From Acinetobacter phage Ab15, in sequence record PP763259.1: a stretch of 64,000 bases of DNA; one strand, 5' to 3'. Positions 1 through 64,000 of this stretch are shown here, in pieces (within the stretch, counting starts at the first letter, position 1; each line of letters starts with the position of its first letter). The notes beneath the pieces were generated by a model. That model ran no database searches. It had not been told where the DNA came from and was given only the letters and a program-made list of their open reading frames with translations. The translations under genes were made by a program, and so were the position numbers.

Positions 1-46
1 TTTTCGATATTTTTTCACATATACATAGGATGGGCGACTTTAGTCG

Positions 47-76
47 TTGACATTTCAAATGAACTCAGGTAAGATT
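47..76 (+). promoter_or_regulatory. sigma70-like promoter (TTGACA-17nt-TAAGAT) upstream of first + gene
   Basis: The sequence cgTTGACAtttcaaatgaactcaggTAAGATtccc is followed by the RBS aaaaggagg and the ATG at 103. Confidence 0.5.
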
Positions 77-102
77 CCCTTAAGATTAAAAAGGAGGAAA
101 TT

Positions 103-636
103 ATGTCCTACAAATCAGAGGTGCGAAACTCTAAAAATTTAACCCTAGAGGGATTACCTCAAACACCATTAACTAACCCATTGGCTTACTCCCCAAAATA
201 CTTAGGTAGTGCTACAGAAGAAATTGACATTATTGTGCTCCTAGATGGTTTAATAACAGACCCTAAAGTTTCCCGTATCAGTGCGGACATTGTGCTAGAC
301 ACTATGACAATTACCTACAAGGCATCCATAGACAATCTATACAAAGAGGTTGTGCTAAAGCACTCACCCAACGGAGCACCAGTAAAGGGACTCAATAGAG
401 TATATTGTCAGATTATCAGTAAAACGGATGAAAGTCAAGAAGATTTGGAGGATAAACCCGTAAAGTATTACTTTGAGGTATGGCGCACTAATACCGAAGG
501 GGAAATTGTAGAGCAACATTGTGCCCAACTTCTGCCACTATTAAACCTGTTATACCCTACAATTCGTGCCTTTAAGGTTAGATTAGGTGGGATTATCCAA
601 CAAGTTGACATTGTTGGTGCTATTCTGTTAGAATAA
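103..636 (+). CDS. hypothetical early protein
   Basis: A 177-aa ORF with a strong SD (aaaggagg) 7 nt upstream. No recognisable motif. Confidence 0.6.
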   Translation: MSYKSEVRNSKNLTLEGLPQTPLTNPLAYSPKYLGSATEEIDIIVLLDGLITDPKVSRISADIVLDTMTITYKASIDNLYKEVVLKHSPNGAPVKGLNRVYCQIISKTDESQEDLEDKPVKYYFEVWRTNTEGEIVEQHCAQLLPLLNLLYPTIRAFKVRLGGIIQQVDIVGAILLE

Positions 637-734
637 ATGCAATTCGACTACAATAATTTGATCTTAAGTCCCCTGAAGGATAACCTAGGGGGATATTCTT
701 AAAGATATTTTAAAAGTGGTAGATATTTTAAAAA

Positions 735-1052
735 TTGTCAGAAAAATCCGAAAAAGTGGGAAAAGTTTGGGAAATTGTTATGGATATGTTTGATTCTTGG
801 TATTCTGTATCAGAGGTGTATGCGGTAGAGGATAAGCTGAAGGTGGGTTGTATTAGAATGCAAGTATGTGTTGCGGATAGTGCACAGTATGTTTCATACC
901 TCATGTTATGTAAGTTTGAGGATATTAACCTTAAACATGTCCTAATGATGAAGCTTGCAAGAATAGCCCAGAAAAGAGGAATAAGAGGTAAGTTCATCGT
1001 GACAGCAGAGGACTCTTATGGTAACACAACAAGCCATGTCATAGATTCATAG
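735..1052 (+). CDS. hypothetical protein
   Basis: A 105-aa ORF on the + strand block. A weak SD-like gaaaaag lies upstream. Confidence 0.45.
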   Translation: MSEKSEKVGKVWEIVMDMFDSWYSVSEVYAVEDKLKVGCIRMQVCVADSAQYVSYLMLCKFEDINLKHVLMMKLARIAQKRGIRGKFIVTAEDSYGNTTSHVIDS

Positions 1053-1518
1053 GAATTTTTGAAAAATTTTTTGAAATTTTGAAATTTGAGATTTCTATAT
1101 TTGGTGCGAAACCAAAAAAGTGACCCTAAAAATATTCTCCACCCCCTAAAAATCACTCTTCAAAAGTAAGTCTTCTGGAAGCCTTTAAAATCAACCCCTC
1201 GGTTCATCGTTATAACATTACTATAACAAAAACCTACTAAAAACCCCCTTAAAAATTACCTAAAAGGTGTAGACATCGAACCCTTTTCTGTGGTATCCGT
1301 GCACGTTTCTTTATATAGGAAAGACGAAAGGGTGTATCTCAACCTTTCCATTGGTGAATATCCTTTGGTTCTTTGTTGGTAATGATAAAAGACTGGTTAA
1401 AATTCACCTAAATAAATGATTTTCTATAACTACTAATAAAAGATTTAATAAAATAAACAATTAAATTATCTTTATTTTCATGTATTTATGATTATTTTTA
1501 GTATTATTTTAAAATTTT

Positions 1519-1998
1519 TTGAAGGAAAGTCTTGCAATGAATCTAAAATTTGTTATTATGAACTCATACCAAGCAAACAAGCTAAACAAGCTTAAAGGAA
1601 AGACTATGAACAATATGATTAACGTACCAGTGGAATTTGTAATTGATGCTTTACAAGCTCGTTATGATGATGTGAAACAACATTGGGGTAATGATGCAAG
1701 TGAAGCCCTATGGGAGCAAGCTCTAGATTTAGTTGAGGAATGCGGATTAGGCAGTGACATTACAAGTCCAAGTGCTTATGTAGACAATTATCTCATTAAT
1801 GGGGAGTTTATTAGTAAAGAGGATAATATAGAAGATTGGTTACACAAAACTTCTCATGACGGGTGTTTTGAACAATTGAATTATGAAGGCGATGAATACG
1901 ACCAATGGCTAGATGATAACTTTGATAATTTCTGGCAAGAGTATTGTCAAGATAACGCTCTAATCTATAACGATGAATATGCTTGCTTATCGTTCTAA
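1519..1998 (+). CDS. highly acidic early protein (candidate DNA-mimic / anti-restriction, Ocr-like)
   Basis: 159 aa. The C-terminal ~120 aa carry about 30 D/E against about 5 K/R and are rich in W/Y/F. It is the first gene after a long AT-rich leader. The true start may be the internal ATG at ~1606 (MNNMINVPVEF). Confidence 0.55.
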   Translation: MKESLAMNLKFVIMNSYQANKLNKLKGKTMNNMINVPVEFVIDALQARYDDVKQHWGNDASEALWEQALDLVEECGLGSDITSPSAYVDNYLINGEFISKEDNIEDWLHKTSHDGCFEQLNYEGDEYDQWLDDNFDNFWQEYCQDNALIYNDEYACLSF

Positions 1999-2035
1999 CA
2001 CCTAAATAATATTTAATTTATAGTGAGTATTTAAA

Positions 2036-2233
2036 ATGATTAAATTAAAAGTTGCTTTAATTATAGTTGACTTTAAAAACAAACATTCCTTAAAGTTGAA
2101 ATTTATCAGTAGAAAAGATGCTTTTAATGTTTTACAACAAGATTGGAAGTTACTCAAAAGTGAGGTAGAAAACTTGGAATTAAATTTAAGTTTAATTAAA
2201 GATGATTTACACATTTATTTAATTGAGTGGTAA
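2036..2233 (+). CDS. hypothetical small protein
   Basis: A 65-aa ORF with a weak RBS. Confidence 0.3.
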   Translation: MIKLKVALIIVDFKNKHSLKLKFISRKDAFNVLQQDWKLLKSEVENLELNLSLIKDDLHIYLIEW

Positions 2234-2336
2234 CAGTTAGACAAACGTGCATTGTATTAATAGTGATATGATGCACAATATTAAATGATTCCTTCGGAGT
2301 TTTTATTCCATTACATTTCATAAAGGTAACATAACA

Positions 2337-2480
2337 TGAAACATTATCAGATCATTCATAATGGCTTGGTTTATTGTGTAGACGTCTATGCATCATCTAA
2401 AAGAGAAGCTATTGCACAATACAGACAGCAATGGAGTCTTGAAGGAAAACGCATTAACTTGCAATGTTGGGAAGTTTAAA
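2337..2480 (+). CDS. hypothetical small protein (47 aa, below ORF-track cutoff)
   Basis: atgaaacattatcag... gives MKHYQIIHNGLVYCVDVYASSKREAIAQYRQQWSLEGKRINLQCWEV. The upstream aaaggtaacataacATG may act as an SD. Confidence 0.35.
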
Positions 2481-2481
2481 T

Positions 2482-2679
2482 ATGACATACTCACTAATTA
2501 ACACGAATAAATGTGATGTAACTGCAATTGAGGTTATTTATAAAGGAGGTAAACGGCGCATATTCAATCTTAAAAACAAAGTTTATCGTCATGATGCTAT
2601 AGAATTACAAACTAAGCTTGAGAATTATGACAACGTGTTCCGTGTAAATTGTCATACAACATTAAACCACTATATATGA
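2482..2679 (+). CDS. hypothetical small protein
   Basis: In the track ORF 2464..2679 the more likely start is the ATG at 2482 (MTYSLINT), behind ggaagtttaaat. Confidence 0.45.
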   Translation: MTYSLINTNKCDVTAIEVIYKGGKRRIFNLKNKVYRHDAIELQTKLENYDNVFRVNCHTTLNHYI

Positions 2680-2691
2680 GGATATAACACA

Positions 2692-2898
2692 ATGTTAATC
2701 ATTAACCGTTACAAGTGTCCAATATCAGGTAAGACTTCGATATGTGCCCATAAAGTTAATAATATGAAAGTGATTAAGAGCTATAAACCATGCGATGAAT
2801 CTTTCATCGAAATGCTATCGCAAGGACATAAGCAATTTCTATTGTGTGATGTTCCAAATTATAGTATGTTAAGTAAAATCAATATTGTTAAGAGTTAA
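2692..2898 (+). CDS. hypothetical small Cys-rich protein
   Basis: A 68-aa ORF with the SD gagga 8 nt upstream. Confidence 0.5.
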   Translation: MLIINRYKCPISGKTSICAHKVNNMKVIKSYKPCDESFIEMLSQGHKQFLLCDVPNYSMLSKINIVKS

Positions 2899-2908
2899 TT
2901 GGGAGTAT

Positions 2909-3121
2909 ATGAAAATGATTAAATCGTTCAGCAAAAATGGTAAATATTATTATTGCAAAACAGATCAAAGTAATTGGTCACAATGGGCATGTCGTCATGA
3001 AGATGGATTGGAAACATTTGCTAAAGTAAGTGTAGCATCTTACAAATTGAAAAGACAAAATGTAATAGATGCGATTGATAATGTTGAAAATCGTTATTCA
3101 AGTGATGAGGTGTATAAATGA
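2909..3121 (+). CDS. hypothetical small protein
   Basis: In the track ORF 2885..3121 the likely start is MKMIK at 2909, behind gggag. Confidence 0.5.
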   Translation: MKMIKSFSKNGKYYYCKTDQSNWSQWACRHEDGLETFAKVSVASYKLKRQNVIDAIDNVENRYSSDEVYK

Positions 3122-3414
3122 AAACCGCACATTTAGAAAAAGAGTTTAATGCTCTAATTGATGAACATGAAAAGAAGCTTGAAGCTTTAGCGGAGAAGGT
3201 TAGGCAAGAGGTTATAATTCCTTATTGCAGAAAGAAAGGCTATGAGTATATATCTGGTATGGGTGACTTCTTTTTTAATGTTGTCAAAACCAATGAGATT
3301 ATAGACATATGTTGGGATAGTACAAATAAGGTTGATAAACTATTGTGCATGGAAATCAATTACAATCATCAATTAGGGGATTATATAAGAACTGTAAGAG
3401 AGTGTGATTTATGA
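3118..3414 (+). CDS. hypothetical protein
   Basis: 98 aa, with an ATGA stop/start overlap against the upstream gene. Confidence 0.55.
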   Translation: MKTAHLEKEFNALIDEHEKKLEALAEKVRQEVIIPYCRKKGYEYISGMGDFFFNVVKTNEIIDICWDSTNKVDKLLCMEINYNHQLGDYIRTVRECDL

Positions 3415-3698
3415 AGATTACAAAAGAACATGCATTATTCTATGCAAGCAAGAAAAGTAAGCTTTTCCCATGTGATGTTAGTATTCATACATTGATTAAC
3501 TCTCAAGTACACATTGAAAGAAATGTATACGAGAAGTATAACGATTTAGCCATTGTTAATAGTCTTTACCAACGTTGTAAACGTAATGGTTTAAACTTAA
3601 TAGCTGAATTAAGAGTGCTATCATGGAATAGTAAAGGTTTAAGGCATCATAGGGCAAGACTTTGTAGAAAGATTATTAAAAAATTATTAAGGGTGTAA
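3411..3698 (+). CDS. hypothetical basic protein
   Basis: 95 aa, with an ATGA overlap. A terminator hairpin follows it. Confidence 0.55.
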   Translation: MKITKEHALFYASKKSKLFPCDVSIHTLINSQVHIERNVYEKYNDLAIVNSLYQRCKRNGLNLIAELRVLSWNSKGLRHHRARLCRKIIKKLLRV

Positions 3699-3699
3699 G

Positions 3700-3738
3700 T
3701 TAAAATACTTACATCTTTTTTTATTGTCTGAAAATAAT
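3700..3738 (+). terminator. rho-independent terminator
   Basis: The hairpin gtaagttaaaatacttac is followed by atcttttttt. Confidence 0.5.
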
Positions 3739-3744
3739 TAAAGA

Positions 3745-3782
3745 TGGTATTGCAGTCTTTTATTATTCATGTATAATCAGTC
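3745..3782 (+). promoter_or_regulatory. promoter with extended -10 (TGtATAAT) and TTGCAG -35
   Basis: The sequence is ggtaTTGCAGtcttttattattcaTGtATAATcag. Confidence 0.45.
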
Positions 3783-3814
3783 TTAGAAACAACAAACATT
3801 GTAGAGATTCCCAA

Positions 3815-4150
3815 ATGGCTAAATTACTTGTAATTAAAACAACACAAGCAATAATCTATGTTGCAAATGGTAAAGTTACACTAGTTAAAAATGCCTTAAA
3901 TGGTCGTTTTATGAAAATCGCTAAATTTGCCAATATTGTGGACAATTTGATTGTAGCTGCTAAAAAAGCTAATTCTGCTATTAGCCAACACAAGACTTTT
4001 TACTATAACATTGAAACAAAATTAGCTTTGCGTAAATTTAAAAGTCTAGCGAAAATGGCTATTGCATTGTTAGGTGATGTTTTGGTGCATGTAAGCCGTA
4101 ACTATCGCCATGATGACTTTGATTTTACATTATTGGCTATGTACTCTTAA
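3815..4150 (+). CDS. hypothetical protein
   Basis: A 111-aa ORF downstream of the promoter at 3745. Confidence 0.55.
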   Translation: MAKLLVIKTTQAIIYVANGKVTLVKNALNGRFMKIAKFANIVDNLIVAAKKANSAISQHKTFYYNIETKLALRKFKSLAKMAIALLGDVLVHVSRNYRHDDFDFTLLAMYS

Positions 4151-4189
4151 GAGTATACATTAACAACATTCTATATAAGGATTAACACA

Positions 4190-4375
4190 ATGAGTATTAA
4201 ACAACATGTAGGAGGTTTTCTCTTCACGTTCGGTCTAGTAGTAGCTCTAGGGTTATTCTATAGCGCCGTTGCTGAAGGTAATAACCTGAAAGATACACTT
4301 TTATCAGTCCTTTTCGGTTTAGCCCTTGTATGGGCTATTGTAAAGGCATTCAAACAAAATAAACTTAGAGGATAA
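4190..4375 (+). CDS. small membrane protein (2 TM)
   Basis: 61 aa, with hydrophobic stretches FLFTFGLVVALGLFY and LLSVLFGLALVWAIV. Confidence 0.5.
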   Translation: MSIKQHVGGFLFTFGLVVALGLFYSAVAEGNNLKDTLLSVLFGLALVWAIVKAFKQNKLRG

Positions 4376-4380
4376 CCCAC

Positions 4381-4737
4381 ATGGATTTTATTGAGCAACG
4401 ACCTACCCCCAAAGCGGTTAGCACTCATTTTCTAGCTGACATAGGCACTACAAGCAACCCACAAGAATCTGTAACGGTGCATATCAAAGTTTTATACCCT
4501 AGTGTCATCACTCAGTTAGGAAATGAAGGGTTGAGCTTTGAAGCATGCCAAAACGAAGATGATCACGGGTACAAGGTCCTATTTTGTGCTTTTAAAGACT
4601 ATCTTTCCGAAGCTGCATTAATCATTAAGTGTAAAGATGATGTAGATAGTGTAACCTTAATTGAATTGGCACTGGATTACATCGGAGCGGGTAACCTCAA
4701 ATATGTTGTCAGTGAGCGTTACATTGAAGCTCTATAA
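4381..4737 (+). CDS. hypothetical protein
   Basis: 118 aa. The SD gagga overlaps the upstream stop. Confidence 0.55.
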   Translation: MDFIEQRPTPKAVSTHFLADIGTTSNPQESVTVHIKVLYPSVITQLGNEGLSFEACQNEDDHGYKVLFCAFKDYLSEAALIIKCKDDVDSVTLIELALDYIGAGNLKYVVSERYIEAL

Positions 4738-4747
4738 TTAGTTATCT

Positions 4748-4780
4748 ATCAAGGCTGCCCTAATGGGTGGCCTTTTTTAT
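4748..4780 (+). terminator. rho-independent terminator
   Basis: A GC-rich hairpin (aggctgccctaatgggtggcct) is followed by tttttt. Confidence 0.5.
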
Positions 4781-5148
4781 TGCCTAAAATAAATCAAAAA
4801 GGTTTTGCCTTAAGGGGTGTTATGTGTGGGGTGTTAGCACTACTCATAAATACTCCATGTCATATGTGGTTATTTCCTCATGGAATCGCTCAGGTTTAAC
4901 GGTGGCGGTGGGTAGTAGGGGTGTATATGTGGGTTATCTCTCAGGGCTATAGTGGCCTTACAGTATTGATAGCGCATAGATATTTTAGGATTTTAGGGTC
5001 GAAATATATGCCCCACCCGCGAGGGGTTTGGTGGGTTGTCGAACCTCTCAGGAATATCTAAACAGATATTTTGAAAGTCTTCCCAAAACTTCAATTTCGA
5101 AAAGCCAACCTTAAAAAAATTTTTTATAAAAATCCACTAACCTCAAAC

Positions 5149-5799
5149 TCAATCCTCAACAGATACCTCATAATTTAAAAGCGCATGGTAAACTCTTTCG
5201 TCTACCTTATCTTCCCACTTCTCAGCTAAAACTTTGGTTTGTTGTTCCTTGGCAAACTTGTATGCAGAAAAAGCTTCTTCAGGATTACTAAAATGACCTA
5301 AGAATTTTTGGGAGTTATTCAAACTAATAGAAGCTCTATATACACCCCTACGACTATCAAACCCAACACCTATTGGCAATTCCCCACGTATAGCCCTGCA
5401 TTTTGAAACAAACATATTAATCTCTCTAGGAACAAAACAAATAGTATCAACCCCATAAGTTTTGTTCCCTTTAACTAATAAATCTTTATCCATCTGGAAG
5501 GGCCTTCCTTTCTCATCAACCTCACCAAAACCTTTTAAACTTCTTACGAAATTATAGAAGTTTGTGAAGGATAGGAGAAAGGGTTCCACTTCGCATTCTT
5601 TGTAGGTTGGTTGGACTTGGTGATATTCATCACTATAGCACCGCTTCAACATACAACCCCAAAGGTCATACTCTTTCAACTTCTTTCCATCTTTCTTTAT
5701 AGGTATTCCAGAGTCGTTTACTCCAACACCATACAACTTACCCACAAGATACCTCCTAATTTTCCTAAAACATAAATTTTGTGTGCTTAGTGATAACAA
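5149..5799 (-). CDS. HNH homing endonuclease with NUMOD4-like N-terminus and AP2-like DNA-binding domain
   Basis: 216 aa. A NUMOD4-like segment (KKDGKKLKEYDLWGCMLKRC) is followed by an AP2-type domain (GVYRASISLNNSQKFLGHFSNPEEAFSAYKFA). Confidence 0.6.
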   Translation of the reverse strand: MLSLSTQNLCFRKIRRYLVGKLYGVGVNDSGIPIKKDGKKLKEYDLWGCMLKRCYSDEYHQVQPTYKECEVEPFLLSFTNFYNFVRSLKGFGEVDEKGRPFQMDKDLLVKGNKTYGVDTICFVPREINMFVSKCRAIRGELPIGVGFDSRRGVYRASISLNNSQKFLGHFSNPEEAFSAYKFAKEQQTKVLAEKWEDKVDERVYHALLNYEVSVED

Positions 5800-5986
5800 C
5801 CCAATACCAAAAAGAACACATAAAAAGAATGAACGTTGGTATAAATGCTATGAAAAGAAGACTGATAGAATCTAACACAGACTTGTCTTGAACTAATTTT
5901 ATTAAAAATATCCAAGCCTTCGTAAATAACACCACAAAGCAAATATAGAACGATACTATACCAAACATTAATAAAAAATCTATCAT
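5765..5986 (-). CDS. small membrane protein
   Basis: 73 aa with 2-3 predicted TM helices. Confidence 0.4.
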   Translation of the reverse strand: MIDFLLMFGIVSFYICFVVLFTKAWIFLIKLVQDKSVLDSISLLFIAFIPTFILFMCSFWYWVVITKHTKFMF

Positions 5987-6223
5987 TTAGTTTTCCTCTT
6001 TAATTACTGTGCCAAGAACCTTGAGTTCACCATTTCTGTAGTTATTATATTGACCATTTGACCAATGAACCTTCCACCATATCATATTCTCATCATCACT
6101 TTCATGTGCCACTCTAACCACTTCACCAACGATACCTCTTGGGTTGTCTAGATAGTTTCCTTCCCAGTATGGACTTAGGGGATCTAGTGTAACTTTTGCA
6201 CCAACAAATAATCTACGGCTCAT
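5987..6223 (-). CDS. paralog-array member 1 (SH3-like small beta-barrel domain only)
   Basis: 78 aa. It carries the shared motifs GAKVTL, NP.GI.G.V and W.V.WSNG..N.Y...LKVLG. Confidence 0.6.
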   Translation of the reverse strand: MSRRLFVGAKVTLDPLSPYWEGNYLDNPRGIVGEVVRVAHESDDENMIWWKVHWSNGQYNNYRNGELKVLGTVIKEEN

Positions 6224-6464
6224 CGACCACCACTCCTAGAATCTTCAGATCTTCAGCATCGTATCCATTATACTTCCCATTACTCCAATGTACACCAATC
6301 CTTAAATCGCCACCTGTTTCATCAGAGTCCCATATTTTCCAAACAAGACCAGATATACCTGAAGGGTTAAAAGAGTGTTCAGGTGCCTCACTATTGAAGT
6401 ACTGTGAGTTCCTAGCTATTGTTACCTTAGTGCCAACTTTAAAATCTTCTATTTTATTCACCAT
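6213..6464 (-). CDS. paralog-array member 2
   Basis: 83 aa with the same domain (GTKVTI...HWSNGKYNGYDAEDLKILG). Confidence 0.6.
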   Translation of the reverse strand: MVNKIEDFKVGTKVTIARNSQYFNSEAPEHSFNPSGISGLVWKIWDSDETGGDLRIGVHWSNGKYNGYDAEDLKILGVVVDEP

Positions 6465-6699
6465 CGACCACCACTCCTAAAACCTTTAAGTCACCATCTT
6501 GGTAGGTGTTAGATTCACCATTACTCCACTTAACTCCCCACCAGATTTCATCTTCCTCTTCATCCTCAGCAGCAATACCAGTTACAACACCTGCAATATC
6601 TGATGGATTTCTATAATAATTCCCATAATAAATACTCTTTGAGTCAATGGTGACTTTTGCACCAATGAACAACTTCCGATCTCCCTCTACTATTACCAT
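6454..6699 (-). CDS. paralog-array member 3
   Basis: 81 aa with the same domain (GAKVTI...KWSNGESNTYQDGDLKVLG). Confidence 0.6.
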   Translation of the reverse strand: MVIVEGDRKLFIGAKVTIDSKSIYYGNYYRNPSDIAGVVTGIAAEDEEEDEIWWGVKWSNGESNTYQDGDLKVLGVVVDGE

Positions 6700-7268
6700 G
6701 TTGGCAAACCCTCCACAAACTTTTTACACCAATGTACTCTACCACAAGACCAAGAACCACAGAAAGATATCTCTCCAAATCTTGAGTGCAATTTTACCTC
6801 AATTTTATCTTTCCAATCACCACCTCTTGATCTAACACCCCACCCCCAAATATAGAAGTGTGTCCCATCAAATACTAAAGGTGCAATTCCACACTCATTA
6901 GTTCTTAAGTCACGCACTTCTAATAAATCACCAACATAAAGTGGCCCACGCTCAAATAGATTGATTTTTGAGTAAGTTCCAATTCTACCTAAATGGTAAA
7001 TATCTCCATGTATGTTTGTATATAGTTCTCCAAAATTATAACCTTGACCAAGAACCTTTAAATCAAATGCATCATATGAATTTCTTTGACCATTATTCCA
7101 CTGAACTTGGTAGGGTAAATGGCATACTTTACAACCATCCAGTTGATTCCTTGTGACTACTCCAGCGATTCCTTGTGGGTTGTCGAACATACCATCATCA
7201 CTCCACCACTCAGATTCTTTACTTAAGGTTACTTTTGTCCCAATTACAATTTCTTTGTGCACAACCAT
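6693..7268 (-). CDS. paralog-array member 4 (shared N-domain plus ~110-aa C-terminal domain)
   Basis: 191 aa. The N-domain is GTKVTL...QWNNGQRNSYDAFDLKVLG. The C-terminal domain (PLYVGDLLEVRD...) is shared with the next gene. Confidence 0.6.
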   Translation of the reverse strand: MVVHKEIVIGTKVTLSKESEWWSDDGMFDNPQGIAGVVTRNQLDGCKVCHLPYQVQWNNGQRNSYDAFDLKVLGQGYNFGELYTNIHGDIYHLGRIGTYSKINLFERGPLYVGDLLEVRDLRTNECGIAPLVFDGTHFYIWGWGVRSRGGDWKDKIEVKLHSRFGEISFCGSWSCGRVHWCKKFVEGLPTW

Positions 7269-7271
7269 CTC

Positions 7272-7829
7272 CTATTCAACACCAGTTACACCATCAAGTG
7301 TATCTCTAACTACAAATTTAGGTCCGTAATCAGGTTCCTTCTGAAATGATTCATGTTTTTCATAATTAACATCACCCCAAGTATTACCATTTAGTGTTGC
7401 CGATCTATAACCCATGATAAAGTAACCTTTCTTAGTTTTAACTACAGGATGAATGCTAGGAACACTGTCTTCAAAGCCTATCTTAACCAAATCACCAACA
7501 AACAGAGGTAATCCATCAGTGCCAACCAGAGGTGTTGCTTCACCAATATTACCGTAAAACTCATCATCGTAATGATCATTTCTCTTGACAAGGTATTTCG
7601 GAAGGATTACTTGACCTAAAACCTTCAGGTCATCTGCTTCATAGTAATTAGTTTTACCATTTGACCATTTAACCACAAAGCGCAGTCTCAAATTGTCATT
7701 TATTGAAATGACCTGCCCATGAATCCCTACTGGGTTCAAAGGTGATGATTCTCCATTACTGAGTGTTACAGCCCAACGGCTGCTCTTCTCTAAAGTAACT
7801 TTAGTTCCAACCTGAATTATCTTTTCCAC
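7272..7829 (-). CDS. paralog-array member 5 (N-domain plus C-domain)
   Basis: 185 aa. The N-domain is GTKVTL...KWSNGKTNYYEADDLKVLG. The C-terminal PLFVGDLVKIGF... matches member 4. Confidence 0.6.
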   Translation of the reverse strand: MEKIIQVGTKVTLEKSSRWAVTLSNGESSPLNPVGIHGQVISINDNLRLRFVVKWSNGKTNYYEADDLKVLGQVILPKYLVKRNDHYDDEFYGNIGEATPLVGTDGLPLFVGDLVKIGFEDSVPSIHPVVKTKKGYFIMGYRSATLNGNTWGDVNYEKHESFQKEPDYGPKFVVRDTLDGVTGVE

Positions 7830-7932
7830 AACAACCTCTCATGTTTACTTATGGGCTTTTACCCTTAGAACTATATTTAGTTTACCTTTTTTAGTGAAGT
7901 ACTTCAAGTCTGAATTTGTGCTATCTTAACAC

Positions 7933-7966
7933 TTAACAAAAAAAAAGCCACCTTACAGTGGCCTCT
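7933..7966 (-). terminator. rho-independent terminator (minus strand)
   Basis: The reverse complement reads gaggccactgtaaggtggctttttttttt, a hairpin plus a T9 run downstream of gene 7988..8236. Confidence 0.6.
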
Positions 7967-7987
7967 ATTTTAACTTACTTAGTTTTC

Positions 7988-8236
7988 TTATTCAAGACTT
8001 TCAATTTCCTCACCAGAAATATGTCGCACTAATTCCCAGTATTGCTTGTAGAAATCTTTTCGTCCTAACTTACACATTTCCAAAATTTGCTCTTCGGCTT
8101 GTGGTTCGGTTAGACCTTCGTTGTTGACCAGCAAGTATTTCAATACTGAAATCTCCATCAGTAACTTATCCTTTGCAGCTTTGTTACGAATGTCTTCCAG
8201 AACGGTTAGAACTTTTTCTTCAAATACTTGACTCAT
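7988..8236 (-). CDS. hypothetical protein
   Basis: 82 aa. Its start overlaps the upstream stop (ATGA). Confidence 0.55.
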   Translation of the reverse strand: MSQVFEEKVLTVLEDIRNKAAKDKLLMEISVLKYLLVNNEGLTEPQAEEQILEMCKLGRKDFYKQYWELVRHISGEEIESLE

Positions 8237-9432
8237 TTTGACTCCTTAATTTTCAGTTTAACATCTTTCATTTGTTCAAATCCCCAGTAGGTACTCACCT
8301 GATCAAAAGGCATACCCCCACCGCCATTTACAATTTGATCACCAATTTCAAAACCTTTGCCTTTGAAATTTAATAAGTATTTGTACCGACTTAAGCCATA
8401 GTAACTACTTCCATATCGATGAGCAGTGTCAATATTATGTTCTCGCAATACTTCACTATAGTCAAATCCTTTTGCACTGAACTGATATAGAGCACCAGCT
8501 TTAAAACTTTTCACAGCATCATGGTTAAACACAGTTCCACCATCTTTTGGTTCTATATACACCGACTTACTCTTGTACTGTGCAATTCTCCCATCTGTAC
8601 TGACAAAAGTCAACAATTTCGGAATATCCAATGTTCCAGTTGTTTGTGAGGTATTTACGGTATCACCGATGATTACTCTTTCGTCAGCACCCCAACCCTT
8701 ACCTTCAACATAAACCTCTTTTTCATCATATACATACCCTCCACCTGAGAACGTGTATATACCTTTAGAGAAAACTTGGTAGGTGTTATGCTTTCTAGGT
8801 ACGCTGAAAATATGAATTTCTCCAACAGTTCCAACAGCTTCTAATTCATGTCTACCAACGTATACCCAATCAACATCATTTTCCTTGTAACCTTTAGGTA
8901 GGCTTACAACCATACCTTCAACAAGTTTGATTGACTTATTTAATTTTTTACTGGCATTAGCTTGTCGAGTTTCAGCATCAAGCTTGTTCATTTCTGGCTC
9001 TAGAGAACTTCCCTCAGAAAAGATACTCCACTTACCATTCATGTTGTAAAACATCTTATACTTACCGTTCAGCTCTCCACCTTTAGAGCAACCATCTGCA
9101 CGTAGCACTTCAAGTAAATTCGAGGTGTAGATTTCAAAGCTGTAACCATTAGGATGTCGAATAACAATGTACTCAGCTTCTGTTTGCCAACGACTTGACG
9201 TTGTAATAAATTTAAACCCGTGCTGGAAATCATTTGGAAATTCATGCTGAGTTAGAGACTCAACTGGAACACGATCACTATAACGATCACCTCTGGCCCA
9301 ATTTAAAGCTGTACTTTGGCGTTTCTCAAAAGTTGCTTGAGTGGTATTCACTTCTTCTTCAGGTTTTGGCACAAAGAAAGCGATATCACGTATACCATGT
9401 TTTACAAGCCAAATATCTTTAGGTATATACAT
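8233..9432 (-). CDS. hypothetical protein (399 aa, Gly/Tyr-rich C-half)
   Basis: A long ORF in the minus block with no motif I can assign. Confidence 0.6.
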   Translation of the reverse strand: MYIPKDIWLVKHGIRDIAFFVPKPEEEVNTTQATFEKRQSTALNWARGDRYSDRVPVESLTQHEFPNDFQHGFKFITTSSRWQTEAEYIVIRHPNGYSFEIYTSNLLEVLRADGCSKGGELNGKYKMFYNMNGKWSIFSEGSSLEPEMNKLDAETRQANASKKLNKSIKLVEGMVVSLPKGYKENDVDWVYVGRHELEAVGTVGEIHIFSVPRKHNTYQVFSKGIYTFSGGGYVYDEKEVYVEGKGWGADERVIIGDTVNTSQTTGTLDIPKLLTFVSTDGRIAQYKSKSVYIEPKDGGTVFNHDAVKSFKAGALYQFSAKGFDYSEVLREHNIDTAHRYGSSYYGLSRYKYLLNFKGKGFEIGDQIVNGGGGMPFDQVSTYWGFEQMKDVKLKIKESK

Positions 9433-9449
9433 TATTTACTCCAAGAGTT

Positions 9450-10148
9450 TTAATTTAAGTAAGTTTTTATTAGCTCTTCTGCGCTAACTACACACATACC
9501 ATAACCGAAGCATCCACCATAGTCAATAAAAAGTTGGTTACCTCTTAAAATTTTTCTTCCTCTGGTTACAGAATGACCATGTATCATCAAATCCACACCA
9601 GAAATTGGTTGAATTTCCTCCAAAGATTGAATTGTTGAACGCTCCCACATTAAAATATCCTGTAGTTCTCGTCCACATACCTTATGTTTTGCCTTGAGGT
9701 GGTAAACCCCCTCATGGTATTCACTGTAAGGGTAATCTGCATGAGTTACTACAAACCTTTTACCGTGCACATCTATCTCAATGATCAAAGGCAGTTCGGC
9801 AAAGACTTTAGCAATGTTATACATAGCTTGACCATCTAATTGGTAGAACCAAGCACCACCATTATCAATATGGCATCGTGCATAACTCTCATTGTATAAA
9901 CCTTGAATGGCTAAGTCTTCATGGTTACCCCTTACAGATTCAAACCAATCCTCTTTTAATAATTGGATAACCTCTAGGTTTTGCTTCCCACGATCCACCA
10001 AATCACCAGTACAAATTAAGAGGTCTTCCTCAAAATTAAAGCCTTTTGACTGTAGAACCCCCATTAAAAGGTCCAAACACCCGTGAATATCTCCACAAAA
10101 CCACACTTTACCCTTGCGAGGTTCTACTACCTTAACTAAATCAACCAT
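9450..10148 (-). CDS. Ser/Thr protein phosphatase (lambda-PPase / calcineurin-like metallophosphoesterase)
   Basis: Motifs GDIHG, GDLVDRG and GNHE appear in the canonical order, followed by a GH motif near the C-terminus. Confidence 0.8.
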   Translation of the reverse strand: MVDLVKVVEPRKGKVWFCGDIHGCLDLLMGVLQSKGFNFEEDLLICTGDLVDRGKQNLEVIQLLKEDWFESVRGNHEDLAIQGLYNESYARCHIDNGGAWFYQLDGQAMYNIAKVFAELPLIIEIDVHGKRFVVTHADYPYSEYHEGVYHLKAKHKVCGRELQDILMWERSTIQSLEEIQPISGVDLMIHGHSVTRGRKILRGNQLFIDYGGCFGYGMCVVSAEELIKTYLN

Positions 10149-10584
10149 TTAGGAACTCCTGATTTACTCGTTCATCTTCACTCTTATGAGTAATAACTTC
10201 AACATGGTCATAAAAACCCCATTGCATCATAGTTTCAAGTTGATATTCACTAAATCCAGAATCAGCATCTTCAAAAGATACTATGGCAGAAATTCTTTCT
10301 TTAAATTTCTTAAAATTCTCATCCCAGTTTATTACTTCACGTATTTTTGATGTGCGATCTGCAATATACTCAAAAACATGACTGTATTTATGCCTATCTG
10401 CCTCAAAGTCTTGCATCATAGTACATTCAACCCTTCGGAAATCGTGAGAAAATATCTCAATTTCCTTTAGGATTGGCTCTAAAGCTTTTTTCACCTTTTC
10501 TGCTACAGAACGATCACTTACAATGACTACTGTAATAGTATCTGGACCACAGCCTGACAAGAAAATCTCATGAACTTCACTCAT
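10141..10584 (-). CDS. hypothetical acidic protein
   Basis: 147 aa. It overlaps the neighbouring start by 8 nt. Confidence 0.5.
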   Translation of the reverse strand: MSEVHEIFLSGCGPDTITVVIVSDRSVAEKVKKALEPILKEIEIFSHDFRRVECTMMQDFEADRHKYSHVFEYIADRTSKIREVINWDENFKKFKERISAIVSFEDADSGFSEYQLETMMQWGFYDHVEVITHKSEDERVNQEFLNG

Positions 10585-10799
10585 TTTTTACCTCTTTTAA
10601 ATTTATTAAAGATTTCTTCTTTGTTTTCCACAAAGAAACAACCTAGGAAAATAAGCAAGAATACCAAAGCCACTATTAAAAATAGACCTTTAGTGACAAC
10701 CACTAAAGCAAATAACGCTATGAAAAATAAAATACCAAAGCACAGTGTAAAAAATACAGCAAAAGTCTTTGATAAAGGACCTTCTACGTCCATAAACAC
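10581..10799 (-). CDS. small membrane protein
   Basis: 72 aa with two hydrophobic helices. Confidence 0.45.
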   Translation of the reverse strand: MFMDVEGPLSKTFAVFFTLCFGILFFIALFALVVVTKGLFLIVALVFLLIFLGCFFVENKEEIFNKFKRGKK

Positions 10800-10835
10800 C
10801 TCCTAAAATTAAAATTTAAGCAATAAAAAAAAACC

Positions 10836-10866
10836 CTGAAGGATTACCTTCAGGGTTAGTTTACCA
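10836..10866 (-). terminator. rho-independent terminator (minus strand)
   Basis: The reverse complement reads aaccctgaaggtaatccttcagggttttttttt. Confidence 0.6.
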
Positions 10867-10872
10867 GTTATC

Positions 10873-11289
10873 TTATTCAGAGTCAACTGATTTTGCTTTA
10901 GAAGCTCGTTTTGGTTGAGATTTTGTAGCTACTTCTGCTGGTTTTTCTTCTACAATTTCTCGATCCACTTCTTTAGGAATCTCAGCTTGTTTTACTGGTT
11001 CTTCTTTTGGTTGTTCACCAACTTTGAATGCAGCATAAGCTAATGGAAAGTGTTTACTTACAAGATCATCTGTACCATTAACAAAAACAATGAAACGTGC
11101 ACTAGAACCTAATGCGATATTTCCTTGTGTTCTTGAAAGCACAGTTTCAGACAATTCAAATCCCCACTTGCTAAGCACAAGAAGATTCTGATTACTCTTG
11201 TGAAAAGAGTTTGAATAGACACTTACTTCGATTTTACCATCTTCAAGTCGTCTAAGTTTTGGTGCAAATGTTGTATTTAATTCGGACAT
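10873..11289 (-). CDS. hypothetical protein with Lys/Glu-rich tail
   Basis: 138 aa with the C-terminus KEEPVKQAEIPKEVDREIVEEKPAEVATKSQPKRASKAKS. Confidence 0.5.
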   Translation of the reverse strand: MSELNTTFAPKLRRLEDGKIEVSVYSNSFHKSNQNLLVLSKWGFELSETVLSRTQGNIALGSSARFIVFVNGTDDLVSKHFPLAYAAFKVGEQPKEEPVKQAEIPKEVDREIVEEKPAEVATKSQPKRASKAKSVDSE

Positions 11290-11299
11290 TAAGAACTCC

Positions 11300-11482
11300 T
11301 TAACCTTCTAATCCTTCACGTTTATTACTTCGCTTACTTTTTCGATCTAAAGTACGGGCTTTATCATTAAGTTTTCTCTGAAGTTTATCGCCAAGACCAT
11401 AACCATCAGACATCTCAACACCAAGACCATAACCTTCTTTATAAGCTTTGCGTTTAGCCACGAATACACTCCTATGTGACAA
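11300..11482 (-). CDS. small basic protein (GYGLG repeats)
   Basis: 60 aa. Confidence 0.35.
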   Translation of the reverse strand: MSHRSVFVAKRKAYKEGYGLGVEMSDGYGLGDKLQRKLNDKARTLDRKSKRSNKREGLEG

Positions 11483-11538
11483 ATAAGTTACTTTACTACT
11501 TAAATAAGTTTACCACGTTTTAACAATGTGTCAACTAT

Positions 11539-11775
11539 TTATTCCTCTCCATCATCTCCACCGTATCCAAATCTTGAACTAAAGAAACATTCTACAAGTG
11601 TGCAGATGATGTTGTAGATGATAATTGAGAGGATTCCCACTGTCAAGATACTTTGATCAAATCCCCACCCAACGAAATCCAAGGCAAAGAGTAAGCACTT
11701 AGTTATAACAGCAGATAAAAATATAATACAAAAGTTTAAAACCAAATAGAGTAGTTGCAAACTAGACTCACTCAT
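11539..11775 (-). CDS. small membrane protein
   Basis: 78 aa with 2 TM. The SD aaggagg lies upstream on the minus strand. Confidence 0.5.
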   Translation of the reverse strand: MSESSLQLLYLVLNFCIIFLSAVITKCLLFALDFVGWGFDQSILTVGILSIIIYNIICTLVECFFSSRFGYGGDDGEE

Positions 11776-11798
11776 AACACCTCCTTGTGAGGATAACC

Positions 11799-12035
11799 TC
11801 AGATCTCTTCCAAGTCATCATAGCCTGTTAGGAGTTTCTCAGATGGCATTTCTTCCACAGATAACTCCCCACATTTTGAACATTCTAAGGTTATTACAGG
11901 CATCTCTATCCCAAATAACTCATTGAATTCCTTACCACTTTCCTTAAAAATCAAAACACCAGAACCTTTACAGGACCCATTGGTGTGTTTTACAGGTTTA
12001 TCTTTCATAAACACCATCCATGAAAAAGAGGGCAC
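11799..12035 (-). CDS. hypothetical protein
   Basis: 78 aa. Confidence 0.45.
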   Translation of the reverse strand: MPSFSWMVFMKDKPVKHTNGSCKGSGVLIFKESGKEFNELFGIEMPVITLECSKCGELSVEEMPSEKLLTGYDDLEEI

Positions 12036-12053
12036 TAAGCCCCCAATTTTTAA

Positions 12054-12491
12054 TTAAATATCATACCGAACTCTAATTATCTCACGCTTATCAAGATCTG
12101 TCAAGATACCATAAGCATAACAATTGTTCTGTATGTAATTGTCAACAGTTTGAATATTGAAGGATACCCACCTTGGTGATTTTCCTTCACTGATTGTACA
12201 CAATAAGCAACTACCCTTCCGTATGTGTAGAACAGTCAATATTCCTTCAATACTAACCATCCAATGTGTAGCAGATTCTAAGTGCTCTTTACGACCTACA
12301 AATGTTCTAACAACAGATGAATGGACGCTTTTCATCTGAATGGCACCTAGAAAGCTATTATGCATAGCTAGTCTAGGTTTTCCCCACTGGTATTGCCCAT
12401 TGTTATAACTAGTTACACCAATTAAAGCCATCATCCACCCCAAATTGCTATACAAACCATAAGGACAGTATAGCAAATAATGCCTGTACAA
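12054..12491 (-). CDS. hypothetical protein
   Basis: 145 aa. Confidence 0.45.
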   Translation of the reverse strand: MYRHYLLYCPYGLYSNLGWMMALIGVTSYNNGQYQWGKPRLAMHNSFLGAIQMKSVHSSVVRTFVGRKEHLESATHWMVSIEGILTVLHIRKGSCLLCTISEGKSPRWVSFNIQTVDNYIQNNCYAYGILTDLDKREIIRVRYDI

Positions 12492-12631
12492 ATAACAAGA
12501 GCAGTGTATTTATTCAAAATAAAAACCCCCACATAAGTTGAAATAGTTTAAACCCAACAAAGGCAAAACCTCCCATAATAACCGATATCACAAGCATACC
12601 TATAATCATCACAACTATTTTCCAGTTCATG

Positions 12632-12865
12632 TTAATCCCCTTTAGTTGTACCTACATTCTTACCACATAAGAATGCATAAAGCATGACAGGTGCCCAGAA
12701 GAACATAACAAATATGATTGTCAGTGATAAAGCAAATGAATTAACAGCTTGTTTTTTCTGTGCTCGATCCAACTTAATCATAACTGTCAACTTACCAGCA
12801 TTAAAGCAACCATACATCAGATATAAAGAAACTAAAAAACTCAACGTGTCAGAATTGATCATCAA
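12632..12865 (-). CDS. small membrane protein
   Basis: 77 aa with 2 TM. Confidence 0.4.
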   Translation of the reverse strand: MMINSDTLSFLVSLYLMYGCFNAGKLTVMIKLDRAQKKQAVNSFALSLTIIFVMFFWAPVMLYAFLCGKNVGTTKGD

Positions 12866-12879
12866 TTATCTCCAAAAGA

Positions 12880-13176
12880 TTAATGTTTATGTATGAAGTT
12901 TAAATCACCTAGATTTTTAATGCAAGCATCAATTGTAGCTTGTACACGCTTGTCTAGAGCTTCTAAATCATTTAAGTCACTAGATATTACCTCCATGAAC
13001 TTAACACGCTCTAAACAAGCCCTAACAGTCGAGAAATAACCTATAGGTGTTCTACGTATTTCACCCTCTTGTTTGCCACTTTTGGCAATACTTAAGCTGT
13101 ACAATATGAAATTCATATCATCTGAACCTAAAGCATACCCAACCTCATCCTTAGTTGGTTCTTTTAAAATTTTCAC
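12880..13176 (-). CDS. hypothetical protein
   Basis: 98 aa. Confidence 0.45.
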   Translation of the reverse strand: MKILKEPTKDEVGYALGSDDMNFILYSLSIAKSGKQEGEIRRTPIGYFSTVRACLERVKFMEVISSDLNDLEALDKRVQATIDACIKNLGDLNFIHKH

Positions 13177-13213
13177 GCATCAATCTCCTTTTCAACCATC
13201 TTTCAATCTTGGT

Positions 13214-13504
13214 CTAGCCACACAACTTCTCCCAACAAGAATCAAACCACTCAGACTTAACTACAAAGTAACCTTTTCCATCATACATAATATAGTCACC
13301 CATATTGGCAACCTGTAATCCATACTCTGGGTCAGTGAATTCAAACTCACGTATATCACGTGTGGTTATTGCAGAAGGCTTGTATACACCACCAACCTCC
13401 ACCCAACGTGTTAAAGTAGCAATGTCGGTGGAGGAACCACCAAACATTACTGCAATAACAACCTTACCACTTACTTTATTCTTACAACGTTTGGCAGTTC
13501 TCAT
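13214..13504 (-). CDS. hypothetical protein
   Basis: 96 aa. Confidence 0.45.
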   Translation of the reverse strand: MRTAKRCKNKVSGKVVIAVMFGGSSTDIATLTRWVEVGGVYKPSAITTRDIREFEFTDPEYGLQVANMGDYIMYDGKGYFVVKSEWFDSCWEKLCG

Positions 13505-13506
13505 TA

Positions 13507-13779
13507 TTAAGCTCCAGATACTTGGTTTTCAGTGCACCACTCTTTCATGTCAGTTTTGGCAATAGTTGCACTATCCACATCAATCGTAATCAGGTCGTAA
13601 CCTTCAGGCTCATTTCTGATGTATTGTTCTTTGTAAACACTATCACGGAATAATCGATTTAACTGTAGGGCATTTTTCAGTGCACCCAAAGAGGTCCAGC
13701 ATTTACCATTTTTTGTAACCGCCATGCCAGCAGCTAGGTACTTACCGTTCTTTTTACCACGAATCATGTAAATTTTCAT
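13507..13779 (-). CDS. hypothetical protein
   Basis: 90 aa. Confidence 0.45.
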   Translation of the reverse strand: MKIYMIRGKKNGKYLAAGMAVTKNGKCWTSLGALKNALQLNRLFRDSVYKEQYIRNEPEGYDLITIDVDSATIAKTDMKEWCTENQVSGA

Positions 13780-13794
13780 AATTACTCCAAAATA

Positions 13795-14259
13795 TCAATG
13801 AAAAATAACTGCTACTAACCCTATTACCAACAGAACTGACATACATATTGCAAAAATCTGGAATGCATCAGTTCTACAATAGTATCCTAACACACCATTC
13901 CATCCACGAGCAAGAGCAACATCAAAGTTTTTAACTTGAAACTTGCACTTGTATGCATCATTTCTACGAACCGTACATGAACCATAGCTATAATCGATGT
14001 CGTAATCTTTGAGAGGTGAATTTCCAACATCTCGATAGAGATCCCTCCCATCATAACTTTCAAAGTCAAAACGAACATTCATCAGGTCTTCAAACTCAAT
14101 GACATGCTTAATGAACTGCTTTTTAAGGAAAGCTTTTTTATCCTCTTCATCTTGCTGGACCTTTTTCTCAGTAGCTACCTTTTGCATGTGTTCATGATAC
14201 CACTCAGGTTTTTGTTCCTCTTCTTTCATCTTTTTCTTCACAAGATTCTTGATCATCAA
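13795..14259 (-). CDS. C-terminally membrane-anchored protein
   Basis: 154 aa with a C-terminal TM (IFAICMSVLLVIGLVAVIF). The start may be an internal Met. Confidence 0.45.
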   Translation of the reverse strand: MMIKNLVKKKMKEEEQKPEWYHEHMQKVATEKKVQQDEEDKKAFLKKQFIKHVIEFEDLMNVRFDFESYDGRDLYRDVGNSPLKDYDIDYSYGSCTVRRNDAYKCKFQVKNFDVALARGWNGVLGYYCRTDAFQIFAICMSVLLVIGLVAVIFH

Positions 14260-14395
14260 GTGCTTCCTCCAAATCCTGTCTTACAATACCCTCATCATAA
14301 CCCAGCTTAACATCTTTCTTTTTATCCCGAAAGGTCTTAGGCTGGTTAAATTTGTGAAGATTTTTCGCTACAGGGTTCCTATAACCTTTAGCCAT
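14204..14395 (-). CDS. small basic protein
   Basis: 63 aa. It overlaps the 5' end of the neighbouring ORF, so one of the two starts is probably mis-set. Confidence 0.3.
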   Translation of the reverse strand: MAKGYRNPVAKNLHKFNQPKTFRDKKKDVKLGYDEGIVRQDLEEALDDQESCEEKDERRGTKT

Positions 14396-14607
14396 TAGAT
14401 TAAGTGCTCAAATCTAAGGTATTCATAAACCTTTTCACCATTTAGTGTAACTTCACCAACACTACCAACAATTTCAATCTGAAGGACATTATCACCTTTA
14501 CTCAAGGTGTGCACCTCCATCTTACCACAACGTACAGACTGGATGTTGTCTGCACTTTTAAACTCATCAATCAAACCGAAAAGTTTATATTCATCATAAG
14601 TTTGCAT
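14395..14607 (-). CDS. hypothetical protein
   Basis: 70 aa. Confidence 0.45.
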   Translation of the reverse strand: MQTYDEYKLFGLIDEFKSADNIQSVRCGKMEVHTLSKGDNVLQIEIVGSVGEVTLNGEKVYEYLRFEHLI

Positions 14608-14742
14608 AGATAGTTATTAACTCCAAAATAATAATAAAAATAAACATCATAAGTAAAAACTGTTTGAAATTCCTACTTACCATAATAGCCATACCAAAAA
14701 AGCAAGCATTTAAGGCCAACATCAATACAAAACCTAAAAGTG

Positions 14743-15231
14743 TCATTTCTTGTATCCCTCTATAGCCTCCTGAAGTGTTGGGTATACAATGTAGTAAATA
14801 TACTGAGAGAAACTTCTAAAGTCATCGTACCACTCTTGAAATGACTCTTCTTTATAATTGAACCATTTATCAAGAACTCGCTTAGCTTCTAAACTAACAT
14901 AAACACTTGACGATACCCCTGAAGTATCTAACAACTCCAAAACCTTCATGTCTTGCTCATACTTAACACGTTTAGCTTTAGCATATTGTCGAAACCGAGA
15001 TCGTTGACCCGTGTAAATTTTCAAACGCTTCAAGGATTTCTTACCCCACTCAATACCTAAGAAGCTATGTTGGTAAACAGTACATTCTTCATATGACAAC
15101 TTTTCCATCACCTGAAAGAATTTTTCACGATCCTCAAGGTACTTCTTGAGGTTTTTTATCGCTTCTTGCTGCATGTAGCTAACACTCGTGCTTGTCAAAT
15201 TGACAAACCCTACAGGGTTAAATTCAGACAT
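14743..15231 (-). CDS. hypothetical protein
   Basis: 162 aa. Confidence 0.5.
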   Translation of the reverse strand: MSEFNPVGFVNLTSTSVSYMQQEAIKNLKKYLEDREKFFQVMEKLSYEECTVYQHSFLGIEWGKKSLKRLKIYTGQRSRFRQYAKAKRVKYEQDMKVLELLDTSGVSSSVYVSLEAKRVLDKWFNYKEESFQEWYDDFRSFSQYIYYIVYPTLQEAIEGYKK

Positions 15232-15415
15232 CTAAACTCTCCATAAAACTCTGATCTTTAACTATCTTACCTAAAGTCTCAGCAGAGTAAATACGTACAC
15301 CACAAAGATATAATGGTATATCAGATACCGAACCAAACATATTGTAAACACTATCCGTGCACGTATAAACTGCATAAGTATTCCCAAAACTTTTACGAAT
15401 TTTGATAATATTCAT
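15224..15415 (-). CDS. hypothetical small protein
   Basis: 63 aa. Confidence 0.35.
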   Translation of the reverse strand: MNIIKIRKSFGNTYAVYTCTDSVYNMFGSVSDIPLYLCGVRIYSAETLGKIVKDQSFMESLDV

Positions 15416-15422
15416 AAACCAC

Positions 15423-16649
15423 CTAATCTTTGTTTAACCAATCTTTAAACAAACTATACATACGTTTTGATGCTATTGCAAGCACAATTTTCTCACCTTT
15501 ACGAATACGTGAACGCCAAACCCACTGAAGCATCTCAGACAAAGCAAAAACCTCACGGGAAATCGGATAGCCATAATCTTGTAGGTATGACTCAACACTG
15601 ACCATAGGGTAACGATCATAGCAGTGCACTAAAACTGACTTGTCAGCATAATCGTTGGTCGCTCTTGTCTGCACAGGTAACCAACAATACTGCCAAGAAC
15701 CATCTTCACCTCTTTTACGGTAATAACCTTTTGGTTTAACTAAGTTTTTACTTCCAGTGTGACGTTCTTTTGGTAAAGTGTACATCAAATCCTCTGGTGT
15801 GGCCTTATATTTCATAGCAACACTTCTGATGTATTTACCTACCATATCCAACTGGTCTTGACTTGCACGTTTATACCAACTACTTGATAAACCAGTAGAA
15901 ATAGATAAGTCAACCTTCGGCTCAACCAATTCGATTAAATCTCGAATGGAATCTTTAGAGACATCAACAACTTGGACTTCCTCAAATGGCTTCGATTCAA
16001 CACCTTTTAGCTTTAAAAATCGATCTAAAATATTCTCTTCAAACATGTATGTGAGAATAATCACTCGTTTAGCCACAGTCATTAACCGAATAGGTAGTTG
16101 AGTTACCATCATAACGTTACTTCTCTTAGCAACATACAAACATTGACTATCACAGTATTGCTTGAGCATGTAGTACTTATGGGATTTCCCAACTGGCTGG
16201 TCGCACACCCAAGATAGCATACCATCATGTGGATCTACTGAAACTTTCTCATTCGAGTACAACCACTTATAATCATCTATGGAATACTTATCAAAACCTT
16301 CGATAACATTGATCTCCTCGTCAATCACAACGGTGTAGCCATGATATTCAATAAGGTCTAAGTGCTCGTTGGTCAGGGACATGTACAGGCTATGCGTACA
16401 AGCAATATTTTCACCATTACTTAGAAGTTCAAGTAAGTGCTCCGATTTAGTATCATGATCTTCAGTGGTTGGGTAGGAGAATGATATACGGCTAACCGCT
16501 TGGGATAACCTTCCACCATCACCCACCTCAGAGAGTAAAGGAGAAACATAAATATATTTCTCTTCATGGTGCTTTTCCATCCACTTAATAATTCCAGTGG
16601 TTTTATGTGAACCCATAATAGAATCAAGAACTTCAATTACCTCAGCCAT
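15423..16649 (-). CDS. putative P-loop NTPase (deviant Walker A, Walker B present)
   Basis: 408 aa. The N-terminus (VLDSIMGSHKTTGIIKWM) resembles a Walker A. A hhhhDE Walker B (YTVVIDEEI) follows. Confidence 0.4.
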   Translation of the reverse strand: MAEVIEVLDSIMGSHKTTGIIKWMEKHHEEKYIYVSPLLSEVGDGGRLSQAVSRISFSYPTTEDHDTKSEHLLELLSNGENIACTHSLYMSLTNEHLDLIEYHGYTVVIDEEINVIEGFDKYSIDDYKWLYSNEKVSVDPHDGMLSWVCDQPVGKSHKYYMLKQYCDSQCLYVAKRSNVMMVTQLPIRLMTVAKRVIILTYMFEENILDRFLKLKGVESKPFEEVQVVDVSKDSIRDLIELVEPKVDLSISTGLSSSWYKRASQDQLDMVGKYIRSVAMKYKATPEDLMYTLPKERHTGSKNLVKPKGYYRKRGEDGSWQYCWLPVQTRATNDYADKSVLVHCYDRYPMVSVESYLQDYGYPISREVFALSEMLQWVWRSRIRKGEKIVLAIASKRMYSLFKDWLNKD

Positions 16650-16883
16650 TTAATCTCCAAAATATTCACGTAGTGTATCTATCCAATACTGATTATACTT
16701 CAAGTCATATTCTATTTCTGCAACCTCACGGGCAGTAAACCACCAAACACCATTCTCATTACATGTGTTTTCTACAACAAAATCACCATCCGAGTTTTTA
16801 TAACAAATAAAAATTAAATTTAAACCTTCGTGATAAAATGCATGTTTCTTAACTACTTCCATCACATGTCCTCCACTTTGCAA
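16650..16883 (-). CDS. hypothetical protein
   Basis: 77 aa. Confidence 0.45.
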   Translation of the reverse strand: MQSGGHVMEVVKKHAFYHEGLNLIFICYKNSDGDFVVENTCNENGVWWFTAREVAEIEYDLKYNQYWIDTLREYFGD

Positions 16884-17101
16884 TTCGGCGAAATGTGGTT
16901 TTCTAGTTTGTCTAGTGTTTCTAATTCCCTCGAATCCGATGGGTTGTCAATGCAGCCAATGAGGTTTTCTGTGTGGGCATCGTCACTTATCAACTCTAGA
17001 AAATTCTCATTGAGAACCTTTGCAAACTCTGGATGTAACTCTTGCAAACTCCCAATTGGCTTAGGTAAAGTTGGCATATCAATATCGTTAAACTCACTCA
17101 T
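16862..17101 (-). CDS. small acidic protein
   Basis: 79 aa with about 19 D/E against about 5 K/R. Confidence 0.45.
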   Translation of the reverse strand: MSEFNDIDMPTLPKPIGSLQELHPEFAKVLNENFLELISDDAHTENLIGCIDNPSDSRELETLDKLENHISPNCKVEDM

Positions 17102-17325
17102 GGCTTACTCCCCACATAAACTGGCACTTGTTGAAAATCACACCGCACATCTGTTCGATCTGTTTCGTGGCGTAGTTTTTGCTTTTCACAAATTGACTGA
17201 GTTGCATATTGAAGCTGATATGTTGACTCGGTGGCACTGCCAACCATCTGATGTTGGGTCACAGTGAGAACCCATACGGTAATAAACTTAATCATCCCCG
17301 CCTCCGTATATTGATTCATGGTCAT
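17098..17325 (-). CDS. hypothetical protein
   Basis: 75 aa. Confidence 0.4.
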   Translation of the reverse strand: MTMNQYTEAGMIKFITVWVLTVTQHQMVGSATESTYQLQYATQSICEKQKLRHETDRTDVRCDFQQVPVYVGSKP

Positions 17326-17476
17326 GAATGGCTCTTTCTAAACGATTTTTAGCACTTGTCCACTTAGAATGAGTTCTCTCATCAAAACTCCCCCAGTCAA
17401 ACTGGAGGATATCTTTTAGAGTTTCACGGGCAGCTTCAATACCTCCTAATTCATCAATAAGATTTTCACTTTTCAT
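17288..17476 (-). CDS. hypothetical protein
   Basis: 62 aa. Confidence 0.4.
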   Translation of the reverse strand: MKSENLIDELGGIEAARETLKDILQFDWGSFDERTHSKWTSAKNRLERAIHDHESIYGGGDD

Positions 17477-17556
17477 TTAGGAACTCCTTTACTGATCATT
17501 GGGCAGTATATCGCATGTTCTTTAATACTTCTACCACAGAATTGACATTTTACCAT
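17470..17556 (-). CDS. zinc-ribbon mini-protein (28 aa)
   Basis: MVKCQFCGRSIKEHAIYCPMISKGVPK. Its stop overlaps the ATG of the downstream gene (ATGA-type coupling). Confidence 0.3.
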
Positions 17557-17557
17557 A

Positions 17558-17722
17558 TTAATTCTCCGTACACCACTTAAGTGCACCTTCCAAGCTCTCT
17601 GCTTCAGCTACCTGCCGACCATCAATTTCAGAAATGTAAAATGCTAAAGCTCCCTCTTCAATTTCATAACCATTGCATGAAATATAGTCACCATCAACTG
17701 TCACAACAGCTTTAATAGCCAT
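17558..17722 (-). CDS. hypothetical small protein (54 aa)
   Basis: MAIKAVVTVDGDYISCNGYEIEEGALAFYISEIDGRQVAEAESLEGALKWCTEN. It fills the gap between the annotated ORFs. Confidence 0.35.
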   Translation of the reverse strand: MAIKAVVTVDGDYISCNGYEIEEGALAFYISEIDGRQVAEAESLEGALKWCTEN

Positions 17723-17725
17723 TAG

Positions 17726-17926
17726 CTAACCCTCAAAAATGTTATTGTCCATGATATCAGAAATAACTTCATCAATCTCTAAATTTGTTTCTTCGATAAG
17801 TTTATCATACTTACCTTTATCCGCAAAGACATCTCTCTCAATCTTAAACTTCTCAAGACGAATATGAAGATAGTGTAACTGAGTGTGAAGCTTTGCGAGA
17901 TTACCTGTGGTTTCTAAGTCAAACAT
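17726..17926 (-). CDS. hypothetical protein
   Basis: 66 aa. Confidence 0.4.
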   Translation of the reverse strand: MFDLETTGNLAKLHTQLHYLHIRLEKFKIERDVFADKGKYDKLIEETNLEIDEVISDIMDNNIFEG

Positions 17927-18234
17927 TCTCCATCCTCCATTAAATTGTAGGCAGAAATTAGGCTGGTTATCAACTGATCTAACTCACTCTTCGATAAAAT
18001 TCCAACTTTTTGACATGAAACTTCATCAAGCATATTTCTTCTTGTATCATAGAAGTCAATACTATTATCTTCTTGCACACTGATTAAATCTTGCTCACAC
18101 AGGAAGTTTGGTTTGAAGTCATCACTTATAACAATTCTCAAACCATTAGCACCACCATCAACATCAAGAAAAGTGTAGACAAACACCCCTTTCTCTTGAC
18201 CAATACCTCTTTTATCATTGGTAGTTATTTTCAT
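17914..18234 (-). CDS. hypothetical protein
   Basis: 106 aa. Confidence 0.5.
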   Translation of the reverse strand: MKITTNDKRGIGQEKGVFVYTFLDVDGGANGLRIVISDDFKPNFLCEQDLISVQEDNSIDFYDTRRNMLDEVSCQKVGILSKSELDQLITSLISAYNLMEDGECLT

Positions 18235-18533
18235 AGCGATCTCTGACTCCCTAAATAACTTTCTAAAATAACATCATATAAATCATCTTGGTTATTTATG
18301 TAGTAGCTATTGTAAGGGCTTAGCACCAAGATTTCAGATGGTCTATACGCCCTACCTTCTTCAGTGACTATTGTGGATTTTTCACTGTTGTAATACTCAC
18401 TATTAAGTTTCAGATTACCAACCAAAACCCTACCACAATCTCTGGGTATAAACTGGACTAGATCACCATCTCGGTATGAACTCACCCATTTTCCATAAAT
18501 GATCATTCTCCATCCTCCATAGAAACCAACCAA
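18231..18533 (-). CDS. hypothetical protein
   Basis: 100 aa. Confidence 0.5.
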   Translation of the reverse strand: MVGFYGGWRMIIYGKWVSSYRDGDLVQFIPRDCGRVLVGNLKLNSEYYNSEKSTIVTEEGRAYRPSEILVLSPYNSYYINNQDDLYDVILESYLGSQRSL

Positions 18534-18754
18534 GATATATGAGTTTTCCCAGTAAGTACAAATGCTGTATAACCAGACTTTCTTAACTCCTCCAAGGTTC
18601 TTTTTGTAACTTTTTTGTCAAGCGATATACTAAACGCACCTGAACTTGATGCACTCTTAATCTTTTTATAGCACTCTTCAAGATCTGCTTCTGTGTTACC
18701 CTCATCAAAACTATCAGCCATCTTTCTAGCTTCTTTTGCAGTTATCTTTTCCAT
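18503..18754 (-). CDS. hypothetical protein, paralog of 18941..19183
   Basis: The likely start is the ATG at 18754 (MEKITAKEARKM), behind aggagg. The track ORF begins at a GTG 2 codons earlier. It shares the ...IT.(A/Q)EA...D...E..E.DL.EC.K.I pattern with ORF 18941..19183. Confidence 0.5.
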   Translation of the reverse strand: MEKITAKEARKMADSFDEGNTEADLEECYKKIKSASSSGAFSISLDKKVTKRTLEELRKSGYTAFVLTGKTHISWLVSMEDGE

Positions 18755-18763
18755 TTTCACCTC

Positions 18764-18931
18764 CTAAAAATTTGAATAGTTACATTTTTTGCAAATCCTA
18801 TGGTGATCATGACCTTTACCATACTGTCCACACTTCTCTAGTGTAGATAGGCATTTAGGACATTTCCTCTTTGGATTTGAGAAGTTTTTATTAGAGTTTT
18901 GCTTTGCACCTCTTCCATCACGATTGCTCAT
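18764..18931 (-). CDS. zinc-ribbon mini-protein (55 aa; CPKC...C..C..HDHH..CKKC)
   Basis: MSNRDGRGAKQNSNKNFSNPKRKCPKCLSTLEKCGQYGKGHDHHRICKKCNYSNF. It fills the 18760-18941 gap and ends just before the SD of the next gene. Confidence 0.35.
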   Translation of the reverse strand: MSNRDGRGAKQNSNKNFSNPKRKCPKCLSTLEKCGQYGKGHDHHRICKKCNYSNF

Positions 18932-18940
18932 ATTGACCTC

Positions 18941-19183
18941 TCAATCTCTTAAATACCACATGATATTTGTTTGTGGCCCAAGTCGTGAAACCTCGTAGCC
19001 CACCTTCCTCAATTGGAATGCTGCACTCATCGAAATTCTATGACTTATGATAGCCATACATTTCCCTTCTACACAAGCTTCACGTATTGCTTTGTCACAT
19101 TCAATGAGATCTTCTTCGGTGTGGTCCTCAAGGTTTTTATCAGTGATTGCCTTGGCCTCTTGAGCCGTAATTAAACCTTCCAT
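18941..19183 (-). CDS. hypothetical protein, paralog of 18503..18754
   Basis: 80 aa (MEGLITAQEAKAITDKNLEDHTEEDLIECDKAIREA...). Confidence 0.5.
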   Translation of the reverse strand: MEGLITAQEAKAITDKNLEDHTEEDLIECDKAIREACVEGKCMAIISHRISMSAAFQLRKVGYEVSRLGPQTNIMWYLRD

Positions 19184-19207
19184 TTCTACCTCCTAAAAAT
19201 TTTGTTT

Positions 19208-19236
19208 ATTTTAGCACTAAAAATCACCAAATACAA
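19208..19236 (-). promoter_or_regulatory. candidate sigma70-like promoter for the minus-strand early block
   Basis: The minus strand reads TTGTATttggtgatttttagtgcTAAAAT, a -35 and -10 with a 17-nt spacer. Confidence 0.35.
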
Positions 19237-19543
19237 GCACTATAAAAATCACCTTTGGAAACCGCACTTCCAGAAATTAAAAAACATCAAAAAATTTAAC
19301 TTAAAAAACAATAACTTGTAGCACTAAAATTTATCGTCCCTTGAGAAAAGAAACATCGAAAAGGAGACCTTAAAAAGAAAATAAAAGAGCACATAAAAAC
19401 TTACCTAAAAGGATAACCTTAAGGTTAAATTTGGTGGGTGGGTAATTTTTAAAACAAACAACCCAAACAAAGGAAAAACCTAAAGGTTAAAACTTAAGAA
19501 GATCCCTAAAGGATAACCTAGAGGTACAACTTAAAGAAACAAC

Positions 19544-19571
19544 TTGACAAAGAGATAAACTGTGCTATTGT
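19544..19571 (+). promoter_or_regulatory. candidate promoter TTGACA-16nt-TGcTATTGT
   Basis: The sequence is aacTTGACAaagagataaactgTGcTATTGTaatt, with three ggataacc motifs within 140 nt. Confidence 0.4.
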
Positions 19572-19654
19572 AATTAGTATAGGATAACCATAATAAGTAA
19601 ACATATTGATCACTAGGATGTGATTGTCCCAATAACTTACAAGGAAGGTTTCAT

Positions 19655-19954
19655 ATGCGTAAAAGCAAAAAGAAATCTGGTAAAATTTCCTTCAGTATTG
19701 TTCCTAAAGAAGCTGTCCAAGCCAAACCTTTAAAAATAACATGTTCAGAGTGCTCCAGTCATAATGTAATTATTGATACTGGTGTGTGCTCTTTACCTAA
19801 AGGAAATAATCCAGAAAAACAAGTAATCCACCAGACCATTTGTCTCGATTGCAGTCATGTTGGTGGGGTTTGTCTAACCAGTGAACAAGTAGAACAACTC
19901 ATTAGAGATGAGGAAGAGCTAACTGAAGTGATGATTGTTGCTGGAAAACTTTAA
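19655..19954 (+). CDS. small zinc-finger protein (CxxC...CxxC)
   Basis: 99 aa with ITCSECSSHN...ICLDCSHVGG. The SD aaggaagg lies upstream. Confidence 0.55.
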   Translation: MRKSKKKSGKISFSIVPKEAVQAKPLKITCSECSSHNVIIDTGVCSLPKGNNPEKQVIHQTICLDCSHVGGVCLTSEQVEQLIRDEEELTEVMIVAGKL

Positions 19955-19964
19955 CAGAATATAG

Positions 19965-20615
19965 GTGAATGGCATGTTAGTCTTTAAAACACTTGTCTTG
20001 GATTTCCTGACAGGTTTAGTTGGTTTTTTACTTAAAAACTGGAAGTTAGCCTTAATTGGTTTCTTGATTTTATTCTCAGTGCTTTATACCAATCACCTTA
20101 AAGGTGAGTTAAAATCTGCTAAAACTGATTTGGATACTCAAAAGGCATATCATAGTGCATACGTACAGGCATATGAAAAGGAATTCCAGAAAAGATATGC
20201 TGATGTAGTCCACACAAACAAAAGATTAGTAAAAGATTTGGAGGAAGTCAATGGACAAATTGAAAGCAAAAATCAAGAAGTTGAAGCTACTTATACCTAT
20301 AACCGTGCTCTTCTTGATGAGCTTACTCGTAGGTTGTCAAAGCAGCAAAGTTCAGGAACCAAAGGTGGGATCAGTACCAATTCCAGTGTACCAACTACCA
20401 AAACTCCAGAATCAGAATCCACAAGCAGATCATTCATCGAATGTGCAGAAGAGCTTACAGAAGTGGCTAGACAAGCCGACTCCTTAGCAATTGATCTTCA
20501 AGCGGTTATCCAAAGTCATAACAATTATTTAGCAGAAATAGATATTTTAAACTTAAATATTTTAAACTCAAGTAACTTAAATGGAAATTCCAAGGAATTA
20601 GATAAGAGGGATTAA
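19965..20615 (+). CDS. i-spanin (Rz-like): N-terminal TM plus periplasmic coiled coil
   Basis: 216 aa. The N-terminal TM is LVGFLLKNWKLALIGFLILFSVLY, followed by a long helical, charged region. It contains the embedded o-spanin gene in the +1 frame. Confidence 0.55.
   Translation: MNGMLVFKTLVLDFLTGLVGFLLKNWKLALIGFLILFSVLYTNHLKGELKSAKTDLDTQKAYHSAYVQAYEKEFQKRYADVVHTNKRLVKDLEEVNGQIESKNQEVEATYTYNRALLDELTRRLSKQQSSGTKGGISTNSSVPTTKTPESESTSRSFIECAEELTEVARQADSLAIDLQAVIQSHNNYLAEIDILNLNILNSSNLNGNSKELDKRD
20251..20487 (+). CDS. o-spanin (Rz1-like lipoprotein) embedded in the +1 frame of the i-spanin gene
   Basis: 78 aa. The signal peptide carries the lipobox LLVGC. The mature part is Pro-rich (PKVGSVPIPVYQLPKLQNQNPQ). 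It lies wholly inside 19965..20615 in another frame. Confidence 0.55.
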   Translation: MDKLKAKIKKLKLLIPITVLFLMSLLVGCQSSKVQEPKVGSVPIPVYQLPKLQNQNPQADHSSNVQKSLQKWLDKPTP

Positions 20616-20618
20616 GTA

Positions 20619-23342
20619 ATGGCTGATGTATTAGTCACAGGTATTAAAATTGGGGATATGCCCCTTAAAGGAACTGTTTCAGGAAATGAAAAGTTACCTA
20701 CTGGAGATGTAGGAGATTTAGCTGTTACTCCTAATCAAATTAAAGACTTCACCATTGCAGAGGGAAATCTTGTAAGTCAAGAACAGTTGGATGATGCTGT
20801 AGAATCCTTAGAGCAGACCTCTTCTGGGATTGCTGGTAGAGTACAGACGCTTGAAGATAGAACTTCCAATGTCAACAATACGGCTGACTTGGATAAACCT
20901 GTCAGCAACGCCACACAAGCTGCTTTAAATGAGAAAGCTGATAAGGTAGATGTAGACGCAAAATTAGATCTTAAAGCTGATAAGGTAGATGTAGACGCAA
21001 AATTAGATCTTAAAGCTGACAAAGATAAAGTAGTTTCTTCTTTTAATGGTCAGGTTGGGGAAGTTATATTAAATCAATCTGATTTAGTTGAACTAGGCGA
21101 AGATTTCAGTACAACACCGATATTCCAAGATGTTCCTAAACTGACAAATCCAGATGGTAGTTCTATACCAGAATTTGACTCACAGATTCAACCATTAGTA
21201 AATAGTTTAGCAGTCCATAGACAGGGATTAACCCCGACATTTGATCAAGCTTATGCTGCATCTATTGGTGGTTATCCTTTAAATGCTCGCTTGATGCTCG
21301 CTAATGGCGATATTGTTCAATCAACAGTTGCTAATAATGTTAATAATCCAAACGTTAATATGGCTGGATGGATTGTCTCATCTAGCACTGTGGTTAATTC
21401 TGTTGCTGACCTGCTTAATATAAACAACCCTAGAAACTTTCAAAGTGTGACAGTTCTTTCAAGAAACACTGGAACTGGAAAGGGTGGTGGCATATTCGTA
21501 TTCCATGCAGGAAGTACAAAAGATGATGGCGGTATGTTTTTTGCAACTGCTACGGGTTCTTGGCATCGCGTGACAATGGAAATTTGGCATAATATCGAGT
21601 GGTGGGGTGCTGTAGGTGATGGTGTGACAGATGATACAGCAGCAATTAAAAGTGCTGTTCTTGCACACAAGTATGATGAATTATCCAATAAGATGCCTAG
21701 AGGGTCTTTTTGTACAATCTTCTTCCCTGCTAGTGAAGGCGCGTACATAGTAAGTGATACAATATATTTAATGCCGTTTATTCGCTTGAAGGGTGATAGT
21801 GCATTTGGCGGATCAACAACACATAACCATAAAAAGTATGCGTCAATTATTGGTGCAAACTTCCCGAATTCTATTAATTACGCTTGGGTAATTAGCACAG
21901 AAAACTATAAGACCAACGGTGATGCATTGGACTGGAATAGTTACTACACAGGAGTAGATGTTGATAGTGGTAATGTTACACCATGCTTTGGTGCGTGTGT
22001 TGAAGATTTGTGGATAGATAACATTAATAGATCCAACAGGATTTACGGTGGTGTGCGTTTTATTGCTGCGCCCGAATCAACAATTAATAATTGTTGGGTG
22101 ACTGGTTTTGATGTGTCAGTTATGTTTACAGGTTCTTGGAATATCCGTGCGAATGTAAGTACCCAAGCTGTAAAGTGTGGCGTCGCACTATGGGGGGACA
22201 TCAATGGCTGCATTCTTAATGGTTATCAGCACAAAATCACAGATGTATCACCATTGCCTGATCAGGTGGCTATATTTGAGATACCAATCTCAACTTCGTG
22301 TGGTGTATATGCACAGTATGCACAGTATTCGAGCGCTAACTTAATATCAGAGTACTTTGGTTACGGTGTATATAATCAATCAGAAGTTAAGGCTAGTATC
22401 CAAAATTTATATACTGAAGCTAACAACATTGGCATCCATGTTGGCACTCTGTGTAGCGCTCAGATTGATGGTATAAGCGGTGTGAGTAACAACTATTCAG
22501 CTTCAACAGCGTCAGGTGCAACACTCATTGTTAAAGCTGTAGAACCAAATAATTACCTTGAATCTTTTTTCAGTGATCTCAACTCAAGAACACGCTATGT
22601 AGAATTACCATCAACAGTTGGAAAATTCGATACCACGAATCCTGCGGTAAATGTTCTAGGGTATTTGGAAAAAAACATTGTTTATGTTGATAGCACAATA
22701 GGTAGTGATGATAATCATGGTTTAACTATTGATTTTCCTGTGCAAACCTTAAATCGTGCAATGACGATAGCAAGTACAATGCCTGCCCCTAATCATCATA
22801 AAACCGCTTTTGTAAACAAAGCTAGAAAATCAGCCACTATTCATTTTTTAGATAGCGGAATATATAGACCTAGAACGCATCAAGATGTACAAAATATGGA
22901 TATTATATTTACAAGTACATATGGGCTAACGCCTAAGATTGTCACAGGTGGTCAATGTTTTAAGTTAATTGATAGTACAGTTTTAGTCCAGAGTAGTGTG
23001 CTATTGCAACGAGAATACGAAGATAACTATCAGCCATCGCAAGGTATGTTTATTTGTGTTGGTGTTTGTAGTGTTTCAACGCGCGGAAATATGCAACTAG
23101 AGTACCCACTGGTCAGTGTTGACCCATCCGTAGTTGCAGATGTCAATATTGATATTCTTGGAGGCACAGGGGCAATGACAGGAACGGCTAGGTACTTCCA
23201 GACAACGAGTAATAATGTGGCTGCAAGGGTATTTGTTAGGCTGAACAATACCGGGGCAGATATTAATAGTCGCTCAGATAAAGGTGTTGAGGTTCCAGCT
23301 CAAACATACGTGGTTAAAAACATTAGCCATGTATTATCCTAA
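20619..23342 (+). CDS. tailspike / tail fiber with probable depolymerase (beta-helix-like) domain
   Basis: 907 aa. The N-terminal anchor MADVLVTGIKIGDMPL is shared with ORF 54466. It has coiled-coil ADKVDVDAKLDLK repeats and a long Gly/Asn/Thr/Ser-rich C-terminal region. A terminator follows. Confidence 0.65.
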   Translation: MADVLVTGIKIGDMPLKGTVSGNEKLPTGDVGDLAVTPNQIKDFTIAEGNLVSQEQLDDAVESLEQTSSGIAGRVQTLEDRTSNVNNTADLDKPVSNATQAALNEKADKVDVDAKLDLKADKVDVDAKLDLKADKDKVVSSFNGQVGEVILNQSDLVELGEDFSTTPIFQDVPKLTNPDGSSIPEFDSQIQPLVNSLAVHRQGLTPTFDQAYAASIGGYPLNARLMLANGDIVQSTVANNVNNPNVNMAGWIVSSSTVVNSVADLLNINNPRNFQSVTVLSRNTGTGKGGGIFVFHAGSTKDDGGMFFATATGSWHRVTMEIWHNIEWWGAVGDGVTDDTAAIKSAVLAHKYDELSNKMPRGSFCTIFFPASEGAYIVSDTIYLMPFIRLKGDSAFGGSTTHNHKKYASIIGANFPNSINYAWVISTENYKTNGDALDWNSYYTGVDVDSGNVTPCFGACVEDLWIDNINRSNRIYGGVRFIAAPESTINNCWVTGFDVSVMFTGSWNIRANVSTQAVKCGVALWGDINGCILNGYQHKITDVSPLPDQVAIFEIPISTSCGVYAQYAQYSSANLISEYFGYGVYNQSEVKASIQNLYTEANNIGIHVGTLCSAQIDGISGVSNNYSASTASGATLIVKAVEPNNYLESFFSDLNSRTRYVELPSTVGKFDTTNPAVNVLGYLEKNIVYVDSTIGSDDNHGLTIDFPVQTLNRAMTIASTMPAPNHHKTAFVNKARKSATIHFLDSGIYRPRTHQDVQNMDIIFTSTYGLTPKIVTGGQCFKLIDSTVLVQSSVLLQREYEDNYQPSQGMFICVGVCSVSTRGNMQLEYPLVSVDPSVVADVNIDILGGTGAMTGTARYFQTTSNNVAARVFVRLNNTGADINSRSDKGVEVPAQTYVVKNISHVLS

Positions 23343-23376
23343 ATAAAGCCCTTCGGGGGTTTTTTGCTATTATAAG
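23343..23376 (+). terminator. rho-independent terminator
   Basis: The sequence is aaagcccttcgggggttttttgc. Confidence 0.55.
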
Positions 23377-23402
23377 TAAAACTTATATATGATGAATCTG
23401 TA

Positions 23403-23642
23403 GTGGATTTTGTTGATATGATTCTGGAGTGGCTAAAAGCACATGTAGGCGTCATATTTATGGGTGTAGCTGGTGCAACAGTTACCGACCTAGTGCCTTC
23501 TGGAAAGCCATTGGCTGAACGTGTTATTAGCTGGGTGGTTGGTGTAATCCTGTGTGCAGCACTTTCAACACCAATGGTTTTGTACCACTCCTCTAGACAA
23601 TTTGACAAACTAACTTTCTGTGATAAAATGAATAGTTTTTGA
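23403..23642 (+). CDS. holin-like small membrane protein (2 TM)
   Basis: 79 aa. The two TMs are GVIFMGVAGATVTDLV and VISWVVGVILCAALSTPMVLY. It sits immediately upstream of a cell-wall hydrolase and overlaps its start. Confidence 0.45.
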   Translation: MDFVDMILEWLKAHVGVIFMGVAGATVTDLVPSGKPLAERVISWVVGVILCAALSTPMVLYHSSRQFDKLTFCDKMNSF

Positions 23643-24043
23643 TCAAGGAGTTAGTTTTGTCTAGTTTAATGTGTATGGCGTTGGTTATCTTTTCAGAAGC
23701 TCGTGGTGAGCCACTTAAAGGTAAACAAGCTGTTGCAGAAGTAGTAGCAACACGATCTATTGAATGGAACAAAGATGTATGTGGTGTCATTTACCAAAAG
23801 GGTCAATTTACAGGAATTAGAAATGTAAAGCCACCTAAAGAGGGGACACCAGCACGAAAAGAATGGGAAGACTGTCATGCAATTGCTAAAAAGTATGTTC
23901 ATGATGAGAAATCCGTTACGAAATACAATGTAAAAAGACCTACAAACTTTACCAATAGGGCACTCTATTTCAATCGAGGTAGTAGTTGCTCTAATGGTAG
24001 TTATAAGATAACCAAAATAGGAAATCATGTTTTTTGTAGGTGA
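23639..24043 (+). CDS. cell-wall hydrolase, SleB/Hydrolase_2-like, with N-terminal signal or SAR segment
   Basis: 134 aa. It has the diagnostic SEARGEP motif. The hydrophobic N-terminus is LSSLMCMALVIFS. The start is probably a TTG or one of the internal ATGs at 23666/23672. Confidence 0.55.
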   Translation: MIKELVLSSLMCMALVIFSEARGEPLKGKQAVAEVVATRSIEWNKDVCGVIYQKGQFTGIRNVKPPKEGTPARKEWEDCHAIAKKYVHDEKSVTKYNVKRPTNFTNRALYFNRGSSCSNGSYKITKIGNHVFCR

Positions 24044-24067
24044 TTTTAATATTTAAAGGAGTTAAGT

Positions 24068-24373
24068 ATGTCAATAGAATCAATAAAAATTGATTTGTTC
24101 AAAGGTGAAATTAAAGGGTCTTACTCTTTCACTGTTAAATTCCAAAGTGGTGAGATGTATACACAAACAATGCAGACATTTCCAAGTTTAGCTAAGAATG
24201 TTCTTGATTCTTATAGACATAAGAGAGGAAGCCTTGAGGGAATTTCAGATGAAGATTTTATAGCTTGTATTAGACTTATAGATCAAGGTTTACCTGAAAG
24301 AAATCATGAACAAATAAACTATAATGGAAAAACCCTTTCTCTCTGCATTCAAAATATCGACAGTGGAGGTTAA
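24068..24373 (+). CDS. hypothetical protein
   Basis: 101 aa with the SD aaggag. Confidence 0.55.
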   Translation: MSIESIKIDLFKGEIKGSYSFTVKFQSGEMYTQTMQTFPSLAKNVLDSYRHKRGSLEGISDEDFIACIRLIDQGLPERNHEQINYNGKTLSLCIQNIDSGG

Positions 24374-24375
24374 GT

Positions 24376-24891
24376 ATGTCACAGGAAAGTGAAGACTTAG
24401 AAGTTTCTTCTCAAGATACTCCAATTGGCTCTGAGTTAATGACTAATGCTCAGAAAAAACTCAAAGAAGCCCAAAAGAAAAGAGTATCTTTAGAAAAAAT
24501 TATTGCTTTAACAGATGATGCTATGATTGACTCGATTCAGTACATGCACGAAACAGTAAAAAATCCTAAAGTAAGTCCAAATGCTCGTGTTGTTTGTGCG
24601 AATAACTTGGTTGCAATCAACCTTAAAGCTAAAAAACAACTTACAGAAGAGAAAATGGCTGAACAAATGTACAGACATAAGGAACTTGTTATCCGTGCTG
24701 AAGCTATGAAGATTGCTCAATTGGCTGGTATGGGTCAAGAAGGGGGAGGATATGCTTCAGAAAGAACTGGAACTTTACAGTTAGAGTACGTAGAGAATCC
24801 AGAATATGCTGATGTTCCTACCGACCCAACATTAGCTGATGGATACGTTCCTGAATCTGGTGAAGGTCTAGGTGAGTATGAGATAAATTAA
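24376..24891 (+). CDS. hypothetical acidic protein
   Basis: 171 aa. Confidence 0.55.
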   Translation: MSQESEDLEVSSQDTPIGSELMTNAQKKLKEAQKKRVSLEKIIALTDDAMIDSIQYMHETVKNPKVSPNARVVCANNLVAINLKAKKQLTEEKMAEQMYRHKELVIRAEAMKIAQLAGMGQEGGGYASERTGTLQLEYVENPEYADVPTDPTLADGYVPESGEGLGEYEIN

Positions 24892-24964
24892 TGATTATTT
24901 TTTAATCAATCAACACTTGTTTTCACTGTTTTTTTAAATTATTTTTAAAATTTATTGGTTTTAG

Positions 24965-24998
24965 GTGTTGACATTAATAAAATATCTGGTAATCTTAA
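24965..24998 (+). promoter_or_regulatory. candidate promoter for tRNA cluster (TTGACA -35)
   Basis: The sequence is aggtgTTGACAttaataaaatatctggTAATCTtaat. Confidence 0.3.
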
Positions 24999-25030
24999 TT
25001 ACATAAGCAGATTTGACATGAGATGATTGT

Positions 25031-25075
25031 TTCCTTTTAGATAACCAATGACTTAAATTACCATTGGTTATCTTT
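25031..25075 (+). terminator. 12-bp perfect inverted repeat hairpin plus T-run
   Basis: agataaccaatg...cattggttatct is followed by tttgtag. Confidence 0.45.
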
Positions 25076-25573
25076 TGTAGTAGTGCACGAGTGGTCGAAT
25101 GGGGTGGACTGTAAATTCACTATATCACACGTTGACGATCAATAGCACAGCGCAAAACAGATGCTTCCAAGAGCTTCAATCTGTGGCGGTGCTTCACAAT
25201 ACTTGGTTTTATTGGATGAAGCGAAACCTGTGTTTTAACATATAGGTAAATTGTATATAGCTTGGGGCATGAAACTCCGATTGATGTTTACTTATATTCT
25301 AGGTTATTCAGCTTAGTGACTGCTAGGAAAGACTAGCAACAAATTTACAAATATTCTCGAAAGTCCAAACGCATTAAGCGATATTACGAGATGGTGACGG
25401 GATCAATGAAAGGGCAACCCTAACCCCCTACTTGCAATGCGGTATTAGCGTCAAGTCAAAATGACAAAGTGCAAGATTGTAGACTGACTGCTAGGAAAGA
25501 CTAGCAAATCTAGAGAAGTGAATTATGATGGGGATTCTCGTTAGTTGCTGGCGTTCACTTCATCTAAGTTTAT

Positions 25574-25657
25574 GCGGAGACCTGATTGGTGTATTGAAGC
25601 AAGTGACTAGTTAAACTTGTGAATAGAGAGTGGTTCGATTCCACGTGACTCCGCTCC
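25574..25657 (+). tRNA. tRNA-like element (3' half canonical; anticodon arm not resolvable)
   Basis: The acceptor pairing is gcggaga/actccgc, the T-loop is ttcgatt and the 3' end is tCCA. I could not fold the D/anticodon region canonically. Confidence 0.25.
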
Positions 25658-25676
25658 AAAATTTTACTCGTTATAT

Positions 25677-25751
25677 AGTACCTTAGTTCAGGGGTAGAAC
25701 GCAGAACTGATAATTCTGAGGTCGATGGTTCGAAACCATCAGGTACTACCA
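25677..25751 (+). tRNA. tRNA-Ile (anticodon GAT)
   Basis: The acceptor is agtacct/aggtact, the D-stem is gttc/gaac and the anticodon stem is cagaa/ttctg with loop ctGATaa. The T-arm is gatgg-ttcgaaa-ccatc, with discriminator A and CCA. Confidence 0.7.
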
Positions 25752-25893
25752 AAATTTAATTGAAAGATTTATTTAAGATGTACTCTCTGTTTGTCAAATT
25801 AACATCAAGTGTAATCTTACTCTCACTGGTACGCCACTACCATAAGATTACATCTTAAATAGATTTTATAGCTATTTTAAAAGTTTATTCAGG

Positions 25894-25966
25894 TCTAGTG
25901 TAGCACAACGGTAGTGCAGCAGACTGTTAATCTGTTGGTTGTTGGTTCGAATCCAGCCTCTAGAGC
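25894..25966 (+). tRNA. tRNA-Asn (anticodon GTT)
   Basis: The acceptor is tctagtg/ctctaga (6/7), the D-stem is gcac/gtgc and the anticodon loop is ctGTTaa. The T-arm is gttgg-ttcgaat-ccagc. Confidence 0.55.
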
Positions 25967-26706
25967 CTGAGTAAATTAAGAATTACCCTTCGGGGTATGG
26001 GTCGTGTATAACCCTTAGATAAACTGCAAAACAGTATAAAGTCGTAACGGCAGTTATGGCGCAGATTAAAAATCTGTCAAGTACACACTCAAGGTATCAT
26101 ACTTATGTGGCGTAGAGCCAATCGGTGTAAACCATTTAAGTATGGGAGTGTAATGCTCCTGAGTCGATAGACAATAAGAGAACTTGAAGGTATCTAGCGA
26201 AGTTGATTGTCAAGTCAAAACGCTGTTTACCATTGTGAGAGGTATATAGAGTTTAACAGGTGGTGCTGAATCTCGTAGTCCTAAACCAAGTGGACAATAT
26301 ATGCTTGAAACATCGTGCATGGTAAAGCACATTAGGTAGTGTGGTATTGATGGGTTCAAAAGATCTGTTAGCCACAGAGAAACCACTATCTATGCAATAC
26401 AAATTTCATTTTAGGAAAAAATTAAATTCAAAAGTGTTTCTCACGTTGGCATGAAAGGTGCTTACATAGTAATGGGTTGTCCATTGCACATTTAACCCGA
26501 AAGGTTATTTGTAGTTTCATGAAAGGATTATGTTTGGTAGGCATACTAGCATAGTTTGAGTATTGGGAGAGTAGTTCCAACGTCTAAGAGTGGTTAGCTA
26601 TACTGACCAGCACTGATCACTACTATATAAAGTATAGTGGATAAGGAGGGAAAAATAATCCTCTCAAGGTGGTCATTTAAACGTGTAATCTCAGCGTTTT
26701 ACTTGT

Positions 26707-26782
26707 GGCTCGTTAGCTCAATCGGGAGAGCACTACACTGTCACTGTAGAGGTAATGGGATCGAAACCCATACGAGTCGCCA
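26707..26782 (+). tRNA. tRNA-Asp (anticodon GTC)
   Basis: The acceptor is ggctcgt/acgagtc and the anticodon stem is ctaca/tgtag with loop ctGTCac. The T-arm is ggatcgaaaccc, with discriminator G and CCA. Confidence 0.7.
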
Positions 26783-26784
26783 AT

Positions 26785-26861
26785 AGGACGTTAGCTTAGA
26801 GGCTTAAAGCAACTGTCTTTTAACCAGAAGATCATAGGTTCAAATCCTATACGTCCTACCA
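26785..26861 (+). tRNA. tRNA (77 nt) with irregular anticodon arm; possibly Lys (TTT)
   Basis: The acceptor aggacgt/acgtcct and the T-arm atagg-ttcaaat-cctat with A-CCA are perfect. The anticodon region aactgtcttttaaccagaag folds only with a weak stem or an 8-nt loop. Confidence 0.5.
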
Positions 26862-26866
26862 ACAAT

Positions 26867-26941
26867 GGTGACTTTAGTGTAATGGTTAGCATCACTCCCT
26901 GTGAAGGAGAAGGTCAGGGTTCAAATCCCGAAGTCACACCA
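26867..26941 (+). tRNA. tRNA-His (anticodon GTG) with extra 5' G
   Basis: G-1 is present, the acceptor is gtgactt/aagtcac and the anticodon stem is ctcc/ggag with loop ctGTGaa. The T-loop is ttcaaat and the 3' end is ACCA. Confidence 0.5.
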
Positions 26942-27465
26942 AGAATTTTAAGAATTTCAAAAGAGTATAGGTACAGTCCTGAAAGTTTGAAAGTGGGGCG
27001 ACACCTGCCTGAAGTAGTAGCTGATAATGGCCTGTTAGTGAATCTAAGTGGTGTGACTTGACTGACTTGGAGAGGAAGGTCGGGGCAAAGCACAAGTAGC
27101 TGAGATGGATTAGCGCTACCCTGAAGAGGTTGAGAGGTTGGATCGTTACCAACATTGTGCACCAAATTTTTAAAAGAAGAATTATTTTAGGATTACCATA
27201 ACCTAAAGGCTCGAAGGGGCGGTCTGCAACATCGTTGTTAGTGAGTTGAAGTCTCACATGGTAATCCAAAGTGATTTTTATAGAGGTTAAACCAGATAGG
27301 TTCTGGGACACCCTGCTAAGGTGATCGTGCTAGAAATAGCATTCGGATCGAGACCGATGACCTCTGCCAAATTTGTTGTGTGCTCCACAGGTTGATTCTG
27401 TTACGGTTATCCTCAAGACCAGACCGTAACAGGATGAGTTAAGCTTCTCTAAAAAAGCAAGTTTT

Positions 27466-27541
27466 GATTCCTTAGCTCAATTGGTAGAGCATTTCCCTTA
27501 CAAGGAAGAGGTCGTAGGTTCGAAACCTACAGGAATCACCA
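27466..27541 (+). tRNA. tRNA-Val (anticodon TAC)
   Basis: The acceptor gattcct/aggaatc is perfect and the D-stem is gctc/gagc. The anticodon stem is tttcc/ggaag with loop ctTACaa. The T-arm is gtagg-ttcgaaa-cctac, with A-CCA. Confidence 0.7.
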
Positions 27542-27666
27542 AATTTAGATATGGGAGTTGCAGGATTCTCCCACTGTTAGCTACTTTTAGAGTAGTCCGT
27601 GTAGGTTGACCGAACGAAGTTGTCGGTGATGCTACCAGAGCAGAACATTAATCAACACCTGTACTT

Positions 27667-27755
27667 GGTGGGTAGCGTCAAGGTGACAAAGAGGGCTTGA
27701 ACCCCTTGCCAATTGTGATGAGCAGTTGAGAGTTCGATTCTTTTACCCATCGCCA
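27667..27755 (+). tRNA. tRNA-Ser (anticodon TGA), type II with long variable arm
   Basis: 89 nt. The acceptor is ggtgggt/acccatc and the anticodon stem is gaggg/ccctt with loop ctTGAac. The variable arm is long, the T-loop is ttcgatt and the 3' end is G-CCA. Confidence 0.5.
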
Positions 27756-27756
27756 A

Positions 27757-27830
27757 GCGTTTATAGTGTAGTGGTAACACCCTGTACTTCCAATTCAGTA
27801 TCTTCGGTTCGAATCCGAATAGACGCTCCA
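27757..27830 (+). tRNA. tRNA-Gly (anticodon TCC)
   Basis: The acceptor is gcgttta/tagacgc and the D-stem is gtgt/acac. The anticodon loop is ctTCCaa and the T-arm is ttcgg-ttcgaat-ccgaa, with T-CCA. Confidence 0.6.
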
Positions 27831-27852
27831 GATTATGTTTATGGACACTTCC

Positions 27853-27970
27853 TAAGGTTCTTTCTACAGGTTCGAAACTGTTTTAAGAATTGCTGGTGCT
27901 AGGTTTAGCGTCAAGAATCATTCGAAGGGTTCTTGGGGTGGTGAGTTCGATTCTCACAGTGTTCCCCCGA
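27853..27970 (+). other. tRNA-like element about 117 nt, too long for a canonical tRNA
   Basis: The terminal pairing is ggacact/agtgttc and the T-arm gtgag-ttcgatt-ctcac is perfect. An internal second T-arm-like ctacag-gttcgaa-actgt is present and there is no encoded CCA. Confidence 0.25.
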
Positions 27971-27983
27971 TTTTAAAGTTTAT

Positions 27984-28060
27984 CTCTGTGTAGCTCAGTT
28001 TGGTAGAGCACTCGCTTTGGGAGTGAGGGGTCGTAAGTTCAATTCTTACTACAGAGACCA
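27984..28060 (+). tRNA. tRNA-Pro (anticodon TGG)
   Basis: The acceptor is ctctgtg/tacagag and the D-arm is gctc-agtttggta-gagc. The anticodon stem is ctcgc/gtgag with loop ttTGGga. The T-arm is gtaag-ttcaatt-cttac, with A-CCA. Confidence 0.7.
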
Positions 28061-28147
28061 GTTATGAAGTGTTTGTACAGCTATCAGCTCACCGTTTAAA
28101 GGATACGGACAAGTCGGCTCGACTAAAGACTCACTTCATATGTTTTT

Positions 28148-28224
28148 GGGTAGTTGAAGGGAATGGCATACCTTTCACGCTTAGAACGTGAAGTTTCTGA
28201 GTTCGAGTCTCAGACTACCTACCA
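28148..28224 (+). tRNA. tRNA with anticodon TAG (Leu-type anticodon) but short variable arm (type I)
   Basis: The acceptor is gggtagt/actacct and the anticodon stem tcacg/cgtga is perfect, with loop ctTAGaa. The variable loop is 5 nt. The T-arm is ctgag-ttcgagt-ctcag, with A-CCA. Confidence 0.55.
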
Positions 28225-28230
28225 AATTCT

Positions 28231-28306
28231 GGGGATATAGCCCAATGGCAGAGGCAAGAGGTTTAAACCCTCTCAAGTTTCAGTTCGAATCTGAATATCC
28301 CTACCA
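28231..28306 (+). tRNA. tRNA with anticodon TAA (Leu-type anticodon) but short variable arm (type I)
   Basis: The acceptor ggggata/tatccct and the anticodon stem agagg/cctct are perfect. The loop is ttTAAac and the variable loop is 4 nt. The T-arm is ttcag-ttcgaat-ctgaa, with A-CCA. Confidence 0.6.
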
Positions 28307-28321
28307 ATTTAGGAGTGCTAC

Positions 28322-28603
28322 ATGGAAGTATTACTTGTTAGTGATTGTAGATGCCAAGAGCGTTATGACTTTGCAGATATTGTAAAGGATGCTCAAGAAC
28401 AAGGTATTAAAATTAAGTATACATTAGTTCCTAAGAAGATATCCTATGAAGATAGAACTTACACATTTGTTAATGTTGAAGATCTCACTAAGGATAAAAG
28501 TTGTATTGTTGGTAAGAAGTTTGATGATGTCTATTTGACACCAGAAGCTAAAGATGCTATACCTTTAGGGTTGCTATCATTTATACTTACAAGAATACGT
28601 TAA
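28322..28603 (+). CDS. hypothetical protein inside tRNA cluster
   Basis: 93 aa with the SD aggag 7 nt upstream of the ATG. Confidence 0.5.
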   Translation: MEVLLVSDCRCQERYDFADIVKDAQEQGIKIKYTLVPKKISYEDRTYTFVNVEDLTKDKSCIVGKKFDDVYLTPEAKDAIPLGLLSFILTRIR

Positions 28604-28610
28604 GGTTAAT

Positions 28611-28687
28611 GTGCCATTAGCTCAATTGGATAGAGCAGAAGGTTTCTACCCTTAAGGTTGGGAGTTCGAATCTCTCATGGCATGCCA
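28611..28687 (+). tRNA. tRNA-Arg (anticodon TCT)
   Basis: The acceptor is gtgccat/atggcat and the D-arm is gctc-aattggata-gagc. The anticodon loop is ttTCTac and the T-arm is gggag-ttcgaat-ctctc, with G-CCA. Confidence 0.6.
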
Positions 28688-28700
28688 ATTAAAAGTTTAT

Positions 28701-28775
28701 TCCGAATTAGCTCAATGGTAGAGCAGTGCTTTTGTAATGCAAAGGTTGTGTGTTCGAATCACACATTCGGAACCA
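28701..28775 (+). tRNA. tRNA-Thr (anticodon TGT), weak anticodon stem
   Basis: The acceptor tccgaat/attcgga is perfect, the D-arm is gctc-aatggta-gagc and the T-arm gtgtg-ttcgaat-cacac is perfect. The loop tttTGTaa is flanked by only 3 Watson-Crick pairs. Confidence 0.6.
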
Positions 28776-28780
28776 ATTTA

Positions 28781-28858
28781 GGTCCTTTAGCACATATTGG
28801 TCTGTGCACCATGCTCATAACGTGGAGGATTTTGGTTCGATTCCAAAAAGGACCACCA
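28781..28858 (+). tRNA. tRNA-Met (anticodon CAT)
   Basis: The acceptor is ggtcctt/aaggacc, the anticodon stem is ccatg/cgtgg with loop ctCATaa and the T-arm is tttgg-ttcgatt-ccaaa, with A-CCA. Confidence 0.65.
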
Positions 28859-28922
28859 GTTTATATTGGGGAGTGTACTTGTCCTACATTCCACCAATGT
28901 AAACAACATAGAGGACAAGTCT

Positions 28923-29435
28923 ATGCAAGAGTTTTGGAAAGATGTTGTAGGTTATGAAGATTATTTCATGGTTTCTGATTTAGGTAGGGTTTACTCTAAA
29001 AGGTCAGGGAAGATTTTAAAACAGCATACTAACAGGAAAGGCTATATGCAGATTTCTACTAGAATTGGTGGTAGAAAAGGTATGGTTGTTTGTTTCAAGG
29101 TACATCGTTTGGTTGCTGAGGCTTTTATTAAAAATCCAGAAGGTAAAATAGCTGTTAACCACAAGAATGGTGTTAAAGACGATAATTGTGTAGGTAATCT
29201 AGAGTGGGTCACTCATAAAGAAAACCTAAAACATGCTGTTGATACAGGGCTGCTTAATTACGACCACTTGTTTGGTGCAAAACATCCAAAAAGAGTTTTG
29301 AGTTATCTTGAAGCAGAGGAAATTAGGCTGCTGCATCGAACTTCATCTAGATCATTAAGATCTATTGCTAAGGAGTTTCAGTGCCACCATCAGACAGTCC
29401 GAGAAATTATTGGTATGAAAACATATCTATCCTGA
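28923..29435 (+). CDS. HNH homing endonuclease (NUMOD4 plus HNH_3) inserted in tRNA cluster
   Basis: The likely start is MQEFWKDVVGYEDYFMVSDLGRVYS, behind the SD gagga. The HNH core is VNHKNGVKDDNCVGNLEWVTHKENLKHA. The track ORF starts earlier, at 28866. Confidence 0.7.
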   Translation: MQEFWKDVVGYEDYFMVSDLGRVYSKRSGKILKQHTNRKGYMQISTRIGGRKGMVVCFKVHRLVAEAFIKNPEGKIAVNHKNGVKDDNCVGNLEWVTHKENLKHAVDTGLLNYDHLFGAKHPKRVLSYLEAEEIRLLHRTSSRSLRSIAKEFQCHHQTVREIIGMKTYLS

Positions 29436-29590
29436 CACTATCAAATTGGATTAAGGTGTTGGTACGTGACATCCTTAATCGGCATGATTTTAGTTTATGT
29501 CGATGTGATAAACATGACTAGATAGATATGTCGATAAAAACTAGAAATTAAAACACGTAGTATTAAAATGTTAAAAATAATTAAACAAAA

Positions 29591-29626
29591 CACTTGACAA
29601 ATAGATTTTTAGTGTTATATATAATA
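29591..29626 (+). promoter_or_regulatory. candidate promoter (TTGACA -35, TATATA -10 region)
   Basis: The sequence cacTTGACAaatagatttttagtgtTATATAtaat lies upstream of the tRNA at 29648. Confidence 0.4.
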
Positions 29627-29647
29627 TATAAGCAATTAAGTTTTCAT

Positions 29648-29722
29648 AGCGAGGTAGTGTAACGGTTTGCACAGGGGACTCATAATCCTCTGGTTTGGGT
29701 TCGAATCCCAACTTCGCTTCCA
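29648..29722 (+). tRNA. second tRNA with anticodon CAT (elongator Met or Ile2/lysidine type; not initiator-like)
   Basis: The acceptor is agcgagg/cttcgct and the D-arm is gtgt-aacggtt-tgcac. The anticodon stem is gggga/tcctc with loop ctCATaa. The T-arm is ttggg-ttcgaat-cccaa, with T-CCA. The 1:72 pair is A:T, not the initiator mismatch. Confidence 0.65.
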
Positions 29723-29742
29723 GTTTCGGAGGATCAATTATC

Positions 29743-30057
29743 GTGTATTTAGAACTAGTAGAAAATGAAGCATTTAGCCAGATTGGTACAAACCGAAAGG
29801 TTATCTTCAAATTTGGTGCAAAATGGTGCTCTGGTTGTAAAGCGATAACTCCAGTCCTCAAAAAATTATCTGAACAAAATCCTGATATTATCTTTGTAGA
29901 TATCGATATTGAGCAATCGAAAGGATTAGCTGAAAGATTTAATGTTCAGACCTTACCAACTTTCATATCTTTCCAAGAGTCCTTAAAGAAGGATACCATT
30001 GTAGGTACTCCTAAAATTACTCAGTTGAAAGAAATGATCGCAAATATGCAAAAATAA
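29743..30057 (+). CDS. trx: thioredoxin
   Basis: The active-site motif is FGAKWCSGCK and the protein has a Trx-fold length. The likely start is GTG 29743 behind ggagga. The track ORF start at 29695 would overlap the tRNA. Confidence 0.7.
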   Translation: MYLELVENEAFSQIGTNRKVIFKFGAKWCSGCKAITPVLKKLSEQNPDIIFVDIDIEQSKGLAERFNVQTLPTFISFQESLKKDTIVGTPKITQLKEMIANMQK

Positions 30058-30203
30058 TAATAAAATACATCGGTTCCGTTCCAAACCTTTAGTTTAAGGT
30101 TTTTCTCCAATCCCACTAACCAAATAACTGTTATGGATGACACAAGTCAATAATAGGGAATAATTAAGGTTAGTGGGTTTTCTTTTATTCAAGGAGTGTA
30201 AGT

Positions 30204-31634
30204 ATGAGTAACATATTTGCACCTTGCTCTCCAGTACAAGCGAAGCTACTTCAAAGTGATGCCACAATCACAGTTTATGGTGGATCTATGGGCAGTGCTA
30301 AAACCTATGGAGGTCTACTAAGACACCTTCAATATGTAAATAGTCCACATTATGTTGGTTACGTAATCCGTAAAAATGAAGTAGTTCTGAGGGCTGGTGG
30401 TGGTGCTTTTGAAGAAGCCAAAGCTTTATACAAGGCATTTGAGCCAAGAGTTAAAATCACAGAGAAACCTATGAGGTTTCGCTTTCCTTCTGGTGCTGTA
30501 ATTAACTTTGCAGGTGCTGAAGATGAGAAAGCTATGGAAAAATATCGTGGTCTTAACTTAACTGGTGTAATGGTCGATGAAGGTACACAGTTATCAGAAA
30601 GACAAATTTGGTTCTTGATCTCTCGTTTGCGTAACGGTAAAGATCCAAACATTATGCCAAATATATGGATTACATGTAACCCTGACCCTGATAGTTATTT
30701 GTTTGAATGGGTTAAGTGGTATTTATATCCTGTAGGGCATCCTCTTGCTGGAAGACCTGATAAAGATAAGAATGGATTAAAAAGATATTTCGTATCGACT
30801 CCAGAAGGTTTAGTTTGGAGTGATAATGAACAGGAACTACTTGATAAGTATCCACATTTATTTACAAAAGGGACTAGACCACTAAGTTTTAGATTTATTG
30901 GTGGTACAGTTTACGATAACCCACCTCTTCTTAAGAACTCACCTCAATATCTTCAAAACCTACTCCAACAGAAAGACCGAGTAGTGCGAGAACGTGAGTT
31001 GTACGGCAACTGGTTTGCACGTAGGGAAGATTCAAGTTACTTCAACAGGTCTTGGTGTGAGATAGTTGATAAGCCTCCTGAAAGGGTCCGTAAAAGGGTT
31101 CGTTCTTGGGACTTGGCTTTCACATTACCAACTGAGACAAACCCAAACCCCGATTATACCTGTGGTGTTCGTCTGAGTAAAGATGATGAAGGTACAATCT
31201 ATGTTGAAGACATGGTTCTTGAAAGGGTTGGTTCTGGGCAAATTATTGAGTTAATTGCAAAGACTGGCCTAGAAGATGCTGAGATGTTTGGTGTTGTTGA
31301 AACAACAATCCCTCAAGATGCTGGTGGTATGGCTAAATTTGCAGCTAGGGATATGGCCTCTAAGCTAAGAGAGCATGGTGTATCTCCTATTGTAGTTCCT
31401 GTAGGTAATAAAGGCAAACTCGTTCGTTTTATTCCATTCTCAGGTGCAGCACAAAATAAACATGTGAAGATTGTACGTGGTGATTGGAATGCAGCCTTCT
31501 TTCATCAGTTAGAAGCTTTTGGAAGTGGAAATAAGGCTGTGCACGATGATGCTGTCGATGCTGTTGCTGATGCTTATAAAAGAGTAGCAGAAAATAGAAC
31601 GATTGACTATGCCATCGACTTAGCAGTTTTATAA
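30204..31634 (+). CDS. terL: terminase large subunit
   Basis: 476 aa. The N-terminal ATPase region is VYGGSMGSAKTYGG, with a Walker B-like LTGVMVDEGTQL. An acidic nuclease-like C-half follows. It is the first gene of the morphogenesis block, followed by portal. Confidence 0.75.
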   Translation: MSNIFAPCSPVQAKLLQSDATITVYGGSMGSAKTYGGLLRHLQYVNSPHYVGYVIRKNEVVLRAGGGAFEEAKALYKAFEPRVKITEKPMRFRFPSGAVINFAGAEDEKAMEKYRGLNLTGVMVDEGTQLSERQIWFLISRLRNGKDPNIMPNIWITCNPDPDSYLFEWVKWYLYPVGHPLAGRPDKDKNGLKRYFVSTPEGLVWSDNEQELLDKYPHLFTKGTRPLSFRFIGGTVYDNPPLLKNSPQYLQNLLQQKDRVVRERELYGNWFARREDSSYFNRSWCEIVDKPPERVRKRVRSWDLAFTLPTETNPNPDYTCGVRLSKDDEGTIYVEDMVLERVGSGQIIELIAKTGLEDAEMFGVVETTIPQDAGGMAKFAARDMASKLREHGVSPIVVPVGNKGKLVRFIPFSGAAQNKHVKIVRGDWNAAFFHQLEAFGSGNKAVHDDAVDAVADAYKRVAENRTIDYAIDLAVL

Positions 31635-31644
31635 AGGAGTAGTC

Positions 31645-33147
31645 ATGGCTATAAATGAAGTACAAACAGTTTCTGGTTTCAGTGATACTGGAATGGTTGT
31701 TAAAAAACGTGTTAGAAGAAAAAAACTCGACCCAGTAAACGTTGAGTTAGGTGTTCATGGTAATACCTTCAAGGATTTAACTGAAATGAATTGGGATGCT
31801 CTAACATACCCAACAAGCCTTGAAACATACAAATTAATGGGCAAACATTTAGTTATCTCTTCAGCACTTAATTTAATTTCAACCATGATGGCTAGAGTTC
31901 CTTGGAGAATTGAAGCTTACGAGCCTAAAGAGGCTGATATAAAGAATGCTAAATTTATCACTGAAGTGTTTAATGACATGGATGAAGGTTGGCAGACTTT
32001 TATTTCAGAAGTATCAACAATGAACCAATATGGACATTCTGTTCATGAGATTGTTTTAAGATACAGAAGATTTGAGGAAGGTTCACGATACAATGATGGT
32101 AAGATCGGACTAAAATATTTACCAATCAGATCACAACACAGTATTGCTGAATGGGTTTATGACCCTAATGGTAGAACCTTGCTAGGTATTACTCAGAAGA
32201 TTCCTCAAACTAAAAAATATATGGGTTATAAAGAAAAAGAAATCTTTATCCCTATTGAAAGTCTCTTAATTTTCAGAGTCAATCCTCAAGATGGTAGCCC
32301 TATTGGGACAAGCCCTTTAGATGGATGTTATAGTGCTTGGAGATACTTGGTAACTTATCAAGAAATTGAAGGTACAACTGTTAGTAAAAACCTTAACGGT
32401 GTGGGTATTTTTAAAATCCCATCTAAGTATATGGCTGAGCATGCCACTCCAGCAGACCGAAAGGTTTATGAGAATGCAAAACGTATTGTTTCTAATGTGA
32501 ACAATGGTGAGCAAGCTGGTATGGTTATCCCTTCAGATTTTGATGAAGTTAGTGGTAAGCCTTACTTTGGTTTTGAAGTTATTAACTCTACAGCATCTAA
32601 TACATCTGTTACAGGTGAGATTGTTAAAAGATACACCAATGAAATTCTTCAATGCTTGAGTGCAGATTTATTACAACTTGGTTCTACCAATACTGGTTCT
32701 TACTCTCTTGCCGATAGTAAAACTTCTCTAGTAGAAACTGTAGTTGAATCTCGTATGATGGTTATTAAAGAATTAATGAATAGGAAGTTAATTCCAATCA
32801 TTGCAGAAGCTAATGGTATGGATTTAGAAAGACTACCTAAATTTGAATTTGGTGATATCTCTAGACCAGACCTTGAGACTTTCGCTAAGGCAATCCAACA
32901 ACTTACTGCTGTTAATATGGTATATCGCTCAGCACGTAATGTCAACAGAATTGCAGAGATTCTAAGTCTTCCTGACATGGTTGACCCTGATATCTCTAAA
33001 GAGGAACTTGACAAGTTACTTGGTGTTGACCAAGAAATGCAAAGTAAGAGTGGTAAAGGTTACGCTTCTGATACTGGTGGACTTAATGGAACATCAAATA
33101 AAGTAGCTAAGAAGGATAACTCAGCAAATAATTTACAAAATAAGTGA
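31645..33147 (+). CDS. portal protein
   Basis: 500 aa. It is placed between the terminase and the prohead protease. Confidence 0.65.
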   Translation: MAINEVQTVSGFSDTGMVVKKRVRRKKLDPVNVELGVHGNTFKDLTEMNWDALTYPTSLETYKLMGKHLVISSALNLISTMMARVPWRIEAYEPKEADIKNAKFITEVFNDMDEGWQTFISEVSTMNQYGHSVHEIVLRYRRFEEGSRYNDGKIGLKYLPIRSQHSIAEWVYDPNGRTLLGITQKIPQTKKYMGYKEKEIFIPIESLLIFRVNPQDGSPIGTSPLDGCYSAWRYLVTYQEIEGTTVSKNLNGVGIFKIPSKYMAEHATPADRKVYENAKRIVSNVNNGEQAGMVIPSDFDEVSGKPYFGFEVINSTASNTSVTGEIVKRYTNEILQCLSADLLQLGSTNTGSYSLADSKTSLVETVVESRMMVIKELMNRKLIPIIAEANGMDLERLPKFEFGDISRPDLETFAKAIQQLTAVNMVYRSARNVNRIAEILSLPDMVDPDISKEELDKLLGVDQEMQSKSGKGYASDTGGLNGTSNKVAKKDNSANNLQNK

Positions 33148-33154
33148 GGTACTA

Positions 33155-34729
33155 ATGTCAAGAGCACACAGTATTATGCGCTTGAGTGAATCTGTTTTCA
33201 ATACCCCACAATACATGCTTCCAGAGCACTTTGAAAAGCTTACCAGTTATATGATTGATCGTAACACTGGTAAGTTAGCTTGGCAAGTAGATATTGGTGC
33301 TGAAAAAGAAAGAGCAGCAAAAGAAAAAGCTGAAAAGGATAAAGACAAGGTTTTAGCCTTAGATCCAGTTAAAGCAAATTCATTCAAACGACCTGACTTC
33401 TCACAGTATCCAGAAGAAACTCGTGAGCAAGCTCGACAAGATTATTATGACTTCATTCAATATGACCCTAAGAATAAATTAGGTGTTTTAAATATTGAAG
33501 GTACTACTGTTTACAGAAGTACCCCCTTCGAGGCTATGTGTGGGATGACCTCTTACCAAAGACTCGAACGTACTATCAAGGCACAAATAGCAGAGGGTGC
33601 TAAAACCATCCTCATGTATGTTGATAGTGGAGGTGGTGAAGCATTCGGAAATATTGAAACAGCAGTTAACTTGAGAAATATTGCAGATGCATCTGGGGCT
33701 AAATTAATAGCCTATATCGATGGTAAATCTGCTTCAGCAGCTTATGCTTTATCAGTAGTAGCTCATACAGTGGTAGCAAATCCAGACTCAGAAGTGGGTT
33801 CAATTGGGGTTGTTGCTTCACTGATTGAGGATACCACAAAAGAAGAAGGTATACAAACAATCACACTCTTTAGAGGTGATAACAAAGTAGCAACTGATGA
33901 TGAAGGACGTTTTAAAGAAGGCTTCATTCAAAGAATCAACAACACACTTGATCGTTTATATGGTGTATTCACAGGTCACGTAGCTAAGTACAGAAACATG
34001 GATGTCAAGGATGTTGTAGCAACACAAGCTTCTATGTATACCGCAGAGAAAGCCCTAGAGGTTGGCTTGGTGGATGTATTAATGACTCGTGCAGATTTCT
34101 TTGGTGATTACCTTCCAAGACAAACCCAAAGAGTTAACTCTTTAAGTTTCAGTCCGTTTGCTGAAACTACCAAGTTCAAAACAACATGTGAGGATGTAAA
34201 ACAAATGGACGTAAAAGATTTAGATTTAAACCAAAAAGATAATCCAGAAGTAGTAACCCTGCAAAAATCTGAATATGAAGATTTGATGACTAAGGTTTCT
34301 GCTACTGATGAACAAATTAAATTGGCTATTGATGCTGCATTAGCTGAACAAGCTGATACACACCAACAAGCACTTCAAGCATTACAAGCTGATATTGCAC
34401 AAAAAGAAGTTGACTTACAAGCTTTAACTGAACGTGCACAACTAGCTGAACAAAGTTTAATTGATCTAAAACATGAAACTTTAATGGCTGACCGCAGAGA
34501 AAAACTTGAGAAAGTTCTTGCAGTTGACCAAGTAGAAGGTGCAATGCAACTGGCTGCTACATTTAGTGATGAGCAATTCGAAGCTTATCATGCAACACTT
34601 TCAAGTGTTTACCAAAAATCAAAAGACAGTCTTAAAGAGAAGGGTACAAAGGCAAATGATGAAGAGCCTACCAAAGACTATTCTTCTATTTTAGGTGCTG
34701 CAATTCAAAAACACAATCAATCTCGATAA
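33155..34729 (+). CDS. prohead protease (S49/ClpP-like) fused to scaffolding domain
   Basis: It has the YVDSGGGEAFG...YIDGKSASAAYALS motif region typical of SppA/ClpP-family proteases. The C-terminal 200 aa are Q/A/L/E-rich coiled coil (QQALQALQADIAQKEVDLQAL). Confidence 0.7.
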   Translation: MSRAHSIMRLSESVFNTPQYMLPEHFEKLTSYMIDRNTGKLAWQVDIGAEKERAAKEKAEKDKDKVLALDPVKANSFKRPDFSQYPEETREQARQDYYDFIQYDPKNKLGVLNIEGTTVYRSTPFEAMCGMTSYQRLERTIKAQIAEGAKTILMYVDSGGGEAFGNIETAVNLRNIADASGAKLIAYIDGKSASAAYALSVVAHTVVANPDSEVGSIGVVASLIEDTTKEEGIQTITLFRGDNKVATDDEGRFKEGFIQRINNTLDRLYGVFTGHVAKYRNMDVKDVVATQASMYTAEKALEVGLVDVLMTRADFFGDYLPRQTQRVNSLSFSPFAETTKFKTTCEDVKQMDVKDLDLNQKDNPEVVTLQKSEYEDLMTKVSATDEQIKLAIDAALAEQADTHQQALQALQADIAQKEVDLQALTERAQLAEQSLIDLKHETLMADRREKLEKVLAVDQVEGAMQLAATFSDEQFEAYHATLSSVYQKSKDSLKEKGTKANDEEPTKDYSSILGAAIQKHNQSR

Positions 34730-34747
34730 TTAGAGGAAGTTCAACAT

Positions 34748-35212
34748 ATGGCAACTTTAGATTTAAATGCATTGTTTAATCTTGGTCACACCGAGTTTTC
34801 TGATGTTTTCCAGACTGAAGCTGGTACAACTATTGGTTATGTTCGTAAGAACATCACAGTAACAGGTACGGCTGGTACAACTTTACAAATCGGTCACATC
34901 TTACAAGATAATGGAGATGGTACTGCCACAATCCCTGCAACTACAGCTTCAATTACAAACCCTGTAATTTACTGTGGTGATGACCCTTACAAACAACAAG
35001 CTGATGGTAAGCGTGACTGGAATTCAAATACAACTGTATTCACAGCAGATAACCTTACACAAGATGTTGTAGTTGTTTATCGTGGTCGTGTTGGTGTAGG
35101 TACATCTTACCTAGTATTCCCTGCCGATGTAACTCCAACTACTCGTGCAGCAGTTTACAAAGCTCTTGACGACAAAGGCTTCAAGATCATCAGACAAATC
35201 GCTAAATACTAA
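34748..35212 (+). CDS. head decoration / small capsid-associated protein (positional)
   Basis: 154 aa, Thr/Gly-rich, located between the protease-scaffold and the major capsid gene. Confidence 0.4.
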   Translation: MATLDLNALFNLGHTEFSDVFQTEAGTTIGYVRKNITVTGTAGTTLQIGHILQDNGDGTATIPATTASITNPVIYCGDDPYKQQADGKRDWNSNTTVFTADNLTQDVVVVYRGRVGVGTSYLVFPADVTPTTRAAVYKALDDKGFKIIRQIAKY

Positions 35213-35317
35213 TTTTAAGATATTTACGAAAAATAGTCAAAAGGAATTGATGGTGGGTGGGATGAATTTGTTTCGCCACTCATCCCATAACACTTTCAAA
35301 TATGAGGAATTTATAAT

Positions 35318-36388
35318 ATGCCAACTATTCGCAATCCATTAGATTTCAGCACTACTCTTGATCTTACTGATGCTATTAATGAGATCGTACCAGAGTATGG
35401 TGCTTTTAACAACTCTGGATTATTTAATAAACGTGGTACAACTCAGGAAGCTGTACTTTACGAAATCAACCAAGGCGCTCGTAGCTCAATGGTTGGTACA
35501 ACTTCTCGTAGAGAACGTAACACTGTTAAAGACGCTCGTGGGCGTGTTAAACAACAAGCTCTCTACATTCCTTACATCAAACACAGCGCACAAATCGCTC
35601 GTGAAGATGTAGCGTATGTTGTACGTGACTGGAAAGAGCTTACTGTTGAATCAGTAACAGAGTTATACGTAGACAAGCTTGCAAGCTTACGTAGAAACTT
35701 AGAGCAATCTCATGAATATATGGCTGTAACAGCTACACAAGGTATCACTCGTGATCCTCTAGATGGTTCTGTGATTGTTGACATGTTCGCTATCAATGGC
35801 GTTACACAAACAGTTCATACTTGGAACTTCACTGACCCTAACTTCGACCTTATTGGTGCGATTCGTAAGTTAAAAACTGACTTAACTCGTGCCAACCTTT
35901 GGGGTGGTGTGATTCAGTCAGTGGACGTACCAGTAGGTGAAGCGTTGTTTAATGCTATCGTAACACACCCTCAATTAGCTGAACTTTATGTTCTTGCTAT
36001 GACTGGTCGTGGTCAAGAAGCAATCAACAACTCTCGTCCTTGGGCGACAGAAACAATGACTCGTTACGGTATTGCTTCTACGTTTACATTTGATGGTGTA
36101 CGTTTCATGACTTACCCTTCAACATTCCGTACAGAGCAAGGTGACTTGATTGAACCTATCGCTAATAACGAAGGTCACACAATTGTACGTGGTTTATCTG
36201 GTATGTATGAAGCTCGCTTCGCTCCAGACAACAACCTTGACACAATTGGTCAAGTAGGTCAAGAGATTTTCGCATGGCGTACTCCATTGATCGAACGTCA
36301 CCACTTCGAAATCATCACTGAAACAAGCCCAATCTACTTCGCTACACATCCTGAATTAATCTTCAAGATCGTAGGTACATTGGCTTAA
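35318..36388 (+). CDS. major capsid protein
   Basis: 356 aa. It lies downstream of the protease-scaffold with a strong SD and has high codon regularity. A hairpin follows the stop. Confidence 0.65.
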   Translation: MPTIRNPLDFSTTLDLTDAINEIVPEYGAFNNSGLFNKRGTTQEAVLYEINQGARSSMVGTTSRRERNTVKDARGRVKQQALYIPYIKHSAQIAREDVAYVVRDWKELTVESVTELYVDKLASLRRNLEQSHEYMAVTATQGITRDPLDGSVIVDMFAINGVTQTVHTWNFTDPNFDLIGAIRKLKTDLTRANLWGGVIQSVDVPVGEALFNAIVTHPQLAELYVLAMTGRGQEAINNSRPWATETMTRYGIASTFTFDGVRFMTYPSTFRTEQGDLIEPIANNEGHTIVRGLSGMYEARFAPDNNLDTIGQVGQEIFAWRTPLIERHHFEIITETSPIYFATHPELIFKIVGTLA

Positions 36389-36391
36389 TCA

Positions 36392-36450
36392 GTCAAATGA
36401 ATAACCTTCTAGGCTATCTTTCTAGGTAGCCTAGATAACTTTATCTAAAG
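36392..36450 (+). other. 8-bp stem hairpin after capsid gene (transcript-stabilising or attenuating element)
   Basis: ctaggcta-N10-tagcctag. No T-run follows. Confidence 0.3.
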
Positions 36451-36505
36451 GCATTTCATAAGGTTTAGAGATGTTTTTACATAAAGTTATTTCTAGGAGA
36501 ATGTA

Positions 36506-37054
36506 ATGGCATTTACATATACAGGCGATCCATCAAACAATAAAATCGATGAGCTTAGATTACTCTTAGGTGACTTAGATGAAAGACAACCAATCTACCA
36601 AGATGAAGAGATTCAATACTTTTTAGATCAAGCTGATGGTAACGTGAAGGTAGCCTTCTACTTAGCTATTGGTGCTATGATTCCAAAGTTTACCCGAATG
36701 GCTAGAGAAAGGGCTGGACAAATCGAAGTTTATGCTGGTGATTACTTCAACCACTACTTACAGTGGATTAAGATGTTAATGAAGCCAACTTCACCATCAT
36801 TCCAGTTAAGAGAAGACGCTCTTTTTTACGGTGGTATTGAGAAGGCTCAGTCACAGCAATACTTCCTAGACCCTTCTATTGTTGCACAACCATTCTATAG
36901 AGGACAATTCTTCAGAATGCCAACTATGATGGGATATCGTAGATTAACCCCTACGGGATTCGCTGAGGTTGATGAAAGTGGAAGACTTTTAGGTTTTGTG
37001 AGGGATGTAGCACTACCAGCAGTTATTGATGATTCTGATGTGCCAAATCCTTAA
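36506..37054 (+). CDS. head-tail connector / head completion protein (positional)
   Basis: 182 aa. Confidence 0.4.
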   Translation: MAFTYTGDPSNNKIDELRLLLGDLDERQPIYQDEEIQYFLDQADGNVKVAFYLAIGAMIPKFTRMARERAGQIEVYAGDYFNHYLQWIKMLMKPTSPSFQLREDALFYGGIEKAQSQQYFLDPSIVAQPFYRGQFFRMPTMMGYRRLTPTGFAEVDESGRLLGFVRDVALPAVIDDSDVPNP

Positions 37055-37063
37055 GGAGTAAGT

Positions 37064-37669
37064 ATGGCTAGGGGTGGATTACCTGAATGGCAAAAGGCCA
37101 GATACAGAACAACATATGCTGGAAAGAAAGCCTATACGGTTAGACATAAGAACCTAACCATGCATGTGAATACTGAAAAGTTAGAAGCTCTGAAAGGTGA
37201 ACTTGTTAACCTATCTCTTCAACATTTACGTTACGGCATTGTAGATGACAATAGATATCCTACAAGTGACCCTAGAGGTAGAGGTGGGATGTATGTAGCA
37301 ACCATTTGGAAGCGTCTTGAGTTTGGTTCAGTAGATGAGATCAATGGTAAAGCCAGAGTTATTCCACCACGACCAACATTTACACAACATGTGCACACTG
37401 GTGGTAAAGGGACAGCAAAACTTGTAATGATGGATATCATGCACGATGTCTTTACAGGTAAATCTGTTAGGGATAAAGCATGGGTGAAGTTAGGTTTAGC
37501 AATGCAATCTCGTCTTAAATTCGATGTAATGACTCAGAAAGGTTTTGTTCCATTGAAGTTACCTAGTTGGTCCGATAGATCCCCAACAGACTTCTATAAT
37601 GATACAGGTCATTTAATTAGAAGTATTTCTTATCGAATTATGCCTATAGGTTTAGATTTTAGCAAGTGA
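37064..37669 (+). CDS. head-tail joining protein (positional)
   Basis: 201 aa. Confidence 0.4.
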   Translation: MARGGLPEWQKARYRTTYAGKKAYTVRHKNLTMHVNTEKLEALKGELVNLSLQHLRYGIVDDNRYPTSDPRGRGGMYVATIWKRLEFGSVDEINGKARVIPPRPTFTQHVHTGGKGTAKLVMMDIMHDVFTGKSVRDKAWVKLGLAMQSRLKFDVMTQKGFVPLKLPSWSDRSPTDFYNDTGHLIRSISYRIMPIGLDFSK

Positions 37670-37687
37670 TTTAGTGGAGATTAAAAT

Positions 37688-38098
37688 ATGGAAATTATGC
37701 CACTATCATCACCTACGGGGCGTGTCAATTTAAAAGTATTGAGACATGTTGGTGGGTATTACGATGAAGATGGGATGTGGGTTGGTGGTCAATATCAAGA
37801 GATCTCTGTTATTGCCAATGTTCAACCAGCTAACAGATGGAACGTACAACAACAATTAAAAGAAGGGGACAGACAGAAAGATACAATCTTAGTTCTCTGT
37901 TACGACAATCTTGTCAAAGCAGATGACAGGGCTGATCCTTCAGGGAATCCTCAAGTTAAAACCAAAGCTGATATTGTTGTCTGGAAAGATAAATACTATG
38001 AGGTAAAAACAGCAGAACCTTATGAAATGGGTGTGCTCAATCACTGTGAATGTATTTGTGTAAGGCTAGATGATGAATCACCATTTATTGGAGGTTGA
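37688..38098 (+). CDS. head-tail adaptor (positional)
   Basis: 136 aa, with an ATGA overlap against the next gene. Confidence 0.4.
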   Translation: MEIMPLSSPTGRVNLKVLRHVGGYYDEDGMWVGGQYQEISVIANVQPANRWNVQQQLKEGDRQKDTILVLCYDNLVKADDRADPSGNPQVKTKADIVVWKDKYYEVKTAEPYEMGVLNHCECICVRLDDESPFIGG

Positions 38099-38667
38099 TC
38101 ATGCAAGACAGAAGACAATTCTCAAGAGCATTTAGAGAGTTGATGCCAGATGTACAGTTCTACTGGTCTGGACAAGAAGGTGTAAAACTAACTCCCCCAA
38201 TGGTTCTATTTGATGTTTTAGCTGATGAAATTGTTGGTATGGGTGAAAAACCAACCTCAACCGCACCAAGAGATGTAGCTGGTGATACTGACTATGTTGG
38301 ACGTTATGGGGAAACTAGAGAGGTAGTCGTTCGGGTTTCCTTTATAGGTAAATTTACTGATAGCACATATGCTAATTCCAGAAAGTTTATGGCAATCGTA
38401 AAAAGTTTTCAAGGAAGAAGTGCATTTTACCGACAGGGATTGTCTTTAGCAGGTGTCTCTCCGATGAGGCCAGTTGATGTTTCTACAGAGACTACAGCCT
38501 ATACAAACAACTATGTGGATCTTACCCTTAGATATAAATCAATCTTTGAATTTAATTTAGAGCCTATTGAAGAAGTAGAAGTGAGCCATGTTCTCACTAT
38601 TGACGAAGATTTAGGGACTCCAGAACCTGACTACACAATAACAGGTACAAACACTATCACCAGATAA
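38095..38667 (+). CDS. tail completion / neck protein (positional)
   Basis: 190 aa. Confidence 0.4.
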   Translation: MIMQDRRQFSRAFRELMPDVQFYWSGQEGVKLTPPMVLFDVLADEIVGMGEKPTSTAPRDVAGDTDYVGRYGETREVVVRVSFIGKFTDSTYANSRKFMAIVKSFQGRSAFYRQGLSLAGVSPMRPVDVSTETTAYTNNYVDLTLRYKSIFEFNLEPIEEVEVSHVLTIDEDLGTPEPDYTITGTNTITR

Positions 38668-38680
38668 AAGAGGAAGAAAA

Positions 38681-39709
38681 ATGGCTTCAAAACTTTCTGA
38701 AGTAGTGAATGTTGTTATTAGAAGAGAGACTAGTTTCATCCGTGAAGCTGATTTAAACACAATGGCTATTGTCTCAAATAACACAACATTTACAGATGCA
38801 TACCGCATCTACACTAATATTGATCAAATTTTAGATGATGGCTTTGATACAGATTCTTATGTTTATAAAGCAGCAGCAATGGCTTTTGGACAAGAAATTA
38901 AACCAGCTAAGATTGTTGTTACAGGTGGTGCTGTTGCAACTGGCGAGTATGTTACAAAGCTTACAAGTACATTAAGTGCATATAACCAATTTTTATACGT
39001 TGTCACAGATGCTACAGCAGATGCAGATATTCTTGCAATTGCAGCTTATGTGGAAACACAAGAGTTATTTTATGGAGTTACTATGACTGATATTACAGCA
39101 CAAGGCAACTTGATGACTCAGCTAAAAACTCTTGGCTACGATCGTACACTTGTTTTATTCAATGAAAATACTACAGGAACTATCCCAGAAGCTGGATGGA
39201 TTGCTAGATTCGGTTCTGAGCAAGCTGGAAGTATCACTTGGGTTCTTAAACCAGTCAAAGGTCTTTTACCATCAAAACTTTCTGAAACACAGAAAACATT
39301 CTTAGAGACTAACAACGTTTCATGGCTAGACAGTTATGAAGACGATGCAGTTATCTCTAATCGTGGTGGTAAGGTTGCTTCTGGTGAGTGGATCGATGTA
39401 ATGCTTGGGGTTCAGTGGATTATCACTCGCTTGAGAGAAGCAGTTTACAACGTTCTAAGAAACCAACGTAAAGTAGGTATGAGTAATGAAGGGGTTGCTT
39501 TAATTGAGGCACCAATTCGTAGAGTTTTAGAACAAGCTATCCTGTTTGGTATCTTGGCAAGAGAACCACAATATTCTCTTATCATGCCTGATGTTCTAGC
39601 ATTGACACCAGCAGAACGTAACTCTCGTAAACTTAAAGGCATCACTTTCAGAGCTAGACTTGAAGGTGCTATTCACTATGTTGACATTGAAGGTACTGTT
39701 TACCCTTAA
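38681..39709 (+). CDS. tail sheath-like / major tail protein
   Basis: 342 aa, immediately upstream of three tube-like paralogs. The downstream gpV/gpW/gpJ-type baseplate implies a contractile tail. Confidence 0.45.
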   Translation: MASKLSEVVNVVIRRETSFIREADLNTMAIVSNNTTFTDAYRIYTNIDQILDDGFDTDSYVYKAAAMAFGQEIKPAKIVVTGGAVATGEYVTKLTSTLSAYNQFLYVVTDATADADILAIAAYVETQELFYGVTMTDITAQGNLMTQLKTLGYDRTLVLFNENTTGTIPEAGWIARFGSEQAGSITWVLKPVKGLLPSKLSETQKTFLETNNVSWLDSYEDDAVISNRGGKVASGEWIDVMLGVQWIITRLREAVYNVLRNQRKVGMSNEGVALIEAPIRRVLEQAILFGILAREPQYSLIMPDVLALTPAERNSRKLKGITFRARLEGAIHYVDIEGTVYP

Positions 39710-39746
39710 TCCGAGGGTAAACTTACTTAAAATAAGGAGAGTTTAG

Positions 39747-40274
39747 ATGGCTGAACAAAACTTAGGTACATACAGTGCTGAAGAAGTTCAAGTAATTTTA
39801 GAGCAAGAAAGTACAGGTCTAGTTTATAGGGTTGTAGGTTTCATGGAAGATTCTATGGTTACTATAACACCTTCAGTAGATACATACACACCATACAATG
39901 GTGCAGATAATACTGGTGCCCGTATTCACAATGGTAACAGAAGTGCAAACGTGGTTTTATCTCTACAACAAACTTCACCTTCGAACGATGTCTTAACAAG
40001 ACTACTTCAAAAGGATGTTCGTTCACGTAGAAATGAAGGTCTCTTCTCAGTAATGATTAAAGATGCTTCTGGACGTACTGTTGCGACAGCACGACAAGCA
40101 TACATTACAAGACTACCAGAAATCACTTACACAAACAACATGTCAGTGCGTGAATGGAATATTTATGCATACAACTCAGAAATCTTCGTTGGTGGTAACG
40201 CTATGTTAGAACCAGAAGTTGTAGATGCTTTAACAACACTTGAAGCACCTATCGACAACACTTGGGTTGACTAA
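39747..40274 (+). CDS. tail tube protein (paralog 1)
   Basis: 175 aa. The SLQQTSPSNDVLTRLLQ motif is shared with the next two genes. Confidence 0.5.
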   Translation: MAEQNLGTYSAEEVQVILEQESTGLVYRVVGFMEDSMVTITPSVDTYTPYNGADNTGARIHNGNRSANVVLSLQQTSPSNDVLTRLLQKDVRSRRNEGLFSVMIKDASGRTVATARQAYITRLPEITYTNNMSVREWNIYAYNSEIFVGGNAMLEPEVVDALTTLEAPIDNTWVD

Positions 40275-40276
40275 TG

Positions 40277-40320
40277 CTTGGGAGGGTTGGGTTTTCCTTC
40301 CCTCCCTTTTTGTTTCTTTG
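40277..40320 (+). terminator. strong rho-independent terminator
   Basis: The hairpin gggaggg...ccctccc is followed by tttttgtttctttg. Confidence 0.6.
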
Positions 40321-40330
40321 AGAGGATATT

Positions 40331-40897
40331 ATGATCAATGAATTGATGTATTACTCACCAATGGATGTGCAATTCACCATTCTTGGAAAAACTATTTCAG
40401 GTTATGCTGAAGACAACTTCATTGTGATTGAGCCTCAAAATGACACATCAACCATGAAGGATTCTCTTGATGGTAGAGTGCAAATAACACAGAAACCTAA
40501 TGCAATGTATACTGTAACTCTTTCATTGCAGCAGACATCACCAGATAACACCTTATTGAGTGCACTACATACAATCTACAAGAGATTTGGTTCAACATTA
40601 AAACTTCCATTGATTATTAAAGATCATAACACAGGGACCACAATGTATGCAACTGATGTTTTCTTTAGAAGGGAACCTACAGTTACTTTTGGTTCAGCTA
40701 TGAATGTACTTAACTGGGAGTTTAATGTAAAGAATCCTTCTTTTGTCATTAGTGGTAACCCTATAGGTGATAATGATGATATTGAAAGAATGATCAACCA
40801 AGCTATTCAAATAGCTGGTTATTTAGATATTGACCTATCTTCAATTTTAGGAACTGTTAATAATCTTTTTGAAGATGTTAGAGACATATTTGTCTAG
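40331..40897 (+). CDS. tail tube protein (paralog 2)
   Basis: 188 aa with SLQQTSPDNTLLSALHT. Confidence 0.5.
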   Translation: MINELMYYSPMDVQFTILGKTISGYAEDNFIVIEPQNDTSTMKDSLDGRVQITQKPNAMYTVTLSLQQTSPDNTLLSALHTIYKRFGSTLKLPLIIKDHNTGTTMYATDVFFRREPTVTFGSAMNVLNWEFNVKNPSFVISGNPIGDNDDIERMINQAIQIAGYLDIDLSSILGTVNNLFEDVRDIFV

Positions 40898-40900
40898 GGA

Positions 40901-41515
40901 GTGAATTATATGGCTGATCTTGATTTTGATCAATACATCAAAGAAAACCCCGACATCTTAGGTCAAACAGTTGATAGAGATTCCTTACTAGGTCCACAAG
41001 CTACAAATACTGTTTTAAAGTCATCAACAAAGGCTTCTGAGAGCTTTGGTAACTTTGTTAAGCAAACCCAAAGTGTTCTTAACAGTAGAGTTTTTACAAC
41101 CCTTAAGAGGATTGCTGGAAAGATTATCTCTAATGGTGAGGGTTCTTATGACCCTTCAAAGCATATCTTTTATGTTGGTGATTTAAAATTAGAGGGTGTT
41201 GTTGAATGTAGAATCAACTACCCCGATGTTTTCAAAACTTACGAAAGTATGGCAATTGGTGGAAACCCTGTAACCAGAAAAAGAAATGGTGTAATTACTA
41301 TGGAGATTGTACTGCAAAGAACCTCCCCTAGTTGTAATGCACTTAATCAAGCATGGGATATCATGTATAGAACTGGTAGGGGAAAACTTAAAATCCACAT
41401 TGTCGATAATGGTGGTATTGGCCTAGATGGTGATGCCATTATTGTTAAAAAACCAGACAATACAATGGATATTGATGGTGCAGATTTTACATATACCTTT
41501 CAATTATTTAGATAA
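40901..41515 (+). CDS. tail tube-like protein (paralog 3)
   Basis: 204 aa with LQRTSPSCNALNQAWD. Confidence 0.45.
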   Translation: MNYMADLDFDQYIKENPDILGQTVDRDSLLGPQATNTVLKSSTKASESFGNFVKQTQSVLNSRVFTTLKRIAGKIISNGEGSYDPSKHIFYVGDLKLEGVVECRINYPDVFKTYESMAIGGNPVTRKRNGVITMEIVLQRTSPSCNALNQAWDIMYRTGRGKLKIHIVDNGGIGLDGDAIIVKKPDNTMDIDGADFTYTFQLFR

Positions 41516-41534
41516 TATCTTTGTTATATAAGGA

Positions 41535-41966
41535 GTGAATATGACACAAGAACTACAACGAGTTGTTACTGTTAACGACAAAGAATACACAATTCAAATC
41601 TTCAAGGGTGAAACCTCAATGGTTATCTTCCATGAGTTAAGCCGTGTAATCATCCCCTTCATTAAGGATTTACAGGATGCCTTCACAACTGAAGATGAAG
41701 CAGAAAAAAGTAAAATGATTTTAAGTGCTCTAGAGAAAGTATTCACTACAGTGGATTATAACACAGCACTCAAACTCTTAAAAACTCTGGTAAGTCAAGT
41801 ATATGGTGCCAATGGCCGTGTAATTGTTCCTAATGATGAATTCGCTAAGAACATTACTTCATGGTACTTGTTAGCTTGGGAAGTTATCTCATTCAACTAC
41901 GCTGATGTTTTTTCCTTTCTCGGTTCAGGAGAGACAGCAGCAGACCTGAAACGAGACTTAATCTAA
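41535..41966 (+). CDS. tail assembly chaperone (G-like)
   Basis: 143 aa, acidic, located immediately upstream of the tape measure gene. A -1 frame extension follows. Confidence 0.55.
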   Translation: MNMTQELQRVVTVNDKEYTIQIFKGETSMVIFHELSRVIIPFIKDLQDAFTTEDEAEKSKMILSALEKVFTTVDYNTALKLLKTLVSQVYGANGRVIVPNDEFAKNITSWYLLAWEVISFNYADVFSFLGSGETAADLKRDLI

Positions 41967-42175
41967 AATTAAGGGCTGAACTTGACAAATTAGATGAAGA
42001 GTTCAGCATGCCTCATGAATGGCTGCAAATACTTAGTGCTAAAAAACCTTTGGTTACCTATATGGAATTAAGGAATATGACATGCTCTGAAGTATACGAT
42101 ATTCTTGAGTTGCAAGATAGTTTAGACCTCTACAGGGATGTTGCTGAATATATCCAAGAGCAAAATAAAAAATAA
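41906..42175 (+). CDS. -1 frameshift extension of tail assembly chaperone (GT-like product)
   Basis: The -1 frame is open from 41906 to about 42175 with no start codon (…KLRAELDKLDEEFSMPHEWLQILSAKKPLVTYMELRNMTCSEVYDILELQDSLDLYRDVAEYIQEQNKK). A T7 run (gttttttcc, 41907-41915) in the 0 frame could serve as the slip site. Confidence 0.45.
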   Translation, partial: CFFLSRFRRDSSRPETRLNLKLRAELDKLDEEFSMPHEWLQILSAKKPLVTYMELRNMTCSEVYDILELQDSLDLYRDVAEYIQEQNKK

Positions 42176-42190
42176 TTGTGAGGTAATATA

Positions 42191-44314
42191 ATGGAAATTG
42201 CTAAGCTGTTTGCCTCTGTCGGCTTCCGAGTTGACACAACAAACCTTGAAAAGTTCGAAAGCAAATTGGGCCAAGTACAGACTAAGTTTGTAGGTTTTAG
42301 CCAAACAATTAGTGCTGTTGGTACACAAGCATCTACAGCAATTGTCCCTGTAAATAACTTACTTAAAGCTTTAGATTTTAAAGGTAAAAGTACAGGTATT
42401 ACCCCTTTAGTTACTGCTTTAGGGAGATTATCTACCACAGTAAATGCAATGAATACTTCTGAGTTCCACTTAAAGATTCAAAAAATTACATTAGCACTAG
42501 AAGAATCTAGACCTAGTATTTGGAAAAGTAAAAATGCTTGGGAAGCATACGCTAAAGCTGTAGCAGAAGCAAGGGCTGCCTTAACAGGAAACTGGGGAAG
42601 AATGCCCCCTAGCCCAAGAACTGCTGCTAGTGGTGCTGCTGGGGTAGCTGGAGGTATGGCTTTAGGGTCAACTATGAGAGGAGGTGGTGGTTATGTATCA
42701 TCACCTCACTACACACCAGCAAGTAGACTTTTAGCACCAATGGTTGGCTCTCACTTAGCTTATTTAGGTTCTGGTGGCGTTATGGCTGGGGTTGGTGCTA
42801 TCTATGCCACTAAAGCCACTCTAGATAGAGCACAAGAGAACGTAACCGCAGAGAACTTTGTAAAGATGGCCTCTAAAGATGATGACGAGTTCAAACAAAA
42901 CCGAGATTGGTTGTGGGAAAGATCACAGTACTATGGTACTGACATCAATGCCAACATGGAAGGTTTTGGTAAAATCTACATGAACACCATTGATTCTCTA
43001 GGAAGAAAAGCTTCTTTAAATGTTATTGAAGACATTATGAAGTATAACACTGCTATGCACACTTCTAGGGAAGCTCAGAAGTTTATTAACAAGTCATTGT
43101 ACCAAATGGCAGGTACAGCCCAAGTAAACGCTCAAGACTATAACCAATGGGAAGAACACGTAGCTGGTGGTAACAAAGTGGCTTCTGCTGCTCTTGATAT
43201 CTTAGCACGACAAGGTAAAATCCAAAAAGATTGGAGAGAATTAGGAACCGCCAAAAAAGCTATTTCCGAATTAAAACTCCAAGGTAAGGATTTAGTACCA
43301 GCCTTGACACAAGCTATGGCTAATGCTTCTGCTAAAGGTCTAGAAACTGGTCGTACTGGTTACCAAGCCCAACAAACAAGATTCCAAAACCAAGTAACAC
43401 AATTTGCTAGGGATCTTGCTGATGGTGGCTTGTTCGATATGGCTAAGAATTTCTTTAAGTTACTATCAACCATTATGGATGTCATGAAGGCAATGATGCC
43501 AATATGGACTGGTTTAGCTAAGGTTATGGGATTCTTCTTTGAGAATTTAGCTTTAGGCATTGAAGCCATTAAGGAATTTTTGAAGTATGGTCTAGATTTT
43601 ATATCATTCTTATATGAAACACGTACTGGTGCTCTTATTGCCAATGCTGGTATTGCTTTACTTCTTATTGGACTTTGGAGATTCTTCAATGGCTTCAAGA
43701 AGTTTATGACTGCTGTTAAATTATTAATGGCTTCAAACCCAATCCTATTAGCATTAATGGCAATCATTACTATTCTAGGTTTCCTATATGGTCAATGGAA
43801 AGCACAACAAGAAGGTTTAGATAACTGGTTAGATGTCTTTACGGATGTTCTAACAATTGCCAAATATTCATTCTTAGAGTTTGTCTACAATGTACAATCA
43901 TACTTCTTTATGATGATTTCGTCAATTGTCTCTAAAGGCATGGAAATCAAAACTTGGTTGTCTGATGTAATTGAAGAAATGAGGGAGATGAGTAAAGTTG
44001 TTGACTTGATTGTTACTGGTTTTGAGAAAGTTGAAGAGTTGAGACAAAGAAACAAAAAGAACCGAGAGGAACTTGATGGAGTATTTGAAAAATATGGAAT
44101 CAACAGAAATAGTTTCTGGTCACCAATGGCTAAACCTATTCAACAACCAACTACACCAAGTCCTTCTAAGAATGCTTTTGGTAATGGCTTAAGTGGCTTT
44201 ACTGGTGCTGACTTCAGAATCAAAACTGAAGGTCAATTCACACTGGTTGACCAAAAAGGAAAACCTCTGGGTAATGCTGAGAATATTAATTCTCAAGTTG
44301 CTTATGGTGTTTAG
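42191..44314 (+). CDS. tape measure protein
   Basis: 707 aa, mainly helical and Ala/Gly/Leu-rich, with a central hydrophobic membrane-like segment. It has the canonical position after the chaperone pair. Confidence 0.7.
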   Translation: MEIAKLFASVGFRVDTTNLEKFESKLGQVQTKFVGFSQTISAVGTQASTAIVPVNNLLKALDFKGKSTGITPLVTALGRLSTTVNAMNTSEFHLKIQKITLALEESRPSIWKSKNAWEAYAKAVAEARAALTGNWGRMPPSPRTAASGAAGVAGGMALGSTMRGGGGYVSSPHYTPASRLLAPMVGSHLAYLGSGGVMAGVGAIYATKATLDRAQENVTAENFVKMASKDDDEFKQNRDWLWERSQYYGTDINANMEGFGKIYMNTIDSLGRKASLNVIEDIMKYNTAMHTSREAQKFINKSLYQMAGTAQVNAQDYNQWEEHVAGGNKVASAALDILARQGKIQKDWRELGTAKKAISELKLQGKDLVPALTQAMANASAKGLETGRTGYQAQQTRFQNQVTQFARDLADGGLFDMAKNFFKLLSTIMDVMKAMMPIWTGLAKVMGFFFENLALGIEAIKEFLKYGLDFISFLYETRTGALIANAGIALLLIGLWRFFNGFKKFMTAVKLLMASNPILLALMAIITILGFLYGQWKAQQEGLDNWLDVFTDVLTIAKYSFLEFVYNVQSYFFMMISSIVSKGMEIKTWLSDVIEEMREMSKVVDLIVTGFEKVEELRQRNKKNREELDGVFEKYGINRNSFWSPMAKPIQQPTTPSPSKNAFGNGLSGFTGADFRIKTEGQFTLVDQKGKPLGNAENINSQVAYGV

Positions 44315-44351
44315 GTAGCAGAATACAGGAGAATAAAATGAGGGATCATGA

Positions 44352-45245
44352 ATGAGATATCACCTATATTCAATCAACACGGGAGAGGTAATCTCTCTCG
44401 ATGCTACCACAAGCTTTAGTGAAAGCCATAAGGCCAATGTCACAGAGCATCCTGTGGAAATGGGCACACCAATTAGTGACCATGTGTTCTTATCCAACCC
44501 AACACTTAACCTGAAGGGTATCGTGACAGATTATGATGTAGTTAATAGTGAATATATTGACTTGTCAAGCTTCTCGGTATCCTCAATAGTTCAAGATGTA
44601 ATTAGTCTTTTTAAGGACCCTACAGATGTTGATAATATTTCAACACAGGATGACACTAAGTTAGACTTTAGGTCAATTGCTGTTGCAAACGCCTTAAAGA
44701 AAGCTTTCTATGATCGCCATGTTTTCTCTTTGTTTGTTTTAGATGACACAGAAGATGCACCACCTATTGATCACTACAACACAGTGGTAATCGATGGTCT
44801 AACCTTCACTAGAAGTGCTGACAATGGTGGTGAAATGATTGAGGTTGATATTGCACTCAAGCAAATACGATTAGCCAAAATCAGAAGATCTGAAGTGACA
44901 AAAGCCGAGAAGGATGCCTTAGATAAAGCTGTTTCTCAGACAGCTAAATCAAACGCTACTAAAGATAGTACTAGTGGTTCATCTAAGAGTACTAAAGATG
45001 GTAAAGGTACTAAAACAAGTGGTGATGGTGCCTTTTCGGATCCTTCAGATATTAGCAAACAATTTGATGTTGGTGCTAAAGAAGGCGAAGGTGCTGGAAG
45101 TTTAGTTGGTAAGGTTAGATCCAAGACAGCAGCTATGGCTAAACAAAAGATGGTAGATGCAGAAGATGCTAGAAAGTTAGCCGAAAGAAACCGAGCAGGT
45201 ATCTCTGAAGGTAAAACTTACGGAACTACTTATGGTGGTAGATAA
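44352..45245 (+). CDS. tail / baseplate-proximal protein
   Basis: 297 aa with a Lys/Ser/Gly-rich C-terminal tail. Confidence 0.4.
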   Translation: MRYHLYSINTGEVISLDATTSFSESHKANVTEHPVEMGTPISDHVFLSNPTLNLKGIVTDYDVVNSEYIDLSSFSVSSIVQDVISLFKDPTDVDNISTQDDTKLDFRSIAVANALKKAFYDRHVFSLFVLDDTEDAPPIDHYNTVVIDGLTFTRSADNGGEMIEVDIALKQIRLAKIRRSEVTKAEKDALDKAVSQTAKSNATKDSTSGSSKSTKDGKGTKTSGDGAFSDPSDISKQFDVGAKEGEGAGSLVGKVRSKTAAMAKQKMVDAEDARKLAERNRAGISEGKTYGTTYGGR

Positions 45246-45259
45246 TTTAAGGAGTATGT

Positions 45260-45607
45260 ATGGAGCAATTAAAATATTATGGTTGTAGGGTAGCACTTTA
45301 TAACGATAAAAATTACACATGCTTTATCAAGCTCTCGGATTTTACCTACCACTTAGCCTTTAGGTACAACACCTTTGCTGGTGCATATATGTTAACTGTA
45401 TATGATGCCAATGGTAATACTCTAATATCAAACAAAATGGTCAAACCTGACAGGATGTTTGATATTAGACCTAGAGAGAATTCTGTAGAATCTTTGAACT
45501 TGGTATTTAACAAAATATTCCCAAATGCTGATGTAAATTATGACAAATGGGATGACAACATGATGTGCACAGCCTATCTTACACGATGGGAGAATGTAGA
45601 GCAATAG
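45260..45607 (+). CDS. tail protein (small)
   Basis: 115 aa. Confidence 0.4.
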   Translation: MEQLKYYGCRVALYNDKNYTCFIKLSDFTYHLAFRYNTFAGAYMLTVYDANGNTLISNKMVKPDRMFDIRPRENSVESLNLVFNKIFPNADVNYDKWDDNMMCTAYLTRWENVEQ

Positions 45608-45620
45608 GAAAGGAGGGTTT

Positions 45621-46817
45621 ATGTCTGAATATTTATGGGACAGGAAGATCAGGGTTACAGTTTACAAACAAGGCTTGACAACTGATGAAATCACCCAAAT
45701 CCTTGCAAGCACAGATGATGGTCTTGAAGAGGGTTTCGATAGAAGCCCAACTCAGACAGGTATTTTAAAGTTTGAAATTGATCAAGAGTTACCTATTGAG
45801 TTTGAGATTACAAAAACTCTAGACAATAGTGGAAAGAATAACTCTGCAAGTTTAAGAATATACAATATTAGTGAAGATACTGCAAAAACTATGGGCCACC
45901 AAATGCTCACAGTTAAAATTGAAGTAGCTTATAGAGGTATGCCTCTTACACCAATCTTCCTAGGGGATGTTATTAGTGCATCCTACAAGAGAGGTAAAGA
46001 AGGAAACTATGCTGACTTTGAGATGAGTCAATCATACCTAATACAAAATACAGGAATTAAATTCTCTGCTACATTCCCTGCTGGGATGACCTATGCGGAA
46101 GCTGTGTTTTTTGTTTTAGATTTTTATAGTTTTGCTGGTGAGTTTTACTCTGCCAAAGAAGATGAAATTGCCATGTTCCAAAAGCCATTACCTTATGGTT
46201 TAAGCTTAGAGGGAAACATGGCTGAATGTTTAGCAAAGCTTTTAAAGCCTATAGGTATGAATTGGCACATTACTCAAGCTAACACTATTCAAATTTTTAC
46301 TGATAGGGTTTTTGAGGAAGGTGGTACTAGTGGAACAATCTCAAAACAAGGTCTAGTTCCAAATAAAACACAATCAAGTGATGTTACAACAAGCACTGGT
46401 TTAACAATATACTCATTCGATGCTGATAGTGGTTTGATTGAAAAACCATACCTAAAAACTGAGACAGTTACGAAAAGAATGGGTGAGGTAGCCAATAATG
46501 AAACATTCATTGCAGTAAAACCTACAAAGTCAAAAGCTAAATCTACAAGTGAAGCAGTTGGTACAAATAAAAAGAAAACCAAAAAAGCTGTAAAGACACC
46601 AAACAAACCGAAGATCACTGTAGCTCGACAAGTTGTTGAGTTTAAAACCTTACTATTACCTCAGATAGAACCAAAAACGGTTGTTGATATTGTTTCCAAA
46701 ACACAGGAAAACATTAGTGGTCGTTACGGAATTTTAGAGGTTAAATATACAGGTGCCAGCTATGATGATAAATGGTACTGTGAATGCATCGGAGTTGCAA
46801 CCAGTAAGATAGATTAA
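45621..46817 (+). CDS. baseplate hub-like protein
   Basis: 398 aa. Confidence 0.4.
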   Translation: MSEYLWDRKIRVTVYKQGLTTDEITQILASTDDGLEEGFDRSPTQTGILKFEIDQELPIEFEITKTLDNSGKNNSASLRIYNISEDTAKTMGHQMLTVKIEVAYRGMPLTPIFLGDVISASYKRGKEGNYADFEMSQSYLIQNTGIKFSATFPAGMTYAEAVFFVLDFYSFAGEFYSAKEDEIAMFQKPLPYGLSLEGNMAECLAKLLKPIGMNWHITQANTIQIFTDRVFEEGGTSGTISKQGLVPNKTQSSDVTTSTGLTIYSFDADSGLIEKPYLKTETVTKRMGEVANNETFIAVKPTKSKAKSTSEAVGTNKKKTKKAVKTPNKPKITVARQVVEFKTLLLPQIEPKTVVDIVSKTQENISGRYGILEVKYTGASYDDKWYCECIGVATSKID

Positions 46818-46821
46818 AGGA

Positions 46822-47571
46822 GTGAACATGAACACAGATTTTATCACAGCACTAAAGAAAGGTGCACAAACCCAGACTGAGAACAGGTACTATTGTTTAC
46901 CAGCCGAGGTTGTTGGTGTTGCCAATCTTGATAAGGGTGTAATTGATGTAAAACCAATTATTGAACGAGTGTATGATGATGGATCTGTAAATGAAGTTCC
47001 TACCATATTATCTGTGCCAATAGCACACCCACACACAAGAAATAGTGCCATAATGTTACCAGTAAATCAAGGTGACAGTGTACTTTTAGTTTTCTCTCAG
47101 AGGGATATTTCTGCATTTAAAGGTGGAGCAAGAAGTTCTCATGAACCAGAAACAAGAAGAGTTCATGATTTAAATGATGCCTTTGCCATTCTTGGAATTA
47201 GTCCCCTAGAGGAAAGCCCTTATGCATCACAGCAGCATTCCTTGCCACACTCCACAAGTGATGTTGTTGTGGTGCATAATTTAGGTTCTTCAAATGAAAA
47301 TGAAGTAAGACTAAAACGCAATGGAGACATTGAGTTAACTACACCAAATAATTTCGTAGTTAATGCAAAAACAGCACAATTTAATGTTGACAAATTGATA
47401 AATACGGGTGATAATATTGTAGAGGGAGACTCTACTGTAAATAGCAACCAGACAGTTAATGGAATGACTAATCTTGTTGGTGGTGGTGTTGCCAAGGGAA
47501 TCTCTCTAGAACAACATAGACACCATTACACCGATGATGGTAACGATATGATTACAGACCCTCCACAATAG
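46822..47571 (+). CDS. baseplate spike, gpV-like
   Basis: 249 aa. It has the OB-fold-like pattern VIDVKPI...LPVNQGDSVLLVF...GD typical of phage baseplate assembly protein V. Confidence 0.5.
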   Translation: MNMNTDFITALKKGAQTQTENRYYCLPAEVVGVANLDKGVIDVKPIIERVYDDGSVNEVPTILSVPIAHPHTRNSAIMLPVNQGDSVLLVFSQRDISAFKGGARSSHEPETRRVHDLNDAFAILGISPLEESPYASQQHSLPHSTSDVVVVHNLGSSNENEVRLKRNGDIELTTPNNFVVNAKTAQFNVDKLINTGDNIVEGDSTVNSNQTVNGMTNLVGGGVAKGISLEQHRHHYTDDGNDMITDPPQ

Positions 47572-47591
47572 TGAGGGTTTATTTTTAAGGG

Positions 47592-48008
47592 GTGTATATG
47601 GACATACTATTAGTAAATGGGAAGGTTTCCATTACAGGAAATCAACTCCATCCAACAACAGACCTTGCCAGTAAAGTTTCCCAAAGAATCTACGTAAGAC
47701 TTAAAAGCAACAAAGGTTACTGGTTTCTTGACACTACCTTTGGGGTTGCTTGGCTTGATGAAATCTTTGGAAAAAGAAGAACTAAAGCTGCAATCGATAC
47801 TCGACTTCAACAAGAAATCTTGAAAGACACTTATATTGAAAGAATTAGTTCTTGGTCATCTAACATTGATGGCCGTTCCTATAGTTGTCAATTTACCATA
47901 CAGGTTATAAGAAGTCAAGATGAGGATAACACAATTACCATGAGGTTAGTTGGTAACGAATCTGGTCTTATCCTTCAAGATAGTCTAGGTAATGTATATG
48001 AAATATAG
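47592..48008 (+). CDS. baseplate wedge protein, gpW/gp25-like
   Basis: 138 aa, positioned immediately before the J-like protein. Confidence 0.5.
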   Translation: MYMDILLVNGKVSITGNQLHPTTDLASKVSQRIYVRLKSNKGYWFLDTTFGVAWLDEIFGKRRTKAAIDTRLQQEILKDTYIERISSWSSNIDGRSYSCQFTIQVIRSQDEDNTITMRLVGNESGLILQDSLGNVYEI

Positions 48009-48017
48009 GAGGCTTAA

Positions 48018-49481
48018 ATGGCTAGAACTGTAAATGGAGTTTTACAAAGAGATTCTTTATCAGATATTAGAACAAAGCTAAGAACCAAAGCTGTTGAGAT
48101 TTTCCAAGAAGTTACACCTTATGGTCAATCAGTTGATACAGACCCAGCTTCTATTTTAGGTAGGTGGATTGATATTAATGCTGAAGCAAAATACGACCTT
48201 GAAGAAATAACTGAGTATCTTATTAATATGGCTGACTTAGACACAGCCGAAGGTAACAAACTTGAAGACATTACCAGTTTAGGTGGTATTGATAGACTAC
48301 AGTCAACAGCTTCTCAGGTTTTACTTGTTGTTGTAGCTAAACCATATACAGTTATCCCAGCAGGTTCATTCATTAAGAGTGCTTACACTAACGACACTTT
48401 CTCAACCGACTATGAAATTCAAATCCAATCGACACAAGGAGAAGGCGGTGTTTTTGGTTATGACCTCAATGTTGCTGACTCTAGTGATCCAAACTTTAAC
48501 TACGTCTTCACATGGCAACGAGATTCATCTCCGAGCACAAACATTAATGTTAATGTACAACGTGGCACTGGTTCTTTTGACTCTTTTCTACAACTACTTG
48601 TAGATACAATCAATCAAACAACCAATGATGTATTTGCTGAGATATCTTCAGATGGATACCTTAAGATCACTACAACAGATTACAATGAGACAATATCATT
48701 AAGATTAACAGCGAGTCAAGTTGTTAATGTTTACCAAGGTGTTGAAGCAACCTGTACTAACTTAGGTGCTGTATCGGCTGATGCTGGTACTTTAACTTCA
48801 ATTCAAAGTCCTGTTAATGGTTGGTTATCAGTTAATAACCCTTTTGATGCTTCGATTGGTTCAGAAATTCAAACCGATGAAGAATTGAGAGATTACTACA
48901 AAGCAGCTAAAAACTTTGGTGGGTCAAGTACTTTGAATGCTCTTCAAGCTTCCTTGTACAGAGTCTCAGGAGTTAAATACGTCTATATCAGTGAGAATAC
49001 ATCTAACATTACCACAACAATGCCATCACACTCATTCAGTGCTGTAGTCCTTGGTGGAAGGAGAGATGATATCGCACAGGTTATCTTCGAAAATAAACCT
49101 CTTGGTATTAACTCTTTTGGTTCTTCTGAAGGTAATGCTGTTGATATCAACGGAAACAACTACACTGTTAATTTTAGTCGCCCTGAGTTTGTTCCTATTG
49201 CTATCAGAATTAGTCTTACACAACAAGCTGGTTTCGAAAATAGTAACTACGATCAAATTAGACAGAATATTATCAACTATCTAAACAGTATGCAATATGG
49301 TGGAGGGGTTGTTTCAATATCAAGACTTTATACACCAATTAATGCGGTGCCAAACCACTATATTAATAGTTTGGAAATTGGTCGAATAGTGAATGGTGTA
49401 CCTGAATATGGAACATCAAACATTACCCTTCAGTATAATGAGATACCAACAATCAATCCAGAAAACATCCAATTCTACTAG
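48018..49481 (+). CDS. baseplate J-like protein
   Basis: 487 aa, following the W-like gene. Confidence 0.5.
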   Translation: MARTVNGVLQRDSLSDIRTKLRTKAVEIFQEVTPYGQSVDTDPASILGRWIDINAEAKYDLEEITEYLINMADLDTAEGNKLEDITSLGGIDRLQSTASQVLLVVVAKPYTVIPAGSFIKSAYTNDTFSTDYEIQIQSTQGEGGVFGYDLNVADSSDPNFNYVFTWQRDSSPSTNINVNVQRGTGSFDSFLQLLVDTINQTTNDVFAEISSDGYLKITTTDYNETISLRLTASQVVNVYQGVEATCTNLGAVSADAGTLTSIQSPVNGWLSVNNPFDASIGSEIQTDEELRDYYKAAKNFGGSSTLNALQASLYRVSGVKYVYISENTSNITTTMPSHSFSAVVLGGRRDDIAQVIFENKPLGINSFGSSEGNAVDINGNNYTVNFSRPEFVPIAIRISLTQQAGFENSNYDQIRQNIINYLNSMQYGGGVVSISRLYTPINAVPNHYINSLEIGRIVNGVPEYGTSNITLQYNEIPTINPENIQFY

Positions 49482-49489
49482 GAGGTTAT

Positions 49490-50116
49490 ATGATAGATCA
49501 TAGCTTCACAGAAAAAGCTCGATCAAGATATACAGGAACCTTTAAGGGTGATGGTGTTTTTGATTGTGCAGTTAGAACTGGTATTGCATATGAACAAGAT
49601 TGCTTAGATCAGTTTGATGACTTTGTTGATAAGCTTTTTAACATTGACAAATCTTCTGGTTTGATGTTAGACCTTATAGGGAAAATTGTAGGTCAGGATA
49701 GGGTTTTAATTTCTTACACTGACCAAAATAATTTTGGTTTCTTAGGTCACCCCTTGGCAGAATCCTTTGGTACAAAAGCAAATCCAAATATTGGTGGTTA
49801 TTGGAAGAGTTCTTCGTCTTCCAGCACTATTTATAGGAAGATGGCTGATGATACTTACAGGACTGTCTTGAAGGCAAGAATTGCATCAAATATCTCTAGA
49901 GGAACTATCAATGACTTCCTCAGAGTTATAAATATTCTTACTGGTCACACTAGATCTCAAATTATTGAGGGTCCTGAAAGCGGTAGTGTCACTTTGGTAA
50001 TCCCTTCGGGTAATGCAACATTAGTTCAATATTATTATACACGTATAGGACAATCAGATCAAATTCTGCCAATTCCTGTAGGTGTTAGTTTAAAAGTTAT
50101 TATTGTAGAGGAATAA
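49490..50116 (+). CDS. baseplate / tail protein (gpI-like position)
   Basis: 208 aa. Confidence 0.4.
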   Translation: MIDHSFTEKARSRYTGTFKGDGVFDCAVRTGIAYEQDCLDQFDDFVDKLFNIDKSSGLMLDLIGKIVGQDRVLISYTDQNNFGFLGHPLAESFGTKANPNIGGYWKSSSSSSTIYRKMADDTYRTVLKARIASNISRGTINDFLRVINILTGHTRSQIIEGPESGSVTLVIPSGNATLVQYYYTRIGQSDQILPIPVGVSLKVIIVEE

Positions 50117-50117
50117 A

Positions 50118-51182
50118 ATGGCAAGAATGAACAAGCCCAACGACTACAATGTTATTTGGGCACAATCAGGTGGTAAATCTGATATTACAGCTAAGATTCC
50201 TGAAGGTTGGGTTGTTGAGATTCCTGACTTTGAAGATATGAACGCCCTTCAGTACAGACAAGATAGAGCCATTGCTTATCTTCTACAAGTTGGCGTTCCT
50301 GAGTGGGATTCTAGCAGTGTTTACTATGTAAGTCAGATTGCAAACAGAAGCGGTGTATTGTACAGAGCTATCCAAGAAAACCAAGGAAGAGACCCTTCGA
50401 CCTCAGTTGCTAATGGTTATTGGGAAAAATTATCACCTTCTTATGCTGAGTTCACAACACTTCAAAATAGGATAAACTCAACAGACCCATTCTCACAGTA
50501 TATTCTTAAAACTCAACCAGTAGTTTCTGTCACTATGGGTGCTACTGGTTATCGGTCCAATATTGAGCCAACTACAGGTATGTTCTTTAATGGTACTGAA
50601 ATGGAGTTTAGAAAGTCAGGTACAACTACAGCAGTTATCCCTCCACAAACCTTAAGTATTGAAGACAACAGTAAAAACCTAGCAACTACAGCTTGGGTAA
50701 AATCGTTGATTGCTGATGAGATTGCTAAAGTTACTACTAAGTTCCAAGTTGGGATTGGTGAATCAATTATCAGTAACAACCCTCAAAATCCAGCTACAAC
50801 CAAAGGTTATGGTGTTTGGGCTTTAGATTGCCAAGGTAGAACAATTGTAGGTGTTTCTCAAAACACACCAGACCCTACTTGGACTAAAACTGTGAATAGT
50901 TTATTTGGTGCTTATACACATACGTTAAGTACCGCAGAAATGCCTAAACATAAACACAGAGGGGCTGGTTCACCAGATGGTAGTGGCACTAGCGTTGTTG
51001 GTTGGGATTCTAGCACAAAGGTTATCGACCCTACAATGGCACTTGTGATGAAGTCAGATTACGGTACCTTACAAGATAACTACACTATTTACCCTCTAGA
51101 TTGGGGTGAAGAGGGTGGTAGCCAACCTCACAATAACGTTCAACCATCACAAACAAAGTATATCTGGACAAGAATTGCTTAA
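50118..51182 (+). CDS. tail fiber protein
   Basis: 354 aa, Thr/Ser/Gly-rich. Confidence 0.5.
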   Translation: MARMNKPNDYNVIWAQSGGKSDITAKIPEGWVVEIPDFEDMNALQYRQDRAIAYLLQVGVPEWDSSSVYYVSQIANRSGVLYRAIQENQGRDPSTSVANGYWEKLSPSYAEFTTLQNRINSTDPFSQYILKTQPVVSVTMGATGYRSNIEPTTGMFFNGTEMEFRKSGTTTAVIPPQTLSIEDNSKNLATTAWVKSLIADEIAKVTTKFQVGIGESIISNNPQNPATTKGYGVWALDCQGRTIVGVSQNTPDPTWTKTVNSLFGAYTHTLSTAEMPKHKHRGAGSPDGSGTSVVGWDSSTKVIDPTMALVMKSDYGTLQDNYTIYPLDWGEEGGSQPHNNVQPSQTKYIWTRIA

Positions 51183-51197
51183 TTAGGAGTAGGAGCG

Positions 51198-51581
51198 ATG
51201 GAGATATTTTCAATTAGTACAGCCATTGCCTTCATCAAACCTATAATTCCAAATATCATCGGTGGTGCTTTATCTATTAAGGATGAGATAACAAGTGGTG
51301 CTAAAGAACAATCTTTTAAGAAATACTTTGTTCTTTTCACTATGTTTATCTTGGCAGTATCTTTTGGGTACTACCTTGGTGGCTTTATTATTGAGTATTT
51401 GAAGATAGAGAAATGGAGTGGTGACTTGCCCACATTCTCTTATGCAATGATCATGATATTAGCTACAGCATCGAGTCTAAGGTTTATTAAGAAATTCACA
51501 AGCCGTATCGAAGAAATATTGGATTTAATCTTTGATGGTTTTATCGGCTTGATCAAAACCATATTTAAGATGGATAAGTGA
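51198..51581 (+). CDS. membrane protein (3 TM) within tail-fiber cluster
   Basis: 127 aa. Confidence 0.5.
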   Translation: MEIFSISTAIAFIKPIIPNIIGGALSIKDEITSGAKEQSFKKYFVLFTMFILAVSFGYYLGGFIIEYLKIEKWSGDLPTFSYAMIMILATASSLRFIKKFTSRIEEILDLIFDGFIGLIKTIFKMDK

Positions 51582-51602
51582 TAGCCATGAAGGAGTTATC
51601 GA

Positions 51603-51929
51603 ATGAATAACATTATCGACAGTATTACTGCATCTTTTGTTGGAATAGCTTTGTTGCTAACCCCAACAGTTGTATTCCAAGGGGTGATGGTTGCACTTGT
51701 CGCCTTTTTCATTTGGATTGAGTATTTCTCAAAGAAATTTGATAAGAATGGTTTTATGTATGTGATGTTCACATTTATAGGAATGTCAGCATCCATACTC
51801 TATTACTATGCCCCTAGTATTCAGACCGATTTTGGTTGGACTATAGCGTTAATTACATTTAGTTTATACACAATATACTTCTTAAAGTATATCTGGAGAA
51901 TGAGAAAAGATAATCGCACAGGAGATTAG
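51603..51929 (+). CDS. membrane protein (4 TM) within tail-fiber cluster
   Basis: 108 aa. Confidence 0.5.
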   Translation: MNNIIDSITASFVGIALLLTPTVVFQGVMVALVAFFIWIEYFSKKFDKNGFMYVMFTFIGMSASILYYYAPSIQTDFGWTIALITFSLYTIYFLKYIWRMRKDNRTGD

Positions 51930-51930
51930 A

Positions 51931-53175
51931 ATGGAACAACTTGTTTTAAATATTAATAAAGTCCCTGTTGTGGAAGCATCTCAATTTAAATACTCAGACC
52001 ATATTTTTGTTTCAGTTAATGGTCAATTTAAAAGAATGAAAAGAACTGATCTCATTACCTTATTGAGTGCTGATGTTAAGGGTGAAAAAGGTGAGAGAGG
52101 TCCGATTGGTTTACAAGGTAGGACTGGAGCTACAGGTGCAACTGGTGCCACAGGAGCTACAGGTGCAACTGGAGATAAAGGCGATAAGGGAGATCGTGGA
52201 GATCGTGGTTTCCGAGGATGGTCACCAGTCTTCAAATCAGTGGCTGAAGATGGTTCTATTTACCTATACTTAAGTGATTGGGTTGGTGGTGAAAATACAA
52301 AACCTGATGTTCTAGGTTATATCTCACCTACAGGGATTGTAAACTATATCACTGAGGGCGCAACTGCAATCAACACTGACTTTGCACCACAAATCAATGA
52401 CCTTCAAGCAAATAAACTAGACGTTGGCTCTACAACTAGTGCTATCCCTGAAGGTTCAAACTTGTATTATACAGATGCAAGAGTTCGTGATGTAATCCTT
52501 ACAGATCTCTCTACAGCGACCTCTACAGCTATTGTAGCGACAGATACTGTATTAAGTGCATTTGGCAAGGCACAGGCTCAACTTAACCTTAAACAGAACA
52601 GTTCAAGCTTAGGAACAGATGTACAAGCTACAGTTCTATCTACTTACACCGTTGGTGGTAATACAGAAATTGCCAACACTGACACCATAGCAGCAGCTTT
52701 TGGTAAAGCTCAAGGGCAAATTAATGCTAGACAACTTTCAGCCAATCTTTCATCTGATGTTCAGGCTTTAGTACTTTCAGGTTATGTTGTTGGTTCTAAC
52801 ACAGCTTTAGCCAATACAGATACTTTCATTGCTGCTCTTGGCAAGTTGCAAGGTCAGATCAATGCCAGAGAGGTAGCTGCCAATGTACCAGCAGATGTTA
52901 GGGCAACAGTTCTTACAGGTCTTTCTACAGCAAGTTCTACAGCAATTACTGCTACAGATACTGTCTTGTCAGCCTTCGGGAAATTACAAGCCCAAGTCAA
53001 CTTGAAACAAGACTCATCTACCCTAGCTGCAAATGTAAGATCAACAACCCTTACAGGTTTCTCTGCTACACCAAACTCAGCAGTAGTTGCAGCAGACACT
53101 ATATTGGCAGCAATAGGAAAATTACAGGCTCAAGTTGATAGTTTATCTTCTAGAGTAACAGCACTAGGAGGATAA
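51931..53175 (+). CDS. tail fiber protein with collagen-like Gly-X-Y repeat
   Basis: 414 aa. It contains 15 uninterrupted G-X-Y triplets (GEKGERGPIGLQGRTGATGATGATGATGATGDKGDKGDRGDRGFRG). The C-terminal half is built from repeated ~40-aa Ala/Thr-rich units. Confidence 0.65.
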   Translation: MEQLVLNINKVPVVEASQFKYSDHIFVSVNGQFKRMKRTDLITLLSADVKGEKGERGPIGLQGRTGATGATGATGATGATGDKGDKGDRGDRGFRGWSPVFKSVAEDGSIYLYLSDWVGGENTKPDVLGYISPTGIVNYITEGATAINTDFAPQINDLQANKLDVGSTTSAIPEGSNLYYTDARVRDVILTDLSTATSTAIVATDTVLSAFGKAQAQLNLKQNSSSLGTDVQATVLSTYTVGGNTEIANTDTIAAAFGKAQGQINARQLSANLSSDVQALVLSGYVVGSNTALANTDTFIAALGKLQGQINAREVAANVPADVRATVLTGLSTASSTAITATDTVLSAFGKLQAQVNLKQDSSTLAANVRSTTLTGFSATPNSAVVAADTILAAIGKLQAQVDSLSSRVTALGG

Positions 53176-53176
53176 T

Positions 53177-53743
53177 ATGGCAACAACTTTTCTAGAGGAA
53201 ACTGTAGAAGTTTCAATTTCTCGTGAAGAGGCACCAACAACCTCTTCAGGGGTTGACCTAAGAAATATTTTAATTGTTAGCGACAACCCTAGATATTCAG
53301 ATAGTCATCGAGTCTACTCATCTGTTTCTGAAATGAAAATGGATGGTTTTACCAGTGATGACTTCGCTTTAAAATTTGCTGCTCTTTACTTCCCAAATAC
53401 AACAATACCTTACGATAGACCAAAGCTTATTGTATCTGGTGGTGCTCTTCTAACAGATTACCATGAATATATTAACAAGATATCTCAAGTATTGCAATCA
53501 ACAGATAACTTTGGATTGATTGTTACTGATGGTTTATATAGAGGCTTAACTGAGGAACAAGGTGCCAACTTTGTAATTAATGTTGCCCAGTATGTTGAAA
53601 CTACTGAGAAGTTTTATGCAGTTTTTCTCGACAATAGATTTATGCCTGAATACAAACAATTCATCCATGCAGCTAGTGATGATGTTGTACTAACAGAATC
53701 ACCTGAAGGATTATTGACAGAGAGTTCCTTTGTCAAAGAATAA
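53177..53743 (+). CDS. tail fiber assembly / hypothetical protein
   Basis: 188 aa. Confidence 0.4.
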   Translation: MATTFLEETVEVSISREEAPTTSSGVDLRNILIVSDNPRYSDSHRVYSSVSEMKMDGFTSDDFALKFAALYFPNTTIPYDRPKLIVSGGALLTDYHEYINKISQVLQSTDNFGLIVTDGLYRGLTEEQGANFVINVAQYVETTEKFYAVFLDNRFMPEYKQFIHAASDDVVLTESPEGLLTESSFVKE

Positions 53744-53769
53744 TTCAAGGCAGTTAAAAGGAGTTTAAC

Positions 53770-54444
53770 ATGGACATTTTAAAATTTAACTCTCGTGGTG
53801 ATTTAGTAGTTCACCTACAGAAAAAACTTGCATCATTAGGCTATAAGTTAAACCCAGATGGAATCTTTGGAAAGGCCACACAAGAAGCTGTTATTCATTT
53901 CCAAAGACAAAATGGCTTAACTTCTGATGGTATCGTTGGCAAGTTAACTTGGTCTATGTTGGACTCTAAAACTTCATCAATAGGTAAAACTAGAACAATT
54001 AGCCAAAACGGTATTGACTTTATAAAAAGTTTTGAGGGCTTAAGACTGCGTGCTTATGACGATGGTGTTGGGGTGATAACTATTGGTTATGGCACAACCC
54101 GTTATCCAAATGGTCATAAAGTTCAATTAGGCGATACCTGCACTGAAAAACAGGCAGAACAATACTTAGCCAATGATTTAGTCAAGTTTGAAAAAGCTGT
54201 TAATGAACTGGTAAAAGTCCCAGTCAATCAAAACCAATATGATGCACTTGTTAGCTTCACATATAATGTTGGAGTAGGTGCACTATCCACAAGTAAGGCT
54301 TTAAAGCTTCTAAATGCTGGTGATTACACTGGTTGTGCTAAAGCTATGCTTTCTTGGAATAAAGGTCGTGTTGGTGGAAAACTTGTTGAAATTGGTGGTC
54401 TAACCAGAAGAAGAAATGCAGAAAAGGATTTATTTTTAAAATAA
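53770..54444 (+). CDS. endolysin: PG_binding_1 domain plus GH24 (T4-lysozyme-like) muramidase
   Basis: The N-terminus is LQKKLASLGYKLNPDGIFGKATQEAVIHFQRQNGLTSDGIVGKLT. The catalytic region is FEGLRLRAYDDGVGVITIGYGTT. Confidence 0.75.
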   Translation: MDILKFNSRGDLVVHLQKKLASLGYKLNPDGIFGKATQEAVIHFQRQNGLTSDGIVGKLTWSMLDSKTSSIGKTRTISQNGIDFIKSFEGLRLRAYDDGVGVITIGYGTTRYPNGHKVQLGDTCTEKQAEQYLANDLVKFEKAVNELVKVPVNQNQYDALVSFTYNVGVGALSTSKALKLLNAGDYTGCAKAMLSWNKGRVGGKLVEIGGLTRRRNAEKDLFLK

Positions 54445-54465
54445 AAAGGATACAAGGAGAGATTT

Positions 54466-54747
54466 ATGGCTGATGTTTTAGTATCAGGTATCAAAATTTC
54501 AGAAATGGAATTAGTTAACGATGTAACAGGCGCTGAGAAAGTACCTACAGATCAAACAGGTGATAAAGCTATTAATATTGACCAGATATTAGCTTATGTT
54601 AATAGTAAGGTTAAACCTGTTTGGGGAAACATTCAAGGTGATATTGATCAGCAAACTGACTTGATTGACATCATAACTGCTCAAAATGCCACATTGATAA
54701 ATGAAATTGAACAGCTTAAACTTAGAGTTACACAACTAGAAACTTAA
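54466..54747 (+). CDS. small protein sharing the tailspike N-terminal anchor domain
   Basis: 93 aa. MADVLVSGIKISEMEL... is nearly identical to the N-terminus of ORF 20619. The C-terminus is coiled coil. Confidence 0.5.
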   Translation: MADVLVSGIKISEMELVNDVTGAEKVPTDQTGDKAINIDQILAYVNSKVKPVWGNIQGDIDQQTDLIDIITAQNATLINEIEQLKLRVTQLET

Positions 54748-54749
54748 AA

Positions 54750-54783
54750 AGAAACCCCTGAAGGAATTCCTTCAGGGGTTTTT
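54750..54783. terminator. bidirectional terminator between convergent genes
   Basis: cccctgaaggaattccttcagggg is a perfect palindrome flanked by A-runs and T-runs. Confidence 0.6.
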
Positions 54784-54804
54784 CTATGGCTAAAAATTTA
54801 TGAT

Positions 54805-57576
54805 TTATTGACAGTTATCACATTCTTCATGTCGCTTAATATCACCAGATCCCCTCATAGAGTAGATGTAGTATAAAGCTAAGATACCTGCATTTTCCAA
54901 AGCATATTTGTGAACCTTCATAATATACTCTGGAGTGTCATTACTTGTAAAATACAAGTTGATTGACTGTTGCTGATCAATATATTGTTGTCGTTGTGCA
55001 CACAAATCCAAATGTTTGATCATGTCAATCTCAAAGGCAGTTCTAAAGACATCCTTCTCATGCTGAGTCAACCAGTGAACATGTTGTACAGAACCTTTAT
55101 GCTTATTGATGTCATTGATTACGTCTTCATTGTAAACACCACGTTCCTTCATGATCTCTAGAAGGACCTTATTAACCCTCCAGATATCTCCTCCAGCACT
55201 CTGCTTAACGAACACCATAGCAACATCTAAACCAATACCTTCAGAAGCACCAGCCATAATCTCTGCTGTTGACTTTGTAGGTGGCATCATCATCGTTGTT
55301 GCATTACGGATTCCTAAATGAGCGCACCCTTCAGGCATACCAACTTCACGAGCCAACCACTTAGAAGCAGCTAAGGTTTGATCTCTCATACCCTTAAAGA
55401 TTTCTTCATTTAACCAGAAGCTCTCAAGGCTACCTACCACAATTCTACGTTTTTGTAGTAGTGTGTGGAAACCTAATACACCTGTACCAACTGCACGGAA
55501 TCTCTTGGTGAAGGCTAAGATTTTTCTAAATGCCAAGGCATCCTCTTTACCTTGCTTAGTTCGGTTTTCCATAAACTCGATGTAGTCACTCACATTACAA
55601 TCTTGCATTACATGTGCAATAAATGCTAAGTGAGGACATCTCGATTTCCACTCATCGTATAAGTCAAGGTTCAAGTTCAGAATTACACAAGAGAATGTAT
55701 GCTTCTCATCACTACCAAGTAACACTTCTTGGCAATTCATAGTATTCAAACCATTGAACATCAACATGTTACGTTTTGGCTCAAGTGCACAATATGTATC
55801 ATCAAATCTTCCTTGGTCGATCACTTCATCAACACATACAAATCTTTCAGCAGAACGTTGAGGTTTTCTTTCACTCCATTTTAGGCGGTGTGTTTTTAAA
55901 CCTAACTGACTCAACTTAAAGAGACCTGTACTCGATACAAGAAGACGATAAGCATCTTGGCATTCAAACAGTCCTTTATCACCCGTACCATTATTGAGAG
56001 GTAATTCTTTTAGACCACCTACATCCCTCAAGACAACCTTTGAAGAAACACCAAGTGTTTGTAACATCAATTGCACATCTTGTAAGAATGTCTTGTGAAT
56101 GCTTACCACTTGGATAGATTCATTTTCACCATTACGAGCAATAGTTCCATCTGAATCTAGGAGTCCAGCAAACCATTCCAATCGGCTTTCAACAGTGTAC
56201 TCAGATGTTGGTACAAAGAATTTATCCTTAAGTCCTTCACTGTGAGTAAGCTTAATACGATCACCACCTTGAAGTCCTGACACTGAAGAAACGCAAGTTA
56301 TATTTTCAAGTAACTCCTTCTTCTTACCATACAAGTATGTGTGTTTTTTACCTTTGTATTCAAAACCATCACCAGTGAAGAATCCATTAGTGTAAGCATG
56401 TTCGAGGGTCTTGTCACCTAAAATAACTGGTAGATCAAATTTAGATAGTCGATCACCAGACTTCAACTCGTAGGCACGTTTAATGACCTCATTGCCATCC
56501 TCACCAACAACCTTAAAGCGGTGATACTCTGTGCAATCTAATTCATACCCTGAATCAGTTACCACTTTAACTAACTTCTGATTTTCACCAGTTTTGATAA
56601 TTGTCACTTCAGACCATTCAAAACCATTCCACACCTCGACCTGTTGTCCCTCAAGGTCAGAAATCGTTTGATATCCACTTTTAGTTAAGATTAATGTCTC
56701 AGGTGAAACACACAAATTAGAAGCTTTCGCTGTCATACCTGCATCTTTAAATGCCTGAGCTAAGTGGCGGTTCATTTCATCAATCTTAGTGAAGTAACCC
56801 TTACCACGTTGCATCTTGATAGCAATAGCTTTAGCTAATAGGGCAACTGCTTCTGGGTCATCCTTGACTAACTTCTCAATGTACTCGTCCTTACATAACC
56901 ATGCTGGGTTATTACTTTCAGGTCGTTTGAATAAGTACTTTAAAACTTCCTCAAACTCGGGATGTTCAATACTTACAGCATAAGATAAACTACCTCTACG
57001 GCTACCTTGAACAACCTCATCCATACAGTTGATTAAGTCACGGATAAGAGGCATAACCCCACCACTGTAACCACCACGAGGTAGTTTCTTACCTTTATAG
57101 GCCCAATCATCAATTGAGTAAGATGTACCATGTGAGTGCTTAGTTAGGATAGCTGCTTCAGTCACACAATCATAACGAGAGAACAAGTCATCACCAACAT
57201 AACCGCTAGCACAACTTACTGTTGATCCCCTTTCAGGTAAACCACTGTTCGCCAATAAAGGAGTTGAACAAGACACATAACCATCCCAAAGTACGTCAAA
57301 AAACACCTCCTCCCAAGTTTTACCAGCCGTATAAGTATCCACATTCCACCAAGAAGGGTACTTATCTGGTGCATGTTTAGCTAAAGTCTTAGCAATCATT
57401 TTATAGCGAGCTTTTACAGTCTCACCATTCCACGAATACTTTTCAAAGAACAACTGAGTCCCACCAGTGGTAAACCATTTAGGGATCTCTCCATGTTCTT
57501 GTAGTTTTTTTCGAAGTTGACTGTAACTGTCAACCCCGTATAATTCCAATGTCTCTAAATAAGATAAAACAGCCAC
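54805..57576 (-). CDS. nrdA: ribonucleotide reductase large subunit with in-frame LAGLIDADG intein
   Basis: 923 aa. The catalytic motif SNL-C…N-CQEV is split by about 326 aa beginning CVSPETLILTKSGY (intein block A). It contains GFFTGDG and FAGLLDSDG dodecapeptide motifs and ends ...NTMN|C. Confidence 0.75.
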   Translation of the reverse strand: MAVLSYLETLELYGVDSYSQLRKKLQEHGEIPKWFTTGGTQLFFEKYSWNGETVKARYKMIAKTLAKHAPDKYPSWWNVDTYTAGKTWEEVFFDVLWDGYVSCSTPLLANSGLPERGSTVSCASGYVGDDLFSRYDCVTEAAILTKHSHGTSYSIDDWAYKGKKLPRGGYSGGVMPLIRDLINCMDEVVQGSRRGSLSYAVSIEHPEFEEVLKYLFKRPESNNPAWLCKDEYIEKLVKDDPEAVALLAKAIAIKMQRGKGYFTKIDEMNRHLAQAFKDAGMTAKASNLCVSPETLILTKSGYQTISDLEGQQVEVWNGFEWSEVTIIKTGENQKLVKVVTDSGYELDCTEYHRFKVVGEDGNEVIKRAYELKSGDRLSKFDLPVILGDKTLEHAYTNGFFTGDGFEYKGKKHTYLYGKKKELLENITCVSSVSGLQGGDRIKLTHSEGLKDKFFVPTSEYTVESRLEWFAGLLDSDGTIARNGENESIQVVSIHKTFLQDVQLMLQTLGVSSKVVLRDVGGLKELPLNNGTGDKGLFECQDAYRLLVSSTGLFKLSQLGLKTHRLKWSERKPQRSAERFVCVDEVIDQGRFDDTYCALEPKRNMLMFNGLNTMNCQEVLLGSDEKHTFSCVILNLNLDLYDEWKSRCPHLAFIAHVMQDCNVSDYIEFMENRTKQGKEDALAFRKILAFTKRFRAVGTGVLGFHTLLQKRRIVVGSLESFWLNEEIFKGMRDQTLAASKWLAREVGMPEGCAHLGIRNATTMMMPPTKSTAEIMAGASEGIGLDVAMVFVKQSAGGDIWRVNKVLLEIMKERGVYNEDVINDINKHKGSVQHVHWLTQHEKDVFRTAFEIDMIKHLDLCAQRQQYIDQQQSINLYFTSNDTPEYIMKVHKYALENAGILALYYIYSMRGSGDIKRHEECDNCQ
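55735..56712 (-). mobile_element. intein (LAGLIDADG homing-endonuclease type) within nrdA
   Basis: Residues 289-614 of the ORF. Excision restores the NLCQEV active-site motif. Confidence 0.65.
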
Positions 57577-57586
57577 AAATACCTCC

Positions 57587-58150
57587 TTACTTACTTCCTT
57601 GTAATCCTTTATTCTCTTCTGAATCTTCCATGATCAGCTTCAAGAGTTCTTCTTGTTCCTCTTGTTCTTTCTTCCTCATATTATTCCAAGCTTCTACAAA
57701 CATAGCCTCAGACCAGTTACTTTCATACTCTCGGTTTTGACCCTTAGTGAAGAAATCTGGCATCTGGTAACCGTATGTATTTAAGTTAAACATCTTAGCC
57801 ACTTTAGAATCCTTCTGAGTAACTTGAAACTCTTTAGGGATTTTATCTACAGGAACCTGCAAACGAGTCAAGAAAGTAAAGATTCGGAAGCGCACAAAAT
57901 CAATGTACTCGGCTGTTGTATACCCATTAAGTGAACCTGAAGGGATTGCCATATCAATGATTCGCTTCTCATGCTCTAACACGTAGTGGCAAGCTTGTAG
58001 TAACTTTCCAAACATTTCTTCATGCTCATGTAGAGGTTTCCCTACTTCATGGAAATAGGTGTTAAAATGTTCTGCGGCGTAAATTCCATGCAACATGGGT
58101 TGTTCAGGTGTGCTCGTTACACACACCCCGTAGAGTACTTCACCACTCAA
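57587..58150 (-). CDS. nrdB: ribonucleotide reductase small subunit, C-terminal exon region
   Basis: It carries GSLNGYTTAEYIDFVRFRIFTFLTRLQVPV, matching the conserved GLNkd..YveYitN.R...GL region of R2. It has no proper start (TTG). It lies out of frame with the upstream part. Confidence 0.55.
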   Translation of the reverse strand: MSGEVLYGVCVTSTPEQPMLHGIYAAEHFNTYFHEVGKPLHEHEEMFGKLLQACHYVLEHEKRIIDMAIPSGSLNGYTTAEYIDFVRFRIFTFLTRLQVPVDKIPKEFQVTQKDSKVAKMFNLNTYGYQMPDFFTKGQNREYESNWSEAMFVEAWNNMRKKEQEEQEELLKLIMEDSEENKGLQGSK

Positions 58151-58538
58151 GTACTCACAGCTTACACTTTCATGTAAGATCAGACTATATCATCACCACA
58201 AGGTTTTACTTGTTGTGGTGCTTCCCACTTCGGTCTTACTTAAGACCTACTCCCCGAAGGGATAGTCGTTGAGGATTCTAAACCTAATTCCAACCACAAA
58301 GCTTTCCAACGTTTTTTATGCCTAATTAACGAAACATATCTAATGTATCCAGAAAATTTTGGATGTTTAAATTTTTCCATAATTACCTCCATAATAAGAG
58401 GTTGGAATTAGGTTTAGCTTTCCTGCTGATTGCCCAATACTTTAGATTTTTACTCAGTGTTTAAATTTTTCAACACTTCAGTACTAAAGTCTCTAAGGGG
58501 TTTCCAGCATTTCAAGAAGTTTATTGAGGACTTGCAAA
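58151..58538 (-). mobile_element. candidate group I intron interrupting nrdB (boundaries approximate)
   Basis: About 390 nt with no long ORF lie between two nrdB halves in different frames. There is an 18-bp perfect inverted repeat (58278-58295 / 58400-58417) and further hairpins. Confidence 0.45.
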
Positions 58539-59306
58539 TTAATCCTCATCTAGTGCACTCTGGTTAGCAATTTGGGCAATAACTTTAATTAAGTTAAAAC
58601 CATTTGTCTGGAAGCTCTTAAGGATAGCAAAACTAGAGAACAACAAAGCTGTCTCTGTTAAAGAGAAGCACAAGCATGCAAGCATCTTGTTTTCATCTCG
58701 CATTAAACCATCTAACCATTCCATACGTTCATTGAGTACAGGGTCATCAATGTATGATGTGTAGTAATCATCAGTATCTAGTCCAAGTACAATGTTAATC
58801 TCATTGTACGTTCGTGCATGGACCATCAACTCAATCATTGCTAAAGCAGAAGCACCAGCACGGGATTCATGTCGAGGGAATACTTTAATGAATAATCCAT
58901 TCCAGAATTCATCACCAACAATTAATTCATACTGTAAGAATAAGTGTAGAACTGTTTTTACTGCATGTAGTTGCTCTTTAGTTAGCACATACTCAAGTTC
59001 CATCTGGTCATTCTTGACTTCCATTTCACTCTTAAACCACATCTGCTCTTCAAGCTGCTGGTCAGCAATCTCAAGAATCTTTGGGTACTTAATCTCATAG
59101 CCACTATTGGGTGATGTAATACGGGTTTGCACTAATCCAGTTTTCTCTGAATTTAATGTTTTGTTTATTGTCACATAAACGAATTTCCCTTCAGGGTTTT
59201 TCTCATCCTTGACATTGATGATAACCTTTCCAGCCGGTGGTGGTAAAAATCTAATCTTCTCAACCTGACCTTCGGTTAAATCCACCTCAATATTAATTTT
59301 AGACAT
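58539..59306 (-). CDS. nrdB: ribonucleotide reductase small subunit, N-terminal exon region
   Basis: It carries KYPKILEIADQQLEEQMWFKSEMEV…LTKEQLHAVKTVLHLF…AMIELMVHARTY…SLTETALLFSSFAIL. This matches the R2 FW.pEE, E..H and helix-E Glu regions. The ORF runs into a stop before the expected RDE..H motif. Confidence 0.6.
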   Translation of the reverse strand: MSKINIEVDLTEGQVEKIRFLPPPAGKVIINVKDEKNPEGKFVYVTINKTLNSEKTGLVQTRITSPNSGYEIKYPKILEIADQQLEEQMWFKSEMEVKNDQMELEYVLTKEQLHAVKTVLHLFLQYELIVGDEFWNGLFIKVFPRHESRAGASALAMIELMVHARTYNEINIVLGLDTDDYYTSYIDDPVLNERMEWLDGLMRDENKMLACLCFSLTETALLFSSFAILKSFQTNGFNLIKVIAQIANQSALDED

Positions 59307-59319
59307 CTTAACTCCTTTT

Positions 59320-59384
59320 AATTTTTAAAATTATAAATCATAAACTCCATGTAAAAGTAAGGCCACTCAATGGTGGCCTCTTCT
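59320..59384 (-). terminator. hairpin terminator (minus strand)
   Basis: aggccaccattgagtggcct is followed by a short T-run on the minus strand. Confidence 0.35.
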
Positions 59385-59385
59385 G

Positions 59386-59862
59386 TTATTTACGTTTAAT
59401 TCTTGCACTGGTAATTCGAGGTTTATCTGAAGAGCGATGATACTCAATTTCAAAACCCAACTCATTTAAGATGTCTGAAAATTCACGAGAGGTTAAATTG
59501 GAGTCAAACAATGGTACATCCTCACCATAATTCTTGACAACTTTAATACCTTGAATTTCCTTACGAGATACCTTTTCCAAGATTTCTTCACAAAATAACT
59601 TAGCGAATAAGTCACACAGTGTTTGTACTGCTGGTCGTTTCTCTGGGGTTCGAAAACCGTTCTGGTCCTCTAATGAGTGCCAACCCCACCAACGACCTTC
59701 ACCAATATCTGTTTGTGCGAATAAACTTCGAGTATTTCTTTTGTGATCCTGATAATGCCCAAGTCGCACAATAAAGTTATCTAGAGTATTCCCTGTCATG
59801 TCTACATAATTAGGACGTTTGGTAGGGTCTTTCTCTTGGACTTGGTTTACTGTTTCAATCAT
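59386..59862 (-). CDS. hypothetical protein
   Basis: 158 aa. Confidence 0.5.
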   Translation of the reverse strand: MIETVNQVQEKDPTKRPNYVDMTGNTLDNFIVRLGHYQDHKRNTRSLFAQTDIGEGRWWGWHSLEDQNGFRTPEKRPAVQTLCDLFAKLFCEEILEKVSRKEIQGIKVVKNYGEDVPLFDSNLTSREFSDILNELGFEIEYHRSSDKPRITSARIKRK

Positions 59863-60416
59863 ATAGTCTCCTTATGAATTGTTTACATAATATGTAGGGA
59901 TGTTATCTGGCACCTCTACAAGTTGAAGGTATTGTAGTATGAATTAAATTTATAAAACACCCCACACCTTTAGAAATTCTTAAAAGTTTACCTTGTTTGG
60001 TTGTTTGTTAAACACAACACAAAATAAAGGTAGAACCTAGAGGTTATCTTTAAATTTGTCACTAGGGGAAATCCTTCAGGGAATAAAAAAGGGCACCACC
60101 TTGAAGTAGTGCCCTAAAAAGTACCCTAGGGAATATTAATATATTAACCCCTGAGGAAAATTTTTTAAGTATCCTCTTATATTTATAGTACCCCAAAAAG
60201 TCATTTTGTCAAGCTAAAACCATGCCAATTAATCATTGGAAATTTCGATTAAAAATTAAATATTAGTAAATTCTGTAAAAAATACATCAGACCGATTTGA
60301 TCAAATGCATTTTTTAAAAGTGAAAATAACCAGTTCAAAATGGTTTTAACCAGACCGATTTGATCAAATGTTCTAATAAGGTAATAAATAGGGTTTTAAA
60401 TATGTTTCTTTTTAAG

Positions 60417-60450
60417 TTGACAGAGAAAAAATTTTTTTATAAAGTTATCC
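60417..60450 (+). promoter_or_regulatory. candidate promoter (TTGACA -35)
   Basis: The sequence is agTTGACAgagaaaaaatttttttaTAAAGTtatcc. Confidence 0.35.
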
Positions 60451-60492
60451 ACATCCAAAGATGGTTGATTGGTATAAGTAAGGAGAATTTTT

Positions 60493-61209
60493 ATGTTTAA
60501 AGGTTTTTTAACAGATGTAGCAAAAGAAGCTGGTGTTGGTCCTGCAATTCTTTTAAATCAGTTGCACCAATGGGTTAAGTCTACTGGAAACCAGAAGATT
60601 TACCGTTCTAATGCTCAATTATCTGAAGACCTTGATGGAGTTCTTTCAGTAGCAGCTATTCAACGTCATAAGGTAAAACTGATTGAATGTGGATACATTA
60701 TCGTTTCTCACGATAAAGGAACTATTCGTACTACTACTTACCAATTAACTGAGAAAGCTTTGAAATCTTTAGGTGCTTTCTTTGACAAAGCTAAAGACAA
60801 AGTTAAACAAGCCTTCCAACCTAAAAAACCTAAACAACAAGTTCCAGCACAACCTAAAGAGGAACCAGTAAAGCAAAGCACTGAGAAACCAACCTCTATG
60901 GAAGAAGAGTTTAAGAAAGCTGGTCAAGAACGTAAGGACCTCCCTAGAGGTTGCCCTAAAGAACTTCTTAAAGGTATCTTTATGAGTGCTAAGAAAGAAG
61001 AGGAAAAACAAGAAGATGTTGTTTATGAGGACAATTCTGAAGAGTTATTTGGAAAGAAATTCGAAAGTGAAGACTTGAGTGATGAAGAAATCTTTGATAA
61101 AATGAGTAAAACTCTTGGTGGTTTATTTAAGACTATCCCTAATGTGGATAAAAGAAATTCAAACCTTCAATCTATGACTAACTTTGGTAACTTTCGAGAA
61201 GAGTACTAA
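60493..61209 (+). CDS. putative winged-helix DNA-binding protein (replication-initiator candidate) with acidic/basic low-complexity C-half
   Basis: 238 aa. The N-terminal ~90 aa look like a helix-turn-helix or winged helix. It lies downstream of the direct repeats and upstream of the primase. Confidence 0.4.
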   Translation: MFKGFLTDVAKEAGVGPAILLNQLHQWVKSTGNQKIYRSNAQLSEDLDGVLSVAAIQRHKVKLIECGYIIVSHDKGTIRTTTYQLTEKALKSLGAFFDKAKDKVKQAFQPKKPKQQVPAQPKEEPVKQSTEKPTSMEEEFKKAGQERKDLPRGCPKELLKGIFMSAKKEEEKQEDVVYEDNSEELFGKKFESEDLSDEEIFDKMSKTLGGLFKTIPNVDKRNSNLQSMTNFGNFREEY

Positions 61210-61241
61210 GGCTTATTGATTAATAATCGGAGAAATCGATA

Positions 61242-61865
61242 ATGACTAAACATAAAATCGGAAAACCTGATTTCTGTCAGAATTATCCTGAATTAAATAA
61301 AGCTTTTGAGGAAGAGCTTCAGAGTCTATGCCGTGAAGAAGACGAACAGACTGTGAACATTAGGAAAGCTTTCGAAAATTTCAAACAATTCCTAACACAA
61401 GCTATTTATGGGACCACTGAGTGTGTAGACCCTAGAGTTCGTGTGTTGGCACAGGCTGGATATGGTTTTGGTACTAAGAATTGGCGTTTTTATTATGAAG
61501 ATATTTTAGAAAATGCTCTTGAGTATGCCCGTGAAAAACTGAGTGCTGATGAGTATGAAGATGTTCGTGCAATGAAGGAAACTTTCTTAGGTGAGGACTT
61601 GATAGAGCAGCACTGTCAAGATATGCTAAGAGAATTTTACGGATATGATTACAAAGTTTATTGTTCAGAGTTTTACCGCTACTTTATACGAGATATGAGT
61701 TTAGTTGAAGAGGCTTATTTCTTTACTTTTGCAAATGTTGCTGGTTGGGGTGTTTGGTTTATTGTTAAATTACTTATTGGTATTCCTTGGGCAATTCTAG
61801 TTTTTGTACTTTATGTAGTTTTTGGAGGCTTGGAAAGGATTTATAATATTCTTTTTAAAAAGTAG
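61242..61865 (+). CDS. C-terminally membrane-anchored protein
   Basis: 207 aa with a C-terminal double TM (WGVWFIVKLLIGIPWAILVFVLYVVFGG). Confidence 0.5.
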   Translation: MTKHKIGKPDFCQNYPELNKAFEEELQSLCREEDEQTVNIRKAFENFKQFLTQAIYGTTECVDPRVRVLAQAGYGFGTKNWRFYYEDILENALEYAREKLSADEYEDVRAMKETFLGEDLIEQHCQDMLREFYGYDYKVYCSEFYRYFIRDMSLVEEAYFFTFANVAGWGVWFIVKLLIGIPWAILVFVLYVVFGGLERIYNILFKK

Positions 61866-61962
61866 TTGACATTATTTTCTACCTGATCTAATATACACAC
61901 ATCAGGTAGAAGGTATAGATACCTAAAAATTAATAAACGAGATATCCTAAGAGGAAACTTAA

Positions 61963-62454
61963 ATGAAAGCGATTGTTAGTTCATCTTTAAAGGCACAAGA
62001 AGTTCGCTCTAAGCGTGAAAACTTGGAGTTTAAATCAAATGGGACTACGTTGTATCGTTCACTTGAAAAAATGTTCAAGATTCGTGATGCACTTGCTGAT
62101 GCTAAAGCAACTATTGCTGAAGTAACTGGTGAGAAATACATGATCGTTACAGCCGATGAAGCGATCAGTATTTATGAAAATAACAAATCATCATTTACAA
62201 GTTTTACTTTTGTAAAGATTTCTGATTGCACATTACGTACAATTTCTACTCGACAAACTGATATTGGTGTGTCTGGCACTGCTCGTCCAAGTAAAAACAA
62301 AGATCAATATAATGTCTTTGATACTAACTTGGCTAAGAAAATGATCAAAGAAGGTCGTAAAGAAGAAGTTGAAAGTGGTGGTGCATGGCGTTCATTTAAC
62401 AAGAAATCACTTGTTAGTATGCGACACAATGGTATAACTTATTTGATTGCATAA
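61963..62454 (+). CDS. hypothetical protein
   Basis: 163 aa. Confidence 0.5.
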   Translation: MKAIVSSSLKAQEVRSKRENLEFKSNGTTLYRSLEKMFKIRDALADAKATIAEVTGEKYMIVTADEAISIYENNKSSFTSFTFVKISDCTLRTISTRQTDIGVSGTARPSKNKDQYNVFDTNLAKKMIKEGRKEEVESGGAWRSFNKKSLVSMRHNGITYLIA

Positions 62455-62533
62455 GTTAAAGAATCAATTAAAACTTAGAAATTAATTTAACAAGAGTCAT
62501 CCAAAAGGTGCTCTTGTTTTTCGTCTTTATAAA

Positions 62534-62833
62534 ATGGAGAAAAAGATGGTATTTGAAATTGGAATTCTTAGAGAAGCTTTGCAAGGTATCAGGAAGGCAA
62601 AAATGAAAGTGAGACTTGATCCGTATATTAGCGAGGAAGAGTGCATCGAAATTCTTGAGGAACTTAATCTTGCAGAGATGGTGCACATGTCTCTCATTGC
62701 AACAATGCATGAGCAGCAACAAGTTGTGTCTGGAAAAGGAATTATAAAAGGGACTAAGACACCAAAAGAAATTTTAGATCAACTTCGAGAGAAATCACCA
62801 GAGGATTCTAAAGTAATTTTACCAGATAATTAA
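62534..62833 (+). CDS. hypothetical protein
   Basis: 99 aa. Confidence 0.45.
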   Translation: MEKKMVFEIGILREALQGIRKAKMKVRLDPYISEEECIEILEELNLAEMVHMSLIATMHEQQQVVSGKGIIKGTKTPKEILDQLREKSPEDSKVILPDN

Positions 62834-62846
62834 AAGGAGGAAAACT

Positions 62847-64000
62847 GTGCAATATGAAGGATTCAAAATAAAAGGTGGAACTTACCAAAATTTTGATGTG
62901 AGTGATTTAGATTTTAGCCATGAACACAAAACAACCTGCCCTAAATGTAAATCTAAAGGTAAGGACCGTTCTGGGAATAACTTTCATATTTACTCTCCAG
63001 ATGAATTAGGTAGACCGAGTGGTGGTAAGTGTTGGGCTGCTGGTTGTGGATTTCGTATCTTAAGCGCTGAAATTATCGGTGAGCTAGAGGCTACAGGAAA
63101 TGGTCATGGTAAATATGAGTTAACAGAAGAGGAAAAAGCTGAATTAAAGACACAACAGCTTTTAAGGAAATCTCAAAGGAATAAGGAGAAGGCATTGGAA
63201 AAGGCATTATCTAGGGAAGATTTTTTGTCGATTTGGCAAAGCACTGGATCTGACCCTAAAGGTTGGAGAGGTTTGACAAAAGAAACCTGTGATGATTTAA
63301 AAATCCGATTCCGATATAATGAGGATGATGGTAAGCCAAACTCAATGTTGGTCCCAACCTTTATGCCTATGGAGGATGGCGCTAAGGCTGTACCAGTGGG
63401 TTATAAGATTCGAGTATTCCCTAAAGACTTCTCTCATTCAGTTGGTGCTTTTGGTAAAGCTACTGATTTGATTGGTATGGCAAAATTCCACAGCCATAAC
63501 AAAACTTTAGTGATTACTGCTGGTGAAGTTGACTGGGCTTCAGCTTATCAGATGTACAAGGCTAAGAAACCTGAACGTTATATTCCAGCTATTGCAACCT
63601 CACCACTGGGTGAAGAGGGAACCTTACAGCACTTCTTGGAGAACCCTAGAAACTATGAGTTCTTCATGCAGTTTGATAAGGTTATCTTGTGCTTAGACTC
63701 TGATGATGCTGGCTTAAAGGCTATGGAATCATTTGCCGAGAAGATGCCTAGAGAGAAGCTTTGGAAGGTTCAACTACGTTACAAAGATGTAAATGAGTAT
63801 CTTGTACAAGGTAAGTATCAAGAGTTTGTCGATGATGTTGAGTTTAAGGCCAAACCATGTCATGATTCCTTGATCATTGGTTCTGGTGGTTGGCAAGTTG
63901 CCATTAAGCGTGAAATTAGTGTGGAGAAGTTGCAATTACCTCCAATGTTGTGTAGACTAGAGAAATCTATAAAAGGTGGTTTCCCAATGGGTCGTATTGT
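62847..64000 (+). CDS. DNA primase (zinc-binding plus TOPRIM), probably primase-helicase; 3' end outside window
   Basis: It has a GTG start behind aaggagg. A zinc finger TCPKCKS…GKCWAAGCGF is followed by a TOPRIM region (LVITAGEVDWASAY…LCLDSDDAG). The ORF is still open at 64000. Confidence 0.65.
   Translation, partial: MQYEGFKIKGGTYQNFDVSDLDFSHEHKTTCPKCKSKGKDRSGNNFHIYSPDELGRPSGGKCWAAGCGFRILSAEIIGELEATGNGHGKYELTEEEKAELKTQQLLRKSQRNKEKALEKALSREDFLSIWQSTGSDPKGWRGLTKETCDDLKIRFRYNEDDGKPNSMLVPTFMPMEDGAKAVPVGYKIRVFPKDFSHSVGAFGKATDLIGMAKFHSHNKTLVITAGEVDWASAYQMYKAKKPERYIPAIATSPLGEEGTLQHFLENPRNYEFFMQFDKVILCLDSDDAGLKAMESFAEKMPREKLWKVQLRYKDVNEYLVQGKYQEFVDDVEFKAKPCHDSLIIGSGGWQVAIKREISVEKLQLPPMLCRLEKSIKGGFPMGRI

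Follow-up and report, generated by a model that had tools for sequence, protein, structure and literature searches.

The tRNA region of bacteriophage T4 with its species 1 and species 2 RNAs is an example of co-transcribed small stable RNAs within a phage tRNA array. A setting close to tRNA genes is also typical of a large RNA, GOLLD (Rfam family RF02032, Weinberg et al. 2009), which is borne by phages and prophages, often by tRNA islands, and is conserved in its 3′ region and variable in its 5′ region (Kretsch et al. 2025). Family members reach a total of about 700–800 nt or more, and their expression goes up with lytic growth. GOLLD env-38, 833 nt in length, has been solved by cryo-EM (PDB 9MEE) and forms a 14-mer cage held together by kissing loops and A-minor bridges (Kretsch et al. 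2025). Binding of GOLLD to ribosomes has been reported, and a function is not reported in the GOLLD literature examined, including that from 2025 on. As to Acinetobacter, a literature search on GOLLD yielded nothing relevant in main texts; the link appears only in the supplement of Kretsch et al. (2025), whose GOLLD alignment already includes the copies of the AM24/YMC13-03-R2096/Bestia phage group. In addition, bacteriophages are a reported source of tRNA-Ser with an 8/4 acceptor branch (Mukai et al. 2017, NAR 45:2776).

The DNA analyzed here is a stretch of 64,000 nucleotides from Acinetobacter phage Ab15 (PP763259.1; in the following the window). The phage is a lytic Acinetobacter baumannii myophage of the AM24/YMC13-03-R2096/Bestia group and carries a long array of tRNA genes on the plus strand. 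Two segments of this array had been singled out in an initial annotation as long structured RNAs. We conclude with high confidence that segment 1 (25968–26706, plus strand) is a GOLLD RNA and that segment 2 (26942–27465, plus strand) consists of three non-canonical tRNA genes and two variable spacers (Table 1). The array contains real structured RNA, but of known kinds, and no new RNA family. The canonical tRNAs that delimit the segments were found on the same strand just where they had been placed (Asn ending at 25967, Asp starting at 26707, His ending at 26941, and Val starting at 27466).

Table 1. Features of the tRNA array from tRNA-Asn to tRNA-Val (positions in the window).
Feature	Position	Strand	Basis and remarks
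tRNA-Asn(GUU)	25894–25967	+	ARAGORN; Rfam tRNA 66.3 bits; upstream flank
GOLLD 5′ domain, lineage-variable half	25980–26331 (352 nt)	+	alignment with vB_AciJM_313, RNAalifold
GOLLD conserved 3′ region	26332–26697	+	Rfam RF02032 match
tRNA-Asp(GUC)	26707–26782	+	ARAGORN and Rfam; between both segments
tRNA-Lys(UUU)	26785–26861	+	ARAGORN and Rfam; between both segments
tRNA-His(GUG)	26868–26941	+	ARAGORN and Rfam; between both segments
Spacer, 148 nt, without supported structure or function	26942–27089	+	MFE z-score +0.62
tRNA-Phe(GAA), non-canonical	27090–27164	+	Rfam tRNA 38.6 bits, relaxed ARAGORN, annotation in relatives
tRNA-Cys(GCA), non-canonical	27193–27268	+	ARAGORN at ps80, homologues, covariation
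tRNA-Ser(GCU), class II, 8/4 acceptor branch	27282–27369	+	ARAGORN at ps80, fold, covariation
Spacer, 96 nt, variable indel	27370–27465	+	MFE z-score −2.6
tRNA-Val(UAC)	27466–27541	+	ARAGORN; Rfam 72.9 bits; downstream flank

The assignment of segment 1 is carried by the Rfam model RF02032, which matches the conserved 3′ region over its full length (model positions 1–416 of 416) with 218.9 bits against a gathering threshold of 150 (E = 1.3e-60). The matched region takes in the hairpin that terminates the 5′ half, a linker rich in A and U (about 26393–26430), and the pseudoknotted 3′ domain. The long-range pseudoknot of this domain is present; in the model alignment it is formed by CACGUUGGCA and UUCCAACGU, and one of the pairs is flagged as non-standard. 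The same model also matches in Bestia, YMC13, AM24, Herod, and AciJM313 (207–225 bits). The 5′ domain is about 70% identical to a region of the A. johnsonii phage vB_AciJM_313 (L005:2037–2775). For both sequences together RNAalifold predicts 99 pairs in this domain, 21 of which are kept via changes on both sides, and the CAGAT/ATCTG hairpin of segment 1 reads AGGAT/ATCCT in vB_AciJM_313. Open reading frames in the 5′ domain gave no match in a Pfam and PHROG search. Altogether the RNA is about 720 nt long (25980–26700), and its location between tRNA-Asn and tRNA-Asp in an Acinetobacter myophage corresponds to the family-typical phage setting beside tRNA genes. One small hairpin of the Rfam consensus is missing (a 13-nt gap at about model positions 233–245). 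The gap lies where the paired inner hairpins are located, and thus the oligomeric state or the contacts could differ from those of env-38. The Rfam search of the relatives found no GOLLD in phage Mithridates, and consequently GOLLD is not essential.

The eight sequence motifs on which the initial annotation was based were all recovered where it had located them and occur once each: GGATTACCAT at 27190, ATGGTAATCC at 27258, GTGAG-TTGAAGT-CTCAC at 27241, CTGTTACGGT at 27398, ACCGTAACAG at 27423, GGTTCTGGGACACCC at 27299, GGATCGAGACCGATGACC at 27345, and CAGATTAAAAATCTG at 26062. The hairpin of the last motif is part of the GOLLD 5′ domain. Segment 2 contains two perfect inverted repeats of 10 bp, which is above chance, since just 11 of 2000 dinucleotide-preserving shuffles contained at least two. 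The proposed GC richness relative to the phage (G+C of the window 37.1%) applies to segment 2 (42.7%) and not to segment 1 (38.0%). The central claim, that both spans are structured non-coding RNA genes and not spacer DNA in a same-strand tRNA cluster, is correct, and stems in both are backed by covariation. This is the case for the CAGAT/ATCTG hairpin and for the 10-bp stem with its inner hairpin, but not for CTGTTACGGT/ACCGTAACAG, which belongs to a variable indel and is mismatched in relatives. The notion of an undescribed family of non-coding RNA found no support, as the Rfam scan which the annotation itself had proposed places segment 1 in the described GOLLD family. Likewise, segment 2 turned out to be three separate tRNA genes with two variable spacers instead of one long RNA, and the statement that no tRNA can be folded there is wrong: it contains three cloverleaves, one of which scores above the Rfam tRNA threshold (38.6 vs. 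29 bits).

This one is the tRNA-Phe, the sole tRNA of segment 2 to pass RF00005 (27090–27161). ARAGORN reports it only at a relaxed threshold. Its oddities are a U·U mismatch in the anticodon stem, G37, and the T loop AUCGUUA with A54/U58 for U54/A58. The homologue is annotated as tRNA-Phe in Bestia, YMC13, AM24, Herod, and Mithridates; the Herod copy has a compensatory change from A-U to G-C in the acceptor stem, and the anticodon stem that is mismatched in the window copy is perfect in Bestia, AM24, and Herod.

The tRNA-Cys accounts for the nested complementarity described initially. The pair GGATTACCAT/ATGGTAATCC is its acceptor stem extended by three leader/trailer pairs, and GTGAG-TTGAAGT-CTCAC forms the T arm, with UUGAAGU as the loop. 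Further features of this tRNA are a U1-A72 acceptor stem, a D stem of 3 bp, U73, and a CCA that is encoded in the gene. A homologue with 89% identity is annotated as tRNA-Cys in Acibel004, and further homologues are found in AciJM313 and D22, with the D22 copy lying above the Rfam tRNA threshold (39.7 bits). In the alignment of the homologues 95% of the cells of the cloverleaf are paired, 6 of 20 pairs are compensated, and the anticodon loop CUGCAAC as well as U73-CCA are found. The change from C56 in D22 to G56 here is accompanied by a change of the D-loop GGG to GGC, which is consistent with a swapped tertiary pair.

The tRNA-Ser is a class II tRNA with an acceptor stem of 8 bp, a T stem of 4 bp, a 5-bp D stem with a 5-nt loop, a long variable arm, the T loop AUCGAGA, G73, and an encoded CCA; the GC-rich motifs GGTTCTGGGACACCC and GGATCGAGACCGATGACC fall within it. 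The sequence folds as a cloverleaf with an MFE z-score of −3.3. Homologues with about 74% identity exist in 123 records of Pseudomonas phages of the genus Pakpunavirus, where they are unannotated, and in three divergent IMG/VR contigs. A description of a Ser-like element was not found in the examined passages of the PAK_P3 and PAK_P4 transcriptome papers. Across the aligned homologues 96.9% of the structure is paired, and compensation is seen at 15 of 23 pairs. The tRNA-Ser has the anticodon loop CUGCUAA and G73-CCA; the anticodon and T loops are invariant across the Acinetobacter, Pseudomonas, and metagenomic phages. The eighth acceptor pair (columns 8–82) is formed in 7 of 7 sequences (AU in five, CG and GC in one each), whereas pair 49:65 of the alternative 7/5 arrangement forms in only one of the seven. 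The identity set for SerRS, namely G73 and a long variable arm, which has 18 nt and a stem of 5 bp, is present in the window and in the Pakpunavirus copies. The three metagenomic homologues have U73 in place of G73, which makes the serine identity uncertain for the family as a whole.

The three tRNAs form one block which is kept in all six relatives. It is their departures from the consensus that cause default detectors to miss them. ARAGORN detects tRNA-Cys and tRNA-Ser only at the 80% threshold, and neither has an Rfam tRNA match at E ≤ 10 in a search of the 524 nt of segment 2. As both show covariation without passing the Rfam score, we file them as non-canonical tRNAs and not as members of RF00005. 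Apart from tRNA-Phe the scan of segment 2 gave only matches to CRISPR-DR45 (E = 8.7) and ceN56 (E = 4.8), which are noise. The consensus T loop (U54 U55 C56 R57 A58) is found in none of the three, and they deviate at positions that normally do not vary (Phe and Ser have A54, Cys has G56). The D-loop GG is present in all of them and the identity elements are intact, that is, 7-nt anticodon loops with U33, U73 in tRNA-Cys, G73 and the long variable arm in tRNA-Ser, and an encoded CCA. Judged from these elements, the trio most likely would act as ordinary phage-supplied decoders of the UUY, UGY, and AGY codons, provided that the tRNAs are aminoacylated as predicted.

It could be objected that the elements of segment 2 are decaying tRNA pseudogenes or recombination debris without present function, which would leave GOLLD and the canonical tRNAs as the only elements of importance. 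Relics do occur in the cluster, for example, a truncated tRNA-Tyr, whose missing 3′ part is absent elsewhere in the window (which was checked with an intron or a split gene in mind), and poor tRNA-like remnants at 25574–25658 and 27843–27968. Moreover, tRNA-Cys and tRNA-Ser fail the Rfam tRNA model, the T loops are off consensus, tRNA-Phe has the U·U mismatch, and the spacers vary by indels. We nevertheless regard decay as unlikely, because 95–100% of the cloverleaf pairs are kept via 6–15 double substitutions across phage genera, the anticodon loop, T loop, and CCA are held invariant, and the trio is found in all six relatives while its neighbours vary. That the trio has diverged from the consensus and is yet conserved and inherited as one block, and that the same Ser-type gene is retained in unrelated Pseudomonas phages, would also fit tRNAs which are not, or not only, decoders and instead are nuclease-resistant substitutes or decoys against tRNA-cleaving defences of the host, with T and D loops altered for evasion. 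Phage tRNAs are known to counter tRNA-targeting defences. However, for none of Phe, Cys, and Ser(GCU) is there a link to a defence system or nuclease here, and the deviations reside in the T loop and not in the anticodon loop, which is the site of the known anticodon nucleases and is ordinary in all three tRNAs. The tRNA-like decoy considered in the initial annotation is not the simplest reading, and we hold it to be improbable. A broader scheme starts from the observation that GOLLD, tRNA-Asp, tRNA-Lys, and tRNA-His are jointly missing from the sibling phage Mithridates, as one block (25977–26948) that is bounded by TAAGAATT repeats. This block might be a discrete accessory cassette in which GOLLD acts jointly with the tRNAs around it and shields or sequesters phage tRNAs from a tRNA-targeting host defence, and the trio might be a second, defence-evading module that is unannotated in more than 130 phage genomes. 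The Tyr, Asn, Asp, His, and Lys isoacceptors are targets of known anticodon nucleases. We consider this scheme as a whole to be quite improbable.

Another reading takes one or both spans, or the leftover spacers, for an undescribed family of small RNAs or processing scaffolds. The 148-nt spacer has a best Rfam match of only E = 4.8; it is missing from Herod and from AM24, where an HNH endonuclease gene is found, and Bestia and Mithridates have other sequence in place of its 5′ third. When the two HNH proteins of AM24 were compared with the window by tblastn, no match was obtained, so that we reject an origin of this spacer as a remnant of the HNH gene. The 96-nt spacer holds a 14-bp hairpin (about 27395–27435) that includes CTGTTACGGT/ACCGTAACAG and is part of an 82-bp indel (27376–27457), which is missing in AM24 and Herod and replaced by unrelated sequence in Mithridates; the stem is mismatched in Bestia and YMC13. 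Sensitive BLAST against 50,697 phage records found no homologues of the spacers beyond relatives with 93–98% identity, which makes a covariation test impossible for both. The better fold of the hairpin spacer compared with shuffled sequences (z −2.6) and the hairpins or cloverleaf-like shapes that other gaps of the cluster also form speak for a new RNA family in one or both spans or in these leftovers. On the other hand, segment 1 is wholly explained by GOLLD and tRNAs cover 239 of the 524 nt of segment 2, the spacers are present or absent among siblings without distant homologues, the longer one is unstructured, and the hairpin at 27395–27435 gains a mismatch and not a compensation. We therefore judge such a family very unlikely and regard both spacers as variable filler that arose by recombination between short repeats. 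As for proteins, the initial statement that the spans lack open reading frames is almost correct: mechanical ORFs of 49–125 aa exist on both strands, the longest reaching 125 aa (for example, 26934–27311 on the minus strand). Yet the six ORFs compared with Pfam and PHROG gave no matches, they overlap with RNA helices that covary, and the substitutions that separate the lineages track base-pairing and not codon structure. The relatives have no annotated coding sequence here save in AM24, where the His region has given way to the HNH gene, which is unrelated and of which there is no trace in the window. We give next to no credence to hidden small protein genes.

How the GOLLD RNA is produced might be suggested by its position. 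Co-transcription of both segments with the tRNA array, as assumed initially, is plausible. A scan of 24000–30500 for promoter and terminator consensus sequences yielded fewer promoter-like sites than in shuffled sequences and no convincing internal terminator, and is uninformative on the transcription units. Transcribed along with the array, GOLLD could be freed by the enzymes that mature the adjacent tRNAs: RNase P would cut at the 5′ end of tRNA-Asp, 6 nt downstream, and so generate the 3′ side, and 3′-end processing of tRNA-Asn would set the 5′ end. The RNA is predicted to fold into a lineage-specific 5′ domain, the A/U-rich linker, and the family-wide pseudoknotted 3′ domain, and by analogy to env-38 its copies may join late in infection to form a cage made of RNA only. 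The location adjacent to tRNAs together with the reported binding to ribosomes points to a possible role of GOLLD in translation or tRNA supply.

On its own the locus consists of a catalogued RNA family and tRNA genes that were correctly rediscovered by eye. It is of practical use in three respects. GOLLD is present here in culturable lytic A. baumannii phages, and Mithridates, a sibling with about 97% identity, is naturally devoid of it, so that phenotypes can be compared in an isogenic-like manner. At least two tRNA genes, Cys and Ser(GCU), are missing from the counts for the phage group and at least one from those for the 123 Pakpunavirus records, which bears on arguments about codon usage and host range in phage-therapy genomes. 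In addition, the tRNA-Ser provides well-studied phages with a clean example of the 8/4 architecture that is backed by covariation.

Compared with the T4 array, the locus likewise is a same-strand polycistronic array whose non-tRNA RNAs would be released by tRNA-processing enzymes, but the T4 RNAs have only about 120–140 nt and are unrelated in sequence, whereas the non-tRNA member here is GOLLD. With the GOLLD family segment 1 shares the match to the full-length model including the pseudoknot, the conserved 3′ and variable 5′ domains, the A/U-rich linker, and the phage tRNA setting. It is somewhat shorter than env-38 (about 720 vs. 833 nt) and has one consensus hairpin fewer. The host is a gammaproteobacterium in contrast to Lactobacillales or lake bacteria, but copies from such phages are already part of the published alignment. 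ROOL RNA (RF03087) resembles GOLLD as a large ornate phage RNA that is found by tRNA islands and forms an RNA-only cage; its sequence and fold are distinct from the GOLLD copy here, and it was ruled out, as there is no match in the window at the gathering threshold nor in 24500–30000 at E ≤ 1. The tRNA-Ser, finally, differs from the allo-tRNA group of Mukai et al. (2017) in its D stem (5 bp with a 5-nt loop vs. 6 bp with a tetraloop) and has AUCGAGA as T loop. It has a true serine anticodon (GCU), so that no recoding is implied. With the (8/4) tRNA-Ser/allo-tRNA group it shares the 12-bp branch split 8/4, the long variable arm, G73, the longer D stem with a small loop, the extended anticodon stem, and the origin from phages.

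ARAGORN with default settings detects 15 plus-strand tRNA genes in the tRNA cluster of the window (25677–29722) and leaves two gaps without a tRNA call, segment 1 (25968–26706) and segment 2 (26942–27465). The region 25900–27500 matches Acinetobacter phages only and is 95–98% identical (megablast) in Bestia, YMC13/03/R2096, P577, AM24, Herod, and Mithridates, all ~97-kb myophages of A. baumannii, whose records carry annotated tRNAs on either side of the first gap and leave the gap itself blank. The coordinates and motifs of the initial annotation were all exact. Its statement that both gaps are devoid of open reading frames is nearly correct: mechanical ORFs as long as 125 aa are present on both strands, but none has a Pfam or PHROGs match.

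Scanning the whole window with Rfam identified segment 1 as GOLLD, a large phage RNA. The match to RF02032 (26332–26697, plus strand) scores 218.9 bits vs. a gathering score of 150 (E 1.3e-60) and spans model positions 1–416 of 416. The alignment comprises the opening hairpin, an A/U-rich linker, a pseudoknot in which CACGUUGGCA pairs with UUCCAACGU, and the 3′ hairpins, but lacks one 13-nt hairpin of the consensus. The model is confined to the conserved 3′ region of GOLLD RNAs; what remains of the gap (25980–26331) is the variable 5′ domain. Positions 25988–26701 align at 70% identity to 2037–2775 of the locus L005 from the A. johnsonii phage vB_AciJM_313, and 21 of the 99 pairs predicted by RNAalifold in the 5′ part are retained via changes on both sides, among them those of a hairpin already pointed out in the initial annotation (CAGAT/ATCTG, AGGAT/ATCCT in vB_AciJM_313). 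RF02032 is also found in Herod, Bestia, YMC13, AM24, and vB_AciJM_313 (207–225 bits), and gives no match at the Mithridates, Acibel004, and D22 loci. ROOL as identity was excluded by the scan.

GOLLD RNAs are borne by phages and prophages, frequently close to tRNA islands, and the known structure is a D7 14-mer cage made of RNA only (Kretsch et al. 2025, PMC12286853). The supplementary alignment of the same study lists P577, YMC13/03/R2096, Bestia, Herod, and AM24 at homologous coordinates. Thus, segment 1 is an RNA known before and on record for this phage lineage, not the undescribed family that had been considered among other options. Segment 1 shows all tested features of GOLLD; by analogy with the family it would be expressed and form a cage. 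Our literature search found no functional assignment of GOLLD in papers from 2025 onward, and the main value here is that of a tractable system for this question.

In Mithridates the block made up of GOLLD, tRNA-Asp, tRNA-Lys, and tRNA-His is missing in its entirety (25977–26948 vs. 1568–1746 in the Mithridates locus L008), and its tRNA-Asn joins directly to the sequence located after tRNA-His in the window. TAAGAATT is present at both borders of the block in the window (25977 and 26949). We conclude that GOLLD is dispensable and behaves like a component of an accessory cassette. Mithridates is a natural GOLLD-minus sibling.

Several further elements were noticed in the cluster and its vicinity. 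A truncated tRNA-Tyr(GUA) at 25077–25134, a state shared with Herod, matches the first 58 nt of the 82-nt tRNA-Tyr that AM24, Bestia, and Mithridates carry; unrelated sequence stands in place of the final 24 nt (GTTCGAATCCAACCTGCTACACCA), of which the window has no copy elsewhere. The ~440-nt non-coding stretch between this remnant and tRNA-Ile contains the exact 22-mer GACTGCTAGGAAAGACTAGCAA twice (25318–25339, 25486–25507), is missing in YMC13, and is only ~70% identical in Mithridates. At 25574–25658 lies an unannotated tRNA-like element with the T arm GUGG-UUCGAUU-CCAC, a 6-bp acceptor-like stem, a 10-nt "anticodon" loop, and a UCCA end, kept in 5/5 close relatives with the region. The A/T-rich tRNA-Ile/tRNA-Asn spacer (25752–25893, 27% G+C) forms a long hairpin with a 19-bp closing stem (z −2.7). 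Another tRNA-like fold (27843–27968) has an intact T arm (GUGAG-UUCGAUU-CUCAC), the closing stem GGACACU/AGUGUUC, and additional hairpins, but no CCA; it is kept in Bestia, YMC13, AM24, and Herod and missing in Mithridates. tRNA-Pro and tRNA-Leu are separated by a 79-nt insertion (28064–28142) that is missing in AM24, Herod, and Mithridates and folds into a four-way junction resembling a cloverleaf but lacking the tRNA consensus. The stretch 27545–27726, from tRNA-Val to the 3′ part of tRNA-Ser(UGA) and containing the 5′ two-thirds of the latter, is unalignable with Bestia, AM24, and Mithridates, where tRNA-Val is directly followed by tRNA-Ser; it is a mosaic replacement common to Herod and, from 27667 on, YMC13.

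Outside the cluster, a group I intron (RF00028, 58161–58575, minus strand, 54.9 bits vs. 50) splits the ribonucleotide reductase small-subunit gene into the ORFs 58539–59306 and 57587–58150, the upstream exon matching PF00268. The large-subunit ORF (54805–57576, minus strand, 923 aa) carries a LAGLIDADG endonuclease domain that exceeds the Pfam cut-off and, between the reductase domains, a sub-threshold intein-splicing match (25.6 vs. 35.8 bits), which together suggest an intein.

Segment 2 had been considered free of foldable tRNAs as well. With relaxed thresholds ARAGORN nevertheless yields three tRNA genes, each backed comparatively, and segment 2 consists of these genes and two spacers. 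As the 80% threshold also gives obvious false positives on the minus strand, every call was tested comparatively.

tRNA genes of segment 2 and the ARAGORN thresholds at which they were detected
Feature	Position	Strand	Detection
tRNA-Phe(GAA)	27090–27164	+	ARAGORN, threshold ~95%
tRNA-Cys(GCA)	27193–27268	+	ARAGORN, 80% threshold
tRNA-Ser(GCU)	27282–27369	+	ARAGORN, 80% threshold

tRNA-Phe has a weak Rfam tRNA match (27090–27161, 38.6 bits vs. 29) and is annotated in 5/5 relatives. Its acceptor stem carries a compensated A-U to G-C change in Herod, and the anticodon stem, with a U·U in the window, is perfect in Bestia, AM24, and Herod.

Segment 2 contains two perfect 10-bp inverted repeats within 80 nt; at least two were found in just 11 of 2000 dinucleotide-preserving shuffles. 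The repeat GGATTACCAT/ATGGTAATCC, rightly noted as a stem, is the 7-bp acceptor of tRNA-Cys (UUACCAU/AUGGUAA) extended by three leader/trailer pairs, with compensated pairs in homologues, and the enclosed hairpin GTGAG-TTGAAGT-CTCAC is its T arm; the 3′ end is U73 followed by CCA. An 89%-identical copy in Acibel004 is annotated as tRNA-Cys, and copies also occur in vB_AciJM_313 and in D22, the latter having a canonical T loop and passing the Rfam tRNA model at 39.7 bits. Over four sequences 95% of the cloverleaf cells are paired (slid controls 37–50%) and 6/20 pairs are compensated. The tRNA-Cys and tRNA-Ser of the window fail the Rfam tRNA model RF00005 and depart from the T-loop consensus; therefore we class both, on covariation, as non-canonical tRNAs. 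In vB_AciJM_313 the tRNA-Cys homologue (L005 ~1423–1506) is unannotated, as is a tRNA-like gene just 3′ of GOLLD (~2810–2880) that ends in CCA and has the anticodon loop CUGUUAA.

Neither spacer is supported as functional RNA. Spacer 26942–27089 folds no better than shuffles (z +0.62), a search for distant homologues gave none, and it is missing in AM24 and Herod and has its first third swapped in Bestia and Mithridates. Its derivation from the HNH gene of AM24 was rejected by direct comparison. Spacer 27370–27465 forms a 14-bp hairpin (z −2.6) that includes the second 10-bp stem of the initial annotation; this stem has an uncompensated A·C mismatch in Bestia and YMC13. AM24 and Herod lack precisely positions 27376–27457, for which Mithridates has unrelated sequence.

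The minimum free energy fold of tRNA-Ser is a class II cloverleaf (z −3.3). Sensitive BLAST detected homologues of ~74% identity in 123 Pseudomonas Pakpunavirus records (e.g., JG004, C11, and EM, L009–L011 ~1501–1596), directly after tRNA-Lys; no tRNA-Ser is annotated at the match in the records listed, including the RefSeq record of phage EM. A pattern scan of IMG/VR added three divergent metagenomic copies, 3/3 with U73. Among seven sequences 96.9% of the cells are paired and 15/23 pairs compensated, with invariant anticodon (CUGCUAA) and T (AUCGAGA) loops. The base following the seventh pair of the acceptor stem is matched with the one following the T stem in 7/7 (AU in five, CG and GC in one each), and the 49:65 pair needed for a 7/5 cloverleaf forms in only one. 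The acceptor branch is thus 8/4, with an 8-bp acceptor and a 4-bp T stem.

Since the array lies on one strand, is tightly packed, and gave no convincing internal signals in a consensus scan, itself uninformative, it is probably transcribed as a single unit. Maturation of tRNA-Asn upstream and of tRNA-Asp 6 nt downstream would free GOLLD, which would then assemble into a homo-oligomeric cage like env-38, a GOLLD with solved cage structure. tRNA-Phe, -Cys, and -Ser would be charged and decode UUY, UGY, and AGY codons. We regard it as very improbable that the GOLLD–tRNA cassette and the three unusual tRNAs serve as anti-defence modules.

Neither segment contains a new kind of element, and what is new is bookkeeping only: in this phage group the Cys and Ser(GCU) genes had escaped annotation, as had the Ser gene in the 123 matching Pakpunavirus records. 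The (8/4) tRNA-Ser of bacteriophages has been described as a member of the allo-tRNA group (Mukai et al. 2017, PMC5389517), and the tRNA-Ser of the window agrees with the 8/4 definition of this group.

Follow-up and report, generated by a model that had tools for sequence, protein, structure and literature searches.

How does Acinetobacter phage Ab15 encode the small subunit of its ribonucleotide reductase, when the gene for it lies in two pieces that are out of frame with each other? We address this question in 64,000 nucleotides of Ab15 DNA (PP763259.1), which we call the window and from the first letter of which all coordinates are counted. In a megablast search the window matches a cluster of A. 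baumannii myophages, namely AM24, Bestia, Herod and Mithridates along with P577 and YMC13/03/R2096, at 97-98% identity; the AM24-type cluster is listed as unclassified Caudoviricetes in a 2024 review (PMC11126041). The locus lies on the minus strand and comprises nrdB, which is the gene for the small subunit of a class Ia ribonucleotide reductase, followed directly by nrdA (57576..54805). The list of open reading frames breaks nrdB into an upstream ORF of 255 aa (58539..59306, minus strand) and a downstream ORF of 187 aa (57587..58150, minus strand), which has a TTG start and lies in a different frame. An earlier note on this DNA had read the two as halves of one gene, with N-terminal R2 motifs in the upstream half, and had offered the segment between them as a candidate group I intron. 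The split into out-of-frame halves is confirmed, and so is the identity of the upstream ORF, which matches the Pfam profile Ribonuc_red_sm over its N-terminal two thirds only (positions 5-191 of 281, E 1e-22). The downstream ORF, taken alone, matched no reductase family in a Pfam profile search.

The insertion in nrdB and its boundaries

Three of the sister phages, Mithridates, Bestia and AM24, possess an uninterrupted nrdB of 1272 nt that encodes 423 aa (97% DNA identity). Alignment of the window with this intron-less gene yields two colinear blocks, and the difference between the two alleles is exactly 448 extra nucleotides in the window. Around the point of insertion, which we mark here and below with a slash, the intact gene reads …AQIANQSALDEDLHGIYAAEHF… (in AM24 and Mithridates, …GATGAAGAC/CTTCATGGT…), and the window reads …GCA CTA GAT GAG GAT / 448 nt / TTG CAT GGA ATT TAC…. 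A single cut simultaneously leaves a U before the 5' splice site and a G before the 3' splice site and preserves the reading frame. It defines exon 1 at 58542..59306 (minus strand; 255 codons ending in …SALDED, with U58542 as the last base), for which the ORF list, the Pfam match and the colinearity with the intron-less nrdB of Mithridates and AM24 agree. Exon 2, likewise colinear with the intron-less allele, occupies 57587..58093 (minus strand; 168 codons plus the stop, starting with LHGIYAAEH…). Between them lies the predicted group I intron at 58094..58541 (minus strand; 448 nt, phase 0), and the predicted junction of the ligated exons is …GAGGAU/UUGCAU… in the RNA, corresponding to …GATGAGGAT/TTGCATGGA… in the DNA.

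Removal of the 448 nt yields an nrdB of 1272 nt, the 423-aa product of which is equal in length to the NrdB proteins of Mithridates and AM24. It differs from the intron-less proteins by 3-4 substitutions overall (three in the comparison with Mithridates), and a stretch of 144 aa that spans the junction is 100% identical to them. The joined protein matches Ribonuc_red_sm over positions 5-270 of 281 (E 4e-31). It also accounts for the second iron-binding E..H motif (RDE..H), which the earlier note could not place in either ORF: the motif is indeed whole in neither, but it is not missing, as it straddles the junction: exon 1 closes with the four codons for LDED, and exon 2 opens with the two for LH.

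The interval of ~390 nt (58151-58538) that the earlier note took for the element is bounded by the ends of the two ORFs rather than by those of the insertion. In particular, codons 1-19 of the downstream ORF (58150..58094) are intron sequence, namely the peripheral helices P9.1 and P9.2 and the 3' tail, which happens by chance to be open in the frame of exon 2. The splice boundaries, which the note had not placed, are set here by comparison with the intron-less alleles and not by the ends of the Rfam match described below. We rejected those ends (58575..58161) as boundaries: the match reaches 34 nt into exon 1, where it rests on non-canonical pairs, and ends short of P9.1 and P9.2. The model forces P1 and P2 onto exon sequence, and its alignment of these helices at the 5' end is wrong.

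The ribozyme core and the proposed splicing reaction

A search with covariance models, which had been named as a test of the intron proposal, detects a group I core on the gene strand. Rfam RF00028 (Intron_gpI), for which the gathering score is 50 bits, matches at 58575..58161 with 54.9 bits (E 3e-11 for a search of 64 kb). The match covers the full model (1-253) and is the sole intron match within the 64-kb window. That the score is only ~5 bits over the threshold is due to the ORF insertion and the missing P2. Among the relatives, the ORF-less intron of Herod reaches 82.4 bits and the intron of Pseudomonas phage vB_PsyM_KIL1 54 bits. The unconstrained minimum free energy fold has a z-score of -5.9 against shuffled sequences, and recovers P1, P4, P5/P5a, P6/P6a, P7.1, P7.2, P9, P9.1 and P9.2.

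All the elements of the ribozyme lie on the minus strand. An internal guide of 11 nt, 5'-UGCAA GUCCUC-3' (58526..58536), is complementary to the ends of both exons. Its GUCCUC part (58531..58526) forms P1 with the exon-1 sequence GAGGAU (58547..58542) through five Watson-Crick pairs and a terminal U·G at the splice site; by itself this helix is short (6 bp). The UGCAA part (58536..58532) forms P10 with the exon-2 sequence UUGCA (58093..58089), a helix of 5 bp that is contiguous with P1. The P10 guide lies directly 5' of the P1 guide, and therefore a single 11-nt guide pairs with the ligated GAGGAU/UUGCA. At the other end, the last base of the intron is the terminal G (omega-G) at 58094, which marks the 3' splice site.

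Between these elements, P3 pairs 58519..58513 with 58227..58221. Both our reading of the helices and the fold give P4 (58509..58504 with 58429..58424), P5 (58500..58498 with 58435..58433) and the P5a extension (58490..58484 with 58445..58439). P6 (58423..58421 with 58275..58273) closes the P6a stem and the loop that bears an ORF. P6a itself (58417..58400 with 58295..58278) is an 18-bp perfect inverted repeat with an endonuclease ORF in its loop. The repeat is present at the positions previously described; however, it does not flank the mini-ORF, as had been thought, since its 3' arm lies inside it. P7 (58267..58262 with 58188..58183) is invariant in all four introns that we compared, and encloses P7.1 (58261..58259 with 58254..58252; CCC-UUCG-GGG), P7.2 (58247..58241 with 58238..58232; GGUCUUA-AG-UAAGACC), the 3' strand of P3, and P8 (58220..58213 with 58201..58194), the last identified by helix reading. 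P7.2 corresponds to an extra hairpin (GGTCTTA/TAAGACC, 58232-58247) that had been picked out from the letters. P9 (58178..58172 with 58167..58161), after which the Rfam match ends at 58161, is followed by P9.1 (58156..58149 with 58140..58133) and P9.2 (58127..58121 with 58113..58107), both by helix reading.

Subgroup IA is marked by two extra hairpins, P7.1 and P7.2, that follow P7 and precede the 3' strand of P3, and a P2 stem between P1 and P3 is typical of IA2 introns, such as those in td, nrdB and nrdD of phage T4. The Ab15 intron possesses both subgroup IA hairpins but lacks P2: the gap between P1 and P3 consists of just six bases, AAUAAA (58525..58520), and the same holds for the KIL1 intron. 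As P2 is missing, unlike in the T4 and SPβ introns, we file the intron as IA without a finer subgroup.

Further support comes from changes that preserve pairing among the introns of the window, Herod, KIL1 and SPβ, which we aligned by hand, helix by helix and strand by strand, leaving out the P8 of SPβ; with so small and hand-aligned a sample the covariation lends support without being statistical evidence. P3, P6, P6a, P7.2, P8, P9 and P10 all contain compensatory pairs. In P3, a C-G pair is replaced by U-A in KIL1, and a U-A pair by C-G in SPβ. At the third pair of P6, the A-U of the window corresponds to G-C in Herod and SPβ and to U-A in KIL1; at its middle pair SPβ has C-G, and the other three introns have G-C; between the window and Herod alone this helix shows a double compensatory change, from GGA/UCC to GGG/CCC. 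Pairing in the first 8 bp of P6a is kept via compensatory changes in both KIL1 and SPβ, P9 has several compensatory pairs in KIL1, and the P7.2 and P8 hairpins of KIL1 are retained despite changed sequences. In P10, a synonymous change in exon 2 of KIL1 (UUGCA to UUACA) is mirrored in its guide (UGCAA to UGUGA), such that the helix is still paired.

A MAFFT alignment of the four introns was not used as the basis for pairing, as it is not structure-aware in P2, P5a, P7.x and P8. Two complementarities between exon and intron were rejected as structure and put down to chance. The one between 58548-58541 and 58277-58270 has no counterpart in KIL1. In the other, a 9-nt stretch of exon 1, AUUGCCCAA (58572..58580), is complementary to 58429..58437, which comprises the 3' strand of P5, J5/4 and the 3' strand of P4. 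This complementarity is perfect in the window and in YMC13/03/R2096 and could represent an alternative, splicing-inhibitory pairing, but a single substitution in Herod breaks it and it probably arose by chance.

Taken together, the covariance-model match, the exact insertion, P1, P10, the omega-G and the covariation bear out the earlier proposal, and we are highly confident that the 448-nt insert is a group I intron, the removal of which would restore nrdB. The intron RNA is predicted to splice as well. We propose that in the pre-mRNA the intron would fold into a standard group I ribozyme, the guide of which would bring the two exon ends together through P1, with its U·G pair at U58542, and P10. 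Free guanosine would then attack after U58542, and the freed 3'-OH of exon 1 would in turn attack after the terminal G58094. The joined exons would encode …SALDED-LHGIY…, thereby rebuilding the second E..H iron-ligand motif of the 423-aa NrdB.

The decayed endonuclease gene, the allelic states and rival explanations

The mini-ORF within the intron, MEKFKHPKFSGYIRYVSLIRHKKRWKAL…, extends over 58240..58380 on the minus strand (ATG at 58380, stop ending at 58240; 46 aa plus the stop) and has a Shine-Dalgarno sequence of its own, GGAGG, as the earlier note had observed. Its product matched no Pfam or PHROG family. We identified it as the remnant of a homing endonuclease gene by comparison with the introns of YMC13/03/R2096, P577 and the Logan assembly ERR14063866, which are 856 nt long and bear an intact ORF of 182 aa in the P6a loop. 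The intact protein displays Pfam HNH_3 (residues 50-91, E 2e-12) and HTH_23 (residues 127-157) domains, falls into PHROG HNH-endonuclease families, and is 41% identical to the product of yosQ in SPβ (E 2e-27). Alignment with the YMC13/03/R2096 ORF shows that 408 nt (136 codons) are missing in frame from the Ab15 copy. The deletion lies between two ATACA repeats, with its junction in the ATACA at 58348..58344, and removes residues 13-148 of 182, taking both HNH_3 and HTH_23 with it. In the mini-ORF, residues 1-12 are followed by the final 33, and at the point of fusion one residue is substituted (Ile); it retains neither the catalytic nor the DNA-binding domain.

The 3' part of the mini-ORF overlaps the 3' strands of P6a and P6, J6/7, the 5' strand of P7, P7.1 and P7.2, and its stop codon falls in the P7.2 loop; it was probably retained because it is also ribozyme sequence. 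At its other end, a small hairpin, CCUC…GGAG (58386..58401, minus strand), contains the Shine-Dalgarno sequence of the ORF, and in Herod, the intron of which has no ORF, P6 is capped by the same CCUC/GAGG hairpin. Sequestration of the ribosome-binding site is a known control of the T4 intron endonucleases (PMC2988022), and by analogy the hairpin may control translation of this ORF.

For the site in nrdB as a whole we compared three intron-less and five intron-bearing records or assemblies, each 97-98% identical to the window. The site occurs in four states: empty; an 856-nt intron with the HNH gene; the 448-nt intron of the window and the Logan assembly SRR28813064; and, in Herod, a 322-nt intron without an ORF, from which the P6a stem-loop is also wholly absent. 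Over 6.8 kb the Logan SRR28813064 contig matches the window at 100% identity, and it may come from the same isolate. A scan of viral contigs with the spliced NrdB returned the YMC13/03/R2096 genome only.

The exons adjoining the intron carry a further signal. Of the 40 exon differences from the intron-less allele, eight are found no more than 18 nt from the junction, against an expectation of 1.2 (binomial P 2e-5), and all eight, in the region 58524..58560 and 58075..58093, are synonymous. The intron-bearing alleles (GAGGAT/TTGCA) pair with the guide, whereas the empty alleles (GAAGAC/CTTCA) would not. Homing is accompanied by co-conversion of the flanking exons (PMC2988022), and the clustered synonymous changes would fit such co-conversion combined with a need for pairing in P1 and P10; resistance of the empty alleles to the endonuclease could be a further cause. 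Presence and absence at one site, together with altered flanking exons, is the pattern of a mobile intron, and we read the alleles as probable traces of such mobility. The intron would formerly have moved by homing, with its P6a loop then carrying the 182-aa HNH gene; in Ab15, 408 nt of this gene have been lost in frame between the two ATACA repeats. The intact HNH protein presumably cuts intron-less nrdB, and the Ab15 copy of the intron is probably unable to move alone.

The visible decay of the endonuclease gene, along with an Rfam score close to the threshold, speaks for a rival explanation, according to which the insert is a decayed mobile element that has lost splicing, which would leave nrdB as a pseudogene and the phage dependent on the reductase of its host. 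We regard this as very improbable. All core helices, the guide and the terminal G are intact, and the ribozyme outside P6 (300 nt) is 100% identical in all four intron-bearing genomes compared, the nrdB exons of which differ at 21-29 of 1272 sites, though recent spread among the phages, instead of selection for function, could also have produced this identity. Moreover, the exon changes around the junction are exclusively synonymous and amino-acid changes number just 3-4 overall, from which it follows that the nrdB coding sequence is still constrained; the downstream nrdA is intact as well.

It is less likely still that NrdB is made in two parts, separate polypeptides that would come together as the active subunit with no RNA splicing involved, as is reported for NrdA from Aeromonas phage Aeh1, which is split by mobE (PMC3653736). 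The GenBank records of the sister phages do annotate two separate CDSs, and the downstream ORF begins at a TTG that is in frame (58150). However, this TTG lies within helix P9.1, and inspection by eye revealed no Shine-Dalgarno sequence upstream of it. Without splicing, the Glu and the His of one E..H motif for iron binding would end up on different polypeptides, with 19 foreign residues added, and what interrupts the gene is a whole ribozyme rather than an endonuclease gene standing on its own. The least probable explanation, which we consider highly implausible, is that the apparent split reflects a frameshift or mis-assembly, an outcome the earlier note had named as one that would overturn its reading; we found nothing in its favor. 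The two alleles differ by a structured insertion of 448 nt and not by a small indel. Five other records or assemblies show the split too, in three length variants: the identical arrangement is found in a separate assembly (Logan SRR28813064, with the caveat of a possibly shared isolate), and related length variants are present in four other phage genomes.

Annotation, neighboring elements and known introns

The sister GenBank records list nrdB as two or three unrelated CDSs. Exon 2 is annotated as a separate protein in KM672662 (2394..2822) and MW316732 (1779..2288), and the exon-2 fragment of YMC13/03/R2096 is labelled 'ribonucleoside-diphosphate reductase alpha chain'. At its gathering threshold RF00028 misses the 856-nt, endonuclease-bearing form of the intron, which is probably why annotation pipelines missed the intron. 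Our search of the literature on the AM24-type cluster found no mention of an intron or intein. The main consequence of the present finding is therefore one of annotation, and it changes no concept: with the intron recognized, these A. baumannii phages, which are therapeutic candidates, are seen to encode a complete NrdB, and the many introns known from the reductase genes of phages gain an example from gammaproteobacterial phages. In addition, the four allelic states could be a convenient natural system for the study of intron homing and endonuclease decay.

The adjoining nrdA (54805..57576) bears an intein of 326 aa with a LAGLIDADG endonuclease domain (55735..56712, minus strand). It is inserted at …ASNL/C…, directly before the Cys of the NLC-E motif, which we take to be the active-site Cys. 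The nrdA of Mithridates is exactly 978 nt shorter and therefore lacks the intein, and that of AM24 has it. In the Logan assembly ERR14063866, where the locus shows 97.5% identity and the intron bears the full HNH gene, the nrdA product is 955 aa long versus 923 aa in Ab15, suggesting a different intein variant. With an intron in nrdB and an intein in nrdA, both reductase genes thus carry independent selfish elements, as they do in SPβ. Elsewhere in the window, a GOLLD RNA (Rfam RF02032, 218.9 bits, E 1e-60) is found on the plus strand at 26332..26697, within an array of 15 tRNA genes (25677..29719). Among the sister phages this region has a mosaic make-up, with 48-76% of it covered at 97-98% identity, and in AM24 it contains HNH homing endonuclease genes.

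The kind of intron described here is very well known, with T4 nrdB/I-TevIII and SPβ bnrdF/yosQ as examples, and its novelty is limited to its being unannotated in this phage cluster. According to one survey, ribonucleotide reductase genes are the nucleotide-metabolism genes most often interrupted by introns in phages (PMC3653736). The nrdB of Pseudomonas phage vB_PsyM_KIL1 (Flaumdravirus), the CDS of which is already annotated as joined in RefSeq (NC_030934), has an intron at the same insertion site (…SAIDED/LHG…); our search of the literature found nothing on an intron in KIL1. Like the Ab15 intron, it follows an exon 1 ending in GAGGAU, uses the guide GUCCUC, lacks P2 and possesses P7.1 and P7.2. 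Its P6a loop also holds a decayed ORF, which starts with MRKFHP…, but the decay is independent of and different from that in Ab15. The KIL1 intron is 408 nt long as against 448 nt in Ab15, with ~74% DNA identity over part of the 5' half only, and its P8, P9 and peripheral helices differ in sequence. To judge from these comparisons, what looks like the same intron occupies the same site in a phage of another genus and another host.

In Bacillus phage SPβ, a group I intron with yosQ interrupts bnrdF (Lazarevic et al., 1998, as cited in PMC3653736). As in Ab15, the intron lies in a small-subunit gene that adjoins an intein-bearing large-subunit gene, and yosQ, like the ORF of the Ab15 lineage, lies in the P6a loop and extends at its 3' end into J6/7 and P7, with …STTI encoded in both. 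On the other hand, the host gene in SPβ is a class Ib nrdF and that in Ab15 a class Ia nrdB; the insertion, as read from the sequence only, is 13-16 nt further upstream in SPβ, before the RDE codons; and in the SPβ intron, unlike its Ab15 counterpart, the endonuclease gene is intact and a P2 hairpin is present.

In T4, the nrdB intron harbors the HNH gene for I-TevIII; a large deletion has inactivated this gene, which is intact and active in RB3 (PMC1865063, PMC2988022), and mobE acts in trans for the defunct I-TevIII intron (PMC2790892). The parallels with Ab15 comprise a group IA intron in a phage nrdB, a deleted HNH gene with an intact relative, and an ORF looped out of the ribozyme. Nevertheless, the T4 site lies ~25 codons upstream of the RDE..H motif whereas that of Ab15 lies inside it, and the T4 intron has a P2 stem that is absent from the Ab15 intron. 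We also considered I-TevIII as an ortholog of the HNH protein and rejected this, there being no significant similarity (best E 0.06).

These comparisons permit a more speculative, joint proposal, which we advance as a tentative possibility that we doubt more than we believe: that the cluster displays every stage of the homing-endonuclease life cycle at one site, that the deleted copy may spread in mixed infections with the help in trans of an intact enzyme made by a related, co-infecting phage, as the defunct I-TevIII intron does by way of T4 mobE, and that one lineage of endonuclease and ribozyme might have settled both in class Ia nrdB and in class Ib nrdF, at sites that lie 13-16 nt from each other. 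The last of these, if true, would be a documented retargeting event. Of the known systems, SPβ bnrdF/yosQ is the nearest to the Ab15 intron in descent, and T4 nrdB/I-TevIII is the nearest in biology.
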